NCBI RefSeq assembly: GCF_006345805.1
Contig: NC_043013.1
Coordinates: forward strand, 15,562,001-15,626,000
Reading direction: 5' to 3'
DNA length: 64,000 nt
From: Octopus sinensis
Lineage: Eukaryota
Of the stretch, positions 1-64,000 are shown piece by piece. The position numbers and the translations under genes are program-made. Below the pieces are notes generated by a model, which was not told the origin of the DNA, made no database searches, and saw nothing but the letters and a program-made list of their open reading frames with translations. Numbering within the stretch: the stretch's first letter is position 1; each line of letters starts with the position of its first letter.

Positions 1-199
1 CTCCATGTCATTGCAGTTGATGTTGGTTTGGGAGTTAGAGCATTCAGCAGAAGCATGCTTTTCCGTGGCAACCGGAGGCAGACTCCTTCTTTGTTTGGTT
101 TGGGAGTGGGTGTGCGCGTGAGTGTGGGTGTAGATGTAGGTGTAGGAGTCTTGAACACTTGTTCATGATTTTGCGCTTGCGGTGTTTGCAGTGCTGGTA

Positions 200-839
200 G
201 CAGTGGGAGTTTAGTTTTTTTTTTAATTTCAAGGCAAAAAGCCTTTAAGTGAATTACAGATCCACATGTTTGACATCGTGGCTTTCTACCCTCCATTAAC
301 ACTGACAGGTGAGTACCATCTGGGAAATCGATTCGATCGGACATTTGGTTGATATGGTCCTGCTTACATTGTAAAATCAATTCCATACCTATACCTGACC
401 AGTTTTGCTTATGTATTTTCTTGACCTTCGTTTTCTTCTAACCTTCTAAGACGGCCGTCACTAACCAGGTGATGGATATTTCTGGCGGCACATTCAACAC
501 CTTAATCTTGGCAAGGCGTTGGTCACGATAGCTGGGGGATTAAGACATTTCCATTCCTCAAAGTAGTCGAGGAATGACACCTGGCTTCTTCTTCAGTCCC
601 AAATCTCACCTCAGTAGTTCCAAATTTCTTTCCTTGCGTCCGAGGTATTTTTGTATTTCGCTCTCAGGAACATTTTCTATCCCACGTGACTTAACTCCGA
701 TGTAGCGGTATGTGGCCGTACATCTTAAGATATTCCTTATCACGTCGGATGGAGGGTTTACAGCTAGCCTTCTTCCATTCCTTTTTACAATTTTCTTGGC
801 CATTTTTAGATCGTCTTTATCTATGCGGAAATCTTCCAA
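200..839 (-). pseudogene. Degraded gag/ORF1-like retroelement ORF with CCHC zinc knuckle
   Basis: Minus-strand translation MEGRKPRCQTCGSVIHLKAFC (CX2CX4HX4C) at about 233-295, with in-frame stops upstream. Confidence 0.55.
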
Positions 840-1040
840 ATAATAATAATAACAACAACACTTTCTACTATAGGCACAAGGCCTGAAATTTTGGTGGGAA
901 GGAACTTGTCGATTACATCTTAACGATTACATGTAACGAAAACAATTTCAACAACTACAAATGTGGTGCATCAGCATGGCCAGTACCCAAAGGTTAAAAG
1001 TAGCAAAATAAGGAAATGAAAACTATTTATAATTGCATAC

Positions 1041-1162
1041 CCTTCCCTTGTTTGTGTAGCAAACACCATTTTGGAGTTTCGCTCCATAACAGTCATACTT
1101 CTGACATGCGCAAGATTCCGGTTGGTAGTCGGCAGGACACTTCTGATTGGTAGTAGTTTTTT
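1041..1162 (-). CDS. GON/WSC/EGF protein exon 9 (Cys-rich module); gene continues beyond window start
   Basis: CTCTTCACCAG acceptor, GTATGC donor; (E)KTTTNQKCPADYQPESCACQKYDCYGAKLQNGVCYTNKGR, open and phase-compatible with exon 8. Confidence 0.75.
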
Positions 1163-1656
1163 CTGGTGAAGAGTTAAAAAAAAAATAGAATAGAAATATA
1201 AAAATATATGAATCTCACAAGAATTGACTCTGCAGTTTTGTCTTGAAGTAAAGAATTACCTAAAACGATAATTATTTCTAATCTAAACACAAAAGCTAGT
1301 AAATTTAAGGGAAGGGTGATTATGTAATTTGAAGGAATCCAGTACTTAACTGGCCCTTTATATTGTCGAGCCCGAAAGAATGAAAGACAAAATTTGACGT
1401 CTGCAGGATTCGAACTCAGAACATAAAGAAACTGAGTATATCCCGTAAGGCATATTTTCCAACACTCTTACGATCCTGCTAAACACCTGTCGTACTTACG
1501 TTGTAAAGTAATGGAATAATCTGATTTTGCGGCGGATACGTCCACCTAGTCGCTTTAAACATGTGCCAGAATCTAATAGGGTGGTCTCAATGTGTTGACA
1601 CGAGTTGCTAGAAATATTAGGATAATGTCTTCATAATGTCTTTTTAAAAAAAGGGA

Positions 1657-2090
1657 GGATCTTTTCGGTTTGACCGGCAGTTTTTAAAAATAATTTCCAC
1701 GTAACTAAACACTTTTAAACTTCGTATACTGGTAGAATGTGTTTATAAAAGATATTTTTCTCTTGGCTTTATTGAGAAAATTCTATGGTTTGTAAGATAC
1801 TTGTTTTTTTTTCTTCAATTTCAACCAATCAATGACGTCTATTGAGGTGAAAACATTCTGTGCCGCATGACTATGTCCCTCGTTTAAGAAACAGATTGGG
1901 TTTATTTACATTTCTGAAGAAAAAAAGATACCCTTCTCCCCACCCCTAACCCTAACCCTGACTAACCCTAACTCTAACTCGAACCCTAAAACAGATTGAA
2001 ATGCAATAGATCGATACTAGGGTCATAATTATGGATGACAATTTCATATGACACCGCTAGAAAAAACTGCCGGTCAAACCGAAACGATCC
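1657..2090. mobile_element. MITE with about 30-bp TIRs, 8-bp TSD and internal telomere-like repeats
   Basis: TIR GGATCTTTTCGGTTTGACCGGCAGTTTTT / AAAAAACTGCCGGTCAAACCGAAACGATCC; TSD AAAAGGGA on both sides; CCCTAA-like repeats about 1944-1990. Confidence 0.85.
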
Positions 2091-2277
2091 AAAAGGGAAA
2101 AGCACACTGGCTGTTTATTCTCTTACAGATAGAATGTATGAATAAAAGAGGAGTTGGGATGGTCACGCGGTTGGATTATCTTTGGCATAGGTCAGCTTGA
2201 TTAAGGTTGACATGGCGCTAAAAGAAAATAACAAATGATTTCTATAAAATGTGCAGCGGTAGACCTGAAAACATGAC

Positions 2278-2560
2278 GAGGCACATGGCCTAGTGGTTAG
2301 AGCAGCGGACTCGCGGTCGAGGGATCGCGGGTTCGAATCTCAGACAGGGCGATGTGTGCGTTTATGGGCGAAACACCTAAGCTCCACACGGCTCCGGCAG
2401 AAGGTAATGGTGTACTTCTGCTGACTCTTTCGCCACAACTTTCTCTCACTCTTTCCTCCTGCATCTTGCAGCTCACCTGCGACGGACCGGCGTCCTGTCC
2501 AGGTGCGGAACCTATACGCCAAGGAAACCGGACCTTATGAGCCAGGCATGGCTTGAGGAA
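2278..2560 (+). mobile_element. tRNA-derived SINE family B
   Basis: GAGGCACATGGCCTAGTGGTTAGAGCAGCGGACTCGCGGTCG..GGTTCGAATC head; related copies at 6831, 21528, 50655. Confidence 0.8.
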
Positions 2561-2772
2561 GAACTAACAACCACTCTACCACTCATTTTTGTGTGAAATA
2601 CAGGTATGAGGGAACGGCAAAGTTTCAAGGATAATTTTCGTTCGAACCCAAGAAAGTTCCTTGATCTTCATAGCTTAGCATATGGAGGTCTTTCATGTCC
2701 GATGCCAGTAAAACAAGCAGATCACACAAACACAGACACACGCGCGCGCACACACACATATATATGTATATT

Positions 2773-2985
2773 ACTTTATTGCCCACAAGGGGCTAAACAT
2801 AGAGGAGACAAACAGATTAAGTCGATTGCATCGACCCCAGTGCGTAACTGGTACTTAATTTATTGACCCCGAAAGGTTGAAAGGCAAAGTCGACCTCAGC
2901 GGAATTTGAACTCAGAACGTCACGGCAGACGAAATACCGCTACGCATTTCGCCCGACGTGCTAACGATTCTGCCAGCTCGCCGCC
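2773..2985 (-). mobile_element. SINE family A
   Basis: Reverse complement of the 7520 copy. Confidence 0.85.
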
Positions 2986-3577
2986 TATCCACACATATAT
3001 ATGACGGCTTCTTTCAGTTTTTGTCTACAAAATCTACTTGCAAAGTCGGCCCGAGGTTATAGCTGAAGACACTTACCCAAGGTGCCACGAAGTGGGACTG
3101 AACCCGGAACCATGTGGTTGGGAAGAAAGCTTAGCGAAAACTCTTCCAACGAATGTGAATATTCCGTCCTTTTATATACATAGTGCGTTAGTTAATTAGA
3201 AAAAGAAAGGAACAGCTGTATATATCACTTAGTTCGACTCTGTTTGGAACCTCGTCAGCATTTGTGTAGCTTCCCAGCTATATATTCATCTATTGCTTGT
3301 AATCTCACTGATACTAGTGGGTAAAGAAAACTGGACAGACCATTTAAAACTTTGATGGCAATCAGTTCGAATATTAAATTACAGTTTGCGGGCGTATACT
3401 CATTTTATTCAGGGTGCAGGCGTGGTTGTGTGATAAGAAGCTTGCTTCCCAACCACATGGTTCCGGGTTCAGTCCCACTGTGGAACCCTGGGCGCAAATC
3501 TCTTCTACCAATAGCCGCAGGTCGACCAAAGTCTTTTCAGTCGATTTGGTCTACGGAAACTAGAAGAGGCCCGGTGT

Positions 3578-3609
<32 letters not shown>

Positions 3610-3622
3610 ACACATACACACA

Positions 3623-3669
<47 letters not shown>

Positions 3670-3671
3670 AA

Positions 3672-4135
3672 TAAATAAAAGAATGGAGTTGAACGACGAA
3701 TTAACAAAATTCCTTTATTTTCGACATATGTTTCGAAGGCTGCATATTCCTAATTTCGAAGGAATAAGGGGTGCATTATGCTATGGGCTCCGTGTGGGCA
3801 GTCATCTAAACGTTTTTGTGCATCTTGATGCTGACATAAATTCCTTGTTTTTTCCTGATGAGAAGGCGGCATAATGCACCCCTTATTCCTTCGAAATTAG
3901 GAATATGCAGCCTTCGAAACATATGTCGAAAATAAAGGAATTTTGTTAATTCATCGTTCAACTCCATTCTTTCATTTATTTGTATTAAAAAAAACACACA
4001 GATTTCCACACGAAAGCACGTGATCTCTGCCCTAGGCATGTAGCTTCAACCGTGTTTTTCTGACGTGAATTGGCTACCCGGGTATCGGTTAACCGAATTA
4101 TCCATAATAAGATAATTCATTCAACTACTCAAATA
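3672..4135 (+). mobile_element. Penelope-like terminal-repeat fragment with partial inverted duplication, inserted in the (TA)n of a SINE
   Basis: About 110-bp inverted repeat 3672-3781 / 3869-3980; contains the hammerhead; bounded by TA-rich microsatellite. Confidence 0.65.
3838..3943 (+). ncRNA. Type I hammerhead ribozyme motif (Penelope-like minimal type)
   Basis: Stem I AAATTCCTTGTTTTTTC/GAAAATAAAGGAATTT; CTGATGA 3855-3861; stem II GAAGGC/GCCTTC; GAAA 3916-3919; palindromic stem III ACATATGT; GTC cleavage triplet 3925-3927. Confidence 0.85.
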
Positions 4136-4136
4136 T

Positions 4137-4190
<54 letters not shown>

Positions 4191-4221
4191 TATATATATA
4201 CATACATATATATATTTATAT

Positions 4222-4264
<43 letters not shown>

Positions 4265-5131
4265 TACACACACATATATATATATATGAGAGTATGTTTA
4301 TGTCTATATCTGTCTATGTATGTCTTTGTGTCGGTGTTTGTCCCCTACCACCACGACTTGACAGCTGGTGTTGGTGTGTTTATGTCCCCGTGACTTAACG
4401 CTTCAACAAAAGAGACCAAGAAAATAAATTCTGGGCTTTCAAAAATAAGTTCCAGGGTGAATACAAATTCTTTAAGGTGGAGCCCCATCATGGCCGCATT
4501 GCAATGACTGAAACAAGTTAAAGATAAAAGATAAAAGACTTGTTAAAAGTGCTTCGTTTCATTGCTGTATAACGAACATAGTTTTTCATACTTGACTTGT
4601 TTCAATCTTTGGACTGCGGCCATGCTGGGGCAACGCTTTGAAGGTTTTTTTTTCTGCTGTAGGTGAAGAAATAGATACAAGTATTAATTTTGTTTTAATT
4701 TTTAAAGTATGGTGCTCATTCTATCGATCTTTTATGTCGAACTGCCAAGTTACCATCAGCAGTTGTCAAAGGCAGCGGCTCAGGAAACACAAAGGCGCGC
4801 ACGCACACACACACACACACAAACACATATATACATAGGCTTCCATCTAACAAATTCACTCACAAGGCATTGGTCGGCCTCAGTGCTATAATAGAAAATA
4901 CTAGCCCATGGTTCTGCGCAGTGGGATTGAACCTAAAACTAAATCCTTGCAAAGTGGTTTTCTTGACCATACAGCCATGCCTTGCACCTGACCATGCCTG
5001 CGTCTATCTATAATAGTCTTTAGCCAACACTGTATGTTCCGACACAGAATATGTTATCGGATCGAAACAGAAGGGCTGTATGTGCCTCACCTAAGATAAT
5101 TAACCCAGTCATTATTCCATATTTCACTAAC

Positions 5132-5235
5132 CTGTTCTCGTTTGACATCGGGATCCTGAAAATCCAGTGGGACATTGACAAAAGAATCCATCGCTGGTCG
5201 TTGCAATGCATATTCCGAAAGGAGCACAGATTTTT
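5132..5235 (-). CDS. GON/WSC/EGF protein exon 8 (EGF-like domain)
   Basis: Long poly-T acceptor, GTTAGT donor; joined to exon 7 gives PCKQKICAPFGICIATTSDGFFCQCPTGFSGSRCQ with six-Cys EGF spacing; phase 2/1. Confidence 0.9.
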
Positions 5236-6061
5236 CTAAAAACAAAAAAAAAAAAAAAGAAAAGAAAAAGCAAATAAGTCGGAATAATGGTAAAACCAGT
5301 GTTATCAGAAGGCAGGGGCATTTTGAGTAGTTGTCCGGTGTAGGGATCATGGAAATAGGGACCTAATACTATTCTACAATTGTTGTGGCTTGCTGTCAAT
5401 AAATACTATAAGAATCGGTGCCATTGAAGCAACGAACAGCGAAAGCCTCGTTTAATTTTTTTTTTGTTTTAAAACTGAGTTGAAGCAGTCCCTTGTGGCG
5501 TTGTGAAATCGAAAGTAAGTGGCAGCTATCCACGAGGGGCACCAAATATTTAGGGAGTTCCGGAAATTTCTTAGGTACGTTATATTTTAAACGCATTAAA
5601 AAGTCTTTGCTAGGGTTAAAATATGTTTATCAGTGAGCAGAAAAATATTTGATGAATAAAATCGACTAAGATTTTCTTATACAAGTTCACGTTTTCTATA
5701 ATTGTTTCCATAAGTATTATTACGTGATGGGTGGTGGTGGTTAAATAAGTCCGTGAAAGTATCTAAAAAATAGGTACAAGTACATTTGGTTTAGTATAAG
5801 GTAACAAACATAATAAACTATGGCAGAAAATTAACTCTTTTATTGCCATATTCACACCGAAATTATACTGAATTATTTGTTTCAATTAATTTTGAAAATA
5901 ACGGAGGATTTAATAAAAAAAGATCTTTACCATTATAAAGCTGAAGTTGGGAACGTAAACTAACATGAAGGTACAATGGACGGTTGAATTTGGCTTACTT
6001 TAAAACAGGGAAATTCATATCATAGAAGCAGTCGACTTTCATAAAACACTTGATAGAAATG

Positions 6062-6099
6062 AACAGCGACAACAACAACGACGACGACGACAACAACAA

Positions 6100-6143
<44 letters not shown>

Positions 6144-6444
6144 ACAACAAAAACAACAACAACAACACAACAACAACAACAACAACAACAAAAACAACCA
6201 CAACAACAACAACAGTAACAGTTGCAATAACATCATCAACAGTAATAACAGAAGCAGCAACATCATAATTTGCAACAGCAACATCAATAGTAGTAGCTGC
6301 AGTAGCAGCAGCAGCAACAGCAGCAGCAACGGTAACAATAATCACAGCAACACTATCCTTATGAATAATAACAGCAGCAGCAAATAACAACGCCATTTAC
6401 TACCATAGCAATAGCAACAACAACAACAACAACAACAACAACAT

Positions 6445-6482
<38 letters not shown>

Positions 6483-6540
6483 CGGTAGTAACAGAAATAG
6501 CAACAACAACCACTATATTAGCAACAAGAACAACATGAAC
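6062..6540. repeat. (CAA/CAG)n microsatellite
   Basis: Direct reading. Confidence 0.9.
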
Positions 6541-6830
6541 TAGAACAAAGAAATTTGTGCTTCTTCAGTGAGAAAGATAACAGAAAGATAACAGAACGAT
6601 GTCATATTTGTCCTTTATATTCTTTGTTCTCCGAAGAAAGACTTACGTCCGAAACGTCAGTTGTTTCACATCTCACTGCAGTTGAGTTAGCAACAAGAAT
6701 AATATGAACAAGGGCTTGAAATTTTGTGCTTTTTCAGAGAGAAAGAATATAGAGACTTTAAATACACTAACAAAAATAGCAGCGTCACCACTACCAAGAG
6801 CAACAACAACAAAAACAGCAGCAACAACCA

Positions 6831-7050
6831 GAGGCGCAATGGCCCAGTGGTTAGGGCAGCGGACTCACGGTCGGAGGATCGCGGTTTCGATTCCCAGACC
6901 GGGCGTTGTGTGTGTTTATTGAGCGAAAACACCTAAAGCTCCACGAGGCTTCGGCAGGGGGTGGTGGCGACCCCTGTTGTACTCATTCGCTCCAACTTTC
7001 AACTTTCTCTCACTTTTTCTTCCCGTTTCTTGTCCCCGACTTCCTACCCT
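6831..7050 (+). mobile_element. SINE family B
   Basis: GAGGCGCAATGGCCCAGTGGTTAGGGCAGCGGACTC head. Confidence 0.8.
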
Positions 7051-7146
7051 CAACAAACAAACAAACAAACAAACAAACAAAAGCAGCAACAACCATCACA
7101 CTAGAAAGAAGAACATGAACCAGAACAACAACAACAACATAGTTAC

Positions 7147-7270
7147 TGTTTGCATGGGTGAGTGGGATTTAATTGCAGAAACAAGAGATCCCTTTCTTGT
7201 CCGTCAGTCATGACGGGGTAGCATTTAGCTGGGTATCCACCACACTTGCCTATTCGGTAGTGAGATTCTC
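7147..7270 (-). CDS. GON/WSC/EGF protein exon 7 (end of GON domain + start of EGF)
   Basis: CTTTCTTTTCCAG acceptor, GTAACT donor; (G)ESHYRIGKCGGYPAKCYPVMTDGQERDLLFLQLNPTHPCK resembles GON C-terminal G.CGGY...C.P.....L.L; phase 1/2. Confidence 0.85.
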
Positions 7271-7314
7271 CTGGAAAAGAAAGCAAGTGTATCAATAATT
7301 AGATATGTAGATGT

Positions 7315-7357
<43 letters not shown>

Positions 7358-7519
7358 ACACACACACACGCACATACACACACACGCACATACACACACA
7401 TATTTACAAACACATGCACACACATAGATACACAATTATAGACACAAACAGAAGCTCAAGCACACACACACACACACAATCACTTGCATATACACATAAA
7501 CATATACACACACGAACAA

Positions 7520-7935
7520 GGCGGCGAGCTGGCAGAAACGTTAGCGCGGCGGGCGAAATGCTTAGCGGTATTTCGTCTGCCGTGACGTTCTGAGTTCAAA
7601 TTCCGCCGAGGTCGACTTTGCCTTTCATCCTTTCGGGGTCGATAAATAAAGTACCAGTTTCGCACTGGGGTCGATGTAATCGACTTAATCCCTTTGTCTG
7701 TCCTTGTTTGTCCCCTTTGTGTTTAGCCCCTTGTGGGTAGTAAAGAACTAGGTATTTCGTCTACCGTTACGTTCTGAGTTCAAATTCCGCCGAGGTCGAC
7801 TTTGCCTTTCATCCTTTCGGGGTCAATTAAATAAGTACCAGTTACGCACTGCGGTCGATATAATCGGCTTAATCCCTTTGTCTGTCCTTGTTTGTCTTCT
7901 CTGTGTTTAGCCCCTTGTGGGCAGTAAAGAAATAG
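7520..7935 (+). mobile_element. tRNA-derived SINE family A, full copy plus tandem partial copy
   Basis: GGCGGCGAGCTGGCAGAA..GAGTTCAAATTCC (A/B boxes)..GCCTTTCATCCTTTCGGGGTCGAT..GCCCCTTGTGGG..AAAGAA; second unit restarts at about 7751. Confidence 0.85.
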
Positions 7936-8709
7936 GTATGTATAATCTTAGTTACTTAGTTAAGGGTTCTAATTTGGAAAGTCAAATCTGTTGTGTTAGA
8001 TTGGTGTGGTACGGAAGATGCGATGTTTGAATCCAACAGACGATGCTACATTTTCACTCGCTTTCTACTGTAGTCGATGTATGTATATGTAAGTATGAAT
8101 GTGTCTAAATGTATGCATAATAAAATGGCTTGAACGATATCAGATAGACCCAATAAGTTGCCTATTTTTATTTTTCGAACTGAAAATTAAATGTATGATG
8201 CAATTATATATGATTCGCAAATATATTTATCCTTTATCTTTTGTTTCGGTCATTGGACTGCAGCCACCCTAGGATACCATCCCTGAGGATTTTACTCAAA
8301 CAAATCAACCTCACTATGTATTTTTGAAGTTTAGTAAAAAGTCTATCGGTCTCTTAAGCCGTACCTGTAAATAAAGGCGACATAAACAAACCAACATCGG
8401 TTACCAAGTGGTAGAAAAAGGAGACAGGCACTTGCACAAAGACAACCACAAACACACCCACGTACTTACACATGCGCACACACGCACGTACACATATATA
8501 TGCAACGGGCTTCTACAAGTTACCCCCCCCCCATTCAAATTCACTCCCAAGGTATTGGTCGGACCGGGGCTATTGAAGAAGACACCTGCCCAAGGTACCG
8601 AGCCCGAAACTATGTGCTGGCTAAGACTACTTCTTAAGTAAACATAGCCATGCCAACGGCCTCCTTAAAAATTTGAAACAGACATCCCCTTGAAAACAAA
8701 CATAAAAAA

Positions 8710-8925
8710 AAGGAGAGGGGCTTTCTCCGTCCGGGTTGCGGATCCGTGGAATAAACTGCCGGACGAGATAGTGAAGATGCCGACGACCGTTCGGTTCAAA
8801 GTCTCTCTTGACCGGATATGGCCTAAACTTTTTGTATGACCATCCTCCCTGTACATAACTCCCTGTCCCCCTACATGTCCTTGCTTTCTGAGTCAATAAA
8901 AATTAAATTAAAATTAAAAATTAAA
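8710..8925 (+). mobile_element. 3' end of the same LINE family
   Basis: GGAGAGGGGCTTTCTCCGTCCGGGTTGCGGATCCGTGGAATAAACTGCC matches the 11.4-kb copy; AATAAA and (TTAAA)n tail. Confidence 0.8.
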
Positions 8926-8995
8926 AAAAAAAGAAAATCACGAAACAGAGAAATTATACACGCGATTAATATTTAAAGCCTTTGCTATTACATAC

Positions 8996-9125
8996 CTGCA
9001 GTGTAAACGGAGAGGGCTAAGTAACCACCACATTTTCGATAGCGTTGACCACTGCAGCGCGCGGTACACCGTTTGGACACCCCCCCTTTGCTGTAGCTAT
9101 TTCCACAGGAACAGAATCTTGCATT
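8996..9125 (-). CDS. GON/WSC/EGF protein exon 6 (WSC domain, C-half)
   Basis: CTTCCTTTGCAG acceptor, GTATGT donor; NARFCSCGNSYSKGGVSKRCTARCSGQRYRKCGGYLALSVYTA matches WSC C.CG......C...C.G.....CGG.....vY; phase 0/1. Confidence 0.9.
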
Positions 9126-9229
9126 CTGCAAAGGAAGACGATAATAGTACAATGGATAATCTCTAGTGCATGAGTACAAACATATAGGCGGATATCTTAG
9201 TTTCAATCAATTTGCTTATAGCTACTCGC

Positions 9230-9262
<33 letters not shown>

Positions 9263-9425
9263 ATAAAATACAAAATGGGACAAGAACGCAAAACATCCGG
9301 ACAACCAGGTGATACAAAAAGGGACAACAAAATATCCAGATAGATGATACAAAAAATAACAAGGTCGGGTCATTCATCCTCCAATGTAGTGCTGAGCACT
9401 CATTCTCACTCATCGATATTAGAGT

Positions 9426-9479
<54 letters not shown>

Positions 9480-10152
9480 CTAGGTGAACTGTATTGCTGA
9501 CGGTCAAGTGACTTCGTCACGGATACAGTTCAGAGGATTATTGTAGCATACTGTGGTACAACTTGATAGACTAAGATTGTTGACAGCTGAGTGTCTTGGT
9601 CATGGATCTTTGGATGTATCTGCATTATGGGCACGTTATATCGTCCTTATTACAATACAAATCCCTGACCCGTCGTCTAGGCTGGTTAATACAGCTCAAT
9701 TTTCTTGGAGACGGCCATTGTGTGTGCGTTTGTGTGTGTGTCTGTGGGGGGGGGCGGTTTGTGTATGTGTGTTTGTGTGTGTGTGCATCCCTTTTATTTT
9801 TTCTTTCCTTGTGTCACTCTTTTATTTGCGGCTATTTTTACCCCCTCTATTTCTTTTATCGGTGTCTTTTGCCAAACTGCTATGCTATGGGAACGTATAC
9901 AAACCAACACCGGTTGTCAAACGGTGGTAGGGAAACAGACAAACACAAAGACACACATACACACACACATGCGCGCACGATAGGCTTGTTTCTGTTTCCG
10001 CATACCAAATCCACTCACAAGTCTTTGGTTCGCCCGGGGCAATAATAGAAGACACTTCACCAAGAAATTTATACCGCGCAGTAGAACAAATATTGAAATC
10101 GCGTGGTTGGGAAGCAAGCTTCGTACCACACAACCATCTATGCTGAACTTAC

Positions 10153-10283
10153 CTCCAGACCAGCATAATAATATCCGCCCTTTTTGCAACTAAGAATGCA
10201 TTTTTCTATGGTCATATGTAAACTTGACCAGCGCAACATTGGAAGAACACTTTTTCTGATGTCTTTAAAGCAACCTATATATT
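10153..10283 (-). CDS. GON/WSC/EGF protein exon 5 (WSC domain, N-half)
   Basis: Poly-T-CAG acceptor, GTAAGT donor; (E)YIGCFKDIRKSVLPMLRWSSLHMTIEKCILSCKKGGYYYAGLE matches WSC YiGC..D...L......MT.e.C...C...gy.YAGl; phase 1/0; not annotated in this frame in the ORF track. Confidence 0.9.
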
Positions 10284-10536
10284 CTGAAAAAAAAAAAAAA
10301 AATAATAATCATAATCCTTTCTACTCGAGGTACAAGGTCTGAAATTTTGGGGAAGGGGTTAAGTCGATTACATCGACCTCAGAACTCCACTGGTACTTAA
10401 TTTATCAATCCCGAAATGATAAAAGGTGAAGTCGATGGAATTTGAACTTAGAACTTAGACTGGCGAAAATTTGCCGGAAAATTTCAGACCTTGAATAGTA
10501 GAAAGGATTATATATATATATATATATATGTGCATG

Positions 10537-10602
<66 letters not shown>

Positions 10603-10701
10603 TAAATTAGAGACAAAACCACTATTATGCAAATCAAACAAAGACTCAAGCCAATACATAAATTAATTTATATTATTTAGAAATTTAACAATTATTATTA
10701 T

Positions 10702-10764
10702 CCACTACGATCGTTTCATGTCTTCTTTCATCACATCTTTGAGTAGTAGTCATTCTTCAGGTGG
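10702..10764 (-). ncRNA. Type I hammerhead ribozyme motif (minimal, palindromic stem III)
   Basis: Minus strand: CCAC CTGAAGA ATGACT...AGACAT GAAA CGATCG TA GTGG; stem II has A.A mismatches; GUA triplet. Confidence 0.72.
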
Positions 10765-11301
10765 TTTCAAAATCTAAAATATAATCAATATTTTTAAGAT
10801 ATAAAATAATAAATATACATATATATATATTATATATATATTATATATATATATATATATTATATATATATATATGAATGTGTATATATATATATATTAT
10901 ATTAAATTCTGTGTGTTGTATGTTGCACATGCGCTTGTGTGTATGGGCGCAGTTGCAATGACGAGGCTAAAGATATTGAGACAAATGCCATTTTCTACAG
11001 CCTCAGGTCAACCGATAAATTGTGAGTGTAATTGGGTTCATAGGAACTACATAGAGGCATGCTGCTGTTGAGAGCCCCTTCGGTCATGACTGACCATGAG
11101 ATTGCACCTAGAAAGTTACCCTCCGAGGCACAAGTCCGGGCAAGGTTGTTTATAGAAGACCAGCAGTCGGCCATGCATACCATCCTCTCCTCCCCGCGCC
11201 ACCGATGTTATCCAAGGGAAAGGCAAAGGGGCCGATACAGCTTGGCACCAGTGATGTCGCAACTCATTTCTACAGCTGAGTGAATTGGAGCAATGTGAAA
11301 T

Positions 11302-11843
11302 AGTTAGTTAGTTAGTTAGTTAATTTGGCTCAAAAGCAAATAGCAAGGCCATGTAGGGGGACATGGAGTTAAGTACAGGGTGGTGTTCATGTAAAGAGTT
11401 CAGGCCACTTGAGATCCAGGGAGGCTTTGAACAAAGCGGTCGTTGGCATCTTCACCATCTCGTCTGGCAGCTTGTTCCATGGATCCGCAACCCGGACGGA
11501 GAAAGCTCCTCTCCTTCGATTGAGATGAAATCGTCGCAGGTAGAGCTTTTCGGAATGACCCCGCAGCCGACGCTCTGGAGCAGGAGTGAAGAACAGCTCT
11601 TTCGAGAGGTTACACTTTCCGCTTATGATGTTGTGGGCGAGAATGAGATCACTACGGCGGCGGCGTTTTTCAAGAGAATAAAGGTCGAGCGTCCTCAGCC
11701 TTTCTTCGTAGGACAAATTTTTGAGACCATGAACCATGCGGGTAGCCAGCTTCTGGACTCTTTCGAGATGCTGTATGTCTTTTAGGAGATAAGGAGAAGA
11801 GGCTTGAATCCCATACTCCAATATGGGTCTCACCAGGGTGACA
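11302..11843 (-). mobile_element. 5'-truncated CR1/L2-group LINE 3' end with (TAAC)n tail, nested in a SINE
   Basis: RPILEYG...DIQHLERVQKLATRMV..LSYEERL..LDLYSLEKRRRRSDL...LRGHSEKL...FSVRVADPWNKLP; SINE halves at about 10995-11301 and 11846-11951. Confidence 0.9.
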
Positions 11844-12023
11844 TAAATAAAGTGTCTTGCTTAAGAAGACAACACGCAGCTCGGTCCGGGATTCGGACTC
11901 GCACACTCCCGATCGTAAGCTCGACGCTCTAACCACCGAGCCATGCGCCTTCATAAGAGGCACGGTAACACTAGTATAAAAATATGCCTTGCAACTCTTG
12001 CAGGCACTTAGTCATATACTTAC

Positions 12024-12196
12024 CGTACTTGCTTAAGATTACCGTCCCATTATTTGCGCCATCTTGGAACTGTCCGTCCCATTTCCATCTCGCTTTCTGG
12101 TGTATTATAAACGGCGTTCCAGTCAGATCAATACTGAATACGCCATGGGGTCGACATCGCGGTAAGGGACTGAACATGCCACCAGCTGTTCCGTAA
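12024..12196 (-). CDS. GON/WSC/EGF protein exon 4 (GON domain)
   Basis: TTCTTTTTTATTAG acceptor, GTAAGT donor; (S)YGTAGGMFSPLPRCRPHGVFSIDLTGTPFIIHQKARWKWDGQFQDGANNGTVILSKY has GON yGtAG....C.P.G.FSIDL.GT...W..G; phase 2/1. Confidence 0.9.
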
Positions 12197-12219
12197 CTAA
12201 TAAAAAAGAAAACAATAGC

Positions 12220-12250
<31 letters not shown>

Positions 12251-12260
12251 TTATAGAAGG

Positions 12261-12311
12261 AGCTTCTACAGGACTAGAACTGTTTCATTCAAAAGAAATC
12301 ATCAGGAAGCT
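12261..12311 (-). ncRNA. Type I hammerhead ribozyme motif
   Basis: Minus strand: AGCTTC CTGATGA T TTC-TTTT-GAA T GAAA CAG-TTCTAGTC-CTG TA GAAGCT; 6-bp stem I, 3-bp stem III, weak stem II with a U.U first pair. Confidence 0.68.
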
Positions 12312-12500
12312 AGGTGACAAGAATAGTTTTGGCATTTATACATTTAGGCAGGTTTAAAGGGGTGGTGGTGGGGGACTTTTTGGGGTAGGCATGGCGCAAA
12401 CTATCATTCTTAGAAGCTCCTTCTATGAAATAAATTAATTTACTCTGCTATGTATTGAGTACCTTATTTACTGTGGTTAACCCCGACTCAACCCGGGACC

Positions 12501-12601
<101 letters not shown>

Positions 12602-12813
12602 TATATATACATACATACATATATATATATATATACATACATACATATATATATATACATGTATATATGTGTATATATATTTATAATGATGTATATGCAT
12701 ATATTTATATATGTATGTACATATACATATATATTATGTATGTATATGCATATATGTATACATATAGGTGTGTACATACGTACACATATATGTACATACA
12801 TACATATATATAT

Positions 12814-12859
<46 letters not shown>

Positions 12860-13839
12860 ATATTTACACACACACACAGACACATACACCGACACCGACA
12901 CACACACACACACGCACGCACGCACACACGCACACACACACACACACACACACCACACACACACACACATATACACACACATTAGGTTGTTCCGAAAATA
13001 AGTGTTGCGTTTTGAAACGCAATCTTTTCTTAGTATTTTAATTATATTTTAAGCGAATTTCGACATACTTAATAACTGATGTATGCTCTTTAATAATTTT
13101 CTACTTATTTCAGACAGAAAACATTCTTGAAGCATAGGTTCCGTTAATTATGAACATGACAAAATAGGACCTTCGCTTACTTTTCTTGCATGAGTTCATA
13201 GCGCTTTTGTTATTTTGTTAGAAAGCAGCTCCTTTCCTACATTCAGAATTCAAATTATGAACTGAGGTCGACGTGAAACAATCGACTAAACCTCTACCCT
13301 ACATATATGGTCATTACGACAATGTTTTTAAAGAATTATATATCGTTGTGGTGTAGCAGAAACATCGAGTAGCAGAATTAGCAAAACGCTGATTACTGAG
13401 TGAGCATTGAGTCAAAAATACTCCTAACTATGCCTCTGAATGAATGAGTGGTGTTATGTCAAAGAAGATCATCGTCTTTTTGTATCGTCTGTTCGATTGC
13501 TGCAAGAGTTATCTTTGATTGACATCCATTTTAGGAGTCAAATTTTTACTGGTATCTCCCAAGTATTCCTAATGAATTTCGAACCAGATTTAATTGCTGA
13601 CTATAGAAATTCAATTAATTTTTCACTCTTACTGCTTTTGGAAGAAAAACATGAATTTCATAACTTGCTATGCTCCGCTTGAACTAGAATATGGACGATT
13701 TGTGCGGCGTAAAAAAAAAACTTAAACGCTAAGCGTTCTGGTGTAATATGTAGGCACTCAGCGATAAGGTGTAAACTTAATCCTTAATCCAATTGAACAC
13801 TACCGCCTGACTCTTGGGTAAAAAAAGGAGAAGCAAAGT

Positions 13840-14082
13840 TTCCTTCACAAGTCATGTTGGCTCATAAGGGCCGGTTTCCCGGTTTCATGGCGTATATATT
13901 CCCCAACTTGAGGGACGCCAATCCATGGCAGTATTACTCATTTTTGCCAGCTGAGTGGACTGGAATAACGTGAAATGAAGCGTTTTGTTCAAGAACACAA
14001 CACATCATCTGATCCAGTATTCGAATCTACAATCTTACGATCATGAATTCAGCATCCTAACCACTAGGCCACGCACCTCCAT
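13840..14082 (-). mobile_element. tRNA-derived SINE family D
   Basis: CAGCTGAGTGGACTGGA..ACGTGAAA core with minus-strand tRNA-like head; other copies at 56455-56705 and 46440-47340. Confidence 0.7.
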
Positions 14083-14429
14083 GACTCATGAGTACTTTTA
14101 GCTGAGTCTGTACTGTTGCAAGGATTTAGGTTTGGATTCCTGATAGAACAATTTCCACCCTTTTTCCTACCAAACTTGGAGGCTTCCCCAAAATATGGTG
14201 GACTCTGTTCTTTCGTGTCTTGCTAAGCCAGAACTTCGCCTCTCATGGTTTCAATTCACAGTTGCAGTTTTTGCACTTTTCTCTTTGAAAATATTTTTGA
14301 GAAAAACATCACATTATTACTCTTTATACATCCATCATGAAAACACTGACTTTCAATACATGTCTTATCAAAAGCTTCCCCACCATTCCACGAAGCATTT
14401 ACTGAGGCTTTAATTAAACATAGCGATAC

Positions 14430-14583
14430 CTGATATTGTTAGGTCCATATGTGTGAGCAAAAGTGAAGTCATTTCTCATTATGCTGTTAGCAGCAACGTC
14501 GAAAGCGACTTTGGTGAATTCAGTTCGTCCACGTTTTGAGTAAAGCTGGCGTGGATTATTTTGGTAACATTCATACGGGAGAC
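14430..14583 (-). CDS. GON/WSC/EGF protein exon 3 (GON domain)
   Basis: TTTCTATTTCAG acceptor, GTATCG donor; (S)LPYECYQNNPRQLYSKRGRTEFTKVAFDVAANSIMRNDFTFAHTYGPNNI matches GON G.T.F.KV..D.....DFTFA; phase 1/2. Confidence 0.88.
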
Positions 14584-14809
14584 CTGAAATAGAAACAAGC
14601 AAAACGGTTTCTTAATCGCATCCTCTAAATAACACAAACTATTAGCAATAACATAACATTATGTCGAATATAACGGCTTTGCCAACTGAGCAGCACAATA
14701 AAGATATTTTTGTTGTTATTTAGCTCCACGTCAACCCTGATTAAGCAAACTGATGATGAAAGGCATTCCAGAAATGACTTTCTTCCTTTTTTTTGAGAAC
14801 GTGATATCC

Positions 14810-17040
14810 AGTGTTTCTAGCTGTTGTTTCTAACAGGCAAAGTAACCACTCTGAAGCTCTCTTATCGGTTTATGGTCTTTATAGTGGGTGGGTGCTGATA
14901 TTATTTGAAAATTTTCGAGCTTCTTTTTGGAGAACTCTTAGAAAAGTTGTAGTTAAGATCAAAAACAATAATATAAACTGTTTTTGCGATTTCAAATTTG
15001 TACATTCCCGTTGAAGTTTGAAACCTCACCAGAATAGGGGTAAAAACTAATTTAATCAATTTAAAACTCTACGTAAATATATAATATTTTAACTTAGCAT
15101 GTTTTTTTTTAATACATTGAATCCCAAAATAGTATTAACTTCGCAATTTGACTTTCCAATATGGCGGAACTCCAAGATGGCGGCCAGAGTACACGATTTT
15201 TAAATGAAATCAGTAGCTGTTACCAAAAATGTCATGTGATATGTCTTTATATATGTTTTTGAGGTCATAGAACACGATTTTGATGTGGAATAAACAATTT
15301 AATAAATAATTAAGTAATTAAATTTTACAGAAGAAAAACATTTTTCGAGTTCCGTAATTTATAAGATACAATAATACATTTATAACCATTATGACTTCAG
15401 AACCTCACACCAAGTCTTCCAAGGCATGATTAAAAGCAATAAGGCTTACATCAGTCTTGCAACTCACATTAATTCAAATAAATCTTCAAATTTATTGCAC
15501 ATCGTTCCATTGACAGTTTTTGATAATTTTATTTCATATGAAAAATGTCGCTGGTTTTTGGTGCAGAAAGGGCCGTGTCTCTGGCATATCTGATTTCTAA
15601 ACACAGCCTATTGACCTTTTCTTTATCCAATATATCTGTCATGAGATAGGCCTCTACCCCAGTGCTGCTAGTAAACGGTCCACTATGTTATTCTAAAATA
15701 TCCAGATCGCCTGTTCATCGTCTATCCATTGCTATATTGGGGATTTCCTTCTTCTCCAGTCCCTCCAACATTAACTGCTACTGGCGGTTATCCCATTCTT
15801 TAATGATATCAGGTACTCGCCCCCAGGTTTGGGGAGTTTGGTATATTGCCTGAATGCTCCGGACTCTCGAGTTCAATCAGATCAACTAACTTGGATTTAA
15901 CTTGGGAAGAAGATGGCAATTTGAGTTGCTTGTCACCTCGACGACTCAACTCATATTTGGTAAAGCCCACACTACGTTTTGAGCCGAGATTGTGAATGGG
16001 TGCTCTCCCTAGTTTAGCAAAGTTCATGCTTGCCCGAGCATGGGGAGACTCTTTGACGATGTTCAAAAAAAAAAAAAAAAGCGGAACTCCCTTCTGGTTC
16101 TGGAAACCATCTGCTAACTTTGGAAGAAGCCTCGACAGTACTTTTAACACCTCTGGATTCAATTCGGTTGCAACAGCTTCAACAGCACAGCATATATCTT
16201 CATCATATCTGGTTTCCTAGAATCTGCTAGAAGATACGAAACTGAGTGCAGGACTATGTACATTTGGCAATCGGTTTGGATCCACTGTGGAAAGGTCATC
16301 ATAAAGTTGTTTGAGAGCAGACACAAGTTTTGAGTAGTTTGTGCTTGTTGAAGTGATGCACGAAAGGAATGGTTTGACAAGTTGCAGTCCAATCAGCGCT
16401 CCTGTGCAATACAAAACGTTGAGAAACTCTAAACATATGAAACATCGTACGATACAAGCCAGTTGGTTAGCAACATGCTCATGTTTCGCCAAATACGATG
16501 CCACATCCTCCAGATGGTACAAAGTTATTGCACAAGTCAAAGTGAGACGGTTAAAGCATTCATTCTACAGGGCAATGGATTTATTAACCTGTGGTTAAAT
16601 GTGTTTCTCGAATTCCTTGACTTGTGATTAAAATCATGATTGATTCATCTTGTTATGCAATCAAGATCCTGTTGAGTGACACTGGTAGAGTTCTATGTTG
16701 CATTTACAAGAAAACTTGAATAAATTTTGTCTCATCCAATTGCATTCTCAATGTCACTCCACTGTTATTACTCGACTGAACGATACACATTGCAAAACAG
16801 ACGTTCAGATGCATGTTCTGTGTCGAGATTTCCCACTAGGATCTCTTCAACCCCCAGCATTGTGTAATGTTTGATATGAGATAACAAAATCAATTTTTTC
16901 CAACTGGGATATTACTTGCTGCTTCTAGTAGCGAAAGTACAACCACTTCCAAAGTCAGCCAGGTTATTTCTTGTTTCTGATGCTACAAGGAAAGTGGGAA
17001 GAGGTCTGTAACGACCATTATTAGTCAACCCTTGAACAGA
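14810..17040 (-). mobile_element. Degraded unclassified DNA-transposon-like sequence
   Basis: Unique-complexity block with broken minus-strand ORFs and CAAGATGGCGGC-type motifs; no convincing phase-compatible exons. Confidence 0.35.
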
Positions 17041-17111
17041 GAAAGATCCAGCTATCTCTTTTTCAGTTAAATCTGGTACTTATTGAATAAGTACCAGACT
17101 TAACTAAAAGA

Positions 17112-17114
17112 AAA

Positions 17115-17161
<47 letters not shown>

Positions 17162-17200
17162 ATAATAATAATAATAATAATAATGATAATAATAATAATA

Positions 17201-17237
<37 letters not shown>

Positions 17238-17376
17238 AATAATGATGATAATATAATAATATAATAATAATAATGATAATAATAATAATAATAATGATAA
17301 TGATATAATAATAATAATGATAATGATAATAATAATGATAATGATAATGATAATAATAATGATGATAATAATAATG

Positions 17377-17407
<31 letters not shown>

Positions 17408-17454
17408 TAATAATAATAATAATAATAATAATAATATTAATGATAATGATAATA

Positions 17455-17505
<51 letters not shown>

Positions 17506-17529
17506 TTAATAGTAATAATAATGATAATA

Positions 17530-17590
<61 letters not shown>
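17112..17590. repeat. (TAC)n/(TAA,TGA)n microsatellite
   Basis: Trinucleotide array lying within a SINE-like tail. Confidence 0.9.
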
Positions 17591-18067
17591 GTACTGGGGT
17601 CGATTCATTCGATTAAAATAAATTGTGCAAGGTGATGCCCCAGTATGACCGCAGTCTGATGACTGAAACAAGTAAAAGAGTAAAAGAAAGATACAAACAC
17701 AATTTCCTCCTCGACAAAAACCGCGATGCATTTACTTCCTGCCCGTTGCATGGCAAGTGACTCTTTTACGGAAAGTGACTCTTAAATGATTTACTTTATC
17801 AAGATGAAACCTCTCTCGCTGACAAATTCAATACTGTATTTGCGTGTATGTATGTGGGTTTCAAATTCTGGCACAAGGCCAGCAAGTTCAGGGGGGAGGG
17901 TAAGACAATTACATCGTTCCCATCGCTCAGCTGCTACTTATTTTATTTTAAGGAAGAAAGGTAAAGTCGACCTCGGTGTATTTCACCTCAGAACGTAAAT
18001 ATGGACGAAAAGCTGCTAAGCATTCTGCCTGAGGTGCCTGTATGACTGGCCATGACATTTAACTTCC

Positions 18068-18102
<35 letters not shown>

Positions 18103-18187
18103 ATATATCTATATATATATATATATACATATATATATACATATATATATATATACATATACATATATATATATATATATATATATC

Positions 18188-18218
<31 letters not shown>

Positions 18219-18307
18219 ACATATATATATGTAATATATACATATATATATACATATACATATACATATATATATGTATATGTATATGTATATATATATG
18301 TATATAG

Positions 18308-18338
<31 letters not shown>

Positions 18339-18339
18339 G

Positions 18340-18420
<81 letters not shown>

Positions 18421-18444
18421 CGTATATATATATATATTATATAT

Positions 18445-18510
<66 letters not shown>
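18068..18510. repeat. (TA)n microsatellite
   Basis: Direct reading; many similar TA/CA tracts across the window. Confidence 0.95.
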
Positions 18511-18512
<2 letters not shown>

Positions 18513-18756
18513 TATGTGGGGGAGTGTGTGTGTGTGTGTGTAGTGTGTAGAAGAGTGTAGACTCGGAATGTTAGATATTTCTTCCAATTTTTCCGAGCGT
18601 AAACCTAGTACACTCCGTTGTTCTTTTACCACGTCTTCGAGTTTTTTTTTGCTTGGACCATATATGTACACACAAATGTGTGTGCACGCCGCACATACAG
18701 ACATCTGTATAAACAGGTGTTAACAGTTAAGTCATGTACTAAATTTTCATACTTAC

Positions 18757-18840
18757 TAATGTAGTCGTACACAGACGCATAATTTTTAGATTTTCCCGCC
18801 GGCAAAGTCAGGTATTCTTTCGGATTGTTAGTTTTAAAAC
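18757..18840 (-). CDS. GON/WSC/EGF protein exon 2 (GON domain)
   Basis: TCTTTCTATTTCAG acceptor, GTAAGT donor; (G)FKTNNPKEYLTLPAGKSKNYASVYDYI has the GON hallmark PKEYLTL...NY; phase 1/1 fits both neighbours. Confidence 0.9.
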
Positions 18841-19058
18841 CTGAAATAGAAAGAAGAGTGGAATGATAACACGGAAACTACGTATTAAATGATACGTTTA
18901 TGGATGGGGATGAGATGCGGGTGGGGACTTTTGATTGATTCGTAGCAACATAGATATGGATTTCGTTCGTCAAAAACGTTATTCCAGTTTCGATTCCACA
19001 GCGCAGAACCTCGATTCACCTGTGGACTTGGATCCACCAAAATATTCGTAGAGTAACT

Positions 19059-20190
19059 GTATGTATGTATGTATGTATGCATGTATGTATGTGTGTATGT
19101 ATGTATGTATGTATGTATGTATGTATGTATGTATGTATGTATGTATGTATGCATGTATGTATGTATGTATGTATGTATGTGGGTATGTATGTATGTATGT
19201 GCGTATGTATGTATGTATGTATGTATGTGTGTATGTATGTATGTATGTATGCATGTATGTATGTATGTATGTGTGTGTGTGTATGTGTGTATGTATGTAT
19301 GTATGTATGTATGTATGTATGTATGTATGTATGTGTGTATGTGTGTATGTATGTGTGTATGGATGTATGTATGTATGTATACATGTGCGTATGTATGTAT
19401 GTATGTATGTATGTATGTATGCATGTATGCATGCATGTATGTATGTATGTATGTATGTATGTGTGTATGTATGTATGTATGTATTTATGTATGTATGCAT
19501 GTATGTATGTATGTATGTGTGTATGTGTGTATGTGTGTATGTATGTATGTATGTATGCATGTGCGTATGTATGTATGTATGTATGTATGTATGCATATAT
19601 GAATGTATGTATGTATGCATGTATGCATGCATGTATGTATGTATGCATGTATACATGTATGTATGTATGTAATTATGTATGTAATTATGTATGTATGTAT
19701 TTATGTATGTATGCATGTATGTATGTATGTACGTATGTGTGTGTGTATGTATGTATGTATGTATGCATGTGTGTATGTATGTATGTATGTATGTAATTAT
19801 GTATGTATGCATGTATGCATGCATGCATGCATGTATGCATGTATGTATGTATGTATGTATGTATGTATGTATGTATGTATGTATGTATGCATGTATGCAT
19901 GCATGTATGTATGTATGCATGTATACATGTATGTATGTATGTAATTATGTATGTAATTATGTATGTATGTATTTTTGTATGTATGCATGTATGTATGTAT
20001 GTACGTATGTATGTGTGTATGTATGTATGTATGTATGTATGCATGTGTGTATGTATGTATGTATGTACGTATGTAATTATGTATGTATGCATGTATGCAT
20101 GCATGCATGTTGCATGTATGTATGTATGTATGTATGTATGTATGTATGCATGTATGTATGTATGTATGTATGCATGTATGCTTGCATCAA
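19059..20190. repeat. (TATG)n tetranucleotide array
   Basis: About 1.1 kb of TATG variants with internal block duplications. Confidence 0.95.
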
Positions 20191-20479
20191 AATATGTGTG
20201 TATGTGTGTAATTAAGTGAACGTGTTTTTCTTTGAGAATTATGTAAGTTTCTCTCCATGGGGTTCAAACCGGTCGCTAACAAGCAAAATGACAAGATTTT
20301 TTGAGTTAAGACAATTCCCGGGTTTTGTAAATATGTGGTTAAGTGATGCGTGTGTGTGTGTGTGTTAATTTTTAAGTATGTGTATATATGTGTGTAGATT
20401 TGTTTATATATAAGTACATACATCTCTGCGTATATATTTATATATAAGTGTATGTATGTATGCATAGCCACTACACACA

Positions 20480-20636
20480 TTTTTTTCTCTCCTTGTTTTT
20501 TTTTTCTGTGTCTCTTTCTGTAGAAGAGCGTAGGCTCGAAACATAAAAGACTTTTTCTATTCCTGAGCGTTATACTAATACACCTGTTTGTTTTGTACAC
20601 CACCTGTCTTCGTCTTTTGTTTTTCTCGTAAACTCT

Positions 20637-20640
<4 letters not shown>
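20480..20640 (+). mobile_element. Short Penelope-like terminal-repeat element with hammerhead-like variant (CUGUAGA core)
   Basis: TCTTT CTGTAGA A GAGC-GTAG-GCTC GAAA CA TA AAAGA at 20513-20550; abuts (TA)n; second copy at 32712-32915 on the opposite strand. Confidence 0.5.
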
Positions 20641-20700
<60 letters not shown>

Positions 20701-20854
20701 CGTAAACAACGAGAGAAACAATGGAAAACAGGACAAGTAACACGGAGAATGACCCTTCATTAGTTGTCAGCTGTCTATCTACTCCTCATATATATTTATT
20801 ATATATATATACACACAAACAATATATATATATTTATATATATACACATACAGT

Positions 20855-21016
20855 GTGGGTGTGTGGTAAGTAGCTTGCCTACCAACCACGTGGTTCCGGG
20901 TTCAGTCCCACTGCGTTGCACCTTGGGCTTTGGGCAAGTGTCTTCTACTATAGCCTCGGGCTGACCAAAGCCCTGTGAGTGGATTTGGTAGACGGAAACT
21001 GAAAGAAGCGCGTCGT

Positions 21017-21067
<51 letters not shown>

Positions 21068-21240
21068 GTGTGTGTGTATATTTGTGTGTTTGTGTGTGTC
21101 CCCAACCATCGCTTGACAACCGATGGTGGTGTGTTTACGTCCCCGTTACTTAGTGCTTCGGCAAAATAGACCGATAGAATAAGTACTAGGCTTACAAAGA
21201 ATAAGACCTTGGATCGAAATGACCGAAACAAATAAAAGAA
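20855..21240 (+). mobile_element. SINE family C (tRNA head, CORE-like segment, internal microsatellite)
   Basis: GTGTGGTAAG..GGTTCAGTCCC..CCTTGGGCAAGTGTCTTCTACTATAGCC..(CA)n(TA)n..GTTTACGTCCCCG; related copies at about 3000, 3418-4530, 4580, 8230, 9850, 22110, 32190, 48440, 60345. Confidence 0.75.
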
Positions 21241-21527
21241 TGAAAGAATATATACAAACATATATATACACCCATATGTATGTAGGTTTGTATCTTTTTG
21301 ATAATCTTCTACCGCACCTTAAATGCCTTCTTCTATCACTCATTCCAGCCTATCTTATGGCTCAAAGGCAGTGGCTGATACAGACATCAGCCACTGGACT
21401 CTGAACACTTTCTATCTTTGGAGAAACAGTTTCAAAGTCCAGTAGTTCACTTAGTTTTTGCTTAATATTTCTCGTTTCTTTTCTTTTTTTGTTCTTTCTG
21501 ACCTTAAATATGACACAGCAACAACAG

Positions 21528-21890
21528 GAGGCGCAATGGCCCAATGGTTAAGGCAGCGGACTCGCGGTCGGAGGATTGCGGTTTCGATTCCCAGACCGGG
21601 CGTTGTGTGTGTTTATTGAGCGAAAACACCTATAGCTCCACGAGGCTCCGACAGGAGGAGGTGGTGGCGACCCCTTTTGTACTCTTTCGCTCCAACTTTC
21701 TCTCACTCTTTCTACCTGTTTCTTGTCCTCGACTTCCTACGCAACCGATGAGCCTGGATGCGCATTCATCCATCCGTCGATGCTCTCGGTATCGGGGGGG
21801 GGGGTTGACCTGGTTTCTCTTCTGCGGGTCTTACGAATAGCAAAGGACCGCGTTTCGTACATCTCCCACTAGAACGAAGACCGCTACGCT
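21528..21890 (+). mobile_element. SINE family B
   Basis: Same head and body as the 6831 copy. Confidence 0.8.
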
Positions 21891-22406
21891 CAACAGCAAC
21901 AACAAACACACCAACTATTACACGTTCCCCTTAGCTTGGTACTCACTCTATATTCATACCTGTAATACAAACTACATGCGCGTGTGTGTCGGTGAATGTG
22001 TGTATGTGTATATACATATATGCGTATGGATATATGAGTACGTACATATATGTATGTGAATGTACATGTATGTATGTATGTTTGTATGTTTATATGTACA
22101 CATATATGGAGGTGTGTGTTAAGAACTTTTCTTTCCAACCACATGGTTCCGGATTCAGTTTTACTACATTGGCAAGCGTCTTCTGCTATATTCTCGGACC
22201 GACCAAAGTCTTGTGAATGGATTTAGCAGGCGGAAACTAAAAGAAGCACATTATATATATATATCGTCAATGTATCATATATCTGGAAAAGAAGTTCATT
22301 CTGAAAAGCATAGAGCAGTAATGTATTTATATGTAGTTAAGCCTATGTCTGGTCATAGAGTGACCGGACATAGACTTAATAACATTATAATATATATATA
22401 TTATAT

Positions 22407-22438
<32 letters not shown>

Positions 22439-22662
22439 GATATTATACTTACATATATACACAACTTATAAACAAGGTCAAAAGAAAAAAAATTTCTAAT
22501 GCCAAATATGCCGAAAATAGACACATCGTCCATAACCATATAATTCATCACTATAAAGGTATTTTTTAATATCCTGGCCATTGATAGAATCTTTTTCGAA
22601 AAAATTTAATCCTATATTAGATATACATACGTACATACACACACACACACACATATATATAT

Positions 22663-22739
<77 letters not shown>

Positions 22740-22795
22740 ATTATATATATATTATATATATATATACACACTATACATACGTATATATATACATA

Positions 22796-22847
<52 letters not shown>

Positions 22848-22850
<3 letters not shown>

Positions 22851-23300
22851 AAGGGTGTTTCAAAAAGTTTGATATCATTTCGCAATCTAATAACTTTGCC
22901 AGTTCTTGTTCAAATGACTCCAAATTCTAACAGTATGCGTAGAAACAGGTCAAAATTTTATGTTTAACGTTTGATATGTTTATCTTTTCGGAGATAGAAA
23001 TGGCATTCACTGGAAGAGAAAAGATGTTTTGTGTGTTGGAGTGTGCTCGAACACAGTCGAACAAGACTGCAGCGTGCACTTGTGAGAGAGTCGTCTAAAA
23101 AGTCACCAACGGCAATGCAGATGTGGACATGGCATAATAAATTAAAAGCGGAAGGCTGTGTGTGCAGGGCAAAAGGATCTGGACGGCCAATAATATCGGA
23201 AGAGACGGTCGAGCGGGTTCGCTAAAAGCTCTTGCAAAGCCCCAAGAAGTCCATAAGAACAAGTCTGGAAACTCAGAGTCCTCCAACGGCAATTTGGCGC
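22848..23300 (+). mobile_element. 5' fragment of a Tc1/mariner-like element (DUF4817-type HTH N-terminus)
   Basis: TA-CAAAGGGTGTTTCAAAA end after (TA)n; MAFTGREKMFCVLE... then WHNKLKAEGCVCRAKGSGRP..SEETVERVR in another frame. Confidence 0.6.
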
Positions 23301-23499
23301 TTCCTGATAAAATGTGCTGTTGAAATGGGTACCACGTTCACCCGACCTGATACTACTGCTCTGGAGACTGTTACCCAAGACATGTAAGTTTAGGGCCCTC
23401 AGAAATTCCGGATTAGTGTCGAGCGTCCTGGAAGACCACTGGGAGTGAAGCACTCTCTCAGCTTTTGTTAAAGTATATCTCTAGGAGAGATGTACTTTA

Positions 23500-23732
23500 A
23501 GGCGGCGATCTGGCAGACACGTTAGCGTGCCGGGCGAAATGCTGACCGGTATTTCGTCTGCGGCTACGTTCTGAGTTCAAATTCCGCCGAGGTCGACTTT
23601 GCCTTTCATCCTTTCGGGGTCGATAAATAAAAGTACCAGTTTCGCACTGGGGTCGATGTAATCGACTTAATCCGTTTGTCTGTCCTTGTTTGTCCCCTCT
23701 ATGTTTAGCCCCTTGTGGGCAATAAAGAAATA
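23500..23732 (+). mobile_element. SINE family A
   Basis: Full-length match to the 7520 copy. Confidence 0.85.
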
Positions 23733-24686
23733 TATATCTCTAGGAGAAGGTCACTCTGATATAAAACGAGATATACAGGGAATGGCATTGGATATTTTGG
23801 AGATATTTTGCTTGTACTTGAGAACATGGCGCTCTCACACACGTTCTTGAGCCTGCATCCCATACTGGTCCTGGATATCTTACTCTGGCTTGTTTCTGGA
23901 TCATGTCTATAGGGTGGAGAGGGTCTTTGAGGTGTTGTAAAAAACTTATTGGACCCAAAATTTTAGGTTGCAATTGCCAGAGAGGTGACTTCCCATCTTG
24001 ATTGTTTTTCGCTCAGTTTTGACTTGAGACGCCAAGATCACGGTACACAATCAGTCCTAAAGATTCGGCCATCTAAGACATTGATTTTTGGTTCGATATC
24101 ACTTCGGCGTTATCAGAAACACGCAACACATCTGCTTGTGTGTATGTGTGTGTGTATGCGTGCATGAGTGTATGTATGTGTATGCGTGCATGAGTGTATG
24201 TATGTGTACCTACATATGTATGTATATATGTATATATGTATATGCGATATGTGTGAGCATGTGTGTGACTAAATACTTCATTATCTTTTATTTTTAATCG
24301 GCAGAGTTTTAAAAGCGATTCAAGGGTCGAGAGAGGCGCGCATGGCGCTTATCAGTTCGGTGAATGCAACACACGAAACACTCGACATCTGAATCCATTT
24401 AATTTTGAAACTTTTCATTGATTATAAACACAGCATAAACTGATGTATTACACGTATGTTGTATATTTATACTATCATACATACATACATACATACATAC
24501 ATACATACATACATACATACTACATACATGCATTCATATATATATACATATATAGGCATATATATATATATAGAAGTAGTTATATGCATCATATAATATA
24601 TATATAGATATATATAATATATTATATATATATATATATATATATTTAGGTATATATATGTATGTATATATTATGTATATTGTGTG

Positions 24687-24717
<31 letters not shown>

Positions 24718-24774
24718 GTGTGTGTGTGTGTGTGTATATATGTATTATGTATTATATATATATTCATTTATTCT

Positions 24775-26940
24775 CTTACTGGTTTCATGGGGGCCATACT
24801 GGAGCACCACATTTCATTGTTTATGGGTCTCCTTTCTGTATTGTTCTTGGTGAAGAAGCGAGTTAGACGGCACTGCTCTTGTTTGTGCCTCCTACCCAGA
24901 TGCCCCTATGGGTTCATCTGGGATTTCAGGTTGAAAGTAGACCAGGTGATTTTTGAAGGTTTCCACATCTACACCTTGCAAATCTCTAAGGTTGTTTGGC
25001 AGGATGTGAAACAGTTGCGGTCCCCTGAAACTCAAGCTGTTGAAATACTGGGTCGGTCCTAATCCGAGATTAAGAAGACAGGATCTTTGGTATTATGCAG
25101 TGCCGTCCAATTCGGTGGTTGGTATAGCTTTTAATTCATAAGTTGAGAGCTAGTTCGTTCAAAATCTTCCGTATGTATACCACTGCATATCCTTCTGGCC
25201 TTCTCTATAGGGAGTAGAGCTTCAGCTTTTGTGGCCTCTCTCAGTAGCTCATGTGTTTCACCAAGTAAGTCTACTTCGTGTTGTGGCACTAGATTGTCAA
25301 AAATTCCACCATTAATTTGACACTCTGCGGGAGCAATAATCCAGATAACTGAGAACAAACGTCCTCCATAAGAGTTGCAAGGTATCCTTATTTCTGCTTC
25401 TGAATGATCTAAGGATCCATCCAGCTACTCGTCTGCACAGTGTTACCATCTTGGTAATATGCACATGGAATATTGCATCATTTACTCATATGGATTCCCA
25501 GCTCACGCACCGATCCTAACTCTGGGATTGCATTGCTCCCCTGGTCCTATGTATTCCGATTGTAGTCTGTTTATGGGTCCAACAAGGGAGTGCTTGAAGC
25601 TTATCAGCATTGAACTGCATGTTATTTTCAGCAGCTCATTTGTATATTGTATGCAGGTCGTTTTGCAGTTTTAGTATGTCATTAGGGTCGTTGACCGTTT
25701 GTGATACTTTTGTATCATCAGTATAGCTGGTGAGAGCGGCTGACTGTACGATTGATTACAGATCTGAGTGAGCGACCACAAACTATAATTTATCTTAGTA
25801 TAGTTCTCTGAGGAACTCCGCTGCGGATTGATGTCTTCCCAGAAAGAGCACCTGGCTGCAAGTTTTTGACTTTTGTCATTTAAAAGCTGTGCAATCATTC
25901 TCCCAGTTTTCAAGTGGTATCAAAGTCATGTAGTTTGTGACATATCCTATGATCAACTTTGTCAAAAGCCTTGGCAAAATAGAGATGTATCACATCCACA
26001 TTTGAATGGTTGAACTGCTGTTTCAGTATCCAATCGTAATGTTGTAGTAGTAGTGTGAGGCAGCTCCTCCCTGGGTGGAACCCAAGTTGTGTATTTGTGA
26101 GCAAGTTATTCTCTCCGAGGATCGGTATCAGTATCCTTATGACAACGCTTTCCATGACCCTGATAACATGTTAAGTCAGAGAAATAGGCCTTTTAGTATT
26201 TGCTCTGATTTCTCCTTTATGAACAGGGCATATGATACCCTCTTGTAACAGTTTTGGAAGTTTGCCACATGCACATGCAAGAAAACTCTGAATAAGTATC
26301 TACAGTGGTTTTGCAAAAGAGATTTCTTGCATGCTTTTAGAACCGCCAAAATCCACCCGAACCCCTTGTAGAATTTGAGCCCATCTCATCAATGGCCGAT
26401 ATTACATTTTCCTCTTCTTTGTCGATGTAGTCGACAGTTGCCTTTTCCCTATGTAGGTCTGCAGTGTTGACAAACTCTTTAGACTCGCTTACTTTCCCGT
26501 TTCCCAATTGAGAGTTGAAGACTCTCTAGAATTGTTTATTTAGTACTTCACATAGCCTCTTGAGTCCGCAGCTAGCGAGCCACCTTCTTCAAACAGTGGT
26601 TCTATCTTGTAGTGTACCGAGGCAGCACCTTTCGCGAACTTGTAGAAGGTTTTAGGATTCATTCATATATTTTCCACCGCCTGGTCTCTCTATCTACCCT
26701 TTCCTTTCCATGGGAGAGTTTGAGTTTACTTTCGACCTATAAAAGTCTCTATTTGAGGAGGGATTTCTTGCTGTCATTAAATTATTTAAGCGATTGGAGA
26801 TCTTTATTCCCTTTCTCATAAAGACTCTCCTGTCTCGAGGAATGATGCTTTTGTATGTAGTTGCTCTCTTTTCTTGGACAATTTTAATGCATATGGTTCG
26901 CATTATTGACATGAATTCTTTAAGTTTCGTATCAATGTTT
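24775..26940 (-). mobile_element. Degraded LINE ORF2 (reverse transcriptase)
   Basis: Fragments QLGFHPGRSCLTLLL..DVIHLYFAKAFDKVDH with many frameshifts. Confidence 0.75.
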
Positions 26941-27449
26941 TGTATAAATATATATACACGACAGGTTTCCTCACAGTTTCTGTTTAACTAATTCACTTAG
27001 AGAACATTGGGAGACCTGGGGCTATAGAGGAAGGCAATTGTTCAAGGTGCCGCATAGAAGGACTGAGCCGAAAGCTACGTGCTTGCAAGCGATATATCGA
27101 TATGTGTATGTGTACACGTCAAAACATGTATGCATATACGGTGGATGTATGGATAGAGGGTAGGGTGGATGGTTATGTTTGTTTGAGCTTTTGGTTATTT
27201 TTTTTTCTATATAAAACAGGTATGCCACGTTCCGCCCCTCCTATGTCAAAATGTAAGGCTTCCGACAATTAGACAGCAACAAAAATTAATATGAAACCGA
27301 AATCTATTTTGGAGTCAATATGATTAATTAATACTAAGACCCTTTGTAAATGGTGCTCCAGTGGTAGAAACGAAACAAAGAATATCTATGGAGCCATATT
27401 GATTATAATCAAGCGCTAATAAGAATTTTTTTACTTGTTTATTCGATTT

Positions 27450-27820
27450 AATTCAATTTTTTAAATTTTAATTCAATTTTTATTGGCTCAAAAAGCAAAA
27501 GCAAGGCCATGTAGGGGAGACAGGGAGTTATGCACCGGGAGGGTGGTCATACAAAGAGTTCAGGCCATTTCTGGTCAAGAGAGACTTTGAACTGAGCGGT
27601 CGTCGGCATCTTCACTATCTCGTCCGGTAGCTTATTCCACGGATCCGCAACCCGGACGGAGAAAGCCCCTCTCCTTCGATTGAGATGAAATCGTCGAAGA
27701 TAGAGCTTTTCGGAGTGACCCCGCAGCCCACACTCTGGAGCAGGAGTGAAGAACATCTCTTTCGAGAGGTTACACTTTCCGCTTATGATGTTGTGAGCGA
27801 GAATGAGATCACCACGTTTT
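27450..27820 (-). mobile_element. 3' end of the same LINE family
   Basis: Near-identical to 11330-11660; DLILAHNIISGKCNLSKE...FSVRVADPWNKLP. Confidence 0.85.
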
Positions 27821-28286
27821 TCGAGAGATTTGGCTAATTTTCCGGGGGTCTTTGCCAAAGACTCTTGGTTCTTAATCTTTATAGAATCGACCCTTTATAT
27901 TTAGAACTCTTTAATCACTTTAGCAACCTGCTTTAGCCTTTTAGTATTTAGATTACTCTTGTCAAATGAATTATTTATTTATTCGTATTGTTTTGAATTA
28001 ATCGCGCATTAACTCATAGCTTCATGATTTCAATGATGTGATTGCTTCGTTTTGGAATGACATTGTAAGAGGTGTAAGAGGTCAGATCTGGCTGGCTTGA
28101 ACGTAAAACAGGTAGGATATTTTGGCCGGATATGGCTAGTTTAAACGCTAAAGGGTTAGTACACCCTATTCAAACGAGGTGATAATATACACACAGCAAC
28201 TTACAGAGACATACCTACATATGCGCATATATACATAGACATACAAACAACACACATATAAATGGAAAGACATATGCATTCAACAC

Positions 28287-28339
<53 letters not shown>

Positions 28340-28344
<5 letters not shown>

Positions 28345-29035
28345 GATCACTCAGAGAGTGCAAACCTCCGCCAAGGCAACATCAACGTCCTCTCAACGAT
28401 TAGCCGGGGATAATTTTTAAAATGAGACTATCTGAAATAAACTCTGCTGCTCTCACAAAGAAGAAAACTAAAAATGAACCCGACCGCTCTCAAAAATTAA
28501 GGAAAAATAATCCAGAATCCTTGTCTGGCACCGGATCGATCCCAAAATCTAATAAGTTCGTGCCAGTCACAAGGCCAAACATCCCTGAAAGTTTCATCCG
28601 TCTCCATCCAGCCTTCGATAAGACGGTAGTTTTAATAATAAATGTCATAGTGCTGTACCATGCAGTGGCTCTAATGACCTCTGATCTTAACTGATTGGAA
28701 GTGTTATCATGTACGTTGTTTTGTCTTGGTATAAAAGATGGGCTACACCAAATATTCTGCTCAATACCACAGATTTGCTTGTCAGTTGTTTGACCGTAAC
28801 CAGTTGAGCATGTCCCTTAGTGGCTGACGATATGTGCATCTCTGATGAGGAGCAGAAGTAGTGAGGAAGCAGCATAGCCATATGTTGAGAGGGATTCTTT
28901 GGGGTTTAAATAAGTCACCTCTAGAAACATGGGTGTTTTGTTCATCATCCTTAAACAACCCTTATTCAAGGACCTTTTGAGCGGGATGGGCTGCTCGACC
29001 AGAAGAAAATTCTAACAGCACATGACCTACAAGGT
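28340..29035. repeat. Unclassified interspersed repeats (Helentron-like piece plus another repeat)
   Basis: CCGGATCGATCCCAAAATCTAAT...GAAAGTTTCATC pattern after (TAA)n; no phase-compatible exon. Confidence 0.3.
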
Positions 29036-29189
29036 CAAAAAAATTTCTATCGTAGTAGGCGCATTAGGTACGATAAAAAATATTCAGACAAATACATAAC
29101 AAACATACCAGGACTAAGATTAAATAGAAACCTGTTAATTAACAGGCTTCCATAGCACTGCTTGAAGAGTATTAATTAAGAAACAGTTC

Positions 29190-30460
29190 TTTCCTTGTGA
29201 TAAAACGTCACTTCTTGAAATATGCTTGACGTCACATGAAGTCACGTGATGACGGAGTGTCCTGGATCCAAAGAGATGAACTCAATATCTCGTTAGCATT
29301 GATTACCGCCAGGCATCTTCTGTAGATTGAATGCTCCAAACGATTGATGAAGGCCATGGGGATAGCAGCCTACACTCTGTTAAAACTTGCAGTGAGTTGT
29401 GATGCAGTTGTCGGCCTTGGACGGATGTCATTTAGCCTTCTTCGGATTTTGTCCCATAGGTGCTCTATGGGGTTCAAGTCTTGAATTAGGGTAGGCCACG
29501 GCAGTGTCTAGATGTTGTGTTGTTGGAAGAAGTCTGTTGTCAGCTTGGAAGTATGGGCACGGGCGTTGACGTGTTGGAAAAGCGTGATTTCAATGACGGA
29601 CAAAGTATGACAAAATGTGAGGCCTCAGCACTTGGTCGATGTGGCGAGTAGCGGTTACTCCATTGCTATGGCCTTAGCCGATATTTTGAAAGACCATCGG
29701 TCCAAGTTTCTGGTTGAGTGCAATACTGCCCCATACCATGATGTTCTGTCCTTCCCATGAGTTTTTCTCCACCGCATAGCCATCGGTATGACGTTCACCT
29801 CTTCTCCAAACCCTATCTCTGCCTTCTACCACAGAAAAACAATACCAACTTTCGCCAGAGAAGTCTATAGTCCTCCACTGCTGATATCGCTAGTTCTGGC
29901 GTTTTCGAGCAGTCGATCTGTGAGGATGGGGACCCTAGCAGGACGTCGATAAGACAGATTGAAAGATCTCATCCGGCGGTGAACTGTCTCTGCACAAATG
30001 GGTCTGTGGCGAGTGCCTATGGTCTGCCTAGCTGATTCCATTGCCCTCCGGAATCGGCCCAGCAAGCGCTGTCGGTGCAGGTGGCGATCTTAACGTGTCG
30101 TTGCAATCCTCAGTCGGCCATTGCGTGGACGATCATCCATGATGTTTGTGGCATCAGCCGCTCAATTGTCTGAATATTGCAGTTCAGGTCATTAGCAATG
30201 ACCCATGGACGCTGACCAGCATGAAGACGTCCGATGGCCTGCTCCCTCATTTCGTGGAAGTCGTGGCATGCTTGCTGCGTTCGGGAAACGAAAATCAGGC
30301 TGGTAAATTTGGGTGCCTTGTACACCCAATGAGTCAACGTTTTGCACGTGCATCATGCTTTTCATTAAGATGCATTCTCGAGCATTACTATGTTCACGAA
30401 AAGTGAGCGAGTTGGAACCCCACATGCAATCCTTGTGTTTTCAAAAGAGAGTGGTGTTGT
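29190..30460 (-). mobile_element. Degraded Tc1-like transposase
   Basis: Minus-strand fragments MPRLPRNE/REQAIGRLHAG, ETVHRRMRSFNL..RRPARVP, LPWP...DLNPIEHLWD. Confidence 0.75.
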
Positions 30461-30519
30461 GGGTCAGCGACATCTTCCTGGTGTCAAATTACCTAGAAAT
30501 GTGATAAAATCCATATATG

Positions 30520-30678
30520 TTTCTTTATTACCCACGAGGGGCTAAGCATAGAGGGGACAAACAAGGCCAGACAAACGAATTTAAGTCGATTACATGGACC
30601 CCAGTGCGTAACTGGTACTTTATTTATCGACCCCGAAAGGATGAAAAGCAAAGTCGACCTCGGCGGAATTTGAACTCA
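30520..30678 (-). mobile_element. SINE family A (5'-truncated)
   Basis: Reverse-complement match. Confidence 0.8.
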
Positions 30679-30907
30679 ATCTCAATATCGTGTGTGAAAC
30701 AATCTTTTACAGTGCGATGTTTCTTTTGTAGTTCAGTATATATAATTTGTAGCTGTTTGTGCACACATTGCATTCTAACTTCGCTAAGTCGGTGAGGCAC
30801 GTTTGCATACCTCTGAATGTCTCTCCGCCGTTGATTACAACGTTCTACCACAGAGTAAATCCTGATACAAGGCTGTCATGTCTAAAGCGGAGGACCTTAA
30901 TAAGGTA

Positions 30908-31429
30908 CCGTAAATCCTCGAGTATAATTCGCATTTCCCCACCAAAATTTAAAGGTCAAAATCCCTAGTGCGTACTGTATACGAGGTTAAAAATGAAAAA
31001 TATTTTCTAAGCAATGTCCGAGTCTCTATTTGCTGTCCGGCAATGTTTATTCAGACGCATTTTGTGATGTCGGGAGCTAAAATACTTTAAGCTTAGCCTG
31101 AAAGCAATGAAGTCATAAAAGAATCATCCATAACTTGCAGTAAACAACATTTATTAAAATAAAAGTATTCAGAACACAGAATAACATGTAACAAAAACAA
31201 TTTGCAAACATATTTACATTCCCATATAACAGTTGAGAACATCACCATTATTGTATTACGCATGCGTGGAAGTGTCTGTTCGACTAGGTGCTGCTGGCTT
31301 AATTAAGCACGACTCAAGTTAGCGAAGGAGTGCGTATTATACACAAGGTTTAGATTTTTCAGAGGTACAGACCCCTAAAAATCCCCTGCGTATTATACTC
31401 AATGGCGGACTATACTCGAAGATTTACGG
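30908..31429. mobile_element. pogo/Tigger-like MITE
   Basis: TA-CCGTAAATCCTCGAGTATA / TATACTCGAAGATTTACGG-TA terminal inverted repeats. Confidence 0.8.
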
Positions 31430-31755
31430 TATGTCAGTCTCATAAAACTGCAGCAATATAACTCCAGCAATATTATCGCAGTTAGAGCAACAAAAAATAT
31501 ACACACATACAGATATGCACAATGGTACACATACATACATATACACACATATATAAATACAGGTACACGCATACACACAGAGAAACAAATATACATGCAC
31601 AAAGGTCCACTCACGCCCACATCGACTATCTCTCTCTCTCACACACACACACACGCACACACACATACGCAAACACTCACATACATACACATACTTACAT
31701 CCTCTCAAACACACCTACTGGCAATCGCATAAACACACTTGAACAAAGTTTGAAA

Positions 31756-31790
<35 letters not shown>

Positions 31791-31996
31791 GTCATGCACA
31801 AGTGCATACACAGAAACACCCACATACACAAGCAGGCAGAGACAGGCCGATACAGGCACCCATACACACGCACGCACGCACACACACACACACAGACACA
31901 CACACACGAACACATAAATATACACATATATACACACTTATAGATTTATAAAAAGTTGGTCCATAAATCAAAGTTTACATGGTTAATGTGTTGAAG

Positions 31997-32104
<108 letters not shown>

Positions 32105-32189
32105 TCTTTCTCATGTTTCAGTCATTTTGACTGTGCCCATGCGGGAGCACCATATATATATTCTTTGATGCTTTTATATTTTTATTTCT

Positions 32190-32442
32190 TTCAGTCATTT
32201 GACTGTGTCCATGCTGGAGCACTGCCTTAAAGGTTTTTCTGGGCGAAGAAATCAACCTCAGAACTTATTCTTTGTAAGCATAGTATTTATTCTATCGGTT
32301 ACTTTGGCCAAACTGCTAGGCAACGGGGACGTAAACACACTAACATCGGTTGTCAAATGATGATGGGAGGATAAACACAGACACAAGACACATACACACA
32401 CGCACGCACACACTCTCTGTCTGTCTGTCTGTCTGTCTCGCT

Positions 32443-32474
<32 letters not shown>

Positions 32475-32645
32475 CACAATAGGCTTCTTTCAATTTCCGT
32501 CTACCAAATCCACTCACAAGGTTTTGGTCGGCCCGATACTATAGTAGAAAAACACTTGCCAAAGTTGCCACGCAGTGGGACTGAAACCCTGAAGCTGGAA
32601 CCAAGTTGTTGGGAAGTATGCCCATTACCACACAGCGACGCCTGC
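32190..32645 (-). mobile_element. SINE family C
   Basis: Reverse complement of the 20855 copy. Confidence 0.75.
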
Positions 32646-32651
32646 GCTTGC

Positions 32652-32711
<60 letters not shown>

Positions 32712-32717
<6 letters not shown>

Positions 32718-32914
32718 GGAGAGTTCACAAAAAAAAACAAAAGACAAAGACAGGTGGTGTAGAAAACAAACAGATTATTAATAGTATAACGCACAGGAAT
32801 AGAAAAAGTCTTTTACGTTTCGACCCTACGCTCTTCTACAGAAAGGGACACAGAAAAAACAAGGAGAGAAACAAGGAGAGAAAAAAGGAGAGGAAAAAGG
32901 AGAGAAAAAATTCA

Positions 32915-32915
<1 letters not shown>
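32712..32915 (-). mobile_element. Second copy of the short Penelope-like element with hammerhead-like variant
   Basis: Reverse complement of 20480-20640; CTTT CTGTAGA AGAGCGTAGGGTC GAAA CG TA AAAG at 32810-32845; abuts (TA)n. Confidence 0.5.
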
Positions 32916-32963
<48 letters not shown>

Positions 32964-33000
32964 GAGAGAAAAAATTCACGCACACACGCACACACACACA

Positions 33001-33043
<43 letters not shown>

Positions 33044-33294
33044 ACACGGAGCACCCAAAAGAAACCAGAATTATGCAATATTAATTTAGTCACTTAGTTT
33101 TATATGTTTACACTTTTTATCGCCTTCAAAGTATTTTCCATTTGAAGCAATGCATCGGTCCAGACACATTTCCCACTGTTCGAAGCAGTGCTGGAATTCT
33201 TGCGAAGCGAAGCCTTTTAACGCTTCCGTCATTTTTTTTTACTTCACCTCTTCCACATCTGCTAATTCTGTAGCGCTAGATTTCGTCATTAGCC

Positions 33295-33735
33295 AGCAAG
33301 TTCGAGGTGGGAGTAAGTCAATTACATTGACCCTAGTACTCACCTGGTACTTATCTTATCGACTCCGAAACGATGAAAGGCGAAGTCGACGATAATAGGC
33401 GAAGGAATTTGAACTCAGTTCGTAAAGACGGACAAAATGCTGCTAAGCATTTTACCTGGCGTGCCGACAATTCTACCACCTAACCGCCCTGTAACCTGTC
33501 AATATTACGATTAAGAGAAAGGCGGCAAGCTTGCAGAATCATTAGCACCCTGGGCAAAATGCTTACCGGCATTTCGTCCGTCTTTACAAGGCGAGTTCGA
33601 ATCCGACCGATGTCGGCTTTGTCTTTCGCCCTTTCGAGATCGAAAACATAAATACCAGTCGAGCTCTGGGAATCTATGTAATCAACTTAACCACTCTCCC
33701 CCGAACTGTTGGTTTTAAGCTAAAATTTGAAACCA
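33295..33735. mobile_element. Two diverged SINE A copies arranged head to head
   Basis: Minus copy ends at about 33490; plus copy starts GGCGGCAAGCTTGCAGAATC at about 33521. Confidence 0.65.
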
Positions 33736-34223
33736 ATATTACAGTTCGAAAGATATTTCATATTATGGAGGTGCTCATTTGTTTTGTCGAGAGAGGGAAA
33801 ATGAAGTTAAAGAAAATTAAGCTAAATTCCGGTGAAAAAAAAAAATTTTAGCTATTTTTGTTCTGTGTTAGACAATATGAAATGACAGTCTATTCACGTT
33901 GAATTATGATTCCGTTGGAAAAAGCGACACTTATCTTTATGAGAATATATTTTTGTTTTGTCGAGAGAAGAAAAATACAATAAGATGAAAAAAAAAAAAG
34001 TAAGAATTAAAATTCCATTTGCAAAAGATAAAAATCTTTTTCTCCCTCAGATGAAACGAAAGGACAGTCCTATCACGTCACTATTTTCTTCTCCTCAAAC
34101 TACTCAAACATATCATCCAAACTTAAGATTTTCATCCAATAACAAATTTATCATAATTATCATATGGTATCCGAATGCAAGAATGAAAGAGAAGAGATGT
34201 AATTTTTCTTTTCTTTTACTTAC

Positions 34224-34425
34224 CATGGCAATAAAGATTAACCGCATGCCCAGACGAAGTCATTATCTGGTATATACCATCTGCAGCACTGCTTCCCAAG
34301 TCGATCATAGCTTCCTCGCAAGAATGGTAGACCTTTCCGTAAACCGCAAAAGAAGTAAAAGCTAAAATAAGGTAAAGCCAGATCCATGTTTGGCCGATGC
34401 TGTTATATTTGCGAAACACGTTCAT
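34224..34425 (-). CDS. Secreted GON/WSC/EGF protein, first coding exon: signal peptide + start of GON domain
   Basis: ATG at 34425; MNVFRKYNSIGQTWIWLYLILAFTSFAVYG (basic n-region, hydrophobic h-region) then KVYHSCEEAMIDLGSSAADGIYQIMTSSGHAVNLYCH, matching the GON N-terminal pattern sC.e...DG.Y.i....v.lYChG; GTAAGT donor, phase 1. Confidence 0.85.
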
Positions 34426-34735
34426 GTTTGTAAAAGGAACAAATTTGCATTCTATTGTAGACTTAACAGTTGTTTTAGTATTAAAAAAAAAGTTGCAGCA
34501 GTATTAGTTGTTGTTGTTGTTGCTAATAATGATGATAGTCATTTGATAATAATTATAATAATCCTGTGACCAAATTATGTCTTTTAATATACCAAACTAG
34601 CCTTTATATATGTACCTTGGGCCAAACTGTACCTTGATACCTTTATATGTAGATAAAACAGACTCTTTCTTTGAGTCTATTTTATCAGCCAAAATTCAAG
34701 ATATATTGTAGATTATAGTCGAACGCACGCACGCA

Positions 34736-34788
<53 letters not shown>

Positions 34789-35829
34789 AACATGCACATA
34801 TACACAAACATATATATGTTATGTTATGTATGTATGTATATGTGTGTATATATAGATATATATGCATATCCTCCCTCAACTCTCTCTCCCTCTCTCTCTG
34901 TAAATATATATACATATATATATATATATGTATATATATATACATATATATATACATATATATATATACATATATATATGTATATATATATATATATATA
35001 TATACACAATATATATATATACATATATATATATTTATATGTATGTATGTATATGCAGACATAGAAAACAGCTATGATGAGGTACCATCTTCAAAATCTT
35101 TTAGTCTATCATATCTACCTCAATATCTATTTTGACTCGGTATTTATTTGATCGATCACTATTGATTGATTTGTTTATTTACGTATATGACAAAAATGTT
35201 GAACAAACACTCGCACACATGCACACGGGACTATACACATACACACACAAACATACACATACACAAACATATACATACACAAACATACACATACACCTAT
35301 TGAATTGACGATGGACAAATGTACGAAAAGTCTTTAAATGGGAAGGACTTAAAAATCGTTTGTGACACGTATTGTACGGTGGCCCCAGTAGAGGTGAAAG
35401 GTCGTAGGTTGACCTGGAATGTCCCAATTGGTTCATATTGAACTTAGGAAGTATAAGGAATCACGAAAAGGTGAAGGAGGAAAATACTTCATCATGGATA
35501 TACTAGAGGCATGTAAGAGAAGAATCAATGCTAGAAACAAATTCAAGAAACAGATACTCAGCAAGTAGTTAGTGTCTTACTTGTGGAATTACAATTCTAG
35601 GTAGGTACCCAGTGGTCACTGCATGGATACAGAGGGTGCAAAAAGGACGTGGACGTTTCACACTCGCATCGATGGAGATAAACACATCTTGCAGGTGGGG
35701 CGTTATTGTCAAACGGGATAGAAACTGCTGTGATCTCTGGTCAATAGCCGATGAAGGGAATATTTCACAGTGAAAATTATATGCAAAATTATATATACAT
35801 ATAGCACACAATGGATGGGATTGCCTATA

Positions 35830-36490
35830 TTCAGTCCACTGCAAGACGAAGGCCTTAGCATGTTGTCTCTAGCAATCACTGGTCTGATGAGGAGGCCGTA
35901 TATTTGAACATGGGATCATACTGGTTTGATGAGCCTACTCTGTTTCACTGGCTTGGCAGAAGGGCGCAGTTTTTATACTTTTACTCAGGAGTGGGGGCTG
36001 CAGTCTAGGGAGTCAGGTGGCCAGATGTTTGGAGTGATGTGGTTGCAGAAATTGTCTGACAGCCATGACTGGGTTCTCCTGCTTGTGTGGCATGGTACAG
36101 AGTCTTGTTGCCAGACATAGGATCTGCCAGCAGCCACCCTCTTGATCCAGAGCAGCACTACCTCCTAAAGGCACTTGATGTCGGCCTCCGTGTTGAGTCT
36201 GAGGCCGTGTGGGAAGATGAATGGAAACATAACGTTGCCATCACTAGCCACTAGTGATCACTCCAAACACCATCATGTTGACTCGATGTTTGATTTTTAT
36301 CATTCTCAGTACATGTCCTCAGATTGCACTGTCCTCAAATCGACACCCAAACACTCTGAAATGTTCGTATTGGAGCTTCCAGCGCGAATCTCAAGCAGTA
36401 CAGTATGTCGTTTCCAAATTCCTGGCAGATTGAATTGCGTCATGGTGGTGCTTTTCACACAGACAGTGCCCAACTGACCCTACAATACTG
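35830..36490 (-). mobile_element. Degraded Tc1/mariner-superfamily (maT/DD37D-like) transposase
   Basis: Minus-strand WQQDSVPCHTSRRTQSWLSDNFCNHITPNIWPPDSLDCSP. Confidence 0.65.
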
Positions 36491-36561
36491 TGTAGTCGAC
36501 AAAATCGAAAATAAGCAATGCACATGCGTGAAGTTAAAATTCTGACAATTTACTCGTCGAA

Positions 36562-36596
<35 letters not shown>

Positions 36597-37194
36597 TTGT
36601 GTGTAATATATGTATGTATGTTTATATTTATGCATGCATGTATGTATGTATGTATGTATGATGTATGTATGTATGTATGTATGTATGTATGTATGTATGT
36701 ATCTATCTATCTATCTGTCTATATGCATGTATAAGACAGGCATTCACACAGTTTTCTTCTTCCAAATTTTATGCACACGGCACCAGTCAGTCTCAGACTA
36801 TTGCGGAAGACATTTGAAAGTTGTTGCTCAGAAGCATCGAACTCGGACCCGCGTCGTTCGGAAGTTAATTTCTGAATCCCACGTTTATATCCATGCATGT
36901 ATAATATATATATATATATATAGTACGTTTATATATTTGTTGGCTAAACTGGCAAAATGACCATTCCGAAATATAACAATATATATATAGTTGTGTATAT
37001 ATATATATATCCATGCATACATACATGTATGTATGTTGTATGTATGTATGTATGTATTATGTATGTATGTATGTATGTATGTTGTATGTATGTATACATA
37101 TATACATACATATATAAATATATATATATATAATATATATAATATATATATATATATATAATATATATATAATATATATATATTTATATTTATA

Positions 37195-37230
<36 letters not shown>

Positions 37231-37368
37231 CTTGTCTGTTCAAAATGCAACTGATAAAATGAAAGAGGAGAAAATTACTTTATCTACGTTTCAAGGTACA
37301 ACGTAACACAAGTTATATATGGAAGAAAATCGTTAGGATAGTCGTCAGCCCCTCCCCCCACAACCACA

Positions 37369-37419
<51 letters not shown>

Positions 37420-37690
37420 ACCACATCCACGACGACGACGACGACAACAAAAACCACAACTAGTATTAATATATATGAATGTAAGTAGAATACTTATACG
37501 CGCATGCGTATATACATACACATACATGCACGTGTATATCACAAATATGTATGTTTGTGAATACATCAGTATATTTAAGTACGTACATGCACACATACAT
37601 ACATGTACACACACACGCACATATATACATACATACATACGCACGTATATGCATACATACATACATACATACATACATACATACATACAT

Positions 37691-37731
<41 letters not shown>

Positions 37732-38339
37732 TATACACACACACATACATACATACATACATACATACATACATACTACATACCTACATACTATATATAT
37801 ATATTATATACATACACACATACATACATGCATACATACATACATATATATTACCATAATATATATATACATACATATATATATATACATACACACACAC
37901 AACACATATATAATAATATAGATATACACACATACATATAACATACATACATATATATAATATATACATCACACACATATATAATATATATATATTAATA
38001 CATATATAATATATAATATATATATATATACATATACACACATACATACATACATACATACATACACACACACATACATATATATATATATTATATATAC
38101 AATACATGTGCATACATATTCACAGACACATAAAGATATACACTTAAACCTGCATAGACACCAAGACATGCGCACACATACACACACATACGCTTGCATA
38201 AACCCATACTTTCATGACAATCGGATTATATGTATTACACATGGCTTATATATAATTAACGACGGCCTTGCGCTGTTGGCTGTGATGACGACGACGACGA
38301 TGGTGGTGGTGATGATGATGATGATGATAATGATGATGA

Positions 38340-39040
38340 TGATGATGATGAGGATGGTGGGGGGTGTGGGTGGTGGTGGGGTCTTTGAGGTGGTGTTTGT
38401 GGTGGTGGTAATGATGATGATGATATGATGATGATGAGATGGTGGGGGGTGGGGGTGGGGGTGGTGGGGGGTCTTTGAGGTGGTGTTTGGTGGTGGTGGT
38501 AATGATATGATGATGATGATGATGATGATGATGGTGGGGGGTGGGGGTGGTGGTGGGGTCTTTGAGGTGGTGTTTGTGTGGTGGTAATGATATGATGATG
38601 ATGATGATGATGATGAGGTGGGGGGTGGGGGTGGTGGTGGGGTCTTTGAGGTGGTGTTTGTGGTGGTGGTAATGAGATGATGATGATGATGATGATGATG
38701 ATGGTGGGGGGTGGGGGTGGTGGTGGGGTCTTTGAGGTGGTGTTTGTGGTGGTGGTAATGATAATGATGATGATGATGATGATGATGATGGTGGGGGGTG
38801 GGGGTGGTGGTGGGGTCTTTGAGGTGGTGTTTGTGGTGGTGGTAATGATGATGATGATGATGATGATGATGGTGGGGGGTGGGGGTGGTGGTGGGGTCTT
38901 TGAGGTGGTGTTTGTGGTGGTGGTAATGATGATGATGATGATAATGATGATGATGATGATGATGATGATGGTGGGGGGGGTGGGGGGGTCTTTGAGGTGG
39001 TGTTTGTGGTGGTGGTAATGATGATGATGATGATGATGAT
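38340..39040. repeat. Compound G-rich minisatellite, 8 units of about 80-92 bp
   Basis: (GAT)n-GGTGGGGGGTGGGGGTGGTGGTGGG-GTCTTTGAGGTGGTGTTTGTGGTGGTGGTAAT; GTCTTTGAGG seen 8 times. Confidence 0.9.
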
Positions 39041-39216
39041 GCACATAATGATGACGACGACGGTGACAATGAATACGATGACGGTGGTGATGCTGCTGCT
39101 ACTGATGATGAGGATTATAGTGACTGTTGTGGTGATGGATGATGATGATGATGACGACGACTACGATGATGGTGATGGTTTCGGTTGTGGTGGTGGTGGT
39201 GATTGTTGTGGTGATA

Positions 39217-39247
<31 letters not shown>

Positions 39248-39900
39248 CAACTACATTGATGTCGATGCTGCTGCCCTTGCTACTGCTGCCCGCTGCTGCT
39301 GATGATAATGACGACGATGATGATGATGGTGATGATGATGGTTGCGGGGGATGTGGTGGTAAGGATGATGATGATGATTGATGATGACGACTACGATGAT
39401 GATGTCGAAGCTGCTGTCGCTGCTACTGCTGCTACTGCTGTTGATGACGATGAGGATAATGATGATGATGAGAACCACAACGACGACGACGACGATGACG
39501 ATGACGGCAATGATGATAATGATAGTAATTGCCAGTAAACGGTAAACTGTACATGCAACGCCACCTATACCATCACAACCACCACTTCTGCAAGCATCAT
39601 TTCAACCTCTACCACAATCATAAACTATTACCCCTCACCCCACCATCACCATCACCCCCCCCGTCACCACCACCACCACCACCACCCCCTCAACAACAAC
39701 AACAACACTAGCACTAATAACAATAAGAGGCAGCAGCACTAACAACAATAGGAACGGCAGCAACAACAACTGCACCACCATCACCACCGCCGCCGCAGCC
39801 ACCACCACCACCACCACCACCACCACCACCACCACTGTGGCTGTTGCTGCAGCTGTTTTTTTGCTATTGCTACTATTACTAATATTATAGTTGTTATTAA

Positions 39901-40110
39901 GGCGACGATCTCGCAGAATCGTTAGCACGCCGGGTGAAATGCTGACCGGTATGTCGTCTGCCGCTATGTTCTGAGTTCAAATTCCGCCGAGGTCGACTTT
40001 GCCTTTCATCCTTTCGTGGTCGATAAGATAAGTACAGTTGAACACTGGAGTCGATGTAATCGATTATACCTCTCCCCGAAATTTGCTGCCCTTGTGGCAA
40101 AATTTGAATC

Positions 40111-40173
<63 letters not shown>

Positions 40174-40290
40174 CATTATTGGTTATTGTTAAGGCGGCGA
40201 ATTGACAGAATCCTTAGCACGTCGGCCAAAATGCTTAACGGCATTTCGCCCGTCACTACATTCTGAGTTCAAATTCTTTCGAGGTCAACC
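39901..40290 (+). mobile_element. SINE A copy with (TTA)n tail plus partial copy
   Basis: Core match; second head at about 40192. Confidence 0.75.
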
Positions 40291-40583
40291 GAAAGGAAGC
40301 AGTCAGAATTTTGGATACTCCTTTAAAGCGTTTGCGTTCATTTATCGAACTCCTCAAAACAAAATGAAAATGATAAAAGCTCAACGTTTCCTTGTTTATT
40401 TATATGAATCGGATGTTTTTTGCTTTGTTTAGAAAAGGAGAAAAATTTTGGGAGGTAAAAAGAGAGAGGAGAGAAGGAAAAGCAAGGAGGGGAAAACAGA
40501 CAGAGAGGGAAGTTTCAGGAGAATCAAGAAAGAGGAGGAAAAGTAAAGTAGAGGCTGGGGGAAAGGATAGATAGAGATGGATG

Positions 40584-40635
<52 letters not shown>

Positions 40636-40902
40636 AAGACAGATTTCATTTCAATTTCACGTGGTCAACTGAAATTTCATTACAAAGCACTTTCTCTTCT
40701 TTTTTTCTCTTCCTCCTCTTTCCTTTCTCATTGTATACCTATCAACATATTTTAGATAAACACATTTTCTCGAAAGGGCTAGATGACCTTTTAAGAGGTA
40801 AGTCTTACGAAGTAGGATGGGAAAGATAACAAAAGAGAGGAGGGTGCAGTCATCACGGTAACGTTTGAAAATAAAAAGATTTCAAAGTCCAATGAAAATG
40901 TA

Positions 40903-42502
40903 CAGTTGCGGCCAAAATGTTCAGAACGGCATTGTTTTTGTCAGAAAAGTAGATATAAGTTTTTAATAAAGTTGTTTTATATTCTATAATTTTCACAGAC
41001 AATAAATACGATATTAATTGGCATTGTCTGAGATTTTGGTGTAATTTGAGTGGATAATACAAAAGTTATGGATGATATAGCGATTTACTGCAAAACCCAT
41101 TGCGGCCAAAATGATCAGAACGATTGAAAAAAATAACAAAATAATCAAAAATGACAGAGAATGCTGGAATTATTTAATATTTAGTGTGAACCCCTTTAGC
41201 TTCAATCAAACTTTGACATCTTCGACTGCATGAGGAAATTAAATTTTTAATTTCTTCCTGAAGGGCATTCCATAATTGCTTGGTTGTTTTAGGATTTCTG
41301 GCTTTCGAACTTTCTCCAAGAATATCCCACACATTTTCAATAGGATTGAGATCTGGGCTTTGAGCAGGCCAATCCATAACAATAACCTTTTCAGCCTTGA
41401 GGAAGTTCATGACCACCTTAGCCTTGTGACATGGGGCATTGTCCTGCATGAATATGGGCGGTCACTTAGTTGAATTTCTCAGCACAGGCAAGACATGATC
41501 TTTTACAAGTTATTTATAAACTCCTGCATTTACCTTTCCGTGTAATCAAACCAAAGGGCCCACACCATCTCCAGATATCACCCGCCAAACCATGATACTT
41601 CTTCCACCGAATTTAACACTAGTCTTAAGGCATTTTAGGCGACAATTTTTCACCTACATTTCGTCGAGCGTACCTTTTCCCATCTGAGCCAAATAACATA
41701 GACTTAGATTCATCACTGAAATGCACCGTTTGCCATTTTTCTTGAGACCACAACACATGTTCGGTTGCAAAGGTAAGACGACACTTTTTATTCTTGAAGC
41801 TGATCAGTGGCTTCACTGCAGGTGCTCTTGCTTGTAGGTCATGTCCAACTAAACGACGAGACAGATTTTCGAGATAAAGTTTTCTTCAGTACAATGCTCA
41901 TTTCCCGAGAAACAGCAGCAGCAGCTTTAAATCTGTCCTTTTTAACCAACTTTACCATAGCACGATCTTCTCTCTTGGTTGTTTTCTCGGCCTACCTGAG
42001 ACTTTCTTGGCTTCACAGAACCACAATCATCGTAGACCTTAAAATACCGTGAATAACACTTTTTGACTTAACAATCTTTGCAATAGACCCAATACTTAAA
42101 TTATCCTTCTTTCGAAGCCTTAATAATCTGCTGACGAATTAGTAACGGAGTAAGTGGCATTGAATTAACAAAGTACACTGAAGATATTCTTACGGCGTGT
42201 TTAATAAATGAACCGTCACGTAAACAAATTAAAAACATTAGAGTTCGTTGGTTAAATATACTAAAACATGGAGTAAAAGCAACCGTTCTGATCATTTTGG
42301 CCGCAATGGGTTTTGCAGTAAATCGATAAATCATCCATAACTTTTGTATTATCTTCTCAAATTACACCAAAATCTCAGACAATAACAAATAATATCGTAT
42401 TTATTGTCTGTGAAAATTATAGAATATAAACAACTTTGATAAAAACTTATATCTACTTTTCTGACGAAAACAATGCCGTTCTGAACATTTTGGCCGCCAC
42501 TG
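40903..42502 (-). mobile_element. Full-length Tc1-family (IR/DR type) transposon with frameshifted transposase
   Basis: TA-flanked CAGT...ACTG ends; about 220-bp TIRs each with outer and inner GCGGCCAAAATG.TCAGAACG repeats; minus-strand VHFSDESK, QDNAPCH, WPAQSPDLNPIENVW motifs. Confidence 0.92.
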
Positions 42503-42699
42503 TATATTCCGTTACACCTGTATAGTCAGATCCTATATTCTGTGTAAGTTTTGCACGAACAAACATTAAATATTAGTACAACATTCATAAATTAGGAAAA
42601 TCAAGTTAGAATGTAATTGTTTCGCCAATGTAATTTTCCTTGCAGCCGGGGCAAGTAATGCAGTATATGAGATTCTGTGTCTTGCAGTTCATATCTACT

Positions 42700-43400
42700 T
42701 TTACTTTGAACGAGAATCCGCTCTTGAATACTGGACCTCAATCACCAACACAACAATTGAGTCATCTTTTGGATATAGTCAAAAAACCGTTATGCTCATA
42801 AAATCCCAGCGATATACGGGATGGCATAGATTTTCGCTAGCACTTTCTACCCACTGCCCCAGAAGGTATTATACTTACAAGCTTTGAGGTCAACAATCTT
42901 TACACTAATATACCTCACACTTTGGGCCTGGAAGCAGTCAAACACTAGGCAGAGAAACATAGAGGATGGATAAATGAACGCTTCAAAACTTACCTCATCA
43001 CCAAGGCCACACGTCTGGTACTAGAAGAAAACACCTTTAGATTCGATAATAAAGCATATCGACAGATAAAGGACACGGCTATGGGGACTAGGTTTGCACC
43101 ATCATATGCTAGCCAAGTCATGGGATACTTGGAAGAAAAGCTTTATGAGGTGGTAGAGAGAGTTTTTAATCATGATTGCAAGAAATACGTCATTAAAAGG
43201 AGGAGACGCTTTCTCGATGACTGCTTCATCTTTTGGGACAAATCAAATGAGGACCTACAAATATTTAATATTATACTCTACGCACTTTACCCAACCATCA
43301 AATTCACGACAGAAACCAGTTGTAAGGAATTACCATTCCTGGATATTCACATAAAAATACACAACCCCACAGTCACAACAGACATATTTTACCAGAAAAA
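42700..43400 (+). pseudogene. Penelope-like element reverse transcriptase fragment
   Basis: RQIKDTAMGTRFAPSYA..MGYLEEK...RFLDDCFIFW...TIKFTTETS..ELPFLDI are PLE-type RT motifs; upstream frames disrupted (SFEVNNLYTNIP then stop). Confidence 0.8.
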
Positions 43401-43765
43401 AACAAAAACAAAATCAAAAGGAATATACATTTTCATAGGACTCTAAAATATTATTTTCAAATTATGCAGTGATGGCCGCACCCTTCTCTCTTTTGTTATC
43501 TTTCCCATCCTAGTTCCTAAAACTTACGTCTTGATAGGTCACCAAGCCCTTTTGAGAAAATGCGTTTATCTATAAATACGTTGATAGGTATACAATGAGA
43601 AAGAAAAGAGGAGGAAGAGAAAAGAAGAAAAAAATGCTTTGTAATGAAATTTCAATGGGTTGGCCACATTAAATTGAAATTAAATCTCTCTTTCTCTTTC
43701 CCTCTCTCTTTCTATCTATCCTTTCCCCAGCCTCTGCTTCACTTTCCTTCATCTTCCTTGATTGT

Positions 43766-43865
43766 NNNNNNNNNNNNNNNNNNNNNNNNNNNNNNNNNNN
43801 NNNNNNNNNNNNNNNNNNNNNNNNNNNNNNNNNNNNNNNNNNNNNNNNNNNNNNNNNNNNNNNNN
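43766..43865. other. Assembly gap (100 N)
   Basis: Exactly 100 Ns, a usual placeholder for a gap of unknown size. Confidence 0.99.
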
Positions 43866-44437
43866 CAGAGGGCGACTCTAATCGAGAAAATTTACTGAAA
43901 TGTATTTCAGCTATGATCATCCATTTTTTCGGGCATAATCTATCTAGGACTACATTATCCAAATTATACTTTTTTTTTAAAGAAAGAACTTAGGATATAA
44001 TTTGTAGAGTTGGCTGCTATTTCTTGCAAATTAGGTAACCAGGTAAAATTTTGCGTTATTGGTTCACACATTTGCTATAAGTCGTTATTTTTATCTCCGA
44101 GTCAACCCTGATCGAGAAGCGTTCAAGCTATGACCCCCCCACTTTTTTTGCGATAGTCTACCATGGACTACGTTATCTAATGTGTCCTATACTTAAGATA
44201 GTAGGAAGAAGGCACTTTAGTTACTTTTTCTTACAAGTCAAGCGACCGGGTGATCCAATCGACAACAACCTATAAATTTGCTTATAAATTAAAGTTCTAG
44301 CCTATAGCTTCCCTTATAGGTCTGTCTATAACTTCCCCTACGTATAGGTCTTTCCAATAAAATATAGTGTAGCTTATAAATGCTTTTATAAATCTCTAAA
44401 GCTTTTACCTATACAAGTTGTTAATATTTTCATACAG

Positions 44438-44581
44438 GTGTACAACGCTTTGAAGAATTATCACCCCAATTTAACAGTTTATCTCAAACATGATATTCCA
44501 GAAAGATGGAGACTAAAACATCATTACCGTGTACCTCCTATAATTGCTGTCGCGGATATAGGCTGGTATGTCATCACACCG
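44438..44581 (+). CDS. ENPP-family ectonucleotide pyrophosphatase/phosphodiesterase, internal exon
   Basis: TTTTCATACAG acceptor, GTAAGT donor; VYNALKNYHPNLTVYLKHDIPERWRLKHHYRVPPIIAVADIGWYVITP matches ENPP vy.k..iPer.....R..pi...a..Gw. Confidence 0.9.
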
Positions 44582-44739
44582 GTAAGTTTAATCATTAAAG
44601 GATTCTTCGGGTGGATTCTTTCGTTGTTTGTTGTTGCGGCACCTCCCCCCGCATATCAGATTCTTGTACAGCTGACACTATTTGCCTACTACACCACTAC
44701 CATATAACACCTATACAACAAAATTTCACTACTTTATTA

Positions 44740-45650
44740 CCTCAATACAACAATACCTAAATATCTCAGTACCTCAACGCACCAGTACATTTGTACTTCT
44801 TTACACCAGTGCTACAGTACCTCAGTACTTCAATATCTTAGTACCTCAGTGCACCATTACCTCAGCACCTCAGCACCTCAGCACCTCAGCACCTGGGTTC
44901 TTCAATATCTCAACGCTTCAGTACCTGAATACATGAGTGTCTAAATACCTCAGTACCTCAATACCTCCATACCTCAAAACCACAATATTTCAGTACCTAA
45001 GTACCCACTAAACACCATTACCTCAGTATCGCAATATCTCAATAACCCAGTGCCAAAATTCCTCAATGCATTAGTACCTCAGTACCTCACTTCACCAGAA
45101 CCTCACTACCTCAATATGCAAGTATTTCAGTGCCTCAGTACTTCAATACCTCATCACACCAGTACCTCAGTACCTCACTTCACAGAACCTCACTACCTCA
45201 ATATGCAAGTATTTCAGTGCCTCAGTACTTCAATACCTCATCACACCAGTACCTCAGTACCTCAATATGCAAGCACCACAGTACCTTAGTAATCTAGTGC
45301 CTTAGTATCTCAGACCTCGATGCATTAGCACCTCGGTACCCCGCATATCATATTACCTCAGCAATGCAGTACACAGTTGTACTCGGTGAAAAAGTACCCC
45401 ATTACACTTGTACACCTATACATCAGTACCTCAAACTTATGTCACCTTAAAACCTCAATATCACAGCACCTCAAGCACCTCAGTACTTCTAGAGTTCTGC
45501 ATTACAGTACTTCATTACTCCAGTACTTCAGAATCTCAAAATCCTAGAACCTCGATACAACAGCACTACAATACCTCATAAGCCAGATCTTCGGTACCCC
45601 AGTAAGCAAGTACCTCGGCACTACAGTGCAACATTGCCTCAGTGCGTCAG
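44740..45650. repeat. Degenerate 8-bp (CAGTACCT) tandem array with a higher-order duplication
   Basis: CCTCAGTA-like units throughout; near-exact duplication 45097-45180 / 45184-45265. Confidence 0.75.
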
Positions 45651-45991
45651 TAGTGCCATTAATGTAGAGGGGAGCATCTACGTAGTTGTTCGACTTGCTA
45701 GCAATGGCAACCAAATGTCCCTCATATCACGTGCTGTTGTCTTAAAGAAAGAACAATTTGCATAATGTAGTCTCTGCTCGGTGCATTCTATGTTCAGCAC
45801 AAACGACGATATCTTCGACTTAGGTCTGCTCTTTCAGAGCTGGCCTGGGGCTAAACAACCAAAAACAAAGCGCAGCAACAGCAAACACCCCCACCCCCCC
45901 CCCACCCCCACCACCACCACCACAAGAACAACAAGAACAACAACAACAACAACAACAACAACATTAAACAACAATGTTCGTTCTATTTTAG

Positions 45992-46097
45992 CCCGGAAAA
46001 CGATACCCGACTGTTGATGGACAACCGATCGGTGGTTACCATGGTTACGACAACGAAGAAACTGACATGAGAGGGATATTTACGGGTGTTGGACCGG
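45992..46097 (+). CDS. ENPP-family enzyme, internal exon with metal-binding HGYDN motif
   Basis: TTCTATTTTAG acceptor, GTGAGC donor; PGKRYPTVDGQPIGGYHGYDNEETDMRGIFTGVGP; phase 0/1. Confidence 0.93.
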
Positions 46098-46234
46098 GTG
46101 AGCCTTTGCAATGTTTAAGGGAATTTGATCTACCCGGGTACCGAAGTGGATGTCAAATCGCTAGTACGTGTGTGGACGTGTGGGATAATGCACATGAGTG
46201 GTGTGTGTGTGTGTGTGTGTGTGTTGTGTGTGTT

Positions 46235-46346
<112 letters not shown>

Positions 46347-46636
46347 TGTATGTGTCTGCATGTGAGACACTGGCTACTTGTGTGAACGTAAAGGATATAA
46401 AAGTGAGGCACTGGCTAATTGTATGAACGTGTGGAATTAAATGTGGAGTGGTTAGAACATTCGGCTCACTATCCTAAGTTCGTGAGTTCAATTACCGGCC
46501 ACGCGTTATGTCCTTGAGCGAGTCTCTTTATTTCACGTTGCTCCAGTCCACTCATCTGGCAAAGATGAGTAGTACCTGTATTTCAAAGGGCTAGCCTTGC
46601 CACATTGTGTGACACGCTGAATCTCCCTGAGAACTA

Positions 46637-47217
46637 CAGGGGTTGGACAAAATAATAGAAACACGTTGAAATTTCAAACAAATTTATTTTGATATGGGGT
46701 AGGACCACCTTTGGCAGTAATTACAGCTTGAATTCTACGAGGTATGGACTCGTATAAAGTTTGAATTGTTTCCAATGGAATTTTTGTCCATTCTTCAGCT
46801 AAAACAGTCTCCAGTTCTTGTAGCGATGATGGTGGAGGATATCGACTCATTAATTGTTGTTATAAAATGCACCATAAATGTTCAATAATATTGATTCTGG
46901 GGACCGTTGTGGCCAGATAAGATGTCCAAGTTCACTAGAATGTTCTTCGTACCATTCAGTAACAACTTTAGCTGTGTAAGTTGATGCATTATCATCCTGA
47001 AAGATTGTGTATCCCTCCAGAAACAGTTCTGCAACCATAGGATGAATTTGATCAGATAAAATGCTTAAATAGTCTTGACTATTAATTCAACCACGAAGGG
47101 AAACACTAATGATAAATCAAAAACCATAAAAATAAAGAAGCTTTTGACGGTTTTACAGGTATTTCAAAATTATGATGCTATGATGCGAGCTGCTTCCATT
47201 ATTTTGTTCAGTCCCTG
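46637..47217 (-). mobile_element. Internally deleted Tc1-like element inserted into a SINE
   Basis: TA-CAGGGGTTGGACAAAATAATAGAAAC / GCTTCCATTATTTTGTTCAGTCCCTG-TA ends; minus-strand IFQDDNAS..LIWPQRSP remnant; SINE-like sequence on both sides. Confidence 0.75.
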
Positions 47218-47458
47218 TATGTTAAGGGTACACGTGTCTGTGGAGCGCTCAGTCACTTGTATGTCAATTTCACGAGCAGGCTGTTCCATTGATCGGATCA
47301 ACTGGAACTCCCGTCGTCTTAACTGACGGAGTGCCCGTGCCAGGTTTGTGAATGTAAGGCAGTGGCTACTTGTGTGAACGTGTGAGATGGGGTTTCACTG
47401 CTTTCTTACATGAACGTCGTCACGCAGTTCAGCTTCCCAGTCGATTTTACATATATGC

Positions 47459-47514
<56 letters not shown>

Positions 47515-47655
47515 TATATATATATCTTATAATTAAGGGCTAAAGAAGGTTATTCTAAAGCCAATACACTGATTTACCCACTTATAATCCACTTGTTACA
47601 GGAAAATCGAACTGAAAGTGGGCAACTAACCTTTAGAAAATTTAAATTTCGTTAT

Positions 47656-47716
47656 CTCTATACGGAATCAATTTCGGAATTAATCCCTATAAAGGATACA
47701 TTCTTCTTCAGTAGAG
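47656..47716 (-). ncRNA. Degenerate type I hammerhead ribozyme motif
   Basis: Minus strand: CTCTA CTGAAGA AGAAT...ATTCC GAAA TTGATTCCG TA TAGAG; stem I and core intact, stem III poorly paired. Confidence 0.55.
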
Positions 47717-47906
47717 CTTACGAGGGAACATAAATAAAATACTCACATGTGATCATGGAAAAAGCAGAAGCTAAAAACACAACTACATTTAAGTACATCA
47801 TTTATATCTAAAAATAAAAATTCCTTGGTCAGTCTCAGAACAACGTGTTGACCTATCACCGCTACATATTGTGTGTGCGTACGTGTCTGTGTGTATACGT
47901 GTGTGT

Positions 47907-47948
<42 letters not shown>

Positions 47949-48242
47949 TGTGTGTGTACGTGTGTGTGTGTACGTATGTGTGTATGTGTGTGTCCCCTTG
48001 TAACAACCAGTGAGTTTACTACTAACAATATAGGATGAAGTCCCTTTCTCTACAGAAAAGGATTCCATCAAAAAGCGTGGCAGTATATTAAAAAAACTTT
48101 ACGGTTGAAGTATAAACATCTTATAATAAGGGCTAAAGAAGGTTATTTTAAAGCCAATACACTGATTTATCCACTTATATCACTTGTTACAGGAAAATTG
48201 AACTGAAAGCGGGCAACTAACCTTTAGAAAATTTAAATTTCG

Positions 48243-48336
<94 letters not shown>

Positions 48337-48697
48337 TATATAGATATATAACATTTGAGTAATTTTACATATGTGTCTATGTGGCTATGTATGTTGTCTA
48401 TGTTTATATGTGGATATGTGTATATGAGTGTGTTTTCATATATCTTTTACTTGTTTCAGTCTTTAGACTGCGGCCATGCTGGAGCACAAATCGCCCCCGT
48501 GGCTATAGTAGAAGACACTTGCCCAAGGTGTCACGCAGAGGAACTGAACCTGGGATCATGTGGTTGGGAATCCAAGTTCTTGTCACACAGCTACGCCAGA
48601 AAAAAAAATTATGCTGTATTGAAAATTATATGATTATTTCGCTTACTTTTTCATATTTTATTGTTAGTTTCTTAATGTTTTGCCTTCCTTTTGTCAG

Positions 48698-49212
48698 ATT
48701 TCCGAAAAAATGCAGTCGTACCTTGGCTCAATGCTGTAGACATCTACCAGTTCATGTGTGACCTCTTAAACATCGAGCCGTCACCAAATGACGGGGACTC
48801 TACTGTCACGAGACTCATGAGACCGAAACCTGCGCCACTTCCTCAACCTCCACCTCCCGTCACCTTCCCAGACGAACAGACAGAGAGCATAACAGTAATA
48901 GCAGAGACGACAGAAACAGCAACAGAAATATCACCCAAACTGCTGTCCACGCTGCGGCCACAATCATCGCCATTATCATTTTCATCGTTGTCATCATCGT
49001 TCGCAGGGAGAGAGGCGTCGTCTGAGAGCACACTCCCGCCAAAGCCAGCACCGTCATCACAAGCACCGTCCCAAGAGACTCCTGATTTTGTCAAGTCCTT
49101 TATGACACTGTCAACCTATACTGAAAACTCTGCATCGACTCCTCTTTTCAAAATCTACAATTCCTACCTGATACTCCTACTTGCCGTGATTTCTTGGCAG
49201 ATTCTTCAGTAA
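48698..49212 (+). CDS. ENPP-family enzyme terminal exon (ENPP4/5/6/7-like): end of catalytic domain, S/T/P-rich stalk, hydrophobic GPI-like tail
   Basis: CTTCCTTTTGTCAG acceptor; (D)FRKNAVVPWLNAVDIYQFMCDLLNIEPSPNDG is the ENPP C-terminal motif; ends YLILLLAVISWQILQ, TAA at 49210-49212. Confidence 0.9.
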
Positions 49213-49830
49213 AGGGATTCAACGCGAGAAAAAAGGGTCGATGAACCCCACCCCCATAGCTGATCTTTGTTTGGTTGAGTGTTTCTGTGTGCGTGTGCGC
49301 GTTTATGTATGTATTATGGATTATGCATATGGAGATATATACATATCTTATATATTATACATACATAAAGTATATGCATATATACATGTTTGATTATATA
49401 TATATATGCATATGTGCATATGTATATATATATATATGTCGTTTTTCTACCTATGATATACATTATATTATTTTTGTAATTTACTTAATCTTTACTTTTC
49501 ATTGTTATTTTAATTTTAACTTTTCTATTATATGTAATTTTCTAGATGGTGTAATTTAATTATTCATTTTGAAGTGATAAAAGGTAGTTTTTTTCTAAAA
49601 TTTATATATATATGTTAAATATATGTAAATACATTCATATATTCATATATAATATATATGTGCGTGTTTTTTGCGTATTTGCATGTATATATACATATGT
49701 ATAAGTTTATTACGTATACCTGTATATGTATGTAAATATATGAATGCATATGTATGTCTTTGTATCTATGTATATGTATATGTATATGTAATGTGGTATG
49801 TGTATGTATGTATATATATATATATGTATG

Positions 49831-49877
<47 letters not shown>

Positions 49878-49878
49878 C

Positions 49879-49936
<58 letters not shown>

Positions 49937-50654
49937 ATATATATTATATATATATATATATACTATATATATTATATATATATATGTATACATGTATGTA
50001 TGCATTTATGTACGTATGTATGTATGCATGTATGTATGTAGTATGTATGTTATGTATGTATGTATGTATGTATGTTTTATGTATGTACGTACGTATTTAT
50101 GTTTGTATGTATGTATGTATGTTGTATGTATGTATATACCTCTCCGGAAAATAGATCAGCAAGCCAGGCTGAGGTGAAAAGTTGAGACAACTACAAAAAA
50201 TATAAATTCAAAAACAAAAATAAACAACAAATATATAAACGAAATAAAATGAATTTTAAAAAAAAAAAACCCCCTTGTAATCATTGTGTGAGTTATGAAA
50301 AAATGGACAGTTTTCTCTTTTTATTCGTTGTACTTTTTAGTACTCTTGCTGTACTCTTTCTCTGTGATGTCATTTTGTATTATTCCAGAAGATAAACTGG
50401 CGTCTCTCATATCATTGCTCTATATTGTTGTTGTTGTTATTGTTGCTGTTGCAGTTGATAAAGCTGGTACTATGTACGTATTTGTTTATATCAACCTCTA
50501 GCTAGTCTAATTAGGGTAGCAAGCTTGCTTGCTATGCTGCACTGGAGGGGAAACATTTATATTAGAACTTATTTGGTTCCGGCTGATCTGAAAATGCCAA
50601 ACGAAGAGGTTACCAAGAAAAATTTGCCACGCATATATCTATGATACGATAAAC

Positions 50655-50965
50655 GTCGTCCTTTTCAAGCCTAGCCAGGCTCATGGGCCCGGTTTCCCGG
50701 TTTCTGTAGCGTATGTGTTCCCCCACCCCTGCTGGACGGGACGCCAGTCCATCGCAGCGTTGCTCAAGAAACAGGAAGAGAGAGTGAGAGAAAGTTGGGG
50801 TGAAAGAGTACAACAGGGGTCGCCACCACCCCCCTGCCGGAGCCTCGTGGAGCTTATTTTAGGTGTTTTCGCTCAATAAACACACACAATGCTCGGTCTG
50901 GGAATCGAAACCGCGATCCTCCGACTTCGAGTCCGCTGCCCTAACCACTGGCCCATTGCGCCTCC
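50655..50965 (-). mobile_element. SINE family B
   Basis: Reverse complement of the 6831/2278 copies. Confidence 0.8.
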
Positions 50966-50979
50966 ACATATATCTACGA

Positions 50980-51680
50980 GATTTTGCCTTTCATCCTTTC
51001 GGGGTCGATTAAGTAAGTACCAGTTACACACTGGGGTCGATATAATCGACTTAATCCCTTTGTCTGTCCTAACATATAAGTTTTTTTTTTTATTAGATAT
51101 AACTAGTCCAGGAACCTTTTGATACCTATTTCTTTACTACCCACAAGGGGCTAAACACAGAGACGACAAACAAGGACAGATAAACGGATTAAGTCGATTA
51201 CACCGACCCCAGTGCGTAACTGGTACTTGATTTATCGACCCCGAATGGATGAAAGGCAAAGTCGACCTCGGCGGAATTTGAGCTCAGAACGTAACGGCAG
51301 ACGAAATACGGCTACGCATTTCGCCCGGCGTGATAACGATTCTGCCAGCTCGCCGCCTTAAAAAAATTAACTTATATATCTAATCAATACACCGGTCTCC
51401 GCGTTCCTGCCACTTTGGAAAGTCGTTTCCCGTAAGCGAGTCGAGGACCTTCAGCGATTCGCTCTTGATCTCGACGACGGAGTTAAAAACGGCGACCTTT
51501 GAACTGCATTTCCCTCTTGGGGAAGAGATGGAAGTCAGTAGGGGTTAAATCGGTTACATTGACCCCAGTGCTCGACTGGTAGTTACTTTACCGACCCCGA
51601 AAGGATGAAAGGCAAAATCAACGTCGGCGAAATTTGACCTCAGAACGTAGTGACGGACGAAATTCCGCTAAGCATTTTGC
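50980..51680. mobile_element. Cluster of SINE A copies (plus partial; minus full 51128-51358; minus partial)
   Basis: Repeated core GACCCCGAAAGGATGAAAGGCAAAGTCGAC. Confidence 0.75.
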
Positions 51681-51871
51681 TCTACTGACACGCAGACACA
51701 CAAAAAATACACACATACACACATACACACACACACACTCATACACACACACACACGTACACACAGACACACACGCATACACACAGACACGTACGCACAG
51801 ACACTCACCCAGACACATACACAAGCATAACTCACACACAAAAACACAAGCACTCAGAAGCATACTCACAG

Positions 51872-51911
<40 letters not shown>

Positions 51912-52405
51912 ACACTTACCCACACATACGCACTATATACATGTACCCATACACAAAGACACACACACAAGCGTACAACACGCACACACACACACACACA
52001 TGCACAAACATACGCATTACCCAGTATCTTTAATCTGTGAAGTAATCTAAGGGAGAAAACTCTCATAAACTATTAGCATTCATCACCGACGAAAACGACG
52101 TCAAAATATTTTATTGTTCACGATACCATAATTTTTGCTTCTATTTTCTCCTCATTGAATTCCAGCACTTTTAAAGGAGGGGGAAAGTAAAGTTGTGGCA
52201 TACATGCGTTGTTAACGATTCTTTTTAATTTCTCAAGCGAAAAAATATATTTTATTACATTTCTTAAACAACGTTTTTGTATTATTTATTCATTTTAAGA
52301 TGAAAAAAAGTTATGTAACTTTAACAATCGGTGGGATTAGTAAAATTTTTGGTAGAAATGACTAATTTTGTCCCTCTTAGCGTGTGGCATGTATGTATAA
52401 TAATG

Positions 52406-52452
<47 letters not shown>

Positions 52453-52595
52453 TATATATATATATATATATGCGTGTGTGTGTGTATGTGTGGGTAATAT
52501 ATAAATGTATGTATGTATATATATATATATACAGGCAAATACACAGACACATCCATCCATCCATACATTACATACATACATACATACATACATAT

Positions 52596-53271
52596 ATTTC
52601 TTTATTGCCCACAGGAGGCTAAACACAGAAGGGACAGACAAACGGATTACATCGACGCCAGTGCGTTAACTGGTACATAATTTATCGACCCCGAAAGGAT
52701 GAAAGGCAAAGTCGACCTCGGCAGAATTTGAACTCAAAACGTAACGGCAGACGAAATACGGCGACGCATTTCGCCCGGCGTGCTAACGTTTCTGCCATTT
52801 CGTCTTTTTTTTTGGCAAAACTGAACTCATGACTTCACGCTCTCAAACCGTGTGTGCGTTTGTAAACGGGTGAAGTACTGACGGAATCGGTAAAACGTCA
52901 AACGAAGTTCTTTGTTGTACTTTTTCGTTTCTTTTTTTTCTTTTTTTCTTTTTAGTCCCTGTTCTTTATGTTGCGAGTTCAAATTCCATCTGCAGATTCA
53001 GATCTCACGGATGACTACATAGGAGAAAAAACTCTTCAAGGTGGATCAGGACAGTCCGTGGCACTGGCATCTCGAAGCAATCGGACAGACTAACCAGTGT
53101 CTCAAGACACTTGCGGTGAAAATACACACGCGTACACACACACACGCGCGCGCGCGCACACACACACACGCACCAACACACACATACATACACACTCAGA
53201 AGCATACTCACTCAGATACACACACAGCACACACACATACATACAGGCACTCACACACACACACGCGCGCG

Positions 53272-53302
<31 letters not shown>

Positions 53303-53572
53303 CACACACACACACACACACGCACTATATACATGTACACAAAGGCGGCGAGCTGGCAGAAACGTTAGCGCGCCGGACGAAATGCTTAACAGTATTTCGT
53401 CTGCCGCTACGTTCTGAGTTCAAATTCCGCCGAGGTCGACTTTGTCTTTCATCCTTTCGGGGTCGATAAATTATGTACCAGTTACGCACTGGGGTCGATG
53501 TAATCGACTTAATCCCTTTGTCTGTCCTTGTTTGTCCCCTCTGTGTTTAGCTCCTTGTGGGTAATAAAGAAA
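52596..53572. mobile_element. Oppositely oriented SINE A pair (52596-52797 minus; 53344-53572 plus)
   Basis: Near full-length matches on opposite strands. Confidence 0.8.
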
Positions 53573-54447
53573 TATATATACATGTATACATACACACACA
53601 AACGGACTGAACCCATGACTGTCCTTACACTGAACAAACTTACTAACGAATGGTTCCACGGTTTAAAAAAAACACTGGAAACTTCTTTAACAACGAGGAA
53701 ATACTAACGATTACGACGACAACTACTGAACGACTAACTGGATTTGAACTTATAACCATTATTTCTGAAATAAAAGTAGCGACTCTGTTATCTACCTCTT
53801 CGGACACAGGATGAAAGGCATTCTTGTAATAAACATCTTGTTTTTATTCTTTCAATTTTAATATAGTTGTGTGATGCGAGGGATATTTGTCTGCCTTTTC
53901 TTGCTTCTCTTCATCATCATCTTCCTCTCCAAATGGAACTTGGGAAAAGCTGATGGGAGGAGCTGGGCCGAAAAGGAAAATGTCTCTTTTCGATCCTTCA
54001 ATTAATAATTATTTCTTTAATTGATAATTATTTCCAATTTAGACATAAAAACGATCAATTTCGATGGGCGGGGGTGGGGATTCGTCGATACCTTGGACTC
54101 CAGTACTTGACTGGTTTTCTGGTTTAACAACTACTACGTCACCCCAGCCGAGAGCGATGAAAAGCGAAGTTGCCCTCGGCGGAATGTGATCTCAGAATGT
54201 AAAGAGCCAGAACAAATCCCGCAAAGTAATCTCTTTGATGCTCCAACGTTTCTGTTTATTCACCCCCCACCTTTTACTTTCTTCAATTGATAATAACAAT
54301 AATGGTTTCACAGTTTGGTACAAGATCAGCAATTTCAGGGGATGATGTAAGTCGTTTACATCGACCCTGGTAGTCAACTGGTGCATATTTCATCGATTCC
54401 GCAAGGATGGAAAATAAAGTCGAGCTCGGCGGAATTTGAATTTAAAA

Positions 54448-55721
54448 TTAGGTTGTCAAGAAAGTTCTTGCGGAATTTTAAATTTTGGTTTTGAATGATA
54501 TATTTTCGAATTCATTTTCGTTAAATTTCTTTGACTTTATAAATTATTTTGAAGCCCGTTTTTCGCTCTATCTAATCGTTATGCTCTTTTTCTTTTTGGA
54601 TGATTAGGCAATTTTTTCCGGAACGTTGAATACAACAGGGACAAAAAGCAAATTCGCACAATTTTCTTATTCTATTTCAAGCTAGGCCGAAAAGCTGCTG
54701 AAACAGCTTGCGATATCAACGATGCGTTTGGCCCAGGAGCCACTAATGAACGTACAGCACAATGATGGTTGAAGAAATTTCGTAGTGGTGACGGGAGTCT
54801 TGAAGATGATAAGCGTAGTGGTCGGCCATCGGATGTAGATAACGATCAACTAAGAGCCTTAGTGGAAGCCAATCCACGCACAACTGTTCGAGAGCTTGCT
54901 TCAGACTTAGACATTTCCAACCATTTGAAAGAGATTGGAAAAACAAAAATACTTGAGAAATGGGTGCCGCACGAATTGAACGCCAACCAAAGAAAAAAAC
55001 GCCGTTTTGAAGTGTCGTCTTCTCTTCTTTTACGCAACAAGAACGATCGGTTTCTCGACCGTATTGTGACTTGCGATGAAAAGTGGATTCTTTACGACAA
55101 CCGGCGACACTCAGCTCAGTGGTTGGACGCCGAAGAAGCTCCACGGTACTTCCCGAAGCCAAAGTTGCACCAAAAGAAGGTCATGGTGAGTGTTTGGTGG
55201 TTTGCGGCCGGTCTCATCCATCACAGCTTTTTGGATCCAGGCGAAACCATTACGGCGGAGGAGTACTGTTAGCAAATGGATGAAATGCATAAGAAACTCC
55301 GTCAACAACAGCCAGCATTGGTCAATAGAAAAGGACCAATTCTTCTCCACGACATCGTTCGGACGCACGTCGCACAACTGACCCTGCAGAAGTTGAACGA
55401 ATTGGGCTACGAAACTTTGCCTCATCCGCCATACTCACTAGACCTCTCGCCTACCGACTACCACTTTTTCAAGCATCTTGACAGCTTCCTGCGTGAGAAA
55501 TGCTTTAAAAACCAAGACGATGCCAAACACGTCTTCAACGACATCATCGCCACCAGAACGAAGGATTTTGACGCTACTGGCATAAATAAATTTGTTTCGC
55601 GTTGGCAAAAGTGTGTTGGTTCTGATGGTGTTTATTTCGATTAATAAAGTTTTGTTTGAGCCGAGATACGTTCATCCGAATTTAAAGGTTAAAAACGGCA
55701 AGAACTTTCTTGACAACCTAA
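54448..55721 (+). mobile_element. Near full-length mariner (D,D34D) transposon, transposase pseudogenised
   Basis: TIR TTAGGTTGTCAAGAAAGTTCTTGC at both ends; [30 protein letters not shown]; premature stops near 54764 and 55270. Confidence 0.93.
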
Positions 55722-57939
55722 TAATAACAATAGCAATATCAATAACAATAATAACCATTCTTTCTTAATTAATGTCTTAGTCAATAATAACGAGGAAACA
55801 GAAATATAATAATAATTGTAACAATATTTATTTATTTAAATTATTTACAGATAAATACAAGTGGTTTGTTGAATAATTAAAGAAGAGGAAATATTTCCTC
55901 TCTAACACTCGATTTCGTACAACTTCAGAACACATTTCACATATACGTTATACATTTTTATAGCACATTAACCTCTATATCACATTATACATGCTTGTAA
56001 CAAACACATATTTATAATACATTACATACTTCTATATCACATTACACATATGCACAGAAACATATTTTATTAACATCTCTATACTATGTTATATATATAT
56101 ATATATTCATTCTACATTACAACCATTTATTTATATTACATTACACACTTCTACATCACATTACACAAATCTATAGAACATAACACATATTTAGATCACA
56201 TTACACAGATCGACTCACTTTACACATATCCATACTACATAACACGTGACACCACATTGCGTTTGCAATACATTAAATATAGCAATGACACATTGTACAT
56301 GTAGTACAATAGTATAGTATACACATCTAAATAGTATAATATACACACATTCAATAGTATACACATCTAAAACAGTACACACACTATAATACCTTTAACA
56401 TATCTATACAACAAATTACACACATGTCTACATCACACATTTACAATAAAGGATACAAAGTCCTTCCAGAGCCATAGACTAACGAAGCCAGTTTCTTGGA
56501 TTCTTTGGGGGTATATATTACCTTCCCTTCTTGACGAGAAACCGGTCCATCGTGGGATTACTCACTTTTGTCAGCTGAGTGGACTGGAGCAACGTGAAAG
56601 AAAGTGTTTTGCTCAAGAATGCAACGCATCGCCTGGTCCAGGAACCGAAACCGCGATCTTACGATCATGAGAGCAACACCCTGACCACTAAGCCGTGCGC
56701 CTCCACACACCATACATTACGCAGTATTTATCACATAGCACGCGTGTCTTTACAACACTGTAGGCACACACATGTTTACACAACATAATAGACTCGTTAT
56801 ACAACCACATTACACAAATCTACACTACATATGGTATACAGAATGTTCATAAATTATCTTTACAACTTCCACATTCCAGTGTATGTATTAGAGATCCATC
56901 AATCAACTTCTTCGCAACCAATAGAGCTCACATGGAAGTATTCAGATATTTCTTATAAAACCTTATTTGTTTGTCTGTTTTACAATAAACTCTCCTGAGT
57001 TATTCTTATTATCCTCTTTTTTTTCTGAGTTTTCTTTTTCAAATTCTAAAGGTAATTTATGGACACCCCATATAACACATTATAGTCACGTCTATATAAC
57101 GCTGCAGACACACGCACATCTGTACCACATTACACATTTCTGTACATCTCATTATACGTGTGTACTACACGCATTCCACACTCGTCTTTACTACATCACA
57201 AACGTCCCTACTACACTACATTCACAACTATACAATATTACATACATGCTATACAACACTACACATGTATCTATTATACATTCACGTCATACTACATACA
57301 TCTCTATACCATATCAGATACATATCTATATAACACTATCCCTGTCTCTTTAACGTATTCAAGTCACAATTCACAAATCTACATCCATATACATCTCTAT
57401 ACAACACGCTATACATATATTATACACATAGCATCAATACATCATTGCTACGATTTCATATCAATTTACAAAATTCTTTTCCATTTTCCTTCTTTTCGTT
57501 TCAGCTGTATTTTTTCTTTTTTTTTTTTGTATCATTTATATTTTTATTATCGATTCTTAACCAGTATTAAATATTCAAAAATATTCAGTTATAATATAAT
57601 TTTACATATTAAATTTTCATTAAATAATGATTTGGTTACTTAGTTTTAATCGAATTAAATAGAAAAATAAAAAAACATATATAGATATATGTATTCAAAA
57701 AGGTTCCAAAGTTATCGCTTGCAATGGTGATTATTCACTGTTGGAATTTTTGCAAAAAGACATATTTTGGTGTGGGAACTGAAGAAATTAATAATAATGT
57801 TGATTTCCATTGAAGTTTGGCAATGTTCGTTGGATGATCTAAAGACAGAGGCTATATAACATAAATAGGGATAAGGTTACGGTGTCATCTAAACATATTT
57901 GAATTGCTCAGACCAGTTGTGCTTATACAAGCGATTACT

Positions 57940-58146
57940 ACAGGGTGTAGCAGCAAAACTTCTCATATTTTACACGGCCGCTGATGTGACGACGCCAGTA
58001 AAATCACGGTGATGGTAATGGTGTTGTATCAAATCAAAAGTTTTTTTGCCATTTACCAACATGGCTTGGGCCAGTGCACACCGTGCGTTTGCTGTCGAAG
58101 CATTAATCAAGAATAGCATGTGAGAGACGTTTTGCCACACAATGTA
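57940..58146 (+). mobile_element. Short deleted Tc1/mariner-like derivative
   Basis: TACAGGGTGTAGCAGCAAAAC / GTTTTGCCACACAATGTA ends; internal MAWASAHRAFAVEAL start. Confidence 0.45.
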
Positions 58147-58439
58147 GAAAATAAAACATCTACTAGGAACTTCGGTACAATTACAAAAACAAAAAAAAAG
58201 AAATACAAGGGAGATGACTCCAATAATATAAATATATCGTGAAGTATATTTGCCACTTAAATGTGGCTAACCCTTTCTGTGTGTCAATAGCCAGCAGGAG
58301 GAGGTGTCCTCCTGGGGCTACAAGCTACAGTAGCATCCACCCTTAAGAGTTAGCCGCAATTAAGTGGCAAATATACTTCACAACGTCGTGCAGCTACTGT
58401 TTATACCTCGTTCAGAGATTTATTATATAAATATACTTT

Positions 58440-58628
58440 TCTACTCTAAGCACAAGGCCACAACTTTTTGGGGAGGGGGCCAGTCGATTATATCGACCCC
58501 AGTAAGCAGCTGGTACCTAATTTATCGACCCCGAAAGGATGAAAGGCAAAGTCGACCTCGGCGGAATTTGAACACAGAACATAAAGACAGGCGAAATACC
58601 ACTAAGCATTTCTACCAGCTCGCCGCCT
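58440..58628 (-). mobile_element. SINE family A
   Basis: Reverse-complement core match. Confidence 0.75.
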
Positions 58629-58905
58629 TCCAATAATATAAATATAGTTAACAGAAAGATGTTGATTTGTTGTTTTTTAATGATTAAGTCACGAGAGGCG
58701 CCCCGCCCTTCAAGCGTTCTGTGTCCTTGACGTTCGGGGGTCTTCCTTAGATCTTCTACGTTCTTGACCTTTCTCAAAGGCCGATAAGATTCATTCGACT
58801 GACGTTCGGTTTAAACAACTGTGAGTCGGCGACTGCATGGAAAAACTGGGCACGAACGGAATTCCAATGAGTTGACGTTATGGAGAAGGAGTGAATAATA
58901 TACAC

Positions 58906-58971
<66 letters not shown>

Positions 58972-59061
58972 GATAGCGACAGAAACAGCATTAACACCAA
59001 AAACTTATATTTACCTCCTACTAAGTGGGTGTTGTATATACATATATATATATATGTATAT

Positions 59062-59425
59062 GTACGAGCAAAACGCCCCCGTCCAATGGACGGTGCTGAG
59101 TTGTCAACTATTTAAACCAAAGTTTCTCAAAACAACTTGTCCCATAGGCCTCCCCTTTGAGAAACACTGATTTAACCTAAATTTGAGACACCAGCAAAAG
59201 AAGAAATAAAGATAGACTTTTTTCTATTCCAAGAAAAACGATTTTACAAATGCACGTTCCCACGGCTTTATCGATCGCTTTCTCACCTGGAATCGATTTT
59301 TGTAATGTTTTCAAGACTTATACATGCCCTAATACCGTCGGTATCTTCATATCGAATTTGAGCGCAATCGGATGGAGGATGCTCGAGATCCTAGAAGACA
59401 CACACACACAGACAGACAGAACGGA
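59062..59425 (+). mobile_element. Non-autonomous Helitron/Helentron-like repeat
   Basis: AATTTGAGCGCAATCGG...(ACAG)n..TTTTATATA 3' architecture between (TA)n tracts. Confidence 0.4.
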
Positions 59426-59450
59426 TTTTATATAATATATATATATATAT

Positions 59451-59670
59451 ATGAGGAGGTGCTGACAAATTCCTGGCTTTGGATAAAGGAGAATACAGGA
59501 CAATCAGTTAATTATGATTTTATTAAACATATTTCCCTCTCAGATTCACACACTTATTGCAGCAGTCCTCCAGTTTTTCTAAGCCCTGTAAAAGAACTCG
59601 GAAGTTTGGGCCTCCAACCAGGCTTTTTGTGACACCCTTGACCAAGGAACTTTTCAGTACCCCCCTCGTA
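59451..59670. mobile_element. Mariner-derived MITE
   Basis: GAGGAGGTGCTGACAAATTCCTGG / CCAAGGAACTTTTCAGTACCCCCCTCGTA imperfect TIRs. Confidence 0.6.
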
Positions 59671-60344
59671 CATACATAAATACACACGCATACATGTATA
59701 ATGTATTGTGGTGGTTGTTGCTATTGTTTTTAATGGTGGTGGTGGTGATGATGATGCTGTTGTTGCTAATGTCATTGTTGGTTCGGATGATTCAGCCTCA
59801 GATCATAATTAATCCGACAACTAGCCTACTGTCAAAGATAGTCCACCCATGACAATCACTACTTTTTAGCAGACATACGGCTTTTTTTTTCAAATGTCAC
59901 GTGATAAACATATAGAAATAACGATAATTGTTGCAAAAAAAACCCAAAAAAAAACACACCGTATTTCCTTTCTGACAGAGCATTGTCATGTGACACGGAT
60001 GACGTCACTGCCGTCTGTTTAACGTCACAGAAACCAGAGTTGATAAGCAGCACCGGGATCCTCATTCATCATTTGGGATTTTAGAGAACGACGAGACGGA
60101 GAGATACTGAAAATTTACAATTAATTGATTGGTCGGTTCACTTTCACTTTTGCAACAGAAATTGAGTGGTGGGATGAGGGGGTGGGTGAAGAAGAGTCGA
60201 CTAATGATATGAAACACAGCAAAACTATTAAACGGCAACTGATTATGGTGGGCGGAACAAAAAGAAAAATTTATATTTAGAGCAGATCAGATATTTCACG
60301 ATGAAAGGATGACAAATCCTTGAGGGAAATACATACATACATAT

Positions 60345-60680
60345 TCTTTTATTCTTTTCTTTGTTTTAATCATTTGACTACGGCCATGCTGGTGCGCCGC
60401 CTTTAGTCGAGGAGCAAATCGACCCCAGGACTTATTCTTTGTAAGCCTAGTACTTATTCTATCGGCCTTTTTTGCCGAACCGTCAAGTTACGGGGACGTA
60501 AACACACCAGCATCGGTTGTCAAACGATGTTGAGGGGACAAACAATGACACACAAACACACACACACATACACATATACGACGTGCTCCTTTCAGTTTCC
60601 GTCTACCAAATCCACTCACAAGGCTTTGATCGGCCCGAGGGTATAGTAAAAGACACTTGCCCAAGGTGCCATGCAGTGGG
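60345..60680 (-). mobile_element. SINE family C
   Basis: Reverse complement of the 20855 copy. Confidence 0.75.
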
Positions 60681-60834
60681 ATTATGTATGTGTGTATGTG
60701 TGTGTGTGTGCGTGTGTGTGTGTGTGTACAGAAATATGTGTATGTATGTATATATGTATGTCCAGATTTGTATGTTTTATGCATGTATTCTCATGCATAG
60801 AGTTACATATCTAGACATGCTCATATATATTTAA

Positions 60835-61560
60835 ATGATAAACTTCTGCTAAGTCTTACAGATTTTTACAGTTCCAGTGATGGATTGGATCTGTAGTTTT
60901 CGAATTAGCTTTCTCCTTTCTGCTTTTGAGAAGCCTAATTTCTCAAGATTGATATTTAGGCAGTGTGTTACATATCCCAGGCCCCAATAATTACCTGAAC
61001 TCATAATCTGGATAGAGTTACTGTAGATTTCTTAATAGTTCAGGGTCGGTGTTCTATTTTTCATTGATCTTCAGTTTTATGTTAACATCCGCTGGGCAGC
61101 TAATTTCCACAACTGTGGACAGTTTCTCTTCTCTATCCCAAATCATTATATCAGGTCTGATGTGCTTACATTTTATTGAGGTCTTCACTGAACTCCTTTT
61201 TATTATGAGTGGCTATGACTTCTACCATACTGTTGGTTCTTATTTCTTTGTCCTCGAGATTATCTTTCCGACGGATTTCATTATAGAGTGTCATAGCTAC
61301 GTCATGTCTCATCAGTAGATAATACCGTGATGACATTTTCGGACAACTGCTTATGATGTGGGTGAAATCTTCAGTGTGAGCTCCACAAATTCTGCATCGG
61401 TTGTCACATTTTACGGCTTTTCTCGCATCTTTATCCCTTTTGTGCATCAGGCACTTGGTTGATATTTCCTGTTCGTGGATCGCAAAGGCATACCCTTCAC
61501 AGTGGGAAGTAATATTCTGGGTGTTCATCCATGATAAACTGCGTTGATGATCGATGTTAG
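60835..61560 (-). mobile_element. Fragment of an RLE-type non-LTR retrotransposon (R4/NeSL-like C-terminus)
   Basis: CRICGAHTEDFTHIISSCP zinc knuckle, RHD motif, then HIRPDIMIWDRE..VVEISCP restriction-like endonuclease motif. Confidence 0.75.
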
Positions 61561-61603
61561 ACGAACTCAGTTATAACTTGTGACGTTCAAGTGCATTTAT
61601 TTA

Positions 61604-61689
<86 letters not shown>

Positions 61690-62114
61690 TAAAACGATCG
61701 TTTGCTTAAATTTTCCAAGTTAGTATATCAACACCGATAATCTGTCTGTATCGGAATTCCAACTTAATTAGGGGGTCATCGGTCTCAGTATTGCCAAGAA
61801 CATAACGCCACCGTCAAAGGATGATCTTACTCATTCTAGACATTCTAGGTTCTCCATTGCAATTAATTTACGATTAGAATTAGTCACAACTGCAATGAAG
61901 GCATCTGACAAATAATAATGAAGTGGAACGCCTTCAACCTGCTTGAGTATCTCTGAGTAGGCAGTATACAGTCTCTCTCCCTCCTCTCTCTTTCACTCTC
62001 TCTCTCTCTCCTATATATATACAAACACACACAACATTAATGATATATATAACACATATATATATATATATAACACATCTATAATATACATACATATATA
62101 TATAATACATTATA

Positions 62115-62153
<39 letters not shown>

Positions 62154-62782
62154 TCTCTTACAAATAATGTAAGTTTGACAATAAATTAGTGACGATAATT
62201 AAATAACACCTTCTACAGCACATAGTTTTACCTCTTTTCCGTATGATTATCACGTAATTAAATATGTCTTATGTTATGGAAATCGTATTCCATTATGTAC
62301 AACCAATTCCGCTTTTGAATTCAAGATTTTTTTGACGGTTTTTTTTGGGGGGGGGGAGGTCTCTAATTTTTATGGTTGTTCTTGTTATTTCCACCCACAT
62401 TCGGTCAATTCTGATCGAACAGACTTATAGTCAAAATCAGTCCAATCATACCAATATTGTTCTTCTTTTAATATCTGGGAACACATTATCTGAAGTGCCC
62501 TTCTATTTTTCATAACTGGAACGTGAAGTGAGATTTGGCTGCTATTTCTAGCAGGTCGAGAGACCGTGTAGAAGCTGTCTTATTTATTGCTGAATTATAT
62601 TTGCTATTATTGTTGACCTTGTTATCGTTGTTATTGTTGTTAGTGGTGGTGGTGTTGGTGGTTTTGGTGGTGGTGGTGGTGGCGGCGGCGGCGGCGGTGG
62701 TTGGTGGTGTTGATTGTGTTAATTTAGCCATCTTTGGTGTTGCATTCAGAATGGGTGTCTCGTTTTGTTTCCACGTTCTTTG

Positions 62783-62952
62783 CTACATAATACATCCGGT
62801 ATTAGCTGGCCAATCACAAGATTGTATTCTGTCGTTCCATGCTGTACCAGGGGAACACTTATAACGGAATGGAACCTGCCAGACACATTGGAAAAAGCTG
62901 GTGCAGTCTCTGACGTCACGGTAGATGCCAAACAACGAAGGACATTTGAAAA
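62783..62952 (-). CDS. Terminal exon encoding a chitin-binding type-2 (CBM14/peritrophin-A) domain
   Basis: TTCTCTCTCCTTCAG acceptor; (V)FKCPSLFGIYRDVRDCTSFFQCVWQVPFRYKCSPGTAWNDRIQSCDWPANTGCIM-stop; six Cys with C..Gt.w......CDWp....C; minus-strand AATAAA near 62583. Confidence 0.9.
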
Positions 62953-63194
62953 CTGAAGGAGAGAGAATAGGAAACAAATAAAAACGATATTTTGTTGTTT
63001 CAATAAAAGATGGTAGTTTACTTTAAAATACTGCACTTAAAATAGTGTGTCTAAAACAGCGTACTTTACTTCAAAACGAACTATTTAAAATACAGTACTT
63101 TTTTTTATTTATACTGAAAATAAAACACTGTACTTAAAACTGTACTTTAAAAATTGTACTCAAAACCCAGTACTTAACACACTACTTAAAACTT

Positions 63195-63790
63195 ATGATA
63201 CTGTACAGCGATTTGCGTTGGACAAAACACATCGCTAAAATTGCCAGGAAGGCTGAGGGTGTCTTGGCATCACTTACCAGGTCCTTTGTGAGCCGCTCTC
63301 CGGCTATCTATTTGCGGCTTTATATAGCAATGGTACGACCTCACCTGGAATTTGCATCACTGGTCTGGAACCCCTATCTTGCCCAGGATATTAACCGTCT
63401 GGAAGCCGTTCAGCGACGTGCAACCCAGAGAATACCCTCCATCAGGCATTTGCCATATTCTGAACGCCTTACTTCCCTGGGCATGGATACATTGAAACTC
63501 CAACGTCTGGCAGCTGACTTGGCAAACACCCATAAAATTATTAACCATCTTACAAACAATAACTCCGAGCACCTTTTCAAACTCCATCTGTCTAACACCC
63601 CTGGACGTATTTACAAAGTCAGAAAACAGCACAGCTCTCATGACTTTCAGAAACATTTTTTCACACTAAGAGTTGCTGAAGTATGGAATAAACTGCCGGC
63701 ATCAGTTGTTAGTTGTCGGAGCACTGCATCCTTCAAAACTTCCATGCTTCCTGAGATTCGCCAGCACTACACCTGATTTTCTCCCCTCCA
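63195..63790 (+). mobile_element. CR1/L2-group LINE 3' fragment in the intron of the CBM14 gene
   Basis: LYIAMVRPHLEFAS.VWNPY..DINRLEAVQRRAT...YSERL...FFTLRVAEVWNKLP. Confidence 0.88.
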
Positions 63791-63916
63791 TACACATGCA
63801 AGTACTTCAGGTACTTCTTCACCTATAATTAATCCTAGTCCCACTCTACCTCAATCAAGTCACAAGAATAATTGGAAAAATAACTCAAAGAATTCGTGAA
63901 AGTATTTTGTACCTAC

Positions 63917-63997
63917 CTTCTGTCAAAGAATCTTCTTGTTTGAGTTTATCTGTAGAAGTCTCAGTTTCCTCATCACACGGTAATATTTTTTCAGATT
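63917..63997 (-). CDS. Penultimate exon (acidic linker) of the CBM14-containing gene
   Basis: SEKILPCDEETETSTDKLKQEDSLTE followed by a phase-1 GTAGGT donor that joins in frame to the CBM14 exon; possible CAG acceptor at the window edge, so the 5' boundary is uncertain. Confidence 0.6.
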
Positions 63998-64000
63998 CTG

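Follow-up and report, generated by a model that had tools for sequence, protein, structure and literature searches.

The window analysed here, a stretch of 64,000 nucleotides of Octopus sinensis DNA, raises the question of how a WSC domain comes to be encoded in the middle of a GON domain, and whether this WSC is a permanent part of the protein or an exon cassette whose skipping yields a second isoform. The exons concerned are listed below in transcript order.

Exon 1, 34224..34425, minus strand: start codon, hydrophobic stretch resembling a signal peptide, start of GON
Exon 2, 18757..18840, minus strand: GON; 84 nt, phase 1-1; Pfam GON 34-66, E 3.5e-6
Exon 3, 14430..14583, minus strand: GON; phase 1-2; Pfam GON 81-117, E 1.9e-6
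Exon 4 (E4), 12024..12196, minus strand: GON as far as the insertion point; phase 2 in, 1 out; present in RNA contigs; its frame matches Pfam GON from position 121, E 5.5e-6
Exon 5 (E5), 10153..10283, minus strand: first half of the inserted WSC; phase 1 in, 0 out; its frame matches Pfam WSC 1-46, E 1.6e-7
Exon 6 (E6), 8996..9125, minus strand: second half of the inserted WSC; phase 0 in, 1 out; its frame matches Pfam WSC 30-82, E 8.5e-6
Exon 7 (E7), 7147..7270, minus strand: GON C-terminal tail and first EGF cysteine; phase 1 in, 2 out; taken alone, Pfam GON 172-193 at E 0.072, below the cut-off
Exon 8, 5132..5235, minus strand: EGF-like domain; Pfam EGF E 2.4e-4
Exon 9, 1041..1162, minus strand: cysteine-rich module, located by tblastn with orthologues and P0170

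Exon 1 has no Pfam match of its own and corresponds to the N-terminus of the proteins P0001 and P0169. E7 is not terminal: a loose contig end at 7147 corresponds to the start of exon 8, the EGF exon, at 5235. The donor of exon 9 at 1041 was placed by homology and not from reads. The gene extends about 58 kb beyond the left end of the window, to approximately G000:C17:15,503,800, and includes a transmembrane exon. The RefSeq annotation covers only its 3' part, and exon 10 carries a one-base frameshift in the assembly. A 413-residue secreted product ending at the stop codon at 1023 was considered and dropped, the orthologues and P0170 mapping 55-58 kb further left. The full product is predicted to be a single-pass type I membrane protein of roughly 1,450 residues, with the domain order GON[WSC]-EGF-FN2-LamG-glycine-rich-WSC-EGF-TM.

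The first-pass annotation of this DNA had proposed a complete WSC domain with phase-1 flanks inside the GON domain, and its coordinates and counts were all confirmed. E4 to E7 all carry GT-AG ends. E5 and E6 together measure 261 nt, or 87 codons, in phases 1-0-1, with 8 cysteines and a CGG motif; their two matches span the complete WSC profile, and a phase-1 intron lies on either side of the pair, as is characteristic of class 1-1 modules. The insertion point is located about 35 residues before the end of GON. To place E7 we used our own GON profile of 185 positions, built from 89 intact GON domains. When E4 and E7 were joined in silico without the WSC, the profile was matched from 1 to 184 with 150.5 bits, while the WSC-containing form matched 1-159 with 137.1 bits, plus a separate match of the tail. 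Because the profile spans 1-184 only when E7 is joined, E7 is the GON C-terminus, and the proposal that GON resumes there stands. Consistently, a whole-length match to PF08685 (about 200 positions) was reached only when E7 was added to exons 1 to 4. The GON domain is nevertheless not contiguous, 87 WSC codons lying within it in all seven transcript assemblies that cover the gene. In the split members, a Pfam scan follows GON no further than about position 160 and misses the nesting.

Next, the use of the WSC exons was followed in transcript assemblies from 8 runs, of which 7, from 5 studies, cover the gene; all are contigs from tissues that are not specified. None of the 8 runs is recorded as RNA, their RNA origin being revealed by the spliced joints, and run X15 has no coverage over the exons and counts neither way. 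An unbroken contig E4-E5-E6-E7 was found in X1, X3, X9 and X5 (depth 130-435) and in X6, X10 and X2 (depth 55-412), with the joints 9125-10153 and 7269-8995 seen between CT..AC ends. The skip joint 7270-12024 is absent from the complete 15-joint table of X6, X10 and X2, and is not among the stronger joints listed for X1, X3, X9 and X5, below which another 71 weaker ones fall. No covering assembly is interrupted at the boundary of exon 4 or of exon 7 (0/7). Among mollusc-type sequences reaching the family GON tail from upstream, none out of 16, window model included, lacks the WSC. Similarly, no mollusc database protein has the GON N part directly on the tail among the 18 tail-bearing rows, where only P0032, of the sponge series, has this form.

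These counts bear directly on the suggestion of two isoforms, which was not borne out at the contig level: inclusion was observed in 7/7 assemblies and skipping in 0/7. That the two exons form a regulated cassette, left out in some tissues or stages to give a receptor with intact GON, seems unlikely to us, even if part of the case for it holds. Removing E5 or E6 singly shifts the frame and removing both keeps it, and the resulting GON gives the nearly complete profile match reported above, so that the predicted restoration of GON works in silico, with no such transcript found. Intact GON does occur in sponge relatives, 1-1 modules can be lost through skipping according to the part of the literature consulted (PMC3927616), and contigs lose rare variants, so that minor skipping could escape counts made at this level. 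Frame neutrality, however, is shared by 4 of the 13 one- or two-exon blocks of the gene and does not make E5 and E6 special; both exons have strong donors and strong pyrimidine tracts, and they would have to leave together. An artefact, in which the WSC exons would be misplaced by assembly or part of another gene, could be fed by the nearby frameshift and the partial RefSeq annotation. It is refuted, and we give it practically no weight, since single spliced contigs from 5 studies have the exon order E4-E5-E6-E7 and the orthologues of other molluscs show the identical order. Taken with the occurrence of the insert in snails and bivalves but not in sponge relatives, described next, this makes an old, fixed domain insertion in a predicted cell-surface receptor likely, and not a splice switch.

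The succession GON N part, WSC, GON tail was detected in 14 of the 34 proteins scanned, and the split form occurs in cephalopods as well as in gastropods and bivalves, with 7 named species in the latter two groups: Lottia, Babylonia, Crassostrea virginica, Ostrea, Sinanodonta, Dreissena and Mya. The transcript protein P0169, which has the split form, shows 47% identity to the window model across 395 residues. The first-pass annotation had noted that a split form already widespread in databases would remove its novelty; this is partly the case, the form being present in databases across molluscs, where it is unannotated as split. Outside molluscs, a Ciona fragment has an insert beginning at the same alignment column, in a model without a GON tail. 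Database searches for the family recovered nothing from annelids, brachiopods, echinoderms, amphioxus or cnidarians, which leaves a gap in its range between sponge and molluscs. In a word index, exon 4 and P0001 each retrieved 1 protein, the family being recovered by other searches. The fragment models of Ciona, Dreissena and an oyster-like sequence run out inside the WSC at the position of the octopus E5 donor, while in O. bimaculoides and two fragments the reading continues into the intron that follows E4. These endpoints suggest that octopus and its relatives have intron positions in common.

The sponge Oscarella lobularis provides the uninserted counterpart. Its proteins P0171 and P0172 keep the order GON-EGF-LamG-WSC, their GON being intact, and terminate in SRCR-TM-kinase, and the WSC insert is absent from the GON of all three outgroup sequences, P0171, P0172 and P0032. 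Against P0171 and P0032, the in-silico skip form gives a single continuous alignment, and the natural form one that is broken into two pieces. The other full-length GON domains that we collected are intact without exception (89/89).

A tree was built from the GON N parts only. With 33 rows, the 11 split rows group as a single branch (91/89) whose sister is a set of 3 intact sponge-type rows, the two together being supported at 90/92, which is moderate; a quick tree of 64 rows gave the same grouping at 92. In both trees the Ciona GON N part, a long branch, falls inside the split branch. Since the sponge relatives and all other sampled GON domains are intact, insertion rather than loss of the WSC is likely, and since the split sequences form one branch, sister to intact sponge relatives, one old insertion is likely as well. 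The Ciona fragment suggests that the insertion may already have been present in the bilaterian ancestor. The entry of the WSC by exon shuffling had also been proposed: the direction of the event stands as likely, and for the route itself it is the intron phases that point to shuffling. A derivation of the insert (WSC1) from the gene's own second WSC (WSC2) was considered and found no support, WSC1 not being nested in the WSC2 clade of a poorly resolved tree; the internal intron positions of the two also differ.

Two other histories were weighed against this single gain. The GON loop could be an insertion hot spot near an intron, the split form having arisen repeatedly, for instance separately in tunicates and molluscs. 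In line with this, a different GON of the octopus genome, intact and terminal, carries a phase-0 intron no more than two codons from this site, members from intermediate phyla were not found, and in the WSC tree the Ciona WSC stands apart from mollusc WSC1. That last placement is, however, flagged as long-branch attraction, and the Ciona sequence sits within the split branch on its GON N part, has its insert at the same column and ends at the in-WSC position of the mollusc introns; repeated origin is accordingly improbable. We hold it still slightly less probable that the split form is ancestral and that fixed exon skipping removed the WSC in the sponge lineage, the loss route for 1-1 modules mentioned above. 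A single sponge species represents the in-family outgroup, which leaves room for such a loss. It would nevertheless take two events where a gain after the sponge split takes one, and the 89 other intact domains require an insertion regardless.

Both folding models used the orthologue P0169 in place of the window's protein. In the AlphaFold model of the P0169 head (pTM 0.73), the GON N part has a pLDDT mostly of 85-98 and the GON tail, with three strands, of 83-93, the WSC part being poor (28-69). When the GON N part and the tail were submitted as two chains, they scored 0.78 versus 0.58 for the best control (unrelated). The mark of +0.20 used for this comparison is reached by 51/78 solved and 2/108 mismatched pairs, and the margin here is exactly +0.20; contacts agree to at least 68%, with a partner pLDDT of at least 64. 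The GON tail is thus predicted to fold back across the insert, its three strands completing GON, and the models of P0169 place the WSC between GON strands, in agreement with the earlier suggestion of an insert within the GON fold. No solved GON structure was found by sequence (best E 0.28, a peroxidase, attributable to chance). A fold search gave no E under 0.001, and a second search had a best Z of 4.1 (EGF) and related the first 45-67 residues to fibrinogen and the collagen C-propeptide only at Z 2.2-3.2, which is not proof of a new fold.

We put a probability of about 0.78 on the following reading. Before molluscs radiated, a two-exon WSC module with phase-1 flanks would have entered GON in a single event of exon shuffling; it is spliced in wherever transcription of the gene was seen. 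The GON tail would fold back and complete its domain, so that the WSC projects as a binding head from what would be a receptor for recognition or uptake at the cell surface. As a guess, this head may bind glycans or a protein partner. The ligands of known WSC domains differ, being proteins for KREMEN and beta-glucan for SiWsc3 in the source as partly consulted (PMC9024836).

The catalytic domain of the gelatinases is interrupted by FN2 repeats, so that this kind of insertion is known. As far as the consulted part of PMC3927616 goes, the entry of FN2 into MMP2/9 likewise concerns a phase-1-bounded module inserted internally, class 1-1 modules as a rule entering phase-1 introns. The WSC differs from the usual class 1-1 insertion in landing within a folded domain and not between domains, which is less often documented for an extracellular 1-1 module. 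The nested domains of Pfam, such as CBS in IMPDH, show the same discontinuous host and separately folded guest (PMC4702930, in part); the octopus nesting differs in being extracellular, intron-bounded and unrecognised by the Pfam scan. The 8 cysteines and CGG motif of the octopus WSC are common to KREMEN1 and yeast Wsc1, where the WSC is free-standing and not inside GON. The second WSC matches KREMEN1 by sequence (E 1.3e-13) and by fold (Z 15.1, rmsd 1.8, 91 aligned).

By profile, the octopus GON is the same domain as in ADAMTS9, ADAMTS20, GON-1 and non-protease GON proteins, and many secreted proteins that lack a protease carry it too (PMC3338439, in part). In contrast to the ADAMTS9/20 and GON-1 proteins, it is N-terminal, split by a WSC and carried by a membrane protein, and no metalloprotease or TSP1 Pfam match was found in P0170, P0169, P0004 and P0007. 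In the same portion of that source the function of GON in the ER is tied to a free C-terminus, which the octopus receptor GON does not have. The database labels 'ADAMTS9/20-like' on the fragments P0001, P0005 and P0008 are misleading.

The Oscarella receptor tyrosine kinases have the same ectodomain order and the closest GON outside the split group, and differ in their intact GON, SRCR stalk and cytoplasmic kinase. In the models there is a hint that FN2 and LamG are also discontinuous, as further nesting, which would put the two FN2 halves 640 residues apart; the FN2 C half alone has no Pfam match in 2/2 pieces. In the sequence and fold searches bearing on the glycine-rich region, the matches listed are LamG and EGF, the ALK/LTK GRD not being among them. 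A bolder reading, to which we give somewhat less than even odds, is a very old and undescribed receptor family nested like a Russian doll, with the WSC in GON, and the glycine-rich region and second WSC in a LamG/pentraxin domain that is itself in FN2. The inner nesting would already exist in the sponge kinase form; the bilaterian ancestor would have gained GON[WSC] in a single event, and an endocytic tail would have taken the place of the kinase. If true, the two forms would make a dated pair, from before and after the arrival of a module within a folded domain. In the literature outside subscription journals we found no paper on the combination of GON and WSC or on an Oscarella receptor tyrosine kinase with WSC, and no description of this family. 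With the sponge relative as a natural uninserted form, what the WSC contributes, and where the unsolved GON fold tolerates insertions, could be tested directly. The comparison also brings to light a conserved mollusc receptor, which annotation fragments and mislabels as ADAMTS9-like or MEGF-like.

MEGF10/11, Draper, CED-1 and SCARF1 have a laminin-type EGF stalk, one transmembrane helix and a short tail often carrying NPxY, which has a role in those receptors; the stalk and the helix are also present in this family. An N-terminal EMI domain defines MEGF10, Draper and CED-1; no EMI match was obtained in the 12 + 20 family proteins scanned. Other differences are the large GON[WSC]-FN2-LamG-glycine-rich-WSC head and, in octopus, only about two stalk repeats. 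NPxY is present in 11/16 mollusc cytoplasmic tails, 7 of these 11 being near-copies from one oyster, and NPxH in 4/16; the octopus tail (P0170) is without NPxY. By analogy with such tails and with the sponge kinase form, one may guess that the receptor internalises bound material or adheres to it. Two family records are automatically named MEGF10/MEG11-like.

The exons of the minus-strand gene that carry the nested domain were found at the positions listed here, together with the other features of the window (window positions).

12196-12024, minus: exon 4, last exon of the N-terminal part of the GON domain
10283-10153, minus: exon 5, WSC
9125-8996, minus: exon 6, WSC
7270-7147, minus: exon 7, tail of the GON domain
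7450-7970 and 10900-11970: SINE-like repeats in introns, with high transcript depth
25913-26170, minus: LINE reverse-transcriptase fragment (RVT_1, E 2e-4)
41177-41461, minus: Tc1-like transposase fragment (DDE_3, E 1.8e-12)
43766-43865: 100-N assembly gap lying upstream of the gene
62786-63022, minus: exon of a neighbouring gene, chitin-binding peritrophin-A domain (CBM_14, E 9.9e-12)

Exons 4 to 7 have GT-AG ends. Exons 5 and 6 are together 261 nt long and encode 8 cysteines, the pair being entered and left in phase 1 and divided by a phase-0 intron. Pfam matched GON on exons 2, 3 and 4 and weakly on exon 7, and WSC on exon 5 (positions 1-46) and exon 6 (positions 30-82). With exons 4 and 7 joined in script, a GON profile made from 89 intact domains covered positions 1-184 of 185, whereas it ended at position 159 in the natural, WSC-containing form. 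The observation of the first-pass annotation that the WSC exons lie within a GON domain is borne out.

It had also been proposed that these exons form a skippable cassette yielding two isoforms. Part of the stretch is covered by twenty runs, 0 of them recorded as RNA, and 8 were examined as contigs. In 7 of these (X1, X3, X9, X5, X6, X10 and X2; 5 studies, two organism labels), exons 4-5-6-7 run unbroken through one spliced contig each (3.1-4.9 kb, depth 55-435); the contigs of X15 do not cover the exons. The skip joint 7270-12024 is absent from the complete joint table of the set with X6, X10 and X2 (15 rows, 2 further ones dropped at repeats); for X1, X3, X9 and X5, 15 of 86 joints were listed. 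Inclusion of the WSC exons is the dominant form. Since rare variants are lost from contigs, the data establish this dominance and not an absence of skipping, but with inclusion in 7/7 covering runs and no skip joint among those listed the proposed splice switch is unsupported. The donors of exons 5 and 6 are among the strongest of nine scored with a rough matrix, and the pyrimidine tracts are long. Frame-neutral blocks make up 4 of the 13 short exon blocks of the gene, so exon symmetry alone says little.

In the contigs, an EGF exon is spliced directly after exon 7. Orthologues and P0170, the RefSeq Octopus sinensis protein (LOC115221051, 1006 aa), map in order onto exons that extend some 58 kb beyond the left end of the window, transmembrane exon included. 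In the assembly, a one-base frameshift lies in exon 10 (G000:C17:15,560,792-15,560,663; L019), immediately outside the left end of the window; P0170 starts at the methionine just past the frameshift, and RefSeq annotates the gene only from there. The frameshift is likely an assembly error, given that 6 of the 7 contigs extend 3.5-3.76 kb past exon 7, compared with some 3.35 kb predicted to be coding. We infer a membrane protein of about 1,450 aa comprising, in order, a signal peptide, GON with the nested WSC, EGF, a Cys-rich module, EGF, an FN2 half, LamG, a glycine-rich region, a second WSC, an FN2 half, two laminin-type EGF repeats, a transmembrane segment and a 56-residue tail.

The spread of the split form was followed with two queries, the O. 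bimaculoides fragment P0001 in HMMER (best 150 of 308 matches listed) and, in a separate search, the Lottia C-terminal region (20 matches). The GON N part, WSC and tail occur in this order in 14 of 34 proteins scanned, from seven named gastropod and bivalve species (Lottia, Babylonia, Crassostrea virginica as 6 copies or isoforms, Ostrea, Sinanodonta, Dreissena and Mya) plus P0169, a transcript protein 47% identical to the window model; the models from Lottia and Mya carry a shortened WSC. GON N part and WSC without a recognised tail are present in Batillaria, a second Dreissena model, a Ciona intestinalis model and an oyster-like fragment, and several further models start at or past the insert. 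The family tail motif was seen in 18 rows, preceded by WSC in 16; one row begins at the tail, and P0032, with an accession in the Oscarella series, has it directly after the GON N part. The matches listed include no member from other phyla. Tandem expansion, common in recognition receptors, is seen in Crassostrea virginica (P0153-P0158) and Sinanodonta (P0159, P0160, P0163), with several loci on one contig each; a search with exon 4 gave one copy in octopus.

The ectodomain order recurs in two Oscarella lobularis proteins, P0171 and P0172, which have an intact GON and end in SRCR, a transmembrane segment and a tyrosine kinase. In a tree of the GON N part (33 rows, near-copies and most other GON matches excluded), the 11 split rows cluster in a single branch (91/89), whose sister group is the 3 intact sponge-type rows (joint support 90/92); a quick 64-row tree agrees. 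This placement has moderate support, and its simplest reading is a single insertion that postdates the sponge split and predates the mollusc radiation. The Ciona fragment would move the insertion back to the bilaterian ancestor. It forms a long branch, and its WSC part falls outside the mollusc copies; the Ciona and Dreissena models both stop where the exon 5 donor lies in octopus, suggesting an intron common to all three. Elsewhere in the octopus genome, an intact terminal GON ending in a stop (G000:C1:54.356-54.367 Mb, L007-L008), probably the ADAMTS9/GON-1 orthologue, has a phase-0 intron at most two codons from the WSC insertion site. At two paralogous loci (G000:C9:20.35 Mb and 22.05 Mb; L011-L012, L015-L016), a PAN/apple-like exon precedes an intact GON bounded by phase-1 introns, with no intron found near that site; at these loci GON itself resembles a mobile 1-1 module. 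GON-like domains also occur in bacterial or environmental proteins (P0002, P0175, P0039; Chloroflexota, Myxococcota).

Module insertion at phase-1 introns (described in PMC3927616) and nested domains (described in PMC4702930) are known kinds of event. No published description of WSC within GON was found in the literature searched. The sequences themselves are already public across molluscs. With an insert old and shared among molluscs and a splice switch unsupported, the case weighs less than first rated; what sustains it is the intact sponge form, which shows the state before insertion, and a nested receptor with no description found in print.

Searches by sequence and by fold found no GON structure. 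An AlphaFold model of the P0169 head (49-row alignment, pTM 0.73) is confident for the GON N part and the tail, which forms three strands (pLDDT 83-93), and poor for WSC. When WSC was omitted and the N part and tail were modelled as separate chains, the pair scored 0.78 (best control 0.58), just reaching a mark attained by 51/78 solved pairs and 2/108 mismatched pairs (contacts agreeing to 68% or more, partner pLDDT 64 or more). As the chains are two halves of one domain, this prediction supports complementation of the N part by the tail and nothing more. The GON N-terminus weakly resembles fibrinogen and collagen C-propeptide domains.

Two further discontinuities are treated as leads, the first being:

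G000:C17:15,547,800-15,517,200 (L020-L023), P0170 residues 115-799: FN2 apparently interrupted by some 640 residues that comprise LamG, the glycine-rich region and the second WSC

The FN2 halves lie 628-659 residues apart in 10 of 20 family members parsed by pattern. Joined in script, they scored above every one of about 190 random joins in 9/10, octopus P0170 being the miss, with a profile of 2 FN2 domains only; the C half alone had no Pfam match. In the P0170 model (pTM 0.55), the alignment with LamG/pentraxin structures spans residue 138 to about 782 (best Z 22.3, rmsd 2.4, 195 aligned), more than the 138-304 LamG core can account for. LamG is therefore predicted to be completed by late strands, with the glycine-rich region and second WSC lying in between. 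The FN2/LamG flanking motifs are recognisable in the sponge proteins too.

The WSC insert would be a fixed part of a receptor head that would recognise a target, leading to uptake or adhesion. LamG/pentraxin and FN2 are binding modules too, and NPxY occurs in 11/16 mollusc tails, in 5 lineages (NPxH in 4; none in octopus). The EGF stalk, NPxY tails and binding modules make recognition and uptake or adhesion our best guess, at about even odds; the structural and evolutionary account is firmer, with a probability of nearly 0.8. According to PMC9024836, WSC binds beta-glucan in the case of one fungal lectin and proteins in the case of KREMEN. In ADAMTS9/GON-1, the function of GON in ER export is tied to a C-terminal position, as described in PMC3338439, and need not apply to the split GON of the octopus receptor.

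The sponge proteins P0171 and P0172, present in several copies, are uncharacterised receptor tyrosine kinases with the ectodomain GON-EGF-LamG-glycine-rich-WSC-SRCR. A glycine-rich region next to a kinase is reminiscent of ALK/LTK, which did not appear among the matches listed, these being filled by LamG and EGF.
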